NCBI RefSeq assembly: GCF_900167395.1
Contig: NZ_FUWK01000020.1
Location: forward strand, 14,327 to 46,326
Length of the DNA stretch: 32,000 nucleotides
Source: Nitrosomonas europaea
Lineage (GTDB): Bacteria; Pseudomonadota; Gammaproteobacteria; Burkholderiales; Nitrosomonadaceae
Direction of reading: 5' to 3'
The notes beneath the pieces were generated by a model. The model had not been told where the DNA came from. It did not search any database and worked only from the letters and a program-made list of their open reading frames with translations. A program made the position numbers and the translations under genes. The stretch's first letter is position 1; each line of letters opens with the position of its first letter. Shown here piece by piece: positions 1-32,000 of the stretch.

Positions 1-51
1 ATCCATCACCAGAATGATTACCGCCAGAGTCAGGCTGAAATAAAGTTTCAT
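1..51 (-). CDS. lspA: 5' end (17 codons) of a membrane protein gene leaving the window; position and hydrophobic N-terminus fit lipoprotein signal peptidase II
   Basis: ATG at 51..49 on the minus strand, 42 nt downstream of the ileS stop. It translates to MKLYFSLTLAVIILVMD. ribF-ileS-lspA is a conserved proteobacterial order. Only 17 codons are visible, so the call rests mainly on context. Confidence 0.4.
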   Translation of the reverse strand, partial: MKLYFSLTLAVIILVMD

Positions 52-93
52 CGTACGCCCTTCTATATTTTTTCGATGAGTGTTCCCGGGTAA

Positions 94-2913
94 TCAGGCA
101 AAACGACGATATTCACCGGAACCTGCCAAATTGCTTACACAACGGCTGCACAACGAAGAATGTTCGGGAACTGACCCCACATCCTGCCGATAATGCCAGC
201 AACGTTCACATTTCATATGCGGACTGGCTGTCACCCGGATAACTTCCCCAGCCGCATCATCCACACGCTGCAAATGAACCTCGGACGTAATCAGTACGAA
301 CCGGAGATCATCTCCCAGTGAGTCGAGCAATGCGAAATCTTCACCCGCTGCATGGATTTCAACGATGGCAGCCAGTGAAGAGCCGATTTCACCCTGGATA
401 CGCGCATCTTCGAGCTGTTTCAGCACCCTGGCACGCAGTTCACGCAGCCGCTGCCAGCGCGGTATCAATATCTGTGCATCGGACAGTATTTCTGATTGAT
501 CGGGAAAGCAATGCCAGGTATGCAGAAATACGCTGTCTTCTGCTGATTCACCCAGCTCCTGCCAGACTTCTTCTGCGGTAAAGCTCAGCACGGGTGCAAA
601 CAGACGTACCAGACTGTGCACGATATGATAGAGCGCATTCTGAGCCGAACGCCGCGGAATTCCATTTGCCATTGAGGTATAAAGGCGATCCTTGAGAATA
701 TCCAGATAGAACCCGCCCAGATCTTCGGAACAGAAATGGTGCAACCGGGCAACTGCCTGATGAAACTCGTAACGCTCGTAAAACCCAAGCAGATCATTTT
801 GTAATGCTGCTGTATAAGCGAGCATGTAGCGATCGATTTCCACCCATTCTGCCGGTGGTAATGCATCCGCAGCAAGATTGAAATCTGCCAGATTAGCCAG
901 CAGAAAGCGCAAGGTATTGCGAATACGCCGGTAGGTTTCGACTGTACGCTTGAGAATTTCATCGGAGATGGACAATTCACCGGAATAATCCGTAGAAGCT
1001 ACCCAGAGCCGCAAAATATCGGCACCGAGTGTATCGGCAATTTTCTGCGGGGCGATGACGTTACCCTTCGATTTGCTCATTTTGTAGCCCTGCCCGTCTA
1101 CCACGAAACCATGTGTGAGCAAAGCGGTATAAGGCGCACACCCATCGATCGCACACCCCGTCAGCAGTGATGACTGGAACCAGCCACGATGCTGATCGGA
1201 ACCTTCCAGATAAAGATCGGCCGGATGCCGCAACTGTATGTTCTGCTTCAATACGGTCTCATGAGTGGTACCGGAATCAAACCAGACATCGAGCGTATCC
1301 GTCAGTTTCTGGTAATGCTGTGCTTCCTCTCCCAACAATTCGGTCGCATCGAGGCTGAACCATGCCTCGATCCCCTGTTGTTCGACCAGGCCGGCCACCT
1401 TCTCCAACAGCTCAGGTGTACGCGGATGCAGTGTATGGGCTTCCTTATGGATAAAAAAAGTCATTGGAACACCCCAGTTACGCTGGCGTGAAATACACCA
1501 GTCAGGCCGGTTTCCGATCATGGCTTCCAGCCGCGCCCTGCCCCACGCCGGATAAAAGCGCGTAAGCTCCACCGCACGAAGAGCGAGATCCCGCAGCGAT
1601 TCCCCGAAAGATTGTGATTCAGCAGTCTGCCGCTGCATGCCAATGAACCATTGGGGTGTTGCGCGAAAAATGATCGGGGTTTTATGTCGCCAGCAATGAG
1701 GGTAGCTATGCTCGATCTCTTCGGCATGCAGCAGATGTCCACTACTGCGCAAGGTATCGATCACAACATCATTGGCCTTCCACACGAACATTCCCCCGAC
1801 CAGTGAAATCTGTTCTGAGAATTTACCGTCGCCTTTGACCGGGCTGTCACTGGGCAGGCCATACTGCTGACCAATGAAGTAATCATCCAGCCCGTGAGCC
1901 GGTGCGGTATGGACGAGGCCAGTACCCGCCTCCAGTGTCACATGTCGTCCGCAGATCACTTTGACGATACGATCGGCAAAAGGATGTTGCAAGGATAGCC
2001 CTTCCAGTGCCAGGCCTTTGCAAGTCGCTACTACCCGCCCTTCGAGCTGGTAACGGGCAAGACAGGCATTCGTCAGCTCGGAAGCCAACAGCAACCAGCC
2101 GCGGGAAGTGCTGACCAGACTGTAATCGAACTCGGGATGCACACATACCGCCTGATTGGCCGGGAGCGTCCACGGCGTCGTCGTCCAGATCACGGCAAAA
2201 ATACGGGTACCCGCCGGAATTTCTGCTGCCATGACGCCGGCAAGCGGATGACAGACATCCTTTCGCCCGATTATTTCAAACCCGACATCGATCGCGGGCG
2301 AGCGCTTGTTTTCATATTCCACCTCGGCTTCCGCTAAGGCCGAGCCACAGTCGATACACCAGTTGACCGGTTTCTGTCCCTGATAAAGGTGGCCATTGCG
2401 AAAAATTTTCCCGAGTGCACGGATGATACCTGCCTCGATCGCATAATTCATCGTGAGATAGGGGTGCTCCCAGTCACCCAGGACTCCCAGCCGCATGAAA
2501 TCAGCCTTCTGTCGATCTATCTGTTCCTGCGCAAAGGCCCGGCACAGTTTGCGCACCTGATCAGCCGGCAGGTGCTTGCCATATTTTTTTTCAATCTGAT
2601 GCTCGATTGGCAGACCATGACAATCCCAGCCCGGAACATACGGTGCATCAAAGCCCGACAGCGTTTTACTCTTGATGATGATGTCCTTGAGGATTTTATT
2701 GACGGCATGGCCGATATGAATGTCACCATTGGCATAGGGCGGGCCATCATGCAGAATGAACTTCGGCCGTCCCTGGCTGATTGCACGGATTTTCCGGTAA
2801 AGATTTCTTTCCTGCCAGGCTTTGAGCATGGCGGGTTCGCGCCGAGCCAGATCCCCTCGCATGGGGAAAGATGTATCCAGCAGATTGAGTGTTTTCTTGT
2901 AATCGATCGTCAT
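94..2913 (-). CDS. ileS: isoleucine--tRNA ligase
   Basis: The 952-aa track ORF has the class I signatures HIGH ([11 protein letters not shown]) and KMSKS (YKMSKSKGN) and a C-terminal Cys4 zinc knuckle (CERCWHY...CSRC). I trimmed the start to the [12 protein letters not shown] methionine (ATG 2913..2911), which lies 1 nt after the ribF stop. The track start at 2952 would overlap ribF. Confidence 0.97.
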
Positions 2914-2914
2914 T

Positions 2915-3886
2915 TCAGCAATCCAGGCAGATCGTTTGATGCATGGCAGCATCTGTTCGGGAAAAATAGGCTTTGGCGCGATCCACGTCCTGTTCTATTT
3001 GTTTTACGAGTGTTTCCATATCAGGAAATTTTTCTTCATCTCTGAGTTTTTGTAAAAAATCGACTCGCAAATGCTGTCCATAGATCTGTTCATCAAAATC
3101 AAACAAATGTACTTCCAGCAGCGGTTGTGCGTGTTCGAAAACGGTTGGCCGGACACCCACACTGGCTACTCCCCGGATTCGCCGTGTATGGCCTGAATCA
3201 TTACACCAGTTTGCTTCCACCACGAAAATACCGCTTAGTGGAAGATGATGATGCTTCAACCATATGTTGGCCGTCGGAAAACCCAGTTTTTTGCCCAGTT
3301 TGATGCCATCCACCACCCGCCCGCTGATGCTGTAAGGGCGCCCCAGGAAGTCTGCAGCCAGATCGAGGTTGCCCGATGCCAGGGCATCGCGCACTGCTGT
3401 ACTTGATACCCTCAATTCATCCACAGTAACGGGGGACATGACCTCCAGCTCATCTGGCTCCGAAAAGAACTTTCTCAGCAAGGTAAGATCTCCCGAACGC
3501 CGGGCACCAAAACGAAAATCCTCTCCTATCAGCAGCCAGCGGACATTCATTTCCTGCAGCAGAATACGTGTGATGAACGATTCCGCACTGATTCCGGCAA
3601 ATTCATGGTCGAAACGACAGATCTGCGTACGACTCACGCCATAACCCGCCAGCAGTTCCAGTTTCTCACGCAAATCCGTCAACCGCGCCGGAGCCTGCTC
3701 GGGCATCAGACGCTCTCGCGGATGCGGTTCAAACGTCATGACACATGATGCAATTCCCAAACGACCGGCAACCCGCTTCAGGCGGGCGATCATTGCCTGA
3801 TGGCCAAGATGCACACCGTCAAAATTGCCTATGGTCAGAGCAACAGGCTCTCCCCTATAGATCACCGACCGTCGGGTTATACGCAT
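2915..3886 (-). CDS. ribF: bifunctional riboflavin kinase / FAD synthetase
   Basis: 323 aa. N-terminal nucleotidyltransferase motif [11 protein letters not shown] and a C-terminal riboflavin kinase region (GFPTANI...). Located immediately upstream of ileS. Confidence 0.95.
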
Positions 3887-3994
3887 ACTATCGAACCAGG
3901 CATCAGCCAGCCGGAAATATAATCCGGCCGCAGACCTGCCTCATGACGACCGATGACTCGCGCATGACTGCAGGTAGCGTGGATCCATTGCTTT

Positions 3995-4426
3995 TTATAC
4001 TTCGGAAGTATTGAGATCAGCCGGTTCACGATGCGGGAAATGGCTCATCTGATAGCCCATCCAGAGGCGTCCGGCAATAAATTCTGCGACGGTATCTGCA
4101 TGTTGCTTCAGTAGCGGGTTGCCCAGTTCGAGCGTCGTTTGCCGGAAAAGCTGCAACCAGCGCTTGAAAAGTGTTTCATTCAGTTCCGGCAGGGCAATGT
4201 GTTTAGGCATGGGGGCACCACGAAAACGGCTGGTACCACGCAATTGGGCTGACCAGAAATTGGTCATTTGTACGAAATGCGCATCCCAGTCGATCACATG
4301 TTCTTCGAAAATAGGACCTAATGCGGCATCTTTTCTCGCTTTGGCATAAAATTCATGTACCAGTTTTGAAACTTCTTCCTCGGTGTACAGATCGGGACTG
4401 GGTTCAGGTATGGGACGGGGTATCAT
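3995..4426 (-). CDS. group III truncated haemoglobin (Ctb/TrHbP-like globin)
   Basis: 143 aa. The pattern EFYAKARKDAALGPIF...NFWSAQL...PMPKHIALP...F.RWLQLF parallels the Campylobacter Ctb-type globin as I remember it. Confidence 0.8.
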   Translation of the reverse strand: MIPRPIPEPSPDLYTEEEVSKLVHEFYAKARKDAALGPIFEEHVIDWDAHFVQMTNFWSAQLRGTSRFRGAPMPKHIALPELNETLFKRWLQLFRQTTLELGNPLLKQHADTVAEFIAGRLWMGYQMSHFPHREPADLNTSEV

Positions 4427-4561
4427 GGCTCTGTATTAAATATATCCGTATGGGTTAAAGTGTATGTGTACCGGAATGACTCAAGTCATAATCCAGCTGT
4501 TTGCAACATCAATTTTCTCATATTTGCAATACTCCTTCGAGTCTCTTTGCATAAGGTCTGA

Positions 4562-6802
4562 ATGTTGTTCAAAACCAGTCGATCACTCATGAAAAAAATC
4601 CGGTTACAGGTTATCTGTGCAGGCTACTCTCTTGTATCGACCGGCCTGTTGTTACTGAGCCTGATATTGTCCGGTTGTACCGATATCTGGAATAATCCTT
4701 ATCCGGCCGCGGATTCCGGTAAAAATATTCTTTATAATGTTTTTGCTGAACGCCCAAAACATCTCGATCCGGTGCAATCATACAGTTCGAATGAAATTCA
4801 GCTCACTTCTCAGATCTATCAACCACCGCTGCAATATCACTTCCTGAAACGTCCTCTTACCCTGATTCCGCAAACTGCCAGCAGGATGCCCACGGTAAGC
4901 TACTTCGACAGCAACGATACCCGGCTACCCGCCAATTCAGCAGATACCCGTATTGCCTACTCTGTTTATGAAATTTCGATCAGGCCCGGTATTTTCTACC
5001 AGCCTCATCCGGCCTTCGCCAGAGATGAAAAAGACAACCTGCGCTATCATGAACTAACCGTACAAGATATACAGCCCATCCACAAAATCAGTGACTTTGA
5101 ACATACAGGTACCCGTGAACTGGTAGCCGACGACTATATCTACCAGATCAAACGACTTGCCCACCCCGGGCTGCACTCACCGATATTCGGTTTGATGGCG
5201 GATTACATTACAGGACTGCGCGAATATGCGAATACCCTGAGAGATCAAGCCAGGACCCGACCTGGAAACAGCTTTCTGGATTTGCGCGACTTTCCTCTGA
5301 CAGGTGTGGAGCGAGTGGATGATTACACCTATCGCATCCGAATAAAAGGAAAATATCCTCAGTTTATCTACTGGCTGACCATGGCATTTTTTGCACCGAT
5401 TCCATGGGAAGCAGATCATTTCTTCTCACAACCCGGTATGGCCGAGAAAAATTTCTCACTCGACTGGTATCCGGTGGGAACCGGTCCGTACATGCTGGCC
5501 GAAAATAACCCGAACCGGATCATGGTGCTGGAGCGCAACCCCAATTTTCAGGGGGAATATTACCCGGATGAGGGCATGCCGGAAGATATACAAAAAGGCC
5601 TGCTGCGTGATGCCGGGAAACCGTTGCCATTCATCGATAAAATCGTGTACAGCCGTGAAAGGGAAAGTATCCCTTACTGGAATAAATTCCTGCAGGGATA
5701 CTACGATGCATCCATCATTGGCTCGGACAGTTTCGATCAGGCGGTACAGATAACCGGTCAGGGTGAGGCCACGATCACCGACGAAATGGAGGCACAAGGT
5801 ATTCGCCTTGGAACGGCTGTCGCTCCATCGACATATTACATGGGGTTCAATATGCTCGATCCGGTAGTGGGTGGCCGCACCGAAGCGGAAAAGGCTGCAG
5901 CACGCAAGCTGCGCCAGGCTATTTCCATTGCCGTAAATTACGAGGAATACCTGTCCATATTTGCAAACGAGCGCGGTATTGCTGCACAAGGCCCGATCCC
6001 TCCCGGAATCGAGGGCTATCATGAAGGCAAGGAAGGGATGAATCCGATCGTTTATGAATGGCATAACGGCGAAATCCGGCGCAAGTCGATCAAACAGGCG
6101 CAGGCATTACTCGCTGAAGCAGGCTATCCTGATGGTATCAGTCGCAAGACCGGTAAACCGCTGGTGCTGTATTACGATGTCACTGCACGCAGCGCAGACG
6201 ATAGATCCATCCTCGACTGGATGCGAATGCAATTCCGCAAACTCAATATCCAGCTGGTCGTGCGCAGCACTGACTACAACCGCTTCCAGGACAAGATACG
6301 CAAGGGAAATGCACAGATTTTTGAATGGGGCTGGAACGCGGATTATCCTGACCCGGAGAATTTTCTGTTTCTGTTATATGGCCCACAACGCAAAGTGGGC
6401 AACAGTGGCGAAAACGCAGCGAACTATGACAACGCCGAATACAACCACCTGTTCGAACAGATGAAAGACATGGAACACGGCCCGCAGCGTGTACGGATCA
6501 TCGACAGAATGATCACCATTCTGCGGGAAGATGCCCCCTGGCTGTGGGGCTACCACCCGAAGGAATTTGCCTTGTACCATGCCTGGTATCAGAATGTGAA
6601 ACCCAACAGAATGGCGTATAACACGCTCAAATATTATCGGATCGATCCTGCGTTACGCGATCAGAAACGAAACGAATGGAATAAACCCGTACTATGGCCG
6701 ATCGGCGCGGGTACGGCCCTGCTGGTCATCATTCTCTTGCCGGCATGGGTTGCATATCGCCGCAAACAGCAACAGCAGAGTATTACTGAACAGGCAACCT
6801 GA
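4562..6802 (+). CDS. ABC transporter substrate-binding protein, family 5 (peptide/opine/nickel, YejA-like), predicted lipoprotein with an additional C-terminal TM helix
   Basis: 746 aa. The signal peptide ends in the lipobox L-S-G-C. Typical SBP_bac_5 features are present (FKKG-type regions, WNADYPDPENFL). The C-terminal hydrophobic stretch VLWPIGAGTALLVIILLPAWVAY is followed by RRKQQQQ. AAGG Shine-Dalgarno lies upstream of 4562, and an alternative ATG is at 4589. Confidence 0.85.
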   Translation: MLFKTSRSLMKKIRLQVICAGYSLVSTGLLLLSLILSGCTDIWNNPYPAADSGKNILYNVFAERPKHLDPVQSYSSNEIQLTSQIYQPPLQYHFLKRPLTLIPQTASRMPTVSYFDSNDTRLPANSADTRIAYSVYEISIRPGIFYQPHPAFARDEKDNLRYHELTVQDIQPIHKISDFEHTGTRELVADDYIYQIKRLAHPGLHSPIFGLMADYITGLREYANTLRDQARTRPGNSFLDLRDFPLTGVERVDDYTYRIRIKGKYPQFIYWLTMAFFAPIPWEADHFFSQPGMAEKNFSLDWYPVGTGPYMLAENNPNRIMVLERNPNFQGEYYPDEGMPEDIQKGLLRDAGKPLPFIDKIVYSRERESIPYWNKFLQGYYDASIIGSDSFDQAVQITGQGEATITDEMEAQGIRLGTAVAPSTYYMGFNMLDPVVGGRTEAEKAAARKLRQAISIAVNYEEYLSIFANERGIAAQGPIPPGIEGYHEGKEGMNPIVYEWHNGEIRRKSIKQAQALLAEAGYPDGISRKTGKPLVLYYDVTARSADDRSILDWMRMQFRKLNIQLVVRSTDYNRFQDKIRKGNAQIFEWGWNADYPDPENFLFLLYGPQRKVGNSGENAANYDNAEYNHLFEQMKDMEHGPQRVRIIDRMITILREDAPWLWGYHPKEFALYHAWYQNVKPNRMAYNTLKYYRIDPALRDQKRNEWNKPVLWPIGAGTALLVIILLPAWVAYRRKQQQQSITEQAT

Positions 6803-6819
6803 TCCAATTTTATGCATTT

Positions 6820-7797
6820 ATGCTAAATTACATCATCCGCCGGATACTTTACGCACTTCCGATTCTCATCGGTGTCAATCTCATCACATTTGCACTCTTC
6901 TTTGTGGTCAATACCCCTGATGATATGGCACGCATGCATCTTGGCACGAAACACGTCACGGAAGAGGCCATCTGGAAATGGAAAGAAGAGCACGGCTACA
7001 ACAAACCTCTGCTCTATAACGAGGCAGCTCACGGGTTCGAAAAATTTACTGATACTATTTTTTTTGAAAAATCAGTCTCGATGTTTGCATTCGATTTTGG
7101 TCGTGCCGATGACGGCCGTGATATTGCTTACGAGATCCAGTCACGCATGTGGCCCAGCCTGGCGATTGCATTACCCGTATTTCTGCTGGGTCTGCTGACC
7201 TATATCACGTTTGCTCTGGTGATGATTTTCTTTCGCGCCACCTACGTCGATTTCTGGGGTGTCATCCTGTGCGTGATGCTCATGTCCATTTCCAGCCTGT
7301 TTTATATTATCGGCGGCCAGTTCCTGATCAGTAAGTTGTGGCATCTGGTTCCCATCTCCGGCTACGGCAACGGACTGGATATCGGCCGGTTTCTGCTGCT
7401 TCCGGTCATTATCGGTGTGGTCAGCAGTGCCGGCGCCAACACACGCTGGTACCGCACCCTTTTTCTGGAAGAGATCAACAAGGAATATGTGCGCACGGCC
7501 CGAGCCAAAGGATTGGCGGAAAGCGTAGTACTGTTCAGACATGTACTCAAGAACGCGATGATTCCCATACTGACCGGCACCGTCGTCGTCATTCCGCTGC
7601 TGTTTCTCGGCGGACTGATTACCGAATCGTTCTTTGGCATTCCAGGACTGGGCAGTTATACCATCGATGCCATTCAATCACAGGATTTTTCGGTGGTACG
7701 TGCCATGGTATTTCTGGGTTCGTTGCTGTATATCGCCGGGCTGGTGCTGACCGATATTTCCTACACCTTGGCAGATCCGAGAGTGCGACTGGAATGA
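6820..7797 (+). CDS. ABC transporter permease (DppB/OppB/YejB family)
   Basis: 325 aa and multi-TM. Conserved N-terminus MLNYIIRRILYALPILIGV and the EAA-loop region EYVRTARAKGL. Starts 17 nt after the SBP gene. Confidence 0.9.
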   Translation: MLNYIIRRILYALPILIGVNLITFALFFVVNTPDDMARMHLGTKHVTEEAIWKWKEEHGYNKPLLYNEAAHGFEKFTDTIFFEKSVSMFAFDFGRADDGRDIAYEIQSRMWPSLAIALPVFLLGLLTYITFALVMIFFRATYVDFWGVILCVMLMSISSLFYIIGGQFLISKLWHLVPISGYGNGLDIGRFLLLPVIIGVVSSAGANTRWYRTLFLEEINKEYVRTARAKGLAESVVLFRHVLKNAMIPILTGTVVVIPLLFLGGLITESFFGIPGLGSYTIDAIQSQDFSVVRAMVFLGSLLYIAGLVLTDISYTLADPRVRLE

Positions 7798-7897
7798 TCA
7801 TCCGTTTCTGCAACCAGCCTGCCTTTCCCGAGCAAAATCAGATACTGCTCCTTGCTCAAGTGCATCATTCTGTGATCGAACATTCGGACGATATGGA

Positions 7898-9598
7898 TTG
7901 TTCATCGCTTCATTCGAGGTCTGGCCTGTTTTGAAACCGGTTCTGTACAGTATAAAAAGCAAGATCGTGATTTTTGCCGTGATTGCCACCCTGCTGCCCA
8001 CGGCCGGTCTCGGTTTGTTGTCATTCAAGCAGAACGAAGCACTGATCATCGATAGTGTTACCCGCGAATTACGCGTACTTGCGGATAACGTCAACCGCCA
8101 GCTCAATCTCTGGATGGATGAGAACACACTTACCATCCGCGCATTATCGACATCCAACCCTGTCATCGAAGGACTGACTATCCTGAAAAAGCAGACGGAC
8201 AATACGCATGAAAATACGGCGAAACAGACACAATCCGTTATGTCCGGTTACTTGACTGCGGTACGAGACAAACTGGATGACGTACTGGAGCTGACCGTTT
8301 TCGACAGTACCCGGAAAATCGTGGCAAGCAGCGCCAGTACCCCTGAGGTGCTCGAATCTCCCGAGCGCTGGACGCATGCATCTCTTACCAGAGGATCCAT
8401 TGCCATTACCCCTCACTGGAACGATCGTTACGATACCGCGGCGTTCAGTGTCATTTATCCGGTCCTCTCCTATGACAGTCAGCTCATCGGCGCTATCGCA
8501 GCTACGCTGGACTTGGGAATATTCAGAAATAAGCTGATGGAAACCAGAAAATTTTCATCGGGCGAAATCACCCTGCTGGACCAGAATAGCAGAGTATTAC
8601 TGAGCAGTGCCTCTGGCATCGATCATCTGGCAGTACCGAATCCACATTATCTGGAATCGATGCAGATACTTGAAGAATCGATCACACATGATGGATTGTC
8701 TTACCCCAAAGCAATCGGCCTGCTGTATGCATCGGAGAACGTTCCGGTAACGATTCTGGTGGAACAGGATCAAAGTGCCATACAAGCTTCATGGATGAAA
8801 TTACGTAACCGTTTTCTTGAATTCGTCGCAATTCTGATCGTCATCGTAACTCTGGTGGCTTTGTATATGGGGCATTCTATCGTCACCCCTCTGAAACAGT
8901 TGATCAGTGCAGTCAGGGGAATTGTAGAGGGAAATCTGGATATTTATCTGCCGGTCAAACGTAAGGATGAAGTCGGGCAACTGACGACCATCTTTAATCA
9001 GATGACTGACGCCCTGCGTAACAAACATACGGAGATCATGGCCGTCAATCAGGCCATGCAGCAGCAAAATCAGCTTCTGCAGAAACTTTCGATCACGGAT
9101 GGTTTGACGAGCCTGTACAACCGGGCAAAACTCAATACCATCCTGATCGAACAGCTTGCCAGATTCAAACGCAACGATCGTACCTTCTGCCTGCTGATGA
9201 TCGACGTGGATCATTTCAAAACCATAAATGATAAACTTGGCCATATCACAGGCGATAAGATTCTGATCACGGTAGCTTCTGCCCTGCTGAAATCGATCAG
9301 AACGATAGATTACGCTGCACGCTACGGTGGTGACGAATTCATGGCCATCCTGACCGAAACCAACTCCAGTGCTGCAATCAAAACAGCAGAGCGGATCCGC
9401 TCCGAAGTAAGTGCTGCCTGCTCTGCACTCGAAGAACATCCGATCCAAATCACCCTGAGTATTGGTATTACCCAGAGCCATCATGACGATACCACCCCGG
9501 GTGATCTGATTGCACGCGCAGATGTGGCACTGTATGAAGCCAAGAAACGGGGACGCAACCGGGTGTACTGCGTTGATGTAGCGCACACTGATCCATGA
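7898..9598 (+). CDS. membrane sensor diguanylate cyclase (periplasmic Cache-like domain, HAMP, GGDEF with RxxD I-site)
   Basis: 566 aa with two TM segments flanking a periplasmic region of about 250 aa. HAMP region (PLKQLISAVRGIVEGNLDIYLP...EVGQLTTIFNQM). GGDEF active site RYGGDEF with RTID five residues upstream. The start is uncertain: TTG at 7898 or TTG at 7931. Confidence 0.9.
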   Translation: MFIASFEVWPVLKPVLYSIKSKIVIFAVIATLLPTAGLGLLSFKQNEALIIDSVTRELRVLADNVNRQLNLWMDENTLTIRALSTSNPVIEGLTILKKQTDNTHENTAKQTQSVMSGYLTAVRDKLDDVLELTVFDSTRKIVASSASTPEVLESPERWTHASLTRGSIAITPHWNDRYDTAAFSVIYPVLSYDSQLIGAIAATLDLGIFRNKLMETRKFSSGEITLLDQNSRVLLSSASGIDHLAVPNPHYLESMQILEESITHDGLSYPKAIGLLYASENVPVTILVEQDQSAIQASWMKLRNRFLEFVAILIVIVTLVALYMGHSIVTPLKQLISAVRGIVEGNLDIYLPVKRKDEVGQLTTIFNQMTDALRNKHTEIMAVNQAMQQQNQLLQKLSITDGLTSLYNRAKLNTILIEQLARFKRNDRTFCLLMIDVDHFKTINDKLGHITGDKILITVASALLKSIRTIDYAARYGGDEFMAILTETNSSAAIKTAERIRSEVSAACSALEEHPIQITLSIGITQSHHDDTTPGDLIARADVALYEAKKRGRNRVYCVDVAHTDP

Positions 9599-9645
9599 GG
9601 CCACCACCGATTCCAGCGTGACTTACTCTATCCGGATACAACAAA

Positions 9646-10590
9646 ATGGAATATAAGGATTACTATCAGACCATTGGTGTCCCGCGAGATGCGACTCAGG
9701 ATGACATCAAACGTGCTTATCGCAAGCTGGCACGCAAATACCATCCCGATGTCAGCAAGGAGCCAGAGGCTGAGGCCCGTTTCAAGGAAATCGGCGAAGC
9801 CTATGAAGTACTCAAGGATCCAGAGAAGCGAACGGCTTACGACCGACTGGGAACTCGCTGGAAAAGTGGACAGGAATTTCAGCCTCCACCAGGATGGGAT
9901 CAGGGATTTGAATTTCATGGTGGTGGATTCACTGAGGCTGCTTCTCAATTCAGCAGTTTTTTTGAATCATTATTCGGACGAAACCAGCAAAGCCACCGTT
10001 ATCGTGATCGGGAGTTCAATTTGCATGGAGAAGATTCCCACGCACGAATTTCGATAGCCCTGGAGGATTCTTTTCAAGGAGGCATCCGCAGTTTGACCTT
10101 GCAACATACGGAATCCGGTCAGGATGGACGACCTCTGATCAAAGAACGCACATTGAAAGTCCGGATACCCAAAGGCATTCAGCAAGGACAGCATATCCGG
10201 CTAGCCGGCCAGGGAAGTCCCGGAACCGGAGGAGGCAAAGCCGGTGATCTTTACCTTGAAATCGTATTCAAGCCACATCCTCTATTCAGAGTGGAAGGTA
10301 AGGATATTTTCCTGGATCTGCCCGTAGCCCCTTGGGAAGCTGCATTGGGTGCCACAGTCGCGATCCCTACTCCGGCAGGAACAGTGGATCTCAAAATCCC
10401 TGCCGGCTCCCGGTCGGGACAAAAACTGCGCCTGAAAGAACGCGGTATTCCAGGCACACCCTCCGGGGATTTATACGTCGTTTTACAGATCGTGCTGCCT
10501 GCTGCCGATAGTGAACAGGCACGTGCGTTTTATCGCGAAATGGAACAGAAGCTCGCATTCAATCCTCGTGCCGGAATGAGTATCCGATAA
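9646..10590 (+). CDS. cbpA: curved-DNA-binding DnaJ-family co-chaperone
   Basis: 314 aa. J domain with an HPD motif (KYHPDV), no zinc-finger region, and DnaJ C-terminal domains. Followed 1 nt later by a cbpM-like gene. Confidence 0.9.
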   Translation: MEYKDYYQTIGVPRDATQDDIKRAYRKLARKYHPDVSKEPEAEARFKEIGEAYEVLKDPEKRTAYDRLGTRWKSGQEFQPPPGWDQGFEFHGGGFTEAASQFSSFFESLFGRNQQSHRYRDREFNLHGEDSHARISIALEDSFQGGIRSLTLQHTESGQDGRPLIKERTLKVRIPKGIQQGQHIRLAGQGSPGTGGGKAGDLYLEIVFKPHPLFRVEGKDIFLDLPVAPWEAALGATVAIPTPAGTVDLKIPAGSRSGQKLRLKERGIPGTPSGDLYVVLQIVLPAADSEQARAFYREMEQKLAFNPRAGMSIR

Positions 10591-10591
10591 A

Positions 10592-10891
10592 ATGGACTAC
10601 GACATCTTGCATGGCATTGTCATCGAAGAAAGTGAGGCACTCTCACTTTCTGAACTTTGCCAGATTTGCAACGTCGAGGTTGAATGGATCATGGCGCTGG
10701 TAAATGAAGGTATTTTCGAACCCGCTGGAACCCGGCCGGAAGACTGGTTCTTCAGTGGAGTTGCTTTGCGGCGTGTACTGGTCGTGAGACATCTGCAACG
10801 AGATCTGGACGTCAATCTTTCTGGTGCTGCATTAGTACTGGAGCTGCTGGAAGAGCGGAATGCACTGCTTGCTAAAATAAACTTGTATTGA
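10592..10891 (+). CDS. cbpM: chaperone modulatory protein CbpM (MerR-like HTH fold)
   Basis: 99 aa. Tightly coupled downstream of cbpA, with size and sequence pattern (LSELCQICNVEVEWIMALVNEGI) typical of CbpM. Confidence 0.8.
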   Translation: MDYDILHGIVIEESEALSLSELCQICNVEVEWIMALVNEGIFEPAGTRPEDWFFSGVALRRVLVVRHLQRDLDVNLSGAALVLELLEERNALLAKINLY

Positions 10892-10947
10892 TTTTTAAAC
10901 GAATTTCCATTTGAAACCTGCTCCGGAAATATCGAACGGCAGGATGA

Positions 10948-11841
10948 ATGACAGTCAATTCCAAACCGGCGATCATTATGAACCAGACACAGTTAAAAAT
11001 TCGTATCCACCTGGATCAATCAGCTGATCATCCGAAGATTGAACAAAATTTACCGGAATTGCCGGAGGAGTCCGTATTTCCCCCGCTCCCTCCGGTATAT
11101 GAATATAACTGGCCAAGGATCATCGGCGCAGGACTGGTACTGTTGTTTGTACTGATAACCAGTATCTGGATCGCTGCAGATTGGTTGTCTGATGATGAGA
11201 AACTCGAAACGAGTTCCACGGAAATATCATTATCAGCTGTGTCCCCTGCCAGTTCTGAAACACCCTCCACTGAACCGGTACCATTGCTGCCATCTGTCGG
11301 ATTCTCGTCAGATCAACCGTCTGAAAACAATCCGGCAATCGGGAATGTACCTGATGGAGATATTGGATCTGATCAGGCCGTGCAAGCGCCTGATCCACAG
11401 CCACAACGAGCTGCTCCATCTGCATCGGCCCCTCCGGTCAAACCTGGAATCAAACCGGACATCACTATTCCTCAGGCAAAAACGAAAAACGTCTCACAAG
11501 GAAGCAATCATTCTTCCGGCCTGATCAAAGCACAATTGACTTCGAATATCCGGCAACGACAACCGGTCGATAATATCAATCAGATTTCGCTGGGTAGCAA
11601 ATCGAGCAGACCGATTTTCCTTTTTCTGCATCTGAACAAATTCAGAGGCGAGAAAATATTGATCAACTGGTACTATCGGGATCAGTCCATTGCCAGAATC
11701 GTTCTACCGGTCGGTAATAATGACTGGCGCACCTATTCCAGCAAGGTGCTCAACCGGAACAGGCTGGGTCCGTGGCATGTCACTGCCTCGGATCAGGCAG
11801 GAAACCTGCTGGCTGAATTCAAATTCAGAGTGACTCGTTAA
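10948..11841 (+). CDS. membrane-anchored protein with a Pro/Ser-rich linker and a C-terminal DUF2914-like domain
   Basis: 297 aa with one TM (IIGAGLVLLFVLITSIWIAA) and a low-complexity P/S-rich middle. The C-terminus (IFLFLHLNKFRGEKILINWYYRDQSIARIVLPVGNNDWRTYSSK...GPWHVTASDQAGNLL) matches my recollection of DUF2914. Alternative start at MNQTQ (10978). Confidence 0.6.
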   Translation: MTVNSKPAIIMNQTQLKIRIHLDQSADHPKIEQNLPELPEESVFPPLPPVYEYNWPRIIGAGLVLLFVLITSIWIAADWLSDDEKLETSSTEISLSAVSPASSETPSTEPVPLLPSVGFSSDQPSENNPAIGNVPDGDIGSDQAVQAPDPQPQRAAPSASAPPVKPGIKPDITIPQAKTKNVSQGSNHSSGLIKAQLTSNIRQRQPVDNINQISLGSKSSRPIFLFLHLNKFRGEKILINWYYRDQSIARIVLPVGNNDWRTYSSKVLNRNRLGPWHVTASDQAGNLLAEFKFRVTR

Positions 11842-11857
11842 TCTGACCTTTCAAGGT

Positions 11858-12415
11858 ATGAAATTTTGCAGTCAATGTGGCGGCGAAGTTATTTTACGTA
11901 TCCCGGAAGGTGACACACTACCCCGGTATATATGTCCGAAATGCCACACTATCCATTACCAGAATCCCAAAGTGATCGTCGGCTGCATCCCTGAATGGGA
12001 AAACAAAGTTCTATTGTGTAAACGTGCTATTGCACCTTATCGGGGCAAATGGACATTGCCTGCGGGGTTCATGGAAAACAATGAAACGCTGGTACAAGGT
12101 GCAGCAAGAGAAACGCTGGAAGAAGCGAATGCCAGAGTGGAAATTCGTGAACTCTACGCGGTTTACAGCCTGCCACATATCAGTCAGGTCTACATGTTGT
12201 TCCGGGCAAAATTACTGGATCTCGATTTCTTTCCGGGAATCGAAAGTCTGGAAGTCAGGCTTTTTGGAGAACAGGAAATCCCCTGGAATGACATTGCTTT
12301 CCGTGTAATACATGATCCCTTGAAACGTTATATGGAAGAGCGACATCATGGACAACCCGCCTTTCACCTTGGCATCATCAATAAACCTCAGGCAGGTAGT
12401 AATTCGAATGAATGA
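11858..12415 (+). CDS. NUDIX hydrolase with N-terminal zinc ribbon
   Basis: 185 aa. CxxC...CxxC ribbon (CSQCGG...CPKCH). Nudix box GFMENNETLVQGAARETLEEANA. Confidence 0.85.
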   Translation: MKFCSQCGGEVILRIPEGDTLPRYICPKCHTIHYQNPKVIVGCIPEWENKVLLCKRAIAPYRGKWTLPAGFMENNETLVQGAARETLEEANARVEIRELYAVYSLPHISQVYMLFRAKLLDLDFFPGIESLEVRLFGEQEIPWNDIAFRVIHDPLKRYMEERHHGQPAFHLGIINKPQAGSNSNE

Positions 12416-12442
12416 ATTACCGATAACCTTTCTTGTGATTGG

Positions 12443-12468
12443 ATGCTGTCCCTTCCACAGCATTTTTC
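12443..12468 (+). terminator. rho-independent terminator after the NUDIX gene
   Basis: 7-bp stem ATGCTGT/ACAGCAT (12443..12449 and 12457..12463) with a 7-nt loop, running into a T5 tract. Confidence 0.55.
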
Positions 12469-12520
12469 AGAAAAAGCTTGAATTTTTTGTGTTGCCGATA
12501 GCGATGCAGAAATTTACCAT

Positions 12521-12549
12521 TTGACTTAAAACAGTATTTTCCTTATAAT
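12521..12549 (+). promoter_or_regulatory. sigma-70 promoter of the initiator tRNA gene
   Basis: TTGACT (12521..12526), a 17-nt spacer, then the perfect -10 TATAAT (12544..12549). It lies 12 nt upstream of the mature tRNA 5' end. Confidence 0.6.
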
Positions 12550-12561
12550 GTTTGGCTCAGT

Positions 12562-12638
<77 letters not shown>

Positions 12639-12713
12639 GCTTATCTTTGCAAAGTTCCATGTAGTTCCCCGGTAAGAATTCAGATTTATGGGATGAAGTC
12701 AGTTATCCTGTTT

Positions 12714-12899
12714 CTATCCGGCAAAATTTCGAATCTTCCCACCAGTCATATTTCTGCTGACTGATCCAGTTACCACTTTGGCTTGTTGCTGCAGTGAAGA
12801 ATCATCATCACTAGCCTTACTGCCTCCGCCAAACATTCCAGCAAAGCTACCATGCAGATCTGGCGTATTCAGATTCAGCAACCCTATCTTTTCAAGCAT
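12714..12899 (-). CDS. questionable small ORF (61 aa), no recognisable family
   Basis: Open frame only, with no clear Shine-Dalgarno. Gly/Ser/Asp-rich and not clearly protein-like. Overlaps the end of an upstream 53-codon ORF by 16 nt. Confidence 0.15.
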   Translation of the reverse strand: MLEKIGLLNLNTPDLHGSFAGMFGGGSKASDDDSSLQQQAKVVTGSVSRNMTGGKIRNFAG

Positions 12900-13045
12900 G
12901 AGTACAATCTACCAATCAGATTTCCAAGCAGGTCTGCTGCCACAGTGCTGATTTCTTCCCCGCCGGGAGAAATTCGCAGTGCTTCAACTTCTTCCTTGCC
13001 CGAGGCAGTGTATTCACCATGGAAACGGAGTATGAAAAAGTCCAT
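12884..13045 (-). CDS. questionable small ORF (53 aa, MDFFILRFHGEYTASGKEEVEALRISPGGEEISTVAADLLGNLIGRLYSCLKR), not in the supplied track
   Basis: Hand translation of the minus strand. ATG at 13045..13043 and TAG at 12886..12884. Its stop overlaps the start of the 61-aa ORF. No SD and no recognisable family. Confidence 0.15.
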   Translation of the reverse strand: MDFFILRFHGEYTASGKEEVEALRISPGGEEISTVAADLLGNLIGRLYSCLKR

Positions 13046-13187
13046 ATTGTCGGGCTGACCGAATCTACATACTTTTAGAAATACAATGCAGTCGTTCAGA
13101 TAAAAGAAATCAGGAAAATCATCCCGACAAAATAGAGAACTGCGGAAATACCGGAATGGCAGAACCAGATGTAAATATCTGATTTAT

Positions 13188-13263
13188 TGGCTCCCCGACC
13201 AGGGCTCGAACCTGGGACCTGCGGATTAACAGTCCGTCGCTCTACCGACTGAGCTATCGGGGA
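13188..13263 (-). tRNA. tRNA-Asn (anticodon GTT)
   Basis: The reverse complement reads TCCCCGATAGCTCAGTCGGTAGAGCGACGGACTGTTAATCCGCAGGTCCCAGGTTCGAGCCCTGGTCGGGGAGCCA. It has a 7-bp acceptor stem, the anticodon loop CTGTTAA, a T-loop GGTTCGAGCC, and an encoded CCA. Confidence 0.95.
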
Positions 13264-13293
13264 ATATGTTGTGGTAACTGCTACAAGCGCGGT

Positions 13294-13322
13294 ATGTTAG
13301 ACTTTTATGCTGTGCCGGTCAA
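13294..13322 (-). promoter_or_regulatory. candidate sigma-70 promoter of tRNA-Asn
   Basis: On the minus strand: TTGACC (13322..13317), a 17-nt spacer, TAACAT (13299..13294), then the GC-rich discriminator ACCGCGC. About 30 nt upstream of the tRNA 5' end. Confidence 0.35.
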
Positions 13323-13434
13323 CTTTTCTCGTAGCCAGTTACGGAATCAATGATATCGTCAGCCAGATCAGATTGTTTTTTTAAATAACACAGATAAAAC
13401 TGCCTTTTTTATCACTGGAAAGAATCCTGTCTGC

Positions 13435-13704
13435 ATGAGAAAAAAATCATCATCGAACAAAGAAGAAACAGCATTACATCCGCCACCGGAAAATTTTGAA
13501 ACAGCCACGGCCGAACTGGAACAGATCGTAGCCGGCATGGAAACCGGGCAAATGTCTCTGGAAGATGCGCTTTCTGCGTACAAACGCGGGGTGGAATTGT
13601 TACAATACTGCCAAAATATACTGAAAAATTCGCAACAACAGATAAAAATACTTGAGGCGGATATGCTGAAACACTTCTCACCTGCTGAGCACGATGCATC
13701 CTGA
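13435..13704 (+). CDS. xseB: exodeoxyribonuclease VII small subunit
   Basis: 89 aa. Conserved core FETATAELEQIVAGMETGQMSLEDALSAYKRGVELLQYCQ. First gene of the conserved xseB-ispA-dxs operon. Confidence 0.9.
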   Translation: MRKKSSSNKEETALHPPPENFETATAELEQIVAGMETGQMSLEDALSAYKRGVELLQYCQNILKNSQQQIKILEADMLKHFSPAEHDAS

Positions 13705-14587
13705 TTTCCAGTCATGGGCAAGCGAACAGCTTGCTCTGGTTGAAACCTGTCTGGAAAAACATCTTCCGGAGACCAATTGTGCTCCGGCACGTTTGCATGA
13801 TGCAATGCGATATTCCGTGCTGGGCGGAGGTAAACGGGTACGACCGCTGCTGTCGTTTGCGGCCGGAGAATTGAGTGGCGCAGATAAAACACACGCCACC
13901 ATTGCCGGTGCGGCAGTGGAACTGATTCATGTCTACTCCCTGGTACATGATGATCTGCCCTGCATGGATAACGATACACTGCGACGCGGCAAACCAACCT
14001 GCCATGTCAGATATGATGAACCTACCGCCCTGCTGGTGGGTGACAGCCTGCAAAGCCTGGCTTTTCAGTTATTGACGGAAACTAATCTGACTGAAGACCC
14101 ACATGTCCAACTCGAAATGGTTCGACATCTTGCATTTGCAGCCGGATCCCGAGGTATGGCGGGCGGACAGGCAATAGATCTGGACAGCGTAGGTAAAACA
14201 CTGAGCCTGCCGGAACTCGAATTTATGCATATTCACAAGACCGGCGCGCTGATTCGGGCTGCAGTCATACTGGGCGCCCGCTGTGGCAACAGACTGGATG
14301 AGACACAATTCAAGCTGCTGGATCATTTTGCCAAATGCATGGGGCTTGCGTTCCAGGTAATAGATGACATCCTCGATACAGAAGCCACCACTGCCGCGCT
14401 GGGTAAAACAGCTGGAAAGGATGCAGAAAACAATAAACCCACCTATGTTAGTATACTGGGCATCAAACAAGCACGAGAACTTGCCCACGAGCTCCGGCAG
14501 GAGGCCACCGGGGTATTGAATCAGTTTGGATCCGAGGCCCTGCGTTTGCAGCAGGTCACTGATTTCATTGTACAGCGTGAGTTTTGA
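13694..14587 (+). CDS. ispA: (2E,6E)-farnesyl diphosphate synthase
   Basis: 297 aa. First Asp-rich motif DDLPCMDNDTLRRGKPT and second motif FQVIDDILD. Overlaps xseB by 11 nt. Confidence 0.93.
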   Translation: MHPDFQSWASEQLALVETCLEKHLPETNCAPARLHDAMRYSVLGGGKRVRPLLSFAAGELSGADKTHATIAGAAVELIHVYSLVHDDLPCMDNDTLRRGKPTCHVRYDEPTALLVGDSLQSLAFQLLTETNLTEDPHVQLEMVRHLAFAAGSRGMAGGQAIDLDSVGKTLSLPELEFMHIHKTGALIRAAVILGARCGNRLDETQFKLLDHFAKCMGLAFQVIDDILDTEATTAALGKTAGKDAENNKPTYVSILGIKQARELAHELRQEATGVLNQFGSEALRLQQVTDFIVQREF

Positions 14588-14644
14588 TCTTACGCTGCCA
14601 ACCTGTAAGTCGTTCATTTTAAGCTACACATCTTTTAAATCTGC

Positions 14645-16489
14645 ATGTATCCATTACTTGATCGCATTGAGATACCCGCACAGCTACGTACACTGAAACG
14701 CAATCAACTGCCGCAGTTAGCGGATGAATTACGTAATTTTCTGGTTGAATCCGTGGCAGGCACAGGCGGGCATTTATCTTCTAATCTCGGGACGGTCGAA
14801 CTGACCATTGCACTGCACTATGTGTTTGATACACCCTTTGATCGTCTGATCTGGGATGTCGGACATCAGACTTATGCTCATAAAATCCTCACTGGCCGGC
14901 GTACAGGAATGGCTCGTCTGCGCATGCAGGGAGGAATTGCCGGCTTTCCCAGACGGGATGAAAGCGAATACGATGCTTTTGGCACCGCACATTCCAGCAC
15001 CTCCATAAGTGCAGCACTCGGCATGGCAGTCGCCGCACGGCTCAAAGGCGTAAAGCAGCATGCAATTGCCGTGATTGGTGATGGTGCAATGAGTGCAGGT
15101 ATGGCTTTTGAAGCACTGAACAATGCCGGCGTAATGGATGCCAATCTGCTGGTTATTCTGAACGATAATGATATGTCCATTTCCCCTCCTGTAGGGGCGC
15201 TCAACAATTATCTGGCCAAACTGATGTCCGGTCGTTTCTATGCTACTGCCAGACGCGCAGGCGAGAAAATGCTGGGTGTGGTTCCTCCTGTTTTGGAGCT
15301 GGCAAAACGAGCCGAAGAACATGTCAAAGGTATGGTAACGCCCAGCACACTATTCGAAGAATTCGGCTTCAATTACATCGGTCCGATAGATGGTCACGAT
15401 CTGGATATCTTGCTGACCACGCTGAACAATATCAAGCAACTCGATGGCCCGCAGTTTCTACATGTCGTCACCCGTAAAGGCAAGGGTTATAAACAGGCAG
15501 AAGAAGATCCGATTCTCTACCATGGAGTCGGAAAATTTCAACCGGATCAGGGTATTGTATCGAAACCTTCTGCCAAACTGGCTTACACGCAGATATTCGG
15601 TGACTGGTTATGTGACATGGCAGCAAAAGATTCACGTCTGATTGGTATCACTCCTGCCATGAGAGAAGGCTCCGGACTCGTTCGTTTTTCGAAAGAGTAC
15701 CCGGATCGCTATTTCGATGTAGGGATCGCAGAGCAGCATGCCGTGACATTTGCCGCAGGTGCAGCTTGCGAAGGATTGAAACCGGTCGTGGCAATTTACT
15801 CGACCTTCCTGCAACGTGCTTACGATCAGCTGATCCACGATGTTGCCATTCAGAATCTGCCGGTTGTTTTTGCAATCGACCGTGCCGGGCTGGTGGGTGC
15901 AGATGGACCGACACATGCCGGCAGTTTCGATCTGAGTTACCTGCGCTGCATTCCCAATATTACGGTCATGACGCCCGCCGATGAAAACGAGTGCCGTCAG
16001 ATGCTCTACACTGCCTTCCAACTCGATACCCCTGCTGCCGTTCGCTATCCACGCGGCTCAGGTCCCGGTGTACAGATCCAGCAGGAAATGCAGACCATCC
16101 CGCTGGGTAAAGGTGAAATCCGCCGACAGGGTAAGCAGATTGCACTGCTGGCATTCGGCAGCATGCTGACCCCCTGTCTCGAAGCGGGAGATGAACTAGA
16201 TGCCACGGTAGTAAATATGCGTTTTGTCAAACCGTTGGATCAAGAGCTGGTTGCAACCCTTGCTGCCGAACATGAATTACTGGTTACCATTGAAGAAAAC
16301 ACCATCATGGGAGGCGCTGGCAGTGCAGTCATGGAAAGTCTTTCCAGTCTGGATAAAAACGTCAGACTGCTGCAACTCGGCTTGCCAGACAGCTTCATCG
16401 ATCAGGGTGATCCCGCACACATGCTATCCGACTGCGGACTGGATAAGGCCGGCATTATCCAGTCGATAAAAGAAAGGTTCTCTTTATAA
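14645..16489 (+). CDS. dxs: 1-deoxy-D-xylulose-5-phosphate synthase
   Basis: 614 aa. ThDP motif [18 protein letters not shown]...NDN, a transketolase-like pyrimidine-binding region and the C-terminal domains. Follows ispA. Confidence 0.97.
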
Positions 16490-16515
16490 TGTCACTAATG
16501 TCATACATCGCAGCG

Positions 16516-16948
16516 TTAGGCCGCTAGGGAGGCCATCGTGGATCTTGCGCAAAAATCAGATGCAGAAATCTTGGCTGTAGCGACTCCCATCATGGACAAC
16601 CTGATGGATGCTTCCACGGCTATCGACTACGAGCGTCATACTCGTGACTTCACGGAACGGGCCAGAAGTGTTCTGTCCGAAGAGTCGCTTCAGTCAATCT
16701 GCGAGCACTATCAAAGCACCAAAGGGTTCTTTGCCAAACGCGAATTTGTGGCAGCTTTCAGGCGCCCCGACTCTGTGGCTATCGTCTGGCGTCAGCAGTT
16801 CACTAAGCAACCGGGGGAGTTCGTAGCCGAGCTAATCTTGGTGCAACAAGGCGGCAAGTATCTCGTTGACCATGTGATGGTCTTCTAGTACGCGGCCTAA
16901 CAATTCATTCAAGCCGACACCGCTTCGCGGCGCGGCTGAATTCAGGCG
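16516..16948 (+). mobile_element. solitary integron gene cassette (one ORF plus attC) inserted at a secondary site
   Basis: The left junction reads gcagcG|TTAGGC (core GTTAGGC at 16515..16521). A single ORF follows. The inverse core GCCTAAC (16895..16901) lies 6 nt after the stop codon. The imperfect palindrome ends ...TTCAGGCG|ATAAAC, with the junction G at 16948. Joining right end to left end recreates a complete attC whose R'' GCCTAAC and R' GTTAGGC are exact inverse repeats. Confidence 0.7.
16538..16888 (+). CDS. cassette-borne hypothetical protein, 116 aa, function unknown
   Basis: GTG start preceded by GGGAGG (16527..16532) at a 5-nt spacing. The composition is protein-like and ends ...FVAELILVQQGGKYLVDHVMVF. 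I recognise no family. Confidence 0.7.
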   Translation: MDLAQKSDAEILAVATPIMDNLMDASTAIDYERHTRDFTERARSVLSEESLQSICEHYQSTKGFFAKREFVAAFRRPDSVAIVWRQQFTKQPGEFVAELILVQQGGKYLVDHVMVF

Positions 16949-16954
16949 ATAAAC
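16895..16954 (+). other. attC (59-base element) recombination site, aadA-type, with R' replaced by target DNA
   Basis: GCCTAACAATTCATTCAAGCCGACACCGCTTCGCGGCGCGGCTGAATTCAGGCG|ATAAAC. Internal pairing includes CCGC-TTC-GCGG and GCCG/CGGC. TTCAAGCC pairs with GGCTGAA with one extrahelical base. It differs at only a handful of positions from the aadA1 attC as I remember it (GTCTAACAATTCGTTCAAGCCGACGCCGCTTCGCGGCGCGGCTTAACTCAAGCGTTAGAT). Confidence 0.75.
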
Positions 16955-16981
16955 GACAACACTGACCGAATGTCGTTTTTC
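16951..16981 (+). terminator. candidate rho-independent terminator, probably the original dxs terminator now displaced by the cassette
   Basis: 8-bp stem AAACGACA/TGTCGTTT (16951..16958 and 16971..16978) with a 12-nt loop and a trailing T run. The stem is A/T-rich and the loop is long, so this is only moderate. Confidence 0.4.
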
Positions 16982-17083
16982 ACTGTCTGATTCAATGATC
17001 TCTCGTTACCCGGAATAGAGCGGGTATTCAAACGGCAATCAGCCGGCGTTGATCCTGGATCAGTTTTACAGGAAGGAGTTTTT

Positions 17084-17890
17084 ATGAACAAACAGATCGA
17101 TCTACCCATTGCTGATGTACAAGGCTCGTTGGACACAAGACATATTGCCATCGACAGAGTAGGAATCAAAGCGATCCGGCATCCTGTCGTGGTGGCAGAT
17201 AAAGGCGGTGGCTCCCAGCATACCGTGGCGCAATTCAATATGTACGTCAATCTGCCCCACAACTTCAAGGGAACCCACATGTCTCGCTTTGTCGAGATAC
17301 TGAACAGTCACGAGCGCGAGATTTCGGTCGAATCGTTCGAGGAAATCCTGCGTTCCATGGTCAGCAGACTGGAATCGGATTCCGGACATATCGAAATGGC
17401 CTTCCCTTACTTCATCAATAAATCTGCACCTGTCTCGGGTGTAAAAAGCCTGCTGGACTACGAAGTGACATTTATCGGTGAGATCAAACACGGCAATCAA
17501 TATAGTTTTACCATGAAGGTAATCGTCCCTGTTACCAGCCTGTGCCCCTGCTCCAAAAAAATATCCGACTACGGTGCACACAACCAGCGTTCACATGTCA
17601 CGATTTCGGTGCGTACCAATAGTTTCATCTGGATCGAGGACATCATCAGAATCGCGGAAGAGCAGGCCTCATGCGAACTGTACGGCCTGCTGAAACGCCC
17701 GGATGAAAAATATGTTACGGAAAGAGCTTACAACAATCCGAAATTTGTCGAAGATATCGTCCGCGATGTGGCCGAAGTACTCAACCACGATGACCGTATA
17801 GACGCCTATATCGTTGAATCAGAAAATTTCGAATCCATACACAACCACTCTGCCTACGCATTGATCGAACGAGACAAAAGAATACGATAA
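17084..17890 (+). CDS. folE2: GTP cyclohydrolase IB (FolE2 type)
   Basis: 268 aa. Typical FolE2 N-terminus ([23 protein letters not shown]), GTHMSRF and the Cys motif SLCPCSK. AGGAGT Shine-Dalgarno upstream. Confidence 0.92.
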
Positions 17891-18177
17891 GCAGAATTAC
17901 CTCATCAAACGAAGTAATTCCGGGACGGCAAAGGTCAATGTGCCCTGCCCGGAGTTATTTCTCTGACATTCGACAAGCCAGTCAACCCAGAGTCTTTGTT
18001 TTCCAGATAAAACGCATATAACTGTCTGCTTACTAAGCGTACTGATACAAATTACTCTTTTACAACCTCACGCCTTTTCCCTGCCATAACGAGTTGTATA
18101 AGACTGCAGATTTCTTTGTGCCTACTCATTGTCGTGATAACCTTTCACGCTTTTCAGAATTCAGACAATAAACTGCC

Positions 18178-18792
18178 ATGCAACAAGATCACAACAAAAT
18201 TTCTTCGGCACGAATACCTGCAATTGCTTATTTTCTGTTTCTTTCCCGCTGGCTGCAGTTACCTTTGTATCTCGGGCTGGTATTGGCACAGTGTGTCTAT
18301 GTGTACCATTTCTGGGTCGAACTGGTTGATTTGATTGGTTCAGTTTTTGGTAATCAGAGCGCTTTACAACATACCCTTGAGATGGTGACGGTCAAAGGTG
18401 CAGAAAGTAGTGGAAAGCTGACTGAGACCACCATCATGCTGGTAGTACTGGGTTTGATCGATGTGGTCATGATTTCGAACTTGCTCATCATGGTGATCAT
18501 CGGCGGATATGAAACCTTCGTCTCACGCATGAATCTCGAAGGCCATCCCGATCAGCCGGAATGGCTGTCACATGTCAATGCCTCAGTATTGAAGGTCAAG
18601 CTGGCAACTGCCATCATCGGCATTTCATCGATCCATCTACTGAAAACATTTATCAATGCTACTGCTTACGACGAGAAAACACTGATTGCGCAAACAGTCA
18701 TTCATCTGGCATTTCTGCTTTCTGCACTTGCAATTGCCTATTGTGACCGGATCATTTCGCGAACCATCCATCATGCTGATGAGCATGAATGA
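18178..18792 (+). CDS. UPF0114 / YqhA-family inner-membrane protein
   Basis: 204 aa and multi-TM. N-terminal pattern FLSRWLQLPLYLGLVLAQCVYVYHFWVEL is typical of the TIGR00645/YqhA family. Confidence 0.8.
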   Translation: MQQDHNKISSARIPAIAYFLFLSRWLQLPLYLGLVLAQCVYVYHFWVELVDLIGSVFGNQSALQHTLEMVTVKGAESSGKLTETTIMLVVLGLIDVVMISNLLIMVIIGGYETFVSRMNLEGHPDQPEWLSHVNASVLKVKLATAIIGISSIHLLKTFINATAYDEKTLIAQTVIHLAFLLSALAIAYCDRIISRTIHHADEHE

Positions 18793-18815
18793 GCAGAAAA
18801 TGTAAAAAAATGATC

Positions 18816-19556
18816 CTAAAGATTGATACTGCGCCCGCCATCGACGGCGATGATCTGCCCGGTAATAAATGGTGCATCTTCGATCAGGAAGCTGACCGTT
18901 CGTGCAATATCATCCGGTTCCCCCATGCGTTTGAGCAGTGTTCTGTCGATGATATGCCTGCGTGCCGTTTCATCCTGCCATTCACCCGTTTCCGGCCAGA
19001 GAATCGGCCCGGGTGAGATACCGTTGACACGGACTTCCGGAGCAAGCTCCATGGCCAGGGAACGTGTCAGAGCAGCCAGCCCGCCTTTGGCTGCATTGTA
19101 GATCACGTAGCGTTTGAGAGGCTGCTCGGTATGAATATCAATGATATTGACAATGCACCCTCGATTCTTTTTCAAATAGGGTGCGACTGCCTGCGACAGA
19201 AACAAAGGAGCCTTCAGATTGCTGCCCACCAGATCATGCCAGGCTTGTTCGGTACAGTCACCAACAGGCGTCGGAAAAAAGCTGGAGGCATTATTGACCA
19301 GTGCATCCAGCCGCCCAAACTGCCGGGCTGCCTGATCGACCAGCGCCGGGATCCCGCCAGTATCCAGTAAATCAGCCTGCAGCAGCGCGACTGAATCCGG
19401 GTGTCCCTGTTCAAGCTCCTGTTTCAGCCGTTGTGCATCAGCAGATGAATCACGATAATGAACCACGAGCCTGGCGCCTTTGCGGTGCAGCCATCGGCAA
19501 ATGGCTGCCCCCACCCGCCGCGCACCGCCAGTCACCAGAATTACTTTATCTTTCAC
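18816..19556 (-). CDS. short-chain dehydrogenase/reductase, pteridine reductase (PTR1/FolM)-like
   Basis: 246 aa. Cofactor motif TGGARRVG, catalytic YNAAK, and an overall resemblance to proteins annotated as pteridine reductase. Confidence 0.75.
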   Translation of the reverse strand: MKDKVILVTGGARRVGAAICRWLHRKGARLVVHYRDSSADAQRLKQELEQGHPDSVALLQADLLDTGGIPALVDQAARQFGRLDALVNNASSFFPTPVGDCTEQAWHDLVGSNLKAPLFLSQAVAPYLKKNRGCIVNIIDIHTEQPLKRYVIYNAAKGGLAALTRSLAMELAPEVRVNGISPGPILWPETGEWQDETARRHIIDRTLLKRMGEPDDIARTVSFLIEDAPFITGQIIAVDGGRSINL

Positions 19557-19616
19557 AAAGATCCTTTCTGTTTACGCTACACTTCAGTGCTGCACAATCT
19601 ACCATAAACCTTTTTA

Positions 19617-20804
19617 TTGCTGAAAACACCCGTGGCTCTACCCCTTCCTGATCCATCCGAGCAAGCTTACAGCGACACTTTGAAGACGATGCTCCATGAA
19701 CGGATCGCGCATTCCGGCGGCTGGATTTCGTTTGCAGATTATATGGAAACCGTCTTGTATACACCTGAAACCGGATATTACAGCGGTGGCGCAGCCAAAT
19801 TCGGAACGGCAGGTGATTTTGTCACTGCCCCGGAAATCTCGCCGTTATTTGGCCAGGCTCTGGCGCGGCAGATCGCACCTATCCTGAGTGCAGTCAACCA
19901 GGGCTCGATCCTGGAATTTGGTGCAGGTTCCGGCAAGCTGGCAGTGGATCTGCTGTGTGCACTCGAAGAATTGAACAACCTGCCGCAACATTATTATATT
20001 CTCGATCTCAGTGCAGATTTGCAGCAGAGGCAACGGGCAATGATCGAACAACATATTCCTCATCTGGCATCGCGGGTAAGCTGGTTATCAGCCCTGCCGG
20101 AGCAATTCGAGGGCTTGATACTCGCCAATGAAGTCCTCGATGCTATGCCCGTTCATCTGGTTGCCTGGCAGAATGGCAACATTGCAGAACGGGGAGTGAT
20201 CTGGAAAGATCAAGGGCCGGTATGGCAGGATCAGCCTTTGGCAGCCGGCGAACTGCTCGATGTTGCCCGACAACTTCCCCCGGCTGATCAATTCTCCTAC
20301 CCTCTTTATATCAGCGAAATCAGCCTCACCAACCGGCATTTCATCTGCTCGCTGGCCATGCTGCTTCAGCGGGGCGCCATTCTGCTGGTCGATTACGGCT
20401 TTGGGCAGAATGAGTACTATCATCCACAGCGCCATCAGGGAACGCTGATGTGCCACTATCGGCATCACGCCCATGATGATCCATTTTTTCTGCCGGGATT
20501 GCAGGATATCACCAGCCACGTCGATTTCAGCACTATTGCCCGGACAGCTCTGGATTCCGGGTTGCAATTGGCCGGCTATACCACGCAGGCACATTTCCTG
20601 ATCAACTGCGGGATTACTGATTTACTGGCGCGCACCCCGGCAGATCAGCCGGGCAGTTATCTGCCGCTGGTCAGCCAGGTACAACGACTGGTCAGCCCTG
20701 CCGAAATGGGGGAATTGTTCAAGGTAATGGTCTTGAGCAGGGATATCGATATTGATGCTGCTTCTTGCGGCTTTACGAGAGGAGATTTGCGACGTCTGCT
20801 CTAG
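19617..20804 (+). CDS. class I SAM-dependent methyltransferase, DUF185 / MidA (NDUFAF7-like) family
   Basis: 395 aa. FGTAGDFVTAPEISPLFG and ILEFGAGSGKLA motifs, and ANEVLDAMP. Confidence 0.8.
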   Translation: MLKTPVALPLPDPSEQAYSDTLKTMLHERIAHSGGWISFADYMETVLYTPETGYYSGGAAKFGTAGDFVTAPEISPLFGQALARQIAPILSAVNQGSILEFGAGSGKLAVDLLCALEELNNLPQHYYILDLSADLQQRQRAMIEQHIPHLASRVSWLSALPEQFEGLILANEVLDAMPVHLVAWQNGNIAERGVIWKDQGPVWQDQPLAAGELLDVARQLPPADQFSYPLYISEISLTNRHFICSLAMLLQRGAILLVDYGFGQNEYYHPQRHQGTLMCHYRHHAHDDPFFLPGLQDITSHVDFSTIARTALDSGLQLAGYTTQAHFLINCGITDLLARTPADQPGSYLPLVSQVQRLVSPAEMGELFKVMVLSRDIDIDAASCGFTRGDLRRLL

Positions 20805-20873
20805 GAAACCTCTGATCATGCCTCACTCGCCTCGCATTCCATCCGCAAAACACAGTATACGGCCATGTGGGAC

Positions 20874-21614
20874 TTAATCAGAGATCCCCTGGCAGGTGCC
20901 GGATACTTGCCGGCCCAGTTCATGTCGAGTTGCCTGAACGACCTGTTTCAGTGTTTTAAACGCGATCTGTGCATCCGACCCAAACCTTAATAACTCGCCT
21001 AATTTGAGTGAGCCATTCAGCAGGTAAGCCAGCAATGCAATCGGCTTGACACGCCCATCCGGGTGTAATACATCCATGAGAGCCGCTGGCGGGGAAAACT
21101 GTACCGGGTCTGAAATCACGCGAATCACAACAAACGGAACCCCTTTTTCAGAAGCAACAGCAGCAATTGCACCGCTTTCCATATCAACCGCGCAAGCGCC
21201 ACTTCGAGCCGCAAGTGCATATTTTTCATCTGCGGTAGACACCAGCTCATCACTGGCAGCCACCGGACGGCGAATAATATTGAGATGAGCAGGCAGACTG
21301 CGCTCTATCCGTGTCCGCCACGCACTGTCTGTTGAATAGCTTTGCTTTGTCTGCACGGATTCCGGCGAAACCAGATCGCCCGGCTGCAGCGCATCATCCA
21401 GTGCACCGGCAATGCCAAAGCTGATCAATCCTGCTACGTTTTCCTGATCGTATAAATCGATTGCCGCACGGCGAGCAGCAACCGGACCCATGCCGCACAT
21501 CCTGATGACCAGATGATCATCAATCGGTACTGCCTGGTCGAATGGCAAGTTACGTTGTGAGGTAATACAAGCAGCTTCCGATCGCATTGCTATCACAATC
21601 CCGGTACGACTCAT
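20874..21614 (-). CDS. hpnG: hopanoid-associated phosphorylase/nucleosidase (PNP_UDP_1 superfamily)
   Basis: 246 aa with a nucleoside phosphorylase-like fold (VDMESGAIA). Its ATG overlaps the shc stop as ATGA at 21611..21614. Confidence 0.75.
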   Translation of the reverse strand: MSRTGIVIAMRSEAACITSQRNLPFDQAVPIDDHLVIRMCGMGPVAARRAAIDLYDQENVAGLISFGIAGALDDALQPGDLVSPESVQTKQSYSTDSAWRTRIERSLPAHLNIIRRPVAASDELVSTADEKYALAARSGACAVDMESGAIAAVASEKGVPFVVIRVISDPVQFSPPAALMDVLHPDGRVKPIALLAYLLNGSLKLGELLRFGSDAQIAFKTLKQVVQATRHELGRQVSGTCQGISD

Positions 21615-23611
21615 ACAACAGACCTGCTATTCATTGCACGATACCGGTTCAGCGCCCATAGCGGAAAGTATTTGGAGTAGCCGTGATATTTCAGGTAGAA
21701 AACTTTTGGAAAACCCGGAGCGGTAAACCAGGGTTCTTCCCATAATCCGGCAGCACTCTGGGTACGGATCAGATAATCGATCCCGTTTCTTACTGCTGTG
21801 CTCCCCACCTCGCCTGCCGCCATCAGCCCAAGCACTGCCCATGCGGTCTGAAAAGAAGTACTGGTTTCCAATTGTCCGGCCAGCTCGGAATCGAGATACG
21901 AATCGTTGGTTTCTCCCCATCCCCCATCGGCACGTTGCACCGACTTCAACCATTGCACTGCACGTTTTACCGCCTGATGATCATGATCCACCCGCGCTAA
22001 CTTCAATGCCTCCAGCACGGACCAGGTGCCATAAACGTAGTTGGTACCCCAGCGCCCGAACCAGGCGCCGGATGGCTCCTGCTCATTGAATAAAAATGTC
22101 AATCCGCGCTTCACGGTTTCCTGGTGTCTTGCCTCACCATTCAGAGCAAGCAGACCGATACAGCGCGCCGTCACGTCGCTCGAAGGTGGATCCAGTAACG
22201 CACCATGATCTGCGAATGGAATCTCATTCAGGTAATAGTGCACATTGTCTATGTCAAATGCGGCAAAACCGCCATTACTCGATTGCATACCCGCCAGCCA
22301 GTCTGCTGCCCGGGTAATACTGGTACGATAATCCTCTGTATCCGCCTGACATAACGCCCACGCTGCAGCAGCAGTATCATCCAGATCCGGATAATGCGGA
22401 TTGGCATACTGGAATGCCCAGCCCCCTCCCGGCAGATCAGGGCGGCTATTTCGCCAGTCGCCTGGCTGATCGAGTGCCTGCAGGGGCACGAGCCAGTCGA
22501 GAGCATGGCGAACCGGCCCGTTATCAGCCCGTTCATCCTCCTGCAACGCCAGCGAAGCCAGTACGGTATCCCACACGGGAGACACACAGGGTTGGCACCA
22601 GGTGATATCTTCCCCTTCATTTACCAGCAGTTCACGCAAAGCCAGACGGCATTGCTGAAGTAATGGATGATCATGGTCGTAGCCCAGCAATGTCAGTGCC
22701 TCATAGGCATTGACCATCGCCGGAAAAATCGCCCCCAGGCCATCTCTTCCATTGAGCCGTTCGATGGTCCACTGCTCGGCTTTTTTTAAGGCTCTGCGCC
22801 GAATGAACGACGGAATCAGAGGTTCCAGTTTTGAGCCCAGTCGCTCCAGATACAACAGCAAGTGATTAAGGGGGGTGCGTACCGGAAAATAGTTTTTTTC
22901 CATTTCCGGGTCGACCGTAAACAGTTCACGTACATGGATATTACGCGGATTGGCTGCTTTGGCTTTCAGTGTACACAGAATGGAAAGTGGCACCATCACC
23001 GTCCGTGACCAGTACGCCACTTTACTCAGATGAAAAGGAAACCAGCGCGGCAGCAGCATGATTTCAGCTGGAACAAACGGCACACCGCGCCATGGAATCT
23101 GGCGGTACATGGCCAGCAGCAAGCGGGTAAATACATTCGAGCGCGCAGCCCCTCCCCGCTCCAGTATGGCATTACGGGCACGGACCATGTGCGCTGCTTC
23201 CGGTGAATCCCCGGCCAGCTTCAGCGCATAGTAAACCTTGACACTGCAGCTCATGTCGAAGTCACCGCCATAGTACAGCGGCCAGCCGCCATGCCCGTCA
23301 GTTACCTGCCGATTACGCAAGAAATTGGCAATTCTGCGTTCCAGTGCGGTATCTATTTCATCCATGAAATGCATCATCAGGATATATTCAGCCGGAATCG
23401 TGCAGTCTGCTTCCAGCGAAAAACACCAGTGACCATCTTCCCGCTGTTGCGCCAGCAAAGCTGAGCGAGCGCGCGTAATGGCATCATCCAGTGCAACGGC
23501 AGAAATCCCGTTCACCCTGTCAACGACCGTAAAAGGTTCTGATATGGTCGAGTGATCTGATAATGAAGACTTTTGCAGGGAAGATCCGGAAAACGTCGGT
23601 GAAATGGACAT
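21611..23611 (-). CDS. shc: squalene-hopene cyclase
   Basis: Catalytic DxDDTA motif (DLDDTAAAAWAL) and multiple QW repeats (e.g. RADGGWGE, SGAWFGRWG). I prefer the MSISPTF start at 23611. The track ORF extends to 23683. Confidence 0.95.
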   Translation of the reverse strand: MSISPTFSGSSLQKSSLSDHSTISEPFTVVDRVNGISAVALDDAITRARSALLAQQREDGHWCFSLEADCTIPAEYILMMHFMDEIDTALERRIANFLRNRQVTDGHGGWPLYYGGDFDMSCSVKVYYALKLAGDSPEAAHMVRARNAILERGGAARSNVFTRLLLAMYRQIPWRGVPFVPAEIMLLPRWFPFHLSKVAYWSRTVMVPLSILCTLKAKAANPRNIHVRELFTVDPEMEKNYFPVRTPLNHLLLYLERLGSKLEPLIPSFIRRRALKKAEQWTIERLNGRDGLGAIFPAMVNAYEALTLLGYDHDHPLLQQCRLALRELLVNEGEDITWCQPCVSPVWDTVLASLALQEDERADNGPVRHALDWLVPLQALDQPGDWRNSRPDLPGGGWAFQYANPHYPDLDDTAAAAWALCQADTEDYRTSITRAADWLAGMQSSNGGFAAFDIDNVHYYLNEIPFADHGALLDPPSSDVTARCIGLLALNGEARHQETVKRGLTFLFNEQEPSGAWFGRWGTNYVYGTWSVLEALKLARVDHDHQAVKRAVQWLKSVQRADGGWGETNDSYLDSELAGQLETSTSFQTAWAVLGLMAAGEVGSTAVRNGIDYLIRTQSAAGLWEEPWFTAPGFPKVFYLKYHGYSKYFPLWALNRYRAMNSRSVV

Positions 23612-23735
23612 AAAGCGTAAAATCCTTATTCGATAAATCAGCTGAAATGATTGTGCAGCTATCAACCACAGACGATAGCCCAATAATCTAAGGAATTGTA
23701 TTTTTTGAGAAAACTATATGACAAAATTACAACAC

Positions 23736-24506
23736 TCAAGGTGCCGAATCTGTTTTTTCAGGATCTGCTATTAAGCCGGAATCATCGATCAGCAAATCAT
23801 CGTAATGGCTGGCAGGCAAATTGCCATCGTGAATCAGGTATTCGCGCTGTTGCATATAACCTTCACGCACGAACAGATAAGGATCCAATGCCGATTCATC
23901 ACGCACTTTCATCGGTCCCGAGAGACCGGCCCTCTTGTCGACGATGCGCAGAACGGCCAGTGGAATGATCACCGGCCCGCTCAGTACATAAGCCAGGTAG
24001 TACAGTCCATCCGTAAACACACTGACTGGCAGATCCGCTACATCGCGGGAAGTACTCGGACCATAGATTGGAATGAACAGATATGATCCGCTGTTCATTC
24101 CCCATACTGCCAGCGTCTGTCCAAAATCCTCATTATGCTCCGGAAATCCCATGTGCCCGGCCATATCGGCAAGCCCTCCGACACCGATCGTGGTATTGAT
24201 CACAAAACGCATCGTGTCCGAAAATCCCTGATGTATTTTTCCCTGCAGGAAACTGTTCAGCACCACACTGGGATAAGACAGATTGCGGTAAAAATTACTG
24301 ACAGGACGCTGTATCGCTTCCGGAACATACTTCAAGTACACATCAGCAATCGGTTCGAGCAACCTGCGATCGATTGCATCGGTAAAACGGTAAGATTTAC
24401 GGTTAAACGTTTCATACGGATCATACACTCCCTCCTGATGTCCTTCTCTGGGGATCGAGCCACAGCTCGTGCAGATCAACACCAGACACAGGAGAAGGTT
24501 ACGCAA
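23736..24506 (-). CDS. mlaA: MlaA/VacJ-family outer-membrane lipoprotein
   Basis: Conserved VacJ core (DPYETFNRKSYRFTDAIDRRLLEPIADVYLKYVPEAIQRPVSNFYRNLSYP...). Lipobox LICTSC. I propose the TTG start at 24506, giving MRNLLLCLVLICTSCGS. The track start at 24647 would overlap hpnA by 89 nt. Confidence 0.85.
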   Translation of the reverse strand: MRNLLLCLVLICTSCGSIPREGHQEGVYDPYETFNRKSYRFTDAIDRRLLEPIADVYLKYVPEAIQRPVSNFYRNLSYPSVVLNSFLQGKIHQGFSDTMRFVINTTIGVGGLADMAGHMGFPEHNEDFGQTLAVWGMNSGSYLFIPIYGPSTSRDVADLPVSVFTDGLYYLAYVLSGPVIIPLAVLRIVDKRAGLSGPMKVRDESALDPYLFVREGYMQQREYLIHDGNLPASHYDDLLIDDSGLIADPEKTDSAP

Positions 24507-24558
24507 GTAACAGAACCCTGCAGATGCAGGCTGACCGCTGCCACTGACTAGATCGGTG

Positions 24559-25617
24559 CTATTTCTTTTCTGTAGATCCAAAATGTTTCCTGAATGAATG
24601 AACAGGCAGATTGATATGCCCCGTCTCGACCAGCCAGATAATTTCATCGATCAGCGCCTGCCGAATCGGGGTTTGCCTGAAGCCGAGTTCACGCACGGCC
24701 TTGTCACTGTCAAAATCATTCCCTCGCCCGGCCAGACGCACCCCCGTCAGTGGTGCCATGGGAGCTTTGTGTGTCACATGATCAGCCACGAACTCCTGCA
24801 ATATCCCCACCACCAGAGCCAACCAGTACGGAATCTTATGTTCAGGCATCACCACACCGGTGATTTCCTTAAGCATGAGTAGCAACCGGCTCAACATTAT
24901 GTTCTCATGACCAAGCAGGTAGCGTTCTCCGGAACGTCCTCGCTGAGCAGCCAGGATATGCCCTTCTGCCACGTCCCGGACGTCGACCAGATTCAAACGA
25001 CAATCGAGATAAGCAGGAATTTTGCGGTTCAGGAAATCCACGATCATACGCGTAGGCGGAGTAATATGCCGATCTCCCGGACCCACCGGCAACGTTGGTG
25101 AGACAACGACGACTGACAAACCATTTCTGGAAGCTTCCAGTGCAGCCTGTTCCGCCATCAGCTTGGCCTGGCAATACGGCCCCAAAGTTTTCCTTTTGCG
25201 GGATGAAGATGACAGTGTGCGATCTGATTGGTCCGGATCACCCCGCCCGGTCAGTATGGCTTCTGTCGAGGTATGCACTACTACCTCGACATCCGCATAC
25301 ATCGCCTCACGCAACACGGTACGAGTACTTTCGTAATTGATCTGCCGGAATATCCGTTTATCGGGTGCCCATAAGTCAGTATGGGCGGCCAGATGATAAA
25401 CCCTGCGGACACCTTTCACTGCCCGGTGTACCACTGCTTCATCCGCAACCGAACCACGAATGACCTCGGCTCCATCCAGAACGGGTACATCATCCAGTTC
25501 GAGCACTCTTACCCGCTCCCCCTGCTCCAGCAGCAACCGCACGAGATGGGTACCGATAAATCCACCACCACCGGTCACCAGGGAGCAACCCCGGCTGGCC
25601 GGCATGGATTCAGCCAA
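24559..25617 (-). CDS. hpnA: hopanoid-associated NAD-dependent sugar epimerase/dehydratase family protein
   Basis: 352 aa. Rossmann motif VTGGGGFIGTHL and YCQAK (YxxxK). Located in the shc cluster. Confidence 0.8.
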   Translation of the reverse strand: MAESMPASRGCSLVTGGGGFIGTHLVRLLLEQGERVRVLELDDVPVLDGAEVIRGSVADEAVVHRAVKGVRRVYHLAAHTDLWAPDKRIFRQINYESTRTVLREAMYADVEVVVHTSTEAILTGRGDPDQSDRTLSSSSRKRKTLGPYCQAKLMAEQAALEASRNGLSVVVVSPTLPVGPGDRHITPPTRMIVDFLNRKIPAYLDCRLNLVDVRDVAEGHILAAQRGRSGERYLLGHENIMLSRLLLMLKEITGVVMPEHKIPYWLALVVGILQEFVADHVTHKAPMAPLTGVRLAGRGNDFDSDKAVRELGFRQTPIRQALIDEIIWLVETGHINLPVHSFRKHFGSTEKK

Positions 25618-25673
25618 AAAAACTCCTGAAAAGATCTCTACTCGTCATTACCTGGACAATCATTCAAATACGA

Positions 25674-26282
25674 TCAGATACGCCGTTCACCGTGTACCAC
25701 TTCAACCAGTTTAAGCGCCTGCAGCTCCATTTCCAGCACCAGCTCATCGACTTTGGCACGGAAATACCGGTAAAAAACAATGCTGGGAATAGCTACCAGA
25801 ATGCCAAACGCGGCATTATACAGAGCAACTGAAATTCCATGAGCAAGTTGTATCGGGTTACCGCCGGTCGGCGTGCCCGATCCAAAAATTTCGATCATGC
25901 CGATCAGGGTGCCGAACAACCCCATCAGCGGACTGAGCGAGGCAATCGTCCCTAACGTGGTAAGGTAGCGCTCCAGCTCATGTGCTGCCACTCGCCCGGC
26001 TTCCTCGATCGATTCTTTCATGGCCTCACGCGGACTGTCGATATTTTTCAGCCCTGCCACCAGAACCTGTCCGAGTGGAGAGTGTTCCTGTAAACGCGTC
26101 AGCGTATCGGTATGTACGCCAGAGCGGCGATATTCCTGAAGCACCCTTGGCAACAGGTCCCGCGGAGAAACTTTTGATCGACGCAGACTCCACAAACGTT
26201 CACCGATAATGCCCACTGCCAGGACAGAAGCCAGTATGATCGGCCATATTGGCCACCCTGCCGCCTGAATGATTGAAAACAC
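25674..26282 (-). CDS. exbB: MotA/TolQ/ExbB proton-channel family protein
   Basis: 202 aa with three TM segments. Signature C-terminal region LGTIASLSPLMGLFGTLIGMIEIF...ISVALYNAAFGILVAIPSIVFY. No exbD/tolR-like gene follows. Confidence 0.85.
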   Translation of the reverse strand: MFSIIQAAGWPIWPIILASVLAVGIIGERLWSLRRSKVSPRDLLPRVLQEYRRSGVHTDTLTRLQEHSPLGQVLVAGLKNIDSPREAMKESIEEAGRVAAHELERYLTTLGTIASLSPLMGLFGTLIGMIEIFGSGTPTGGNPIQLAHGISVALYNAAFGILVAIPSIVFYRYFRAKVDELVLEMELQALKLVEVVHGERRI

Positions 26283-26366
26283 GAACTGATCCCCTTGATT
26301 GTAATGAAGTCACGATATTATATTCTGCAACACCCGCCTGCTTTGCTCAACAAGCATCACAAAAGG

Positions 26367-26401
26367 TTATACACAATTCCTGTGGATAACTATGTGAATA
26401 A
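26367..26401. promoter_or_regulatory. cluster of three consensus DnaA boxes
   Basis: TTATACACA (26367..26375, forward), TGTGGATAA (26381..26389, reverse of TTATCCACA) and TGTGAATAA (26393..26401, reverse of TTATTCACA). All three match TTATNCACA exactly. A fourth box with one mismatch, TGTGGATGA, lies at 26556..26564. Confidence 0.6.
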
Positions 26402-26576
26402 ATCCTGAATAAGGCTGATAAGTATCATTGCATACATGAAGTTTTTTGAACTGCCTAATTTTTAGGCCAAATAAAATTAATGAGAACAATGACTTATTTT
26501 AAACTATTGTTATCATACAGACTTTTTTATGCATACCAGAATAATCAGATGTCATTGTGGATGATTATGGAATGAT

Positions 26577-27923
26577 ATGACCGATCACAATCTCTTGCCC
26601 GAGCCGAAAAAAATCCTGTGGCGTGTCAGTGAATTAAACCGTAATGCTCGTGTAATACTTGAACAGACTTTTCCACTGTTATGGGTAAGCGGGGAAATTT
26701 CCAACCTGAAACGCTATCCATCCGGGCACTGGTATTTTTCACTCAAGGATGACAGTGCACAGGTGCGCTGCGTCATGTTCCGCCATAAAAATCTGTATCT
26801 GGACTGGATACCGCAGGAGGGTATGCAGGTTGAAGCCCAGGCACTGGTTACACTGTATGAAGCGCGTGGAGAATTTCAACTGACTGTCGAGCAGTTGCGC
26901 CGTGCCGGGTTGGGGGCACTGTTCGAGGCATTCGAGCGACTCAAAGCCAGACTACAGCAGGAAGGACTATTCAGCCCCGAGTACAAGCAACCGTTACCCC
27001 GTTTCCCGCGACAAATCGGAATCATCACCTCTCCCAACACCGCAGCATTACGGGATGTACTGACGACCTTGCAACTGCGTTTACCTTCCATTCCCGTCGT
27101 GATCTATCCTGCACCAGTGCAGGGTGAAGGATCAGCTGCTGCAATTACCACCGCACTGCACACTGCTGCAGTACGGGGCGAATGCGATGTCCTGATCCTG
27201 TGTCGGGGAGGCGGGTCGATCGAAGATTTATGGGCATTTAATGAAGAAATCGTGGCACGGGCCATTGCTGCCTGCCCGATTCCAATCGTAACCGGTATCG
27301 GCCATGAAACCGACTTCACCATTGCCGATTTTGTGGCCGATGCTCGTGCACCAACTCCTACTGGTGCTGCTCAACTGGCTTCACCTGACAGACAGGCAAT
27401 TCTGCATCGCCTGCAGTACTGGCTGCATCGCCTGCAACAGACGATGGAACGCCATATCGAACGCCGCATGCAAGCCACTGATCTGCTTGCCCATCGGCTG
27501 ATTCATCCCGGTGAACGAATCCGTCATCAGCAGATGCATTTGTTGCAATTACGTGGCCGTCTGCAAAATGCCTGGAACCGGCAGGTTGAAATCCGCACAT
27601 GGCGAATCGAAGAAACCGGACGACGCATACACTCTGCAAAGCCCGATATCCAGGCCGGCATCAGGCATCAGCAGGAACTGGCCGCACGACTGCAGCGCGC
27701 AATGGCACACCGGCTGGAAAATCTGCAATTCAAGCTGCGCCAGCAACAGCAGCACCTGATCCACCTCGACCCGAAAGCGGTACTGGCACGCGGTTACAGT
27801 ATCGCCTATACTGCCCGGGGTGATATTCTGCATGACAGCCGGCAAACCCGGGCGGGTGACAATGTGCGACTGGTTTTTGCCAGCGGCTGGGCCAAAGCGG
27901 ATATCACTGAAACAGGCGAATGA
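26577..27923 (+). CDS. xseA: exodeoxyribonuclease VII large subunit
   Basis: 448 aa. N-terminal OB fold (VSELNRNARVILEQTFPLLWVSGEISNLKRYPSGHWYFSLKD), catalytic core (GVITSP..AALRD, RGGGSIEDLWAFN, GIGHETD) and a long C-terminal coiled coil. Confidence 0.95.
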   Translation: MTDHNLLPEPKKILWRVSELNRNARVILEQTFPLLWVSGEISNLKRYPSGHWYFSLKDDSAQVRCVMFRHKNLYLDWIPQEGMQVEAQALVTLYEARGEFQLTVEQLRRAGLGALFEAFERLKARLQQEGLFSPEYKQPLPRFPRQIGIITSPNTAALRDVLTTLQLRLPSIPVVIYPAPVQGEGSAAAITTALHTAAVRGECDVLILCRGGGSIEDLWAFNEEIVARAIAACPIPIVTGIGHETDFTIADFVADARAPTPTGAAQLASPDRQAILHRLQYWLHRLQQTMERHIERRMQATDLLAHRLIHPGERIRHQQMHLLQLRGRLQNAWNRQVEIRTWRIEETGRRIHSAKPDIQAGIRHQQELAARLQRAMAHRLENLQFKLRQQQQHLIHLDPKAVLARGYSIAYTARGDILHDSRQTRAGDNVRLVFASGWAKADITETGE

Positions 27924-28131
27924 ATCCGAGCTGCCCGTTTTCCTTCAGGAACCCCTGAAAAACGTCGGCGAGGCAGTCAGATCAGGGCAAAAATCGGCAA
28001 AAAAGCAGAGTTTATACGTAATAAATGAGTATTTTGAGCCGATTTTTAACGTAGAAATGGCAACACAGGTAGTTTTTCAGAGATTCCTTCATTCTTTTCA
28101 CCCCTCACTTTAACCGGGAGTTCAACCGACG

Positions 28132-28512
28132 ATGTCCAGAATCTTTCTTGCGCTGGGCGCAGTAAATGCATTTTTATGTGTCATGCTGGGTGCCTTGGGG
28201 TCACATGGCCTGAAATCCATATTGGCCCCCGACATCCTCACCACCTTCCAGATCGGTGTGCAATATCACTTCTACCACGCCATCGGGCTGATACTGGTCG
28301 GACTGGCGATGGATCGGCTTCCACAGGCACGTGCATTGAAGTTTTCCGGGATACTGATGATGACCGGTATCGTGCTGTTCTCCGGCACGCTGTATGTCGT
28401 CAGCCTGACCGGATGGCGCGGGCTGGGAATGGTGGCCCCATTGGGAGGGACATCCTACATGGCAGGCTGGCTCCTGTTTGCCTGGGCCACCTGGAAAAAC
28501 AAATCCGCATGA
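28132..28512 (+). CDS. DUF423 (YgdD-like) small membrane protein
   Basis: 126 aa with four TM segments. N-terminus GAVNAFLCVMLGALGSHGLK and YHFYHA are typical of DUF423. Confidence 0.8.
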   Translation: MSRIFLALGAVNAFLCVMLGALGSHGLKSILAPDILTTFQIGVQYHFYHAIGLILVGLAMDRLPQARALKFSGILMMTGIVLFSGTLYVVSLTGWRGLGMVAPLGGTSYMAGWLLFAWATWKNKSA

Positions 28513-28552
28513 AATTCGTATTCCGGATTTCTTTGTGATCTCTCCACATGAA

Positions 28553-29740
28553 ATGACAGAGCGTTTCTTCGCTCCCTGCCCGCGCGGGCTGGAAACCGTC
28601 CTGGCAGCGGAGCTTGAACGTCTGGATGCAACATCCATCCAGGCTTCACCCGGCGGTGTGGGTTTCCACGGAAACTGGCAGACCTGTTACCGTGCCAACC
28701 TCGAAAGTCGCATCGCCAGCCGTATTCTGTGGCAAATCGCCAAAGATCAGTACCGCAGTGAAGCCGATATCTACGACCTTACCCATTCTCTGCCCTGGCA
28801 AGACTGGTTCGAACCGCGGTTATCGATAAAAGTAAACCTGGCTGCAATCAAGTGTCCACTGCGCAGTCTCGATTTTGTGACACTCCGCATCAAGGATGCT
28901 GTATGCGACAAATTCCGGGCAATTCACGGTAAGCGGCCTGATATCGACACTGTTGCACCGGATATGCGCATCCACGGTTTTCTTAATGCGCAGGAATTCA
29001 CGCTTTACCTCGATACTTCCGGTGAAGCGCTGTTCAAACGCGGCCTGCGCCAGACTCAGGGCGAAGCGCCTCTGCGCGAGAACCTGGCTGCCGGCATCCT
29101 GGCATTGACCGGCTGGCAGCCCGGTACGCCCCTGCTCGACCCGATGTGCGGCAGCGGCACACTGCTGCTGGAAGCCGCCCAGATCGCCTGCCGGATTGCG
29201 CCCGGCTCCGGACGGCAATTTGCATTCGAGCAGTTGAAACTGTTCGATGCCCGTTCCTGGAAAAAACTCAAACAGACAGCAACGGAACGTCAGCATGAGC
29301 GTACATTTCAATCCATTTATGGCAGTGATCTGTATGGCAGCGCACTGGCCCATACCCGCAACAATCTTGCCGCAGCGGGACTGGCCGAATGCGTCACGCT
29401 GAAACAGGCGAATGTCCTGGAAATTTCCGCTCCGGCTGAAACCGGTATACTGGTCAGTAATCCGCCGTATGGTGTACGCATCGGAGATCATCAGATGCTT
29501 GCTGAATTTTATCCTCGATTGGGAGATGTTCTGAAACAGCGGTTCAGCGGCTGGCGCGCTTTTCTGCTGACTGCCGATCCGCTGCTGGCAAAATCCATCC
29601 GGCTCACGCCTTCACGTCGAACTCCACTGTTCAACGGCGCGCTGGAATGCCGTCTGCTTGAATACCGACTGGTTGCCGGTAGTATGCGCAGAGAAAAACA
29701 ACCGTCAAGCGAATCAAGCACAAACCAGCCCATAACATAA
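28553..29740 (+). CDS. THUMP-domain class I SAM-dependent RNA methyltransferase (RlmL N-terminal-module-like)
   Basis: Starts MTERFFAPCPRGLETVLAAELERL. THUMP region, SAM motif DPMCGSGTLLLEAA and catalytic NPPYG. The track start at 28478 would overlap the DUF423 gene, so I trimmed to the internal ATG at 28553. Confidence 0.85.
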   Translation: MTERFFAPCPRGLETVLAAELERLDATSIQASPGGVGFHGNWQTCYRANLESRIASRILWQIAKDQYRSEADIYDLTHSLPWQDWFEPRLSIKVNLAAIKCPLRSLDFVTLRIKDAVCDKFRAIHGKRPDIDTVAPDMRIHGFLNAQEFTLYLDTSGEALFKRGLRQTQGEAPLRENLAAGILALTGWQPGTPLLDPMCGSGTLLLEAAQIACRIAPGSGRQFAFEQLKLFDARSWKKLKQTATERQHERTFQSIYGSDLYGSALAHTRNNLAAAGLAECVTLKQANVLEISAPAETGILVSNPPYGVRIGDHQMLAEFYPRLGDVLKQRFSGWRAFLLTADPLLAKSIRLTPSRRTPLFNGALECRLLEYRLVAGSMRREKQPSSESSTNQPIT

Positions 29741-29746
29741 GGAACC

Positions 29747-30241
29747 ATGAGAATAATCTTTCTGCTGATTGCCCTTATCTGTGCCGGACTGGTGAGCTAC
29801 GCACTTTATCTGCAACTGGCTGATGGATTGCTGCCCTGCCCGCTGTGCATCTTCCAGCGTATGGCCTACTGGCTGGTTGGCATTACCGCATTATTCGCGT
29901 TCATCCATCATCCACAACGATTGGGAAGACGCATCTATTGCGGACTGATCATCCTGTTTTCACTGGCAGGTGCGATCGTTGCCGGCCGGCAAGCCTGGCT
30001 GGTACGTTTTCCTGAAGCATTCGAATGCGGCATCAGCCCGGAAGAAGCTTTTCTGAATGAACTGCCTCTCGCCCGATGGTGGCCGGATATGTTTGAAGCC
30101 AACGGCGACTGCACCGATGGCACCTGGCAGTTTCTGTCATTGACGATTCCCGACTGGTCACTGCTGATATTTCTGGCATTCAGCCTGATAGCCGGATTAC
30201 TCTGGCGAAGTCGGTCAATCAGCTCCTCAAATCTCAAATAA
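29747..30241 (+). CDS. dsbB: disulfide bond formation protein B
   Basis: 164 aa with four TM segments. First periplasmic-loop CxxC (CPLC) and a second Cys pair (FECG...GDCTD). Confidence 0.85.
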   Translation: MRIIFLLIALICAGLVSYALYLQLADGLLPCPLCIFQRMAYWLVGITALFAFIHHPQRLGRRIYCGLIILFSLAGAIVAGRQAWLVRFPEAFECGISPEEAFLNELPLARWWPDMFEANGDCTDGTWQFLSLTIPDWSLLIFLAFSLIAGLLWRSRSISSSNLK

Positions 30242-30268
30242 GCACCTGTCCTGGCTTGGAGAAACGAA

Positions 30269-31057
30269 ATGATTCCAGTCGATGGCAATTTCATACTCGC
30301 AGTTGCTCCACAGTTCTCTGGTGACAAGAAAGCTGCCCAGGAACAGATCATTGGAGCAATTTCAGCCATTTTTTCTGCAACGCTCGATGGTTATGCAATC
30401 AATACCAGATTGCGGATCGCTCATTTCATGGGGCAGGTTACTCATGAATGTGCCGGTTTCAGAACCACGGAAGAATTTGCCTCCGGGGCAGCATACGAAG
30501 GCCGCCAGGATCTGGGCAATACTCAAGCGGGAGATGGCAAGCGTTATAAGGGACGCGGACTGATTCAGCTGACCGGTCGTGCAAACTATCGGGATATCGG
30601 CCAGATACTTGGTCTGCCTCTGGAAGACAACCCTGCGATGGCAGCAGAACCGGTCACTGCGCTGAAAATAGCATGTGAATACTGGAAAAAGCGAAATATC
30701 AATTCGGCAGCAGATCGCGATGACCTGATCAGCGCCACCAGACTCGTTAATGGCGGCCTGAATGGGCTCGAAGATCGCCGTGGTTATCTGATCAAGGCCA
30801 AGTCCGAATTAGCAAGAATCGAAGGGCTCGTCATATCGGCAGACGAAGGTGGCAACACCATGATTCTGCATCGCGGATCATTCGGAGCTGGCGTGGCCGA
30901 GCTGCAGGAATTACTGATCAACAAGGGATTTTCACTTTCCATTGACAGCAGCTTCGGTGCAGCAACCGAACTTGCCGTCATGACATTCCAGAAAGCCAAC
31001 AGCCTCGAGGCAAATGGTATCGTCGAGAGAAATACATGGACCAGGTTGCGAGCCTGA
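30269..31057 (+). CDS. glycoside hydrolase family 19 muramidase/chitinase-like enzyme with C-terminal PG_binding_1 domain
   Basis: 262 aa. GH19 core (RIAHFMGQVTHECAGFRTTEE...YKGRGLIQLTGRANY). C-terminal peptidoglycan-binding repeat (GSFGAGVAELQELLINKGFSLSIDSSFGAATELAVMTFQKANSLEANGIVERNTWTRL). No signal peptide seen. GGAGA Shine-Dalgarno upstream. Confidence 0.85.
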   Translation: MIPVDGNFILAVAPQFSGDKKAAQEQIIGAISAIFSATLDGYAINTRLRIAHFMGQVTHECAGFRTTEEFASGAAYEGRQDLGNTQAGDGKRYKGRGLIQLTGRANYRDIGQILGLPLEDNPAMAAEPVTALKIACEYWKKRNINSAADRDDLISATRLVNGGLNGLEDRRGYLIKAKSELARIEGLVISADEGGNTMILHRGSFGAGVAELQELLINKGFSLSIDSSFGAATELAVMTFQKANSLEANGIVERNTWTRLRA

Positions 31058-31214
31058 CCAGGACGAAAATAACGATACGTTCTCACCAATGATGAGTAAC
31101 ACTGGTTTCCATTGAAACAGATCCGGAATACTGCAAGTTTTACAGAAACCCTAAATGAATAGCTGCACGGCATCACAGGTACGAATCATTTAATCAGCAC
31201 GGAGAAATCATTTC

Positions 31215-31604
31215 ATGACACGTAAACTCATCAGCTCGGGCTCAACCTTTGAAAAAGAAATTGGTTATTCGCGTGCAGTCGTCGTAGATAACTGGGTACT
31301 GGTATCCGGCACGACAGGTTTCGATTACAGCAAAATGTCCATTTCCGATGACTTGCTGGAACAGGCGGAGCAATGCTTCAGGAATATCGAAGCAGCACTC
31401 GATCAGGCAGGGTCGAACATGAAAGAAGTAGTGCGAGTCACTTATGTATTCCCCCAGGCAGAAGATTTTGAGAAATGCTGGCCGGTGATGCGCAAATACC
31501 TGGGTGATGTCAGACCATCTGCCATGATGCTGACTGCCGGTTTATCCGATCCGCGCATGAAAATTGAAATTCAGGTAACGGCTTATCGCGGTGCCGGAGT
31601 CTGA
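31215..31604 (+). CDS. RidA/YjgF-family reactive-intermediate deaminase-like protein
   Basis: 129 aa with the typical YjgF pattern (GYSRAVVVDNWVLVSGTTG...EQAEQCFRNIEAAL...VRVTYV...IEIQVTA). Confidence 0.85.
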   Translation: MTRKLISSGSTFEKEIGYSRAVVVDNWVLVSGTTGFDYSKMSISDDLLEQAEQCFRNIEAALDQAGSNMKEVVRVTYVFPQAEDFEKCWPVMRKYLGDVRPSAMMLTAGLSDPRMKIEIQVTAYRGAGV

Positions 31605-31748
31605 TTGGATTCGATTTCCCGGAATCCCGTTTATCTGATGGATTGCTTCATCCTTACCGGGTTTGCAAAGGCGGTATTACCCTCATCTGTAGTAGTTGAG
31701 ATCTGATCTGACAGTTACCCGATTTGACGAGTGCCTGTTAGATCAGAT

Positions 31749-32000
31749 TCAGTTATTCAATTCGGTAATTTTATCGTCCCATATCTCCTTTGCGTCAATT
31801 AAAGTTTGCATCGGGGTGCGTCCACAGCACATTTTTCCCTGGTGAGTCCGCACACTGTTGTAGTACGCCATCCAATCATCCAGATCGTGTTGTAACTCTT
31901 CAATGGACTGGTAAATCTTGCGCCGGAATGTCACCTGGTAGAACTCCTGCAAGATGGTTTTGTGAAAGCGTTCGCAAATACCGTTGGTCTGCGGATGATT
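31749..32000 (-). mobile_element. 3' part of an rve (DDE integrase-core) IS transposase gene, IS481-family-like; continues beyond the window
   Basis: The minus-strand translation reads ...NHPQTNGICERFHKTILQEFYQVTFRRKIYQSIEELQHDLDDWMAYYNSVRTHQGKMCCGRTPMQTL... It contains the PQTNG..ERFH segment that carries the last catalytic Glu. The frame is open through position 32000. The element end must lie within 31605..31748 but cannot be fixed without the other end. Confidence 0.8.

Follow-up and report, generated by a model that had tools for sequence, protein, structure and literature searches.

A solitary integron gene cassette between dxs and folE2 of Nitrosomonas europaea, probably placed at a G|AT site by an integron integrase

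How did a small open reading frame (ORF), followed by a palindrome resembling an integron attC site, come to lie between two housekeeping genes of Nitrosomonas europaea? Upstream of it is dxs (1-deoxy-D-xylulose-5-phosphate synthase; 14645..16489, + strand), identified from the ORF list and from Pfam DXP_synthase_N and related domains, and downstream is folE2 (GTP cyclohydrolase IB; 17084..17890, + strand; Pfam GCHY-1). The gene order is xseB-ispA-dxs, cassette ORF, folE2, UPF0114, all on the + strand, and the genes around the cassette are housekeeping genes only within the window (the whole 32-kb stretch of DNA that was analyzed). Dxs, the ORF product and FolE2 are identical to CAD85072.1, CAD85073.1 and CAD85074.1 of N. 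europaea ATCC 19718, respectively, and many public assemblies contain contigs with an identical locus. An earlier note, made from the letters of this DNA, had proposed a solitary gene cassette caught at a secondary integration site. I conclude that an integron cassette was very probably (with a probability of roughly 0.9) inserted by an integron integrase at a non-integron G|AT site between dxs and folE2. The note had also placed this event inside a core isoprenoid operon, and here it was mistaken: folE2 is not an isoprenoid gene, and the insertion point lies 26 nt past the stop codon of dxs, the last gene of xseB-ispA-dxs.

An integron gene cassette is a compact element that starts at a TTRRRY half-core, has a short 5' UTR and usually carries one promoterless ORF. 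The unit described here (16516..16948, + strand) is 433 bp long, running from TTAGGC through a ribosome-binding site, the ORF and an attC site to CAGGCG, and it fits this layout, with a 16-nt leader that includes the ribosome-binding site and then a single ORF of 116 amino acids. The ribosome-binding site, GGGAGG (16527..16532, + strand), was read directly; it is carried by the cassette and lies 5 nt before the GTG start codon, and copies of the cassette in integron arrays have AAGGAG in its place. The ORF itself, taken from the ORF list, occupies 16538..16888 (+ strand), with its TAG stop codon at 16886-16888, and is the sole long ORF of the insert. The GC content is 54.0% in the cassette versus 50.7% in the window.

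Both ends of the unit can be placed almost to the base. On the left, the core G|TTAGGC (16515..16521, + strand, read directly) joins the G of the target to the 5' end of the cassette, at the same boundary as in the related loci L085-L088; in the circular cassette, TTAGGC forms the right half of R'. On the right, the last cassette base is followed by the resumed target as G|AT (16948..16950, + strand), where the empty site has GCG|ATAAAC; after CAGGCG, which ends at 16948, the sequence is ATAAAC in place of TTAGGC. Together, 16515 and 16948-16950 define a target triplet 5'-G|AT-3'. The left half of the target (16490..16515, + strand) ends in GCAGCG, with G16515 as the G of G|WT, and the right half, which includes the folE2 leader (16949..17083, + strand), is colinear with the relative that carries the empty site. 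Because GCG precedes both junctions, the limits of the insert are uncertain by up to 3 nt (16513-16516 to 16945-16948), an ambiguity that is compatible with a crossover at G|TT. The 30-mers spanning the junctions of the filled site are CATCGCAGCGTTAGGCCGCTAGG and TTCAGGCGATAAACGACAAC. GTTAGGC is found twice in the 32 kb when both strands are counted, the two copies bracketing the cassette ORF, and 2.17 copies are expected; as this is the level of chance, the weight rests on the placement of the motif and on the attC evidence. The earlier note had located all of these landmarks correctly, namely GTTAGGC at 16515..16521, a single ORF, GCCTAAC at 16895..16901, a palindrome reaching 16948, and then ATAAAC.

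An attC site is recognized as an imperfect inverted repeat in which R''-L''...L'-R' boxes are combined with an unpaired spacer and with bulged bases that are conserved. In the window, GCCTAAC begins 6 nt beyond the TAG stop codon, and an imperfect palindrome then extends to CAGGCG at 16948. The attC site (or 59-base element) encompasses 60 nt (16895..16954, + strand), as defined by a covariance model, by alignment to the sat2 and aadA1 attC sites and by folding. Its boxes, on the + strand, are R'' (16895-16901, GCCTAAC), L'' (16907-16917), a central stem-loop (16918-16932), L' (16933-16941) and a hybrid R' (16948-16954, G|ATAAAC).

A scan of 16400-17100 against Rfam returned only a chance match of 12 bits, and Rfam does not include an attC family; I therefore built a dedicated attC covariance model. 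It was trained on 21 compact sites of several sequence families, taken from arrays in other organisms where homologues of the ORF are present, and including none from N. europaea, with an imposed architecture of 7 bp for R''/R', an unpaired spacer, and 8 bp with one bulge for L''/L'. To locate cassette ends, a strict GTTRRRY/RYYYAAC regular expression was replaced by a structure-aware finder, and then by the covariance model; the expression under-called these ends because many of them use GTTAGC(G/A). The pairs of the model are supported by covariation, with 89% of cells paired compared to 18-45% in slid controls, and with compensatory changes on both sides in 8 pairs (none of 500 shuffles scored as high). 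With filters off and both strands searched, the model identifies a single attC in the 32 kb, at 16895-16954 (+), with 54.1 bits and an E-value of 6.6e-11, and the runner-up is this same site on the opposite strand, at 10.8 bits. In 88 related loci, it identifies 120 sites, nearly all on the strand of the ORF and scoring 29-81 bits. The site in the window is thus an ordinary-scoring attC within the range of array sites, which bears out the initial reading of the palindrome.

The only base pairs that are broken in the window attC are three in R''/R', where TTAGGC is replaced by ATAAAC, which is what a hybrid R' should give, plus a single one in the L box. When the bottom strand is folded as it is, its 5' GTTTATC is unpaired. 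When R' is restored by circularization (GCCTAAC...CAGGCGTTAGGC), it takes on the R helix together with a spacer bubble and a bulged L stem, as in array attC sites. I also considered the A.C mismatch at 16919/16931 in the stem as a mark of attC decay, but rejected this, as the functional sat2 attC carries the same pair. The only lineage-specific changes are a T-to-G substitution at 16938 (in L') in the window, and a G-to-A substitution at 16922 in a second N. europaea genome (L098), where it is one of four substitutions in the cassette and weakens the attC stem. Such changes hint at relaxed constraint on the attC, but are far too few to prove it.

Comparison with known sites places this attC close to those of resistance cassettes. 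Its nearest counterpart is the sat2 attC of R721 (NC_002525), part of a dfrA1-sat2-aadA1 array, with 52 of the 54 cassette-derived bases identical, and 95% identity over the 60 nt. The similarity to the aadA1 attC, which the earlier note had pointed out, is real (48/54 identical in R721), but sat2 is closer. Sites of aadB, aadA16, catB8 and catB3 are 87-91% identical (blastn), and with the attC site as query, blastn matches the ends of class 1 and class 2 integron cassettes on over 5000 plasmids. The sat2 and aadA1 cassettes, of Tn7-type class 2 and class 1 integrons, share with the window the R''/L'' boxes, the bulges, and the central GC stem with its TTC loop, and the A.C mismatch is shared with sat2. 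They differ in that their cargo genes are unrelated to the ORF, in that N. europaea has the T-to-G change in L', and in that their R' is completed by the next cassette of the array (G|TTAAAC), whereas that of the window is completed by chromosomal DNA (G|ATAAAC).

The same ORF is found within true integrons. At L085 and L086, a copy with 92% identity occupies the first cassette position, beside an integron integrase that is oriented divergently from it (TIGR02249, 459 bits; cutoff 265). More than 12 further small ORFs come after this copy on the same strand, with attC sites between them. Arrays with a homologue of the ORF are also present at L087, L088 and L178-L181, in Nitrosomonas sp. Nm51 the ORF lies within an array, and an attC match is located directly 3' of the ORF in at least 23 of 80 metagenomic loci. 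The 5' boundary of the array copies, ...CAGGCG|TTAGGCCGCTA(A/G)GGAG...ATG, is in a register identical to that of the window from 16515. These sedentary chromosomal integron cassettes, with the GCCTAACAATTC(A/G)TTCAAGCCGA... attC family (for example the L085 "uncultured Luteimonas" type, L143 and L087), carry the same ORF family and share with the window the 5' boundary, the region of the ribosome-binding site and the R/L boxes, and in L085 the ORF is 92% identical at the amino acid level; unlike the window copy, they lie beside intI and possess complete R' cores. The nearest integron-borne copies have ∼85% DNA identity to the window, a dS of about 0.9, and an attC of ∼110 nt with a long central insert. 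This dS value and the longer attC center indicate that the actual donor is unsampled.

If the cassette was inserted, an uninterrupted target should exist in relatives. Using a FolE2 search and contig look-ups, I identified such a site in a sister lineage (L092 and L093), the closest relative found, whose FolE2 is 97% identical in amino acids and whose flanking DNA is 85-88% identical (∼13% diverged). Its dxs-folE2 spacer is uninterrupted and 156 nt long, while that of the window is 594 nt, and 161 nt are predicted when the 433 bp are subtracted. The 433-bp unit is missing in both L092 and L093, and homology to the window ends at 16489-16515 and restarts at 16946, breaking at both predicted junctions. 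The left flank is only partly alignable, with 4 nt missing and several substitutions just before GCG. The earlier note had predicted an empty site of the form ...GCAGCG|ATAAACGACAAC..., and the sister lineage indeed has ...TTGCG|ATAAACAAC..., that is, ...ATTGCG|ATAAACAACAAAACTGACCG... at this point. Over a longer stretch, this relative reads ...CATATTGCG|ATAAACAACAAAACTGACCGAAT... (aligned as ...AATGTCATCGCATATTGCG|ATAAACAACAAAACTGACCGAATATCG...), and the window without 16516-16948 reads ...CATCGCAGCG|ATAAACGACAACACTGACCGAAT... (aligned as ...AATGTCATACATCGCAGCG|ATAAACGACAACACTGACCGAATGTCG...). Target sites of the L092 type are GCGATAAAC and ATATTGCGATAAACAACAAA, and the 30-mer spanning the empty junction is CATCGCAGCGATAAACGACAAC. 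This empty allele is that of a sister lineage, rather than of a conspecific strain.

More broadly, dxs and folE2 are adjacent, with a spacer of 60-115 nt and no ORF between them, in at least about 45 betaproteobacterial genomes, including that of N. eutropha, which agrees with the expectation that relatives would show the empty arrangement. Among the matches listed, the spacers of genomes with a Dxs identity of 84% or less are not alignable to that of the window. Within the species, the cassette of L098 is 99.08% identical and its flanks 99.2-99.95% identical, both junctions are unchanged, and the two target halves (16490..16515 and 16949..17083) are 100% conserved. This identity and the unchanged junctions indicate one ancestral insertion, and the cassette is, on this sequence comparison, vertically inherited within N. 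europaea.

From these observations, a sequence of events can be proposed. The donor would probably be an environmental chromosomal integron whose arrays use the sat2/aadA/aadB-type attC family. A circular cassette, consisting of a single promoterless ORF and an attC of this type, 60 nt long, would have entered the chromosome of an N. europaea ancestor, where an integrase would have recombined the folded attC with 5'-GCG|ATAAAC-3', 26 nt downstream of dxs. A crossover of G|TT (attC) with G|AT (target) would yield the target G plus TTAGGC at the left junction, and the hybrid R' G|ATAAAC at the right one. The cassette would thereafter have persisted as a solitary attC ("SALIN"), passed on vertically. 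The enzyme responsible may have been the host's own IntI, or another. N. europaea reportedly encodes an active integron integrase at another place in the genome, in work attributed to Leon and Roy (2003). The host IntI is not known to possess a sizeable array. The present-day cassette would be a poor substrate for excision, because the left junction has no folded att site, and because the R' triplet GTT/AAC is now GAT/ATC.

Insertion of this kind is not without precedent. Francia et al. in 1993, Recchia, Stokes and Hall in 1994, and Recchia and Hall in 1995 are said to have described secondary-site insertion on plasmids, for example of aadB in RSF1010, giving pIE723. Common to the pIE723 type and to the window are the precise insertion of a single cassette, the 60-nt attC of the aadB/aadA family, the short GWTMW/GNT site, and the loss of the R' core at the right junction, hence the stability of the insertion. 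The window insertion differs in lying at a chromosomal housekeeping locus of a chemolithoautotroph and carrying non-resistance cargo, whereas the recipient of pIE723 was a broad-host-range plasmid. With its target G|AT, the insertion agrees with the 5'-GWT-3' consensus of attG sites (cut at G|W) that was derived from more than 3x10^5 IntI1-mediated insertions (Loot et al., 2024), and GATAA fits the older secondary-site consensus GWTMW/GNT (PMC4618277), as had been suggested for this locus. Of the additional attG motif CRGM, which lies on the right at +6 to +9, only 3 of 4 positions agree (CGAC).

Solitary cassettes were named SALINs by Loot et al. (2024), who counted 3,400 of them in 21,105 RefSeq genomes, and who reported expression of those located close to host promoters, and found cassettes inserted in the genome to be excised only occasionally, in a minority of clones. 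The window has the features of a SALIN: a single attC, no integrase or attI, a G|WT target, and an uninterrupted target allele in the sister lineage. As in the SALINs of Loot et al., there is one ORF and one attC, with no intI, attI or other attC near, the target is G|WT with hybrid junctions, the orientation permits host-driven expression, and the insertion is intergenic, sparing essential coding sequence. In contrast to the experimental E. coli insertions of these authors, it is natural, evidently old and fixed species-wide, a real empty allele survives in a sister lineage, and CRGM is matched at 3/4 positions, compared to their hotspots.

The window was also searched for other traces of mobile elements. 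The earlier note had seen no intI, attI or second cassette in it, and this stands: tblastn with IntI found no IntI-like sequence in the 32 kb (best E-value 0.13), no attI was found in the window, and the attC is the only one. No transposase was found nearby, nor terminal inverted repeats, nor a target-site duplication beyond the shared G/GCG. In N. eutropha (L096), a tyrosine recombinase beside xseB was considered as an integron integrase and rejected, as its TIGR02249 score of 34 bits is far below the cutoff (265); the enzyme is the integrase of a tRNA-associated island, and no remnant of it is present in the window.

Could the cassette have arrived at this place by other means? Entry by a route other than an integron integrase, either by homologous recombination from a relative carrying it or through another recombinase or transposase, is very unlikely. 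The filled locus could move between N. europaea strains by homologous recombination, and the enzyme is not observable from sequence; however, homologous recombination moves an existing insertion and does not create one, the breakpoints match to the base the cassette boundaries of an integrase crossover (G|TT) with a G|AT target, and none of the hallmarks of transposition listed above was found. I regard as less likely again that the cassette is the last remnant of a decayed chromosomal integron or array between dxs and folE2, whose integrase, attI and other cassettes were deleted. A degraded integron or CALIN has at least two clustered attC sites, or an adjacent intI pseudogene or attI remnant; the locus has one attC, no intI-like sequence, and colinear flanks. 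Half of the integrase-less attC clusters are thought in the literature to stem from integron decay or rearrangement, and the array of Nitrosomonas Nm51 would be in line with such an origin. Against it, the contiguous spacer of the sister lineage matches both flanks up to G|AT, the adjacency of dxs and folE2 with a short spacer is ancestral across the at least about 45 betaproteobacteria, the left junction does not represent a leftover attI or attC, with no attC match upstream, and the R' core is swapped for target sequence exactly at G|. The empty site therefore largely refutes decay.

The direction of transfer could also be reversed, with the ORF native to this locus and the attC gained in situ, for example through a group IIC-attC intron, making N. 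europaea the source of the cassette. N. europaea does possess such an intron, N.e.I1, and these introns have been proposed to aid cassette formation. I find this scenario scarcely credible, since among the genomes listed the ORF is missing at this locus in all other Nitrosomonadaceae, the empty-site relative lacks the ORF, the ribosome-binding site and the 5' boundary together with the attC, and sat2, a resistance cassette with no relation to this one, has an attC that is 96% identical. The gene family, moreover, shows much greater diversity outside Nitrosomonas, dS between cassette-borne copies reaching about 2.5, a pattern opposite to that of an N. europaea origin. As for the palindrome being a terminator or REP-like hairpin after an orphan gene, with the core motifs present by chance, the frequency of GTTAGGC (2 versus 2.17 expected) and the lack of an Rfam family match would allow it, but its probability is practically negligible, given a 54-bit match (E-value 7e-11) to an independent attC model, the identity to the sat2 attC, the absence of a T-run after the hairpin, and the attC sites found 3' of the same ORF in many arrays. 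Insertion of a circular cassette by an integron integrase is therefore the reading that I retain.

Homologues of the 116-aa cargo protein are detectable in large number (639), many of them 75-93% identical and in unrelated Proteobacteria, including Xanthomonas, Luteimonas, Halothiobacillus, Comamonas, Acidovorax, Alicycliphilus and Nitrosomonas sp. Nm51. Between the window ORF and array or cassette-borne copies, dN/dS is 0.04-0.10, and the ORF is thus a real gene under constraint, on which purifying selection acts. No family was found for the protein in Pfam, NCBIfam, PHROGs or a PDB sequence search, and one source labels it DUF4440. An AlphaFold model (pLDDT 80.7) shows three or four N-terminal helices on a curved, 4-stranded sheet, and Foldseek returns weak but consistent NTF2-like matches (E-values of about 2e-3 to 2e-2, TM 0.45-0.57), suggesting that the cargo may be a small NTF2-like protein.

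The cassette reads in the direction of dxs and folE2. Promoter and terminator predictions gave nothing significant at the locus; the stretch from dxs to folE2 contains no terminator-like site, and the dxs stop codon is overlapped by a weak promoter-like one. A hairpin at 16948-16981 was considered as a dxs terminator and rejected, because it is weak (-9.2 kcal/mol, z -1.5) and is not conserved in L092. The ORF is probably transcribed by read-through from host promoters, and translated from its own ribosome-binding site. Its locus name, NE1162, was not found in the searchable literature.

Since secondary-site insertion was established in the 1990s, and attG sites and SALINs in 2024, the locus is a further, well-documented natural instance of an already described process, and involves no new mechanism or type of element. 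Solitary attC sites were formerly discarded in the literature as possible false positives, and have been explained experimentally only recently (Loot et al., 2024). The locus provides a rare natural before-and-after pair, N. europaea supplying the filled site and a sister lineage the intact G|AT target. It also illustrates that a near-sat2/aadA attC circulates with non-resistance cargo in environmental Proteobacteria, including wastewater nitrifiers. For annotation, it implies that NE1162 is a horizontally acquired integron cassette gene, and not a native member of the dxs neighborhood. It is conceivable, though rather unlikely, that the cassette has become a domesticated gene, a promoterless NTF2-like ORF within the read-through of xseB-ispA-dxs and immediately 5' of folE2, fixed species-wide and kept by selection. 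If so, this would be a natural and datable case of an integron integrase, perhaps the host IntI, seeding a core-genome locus with a retained gene, and the surviving empty allele would make an experimental reconstruction of the event possible.

The cassette ORF of N. europaea begins with a GTG start codon, at position 16538 of the window, and ATG occupies the same codon in most of the array copies; GTG is also found in the copies of Nitrosomonas sp. Nm51 and of the environmental array L143. Upstream, 25 nt from the cassette, a sigma-70-like element (TCGATA-16 nt-TATAAT, 16463-16490) lies across the stop codon of dxs. This element could drive the cassette and folE2; it is the sole promoter-like match within 16300-17200, a number not above chance expectation. 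On the other side of the cassette, an inverted repeat (GATAAACGACA / TGTCGTTTTTC, 16948-16981) has its first base precisely at the point of insertion. With -9.2 kcal/mol and a z of -1.5 the repeat is weak, and the empty-site relative does not conserve it; a role as dxs terminator is therefore doubtful.

In the window, a gap of ∼1 kb between the NUDIX gene and xseB houses genes for tRNA-Met (12562-12638, + strand) and tRNA-Asn (13188-13263, - strand). Since N. eutropha possesses a phage-type, non-integron tyrosine recombinase at the corresponding place (L096:1-472), this suggests a hotspot for the insertion of tRNA-linked islands, lying a few kb 5' of the cassette. The region 3' of folE2 is likewise variable: in a Nitrosomonas relative (L094:4882-7173; also L095), the interval from folE2 to the UPF0114 gene contains an insertion of cstA and a small Sel_put gene, both encoded on the opposite strand.

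Homologues of the cassette ORF (74-83% amino acid identity) are also found solitary amid housekeeping genes, at loci L089 (10001-10351), L090, L091 (10001-10351), L115, L116, L120, L121, L126 and L127. No attC match was found at any of these solitary loci, and their flanks are unrelated. These homologues may be native to their loci, or may represent cassettes that lost their attC and were then domesticated.

Among the arrays, the metagenomic array L136 possesses three attC sites of equal score (1857-1915, 2177-2235 and 2497-2555), spaced at intervals of exactly 320 nt, a pattern that resembles one small cassette triplicated in tandem.

Finally, the attC of the sat2 cassette of plasmid R721 (L182:1201-1260) has 52 of 54 bases in common with that of the N. 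europaea cassette, and the central stem of this clinical, class 2-type cassette's attC carries the identical A.C mismatch. Through this match, the attC type of a resistance cassette is linked with arrays from the environment, among them L085, L087 and L143.
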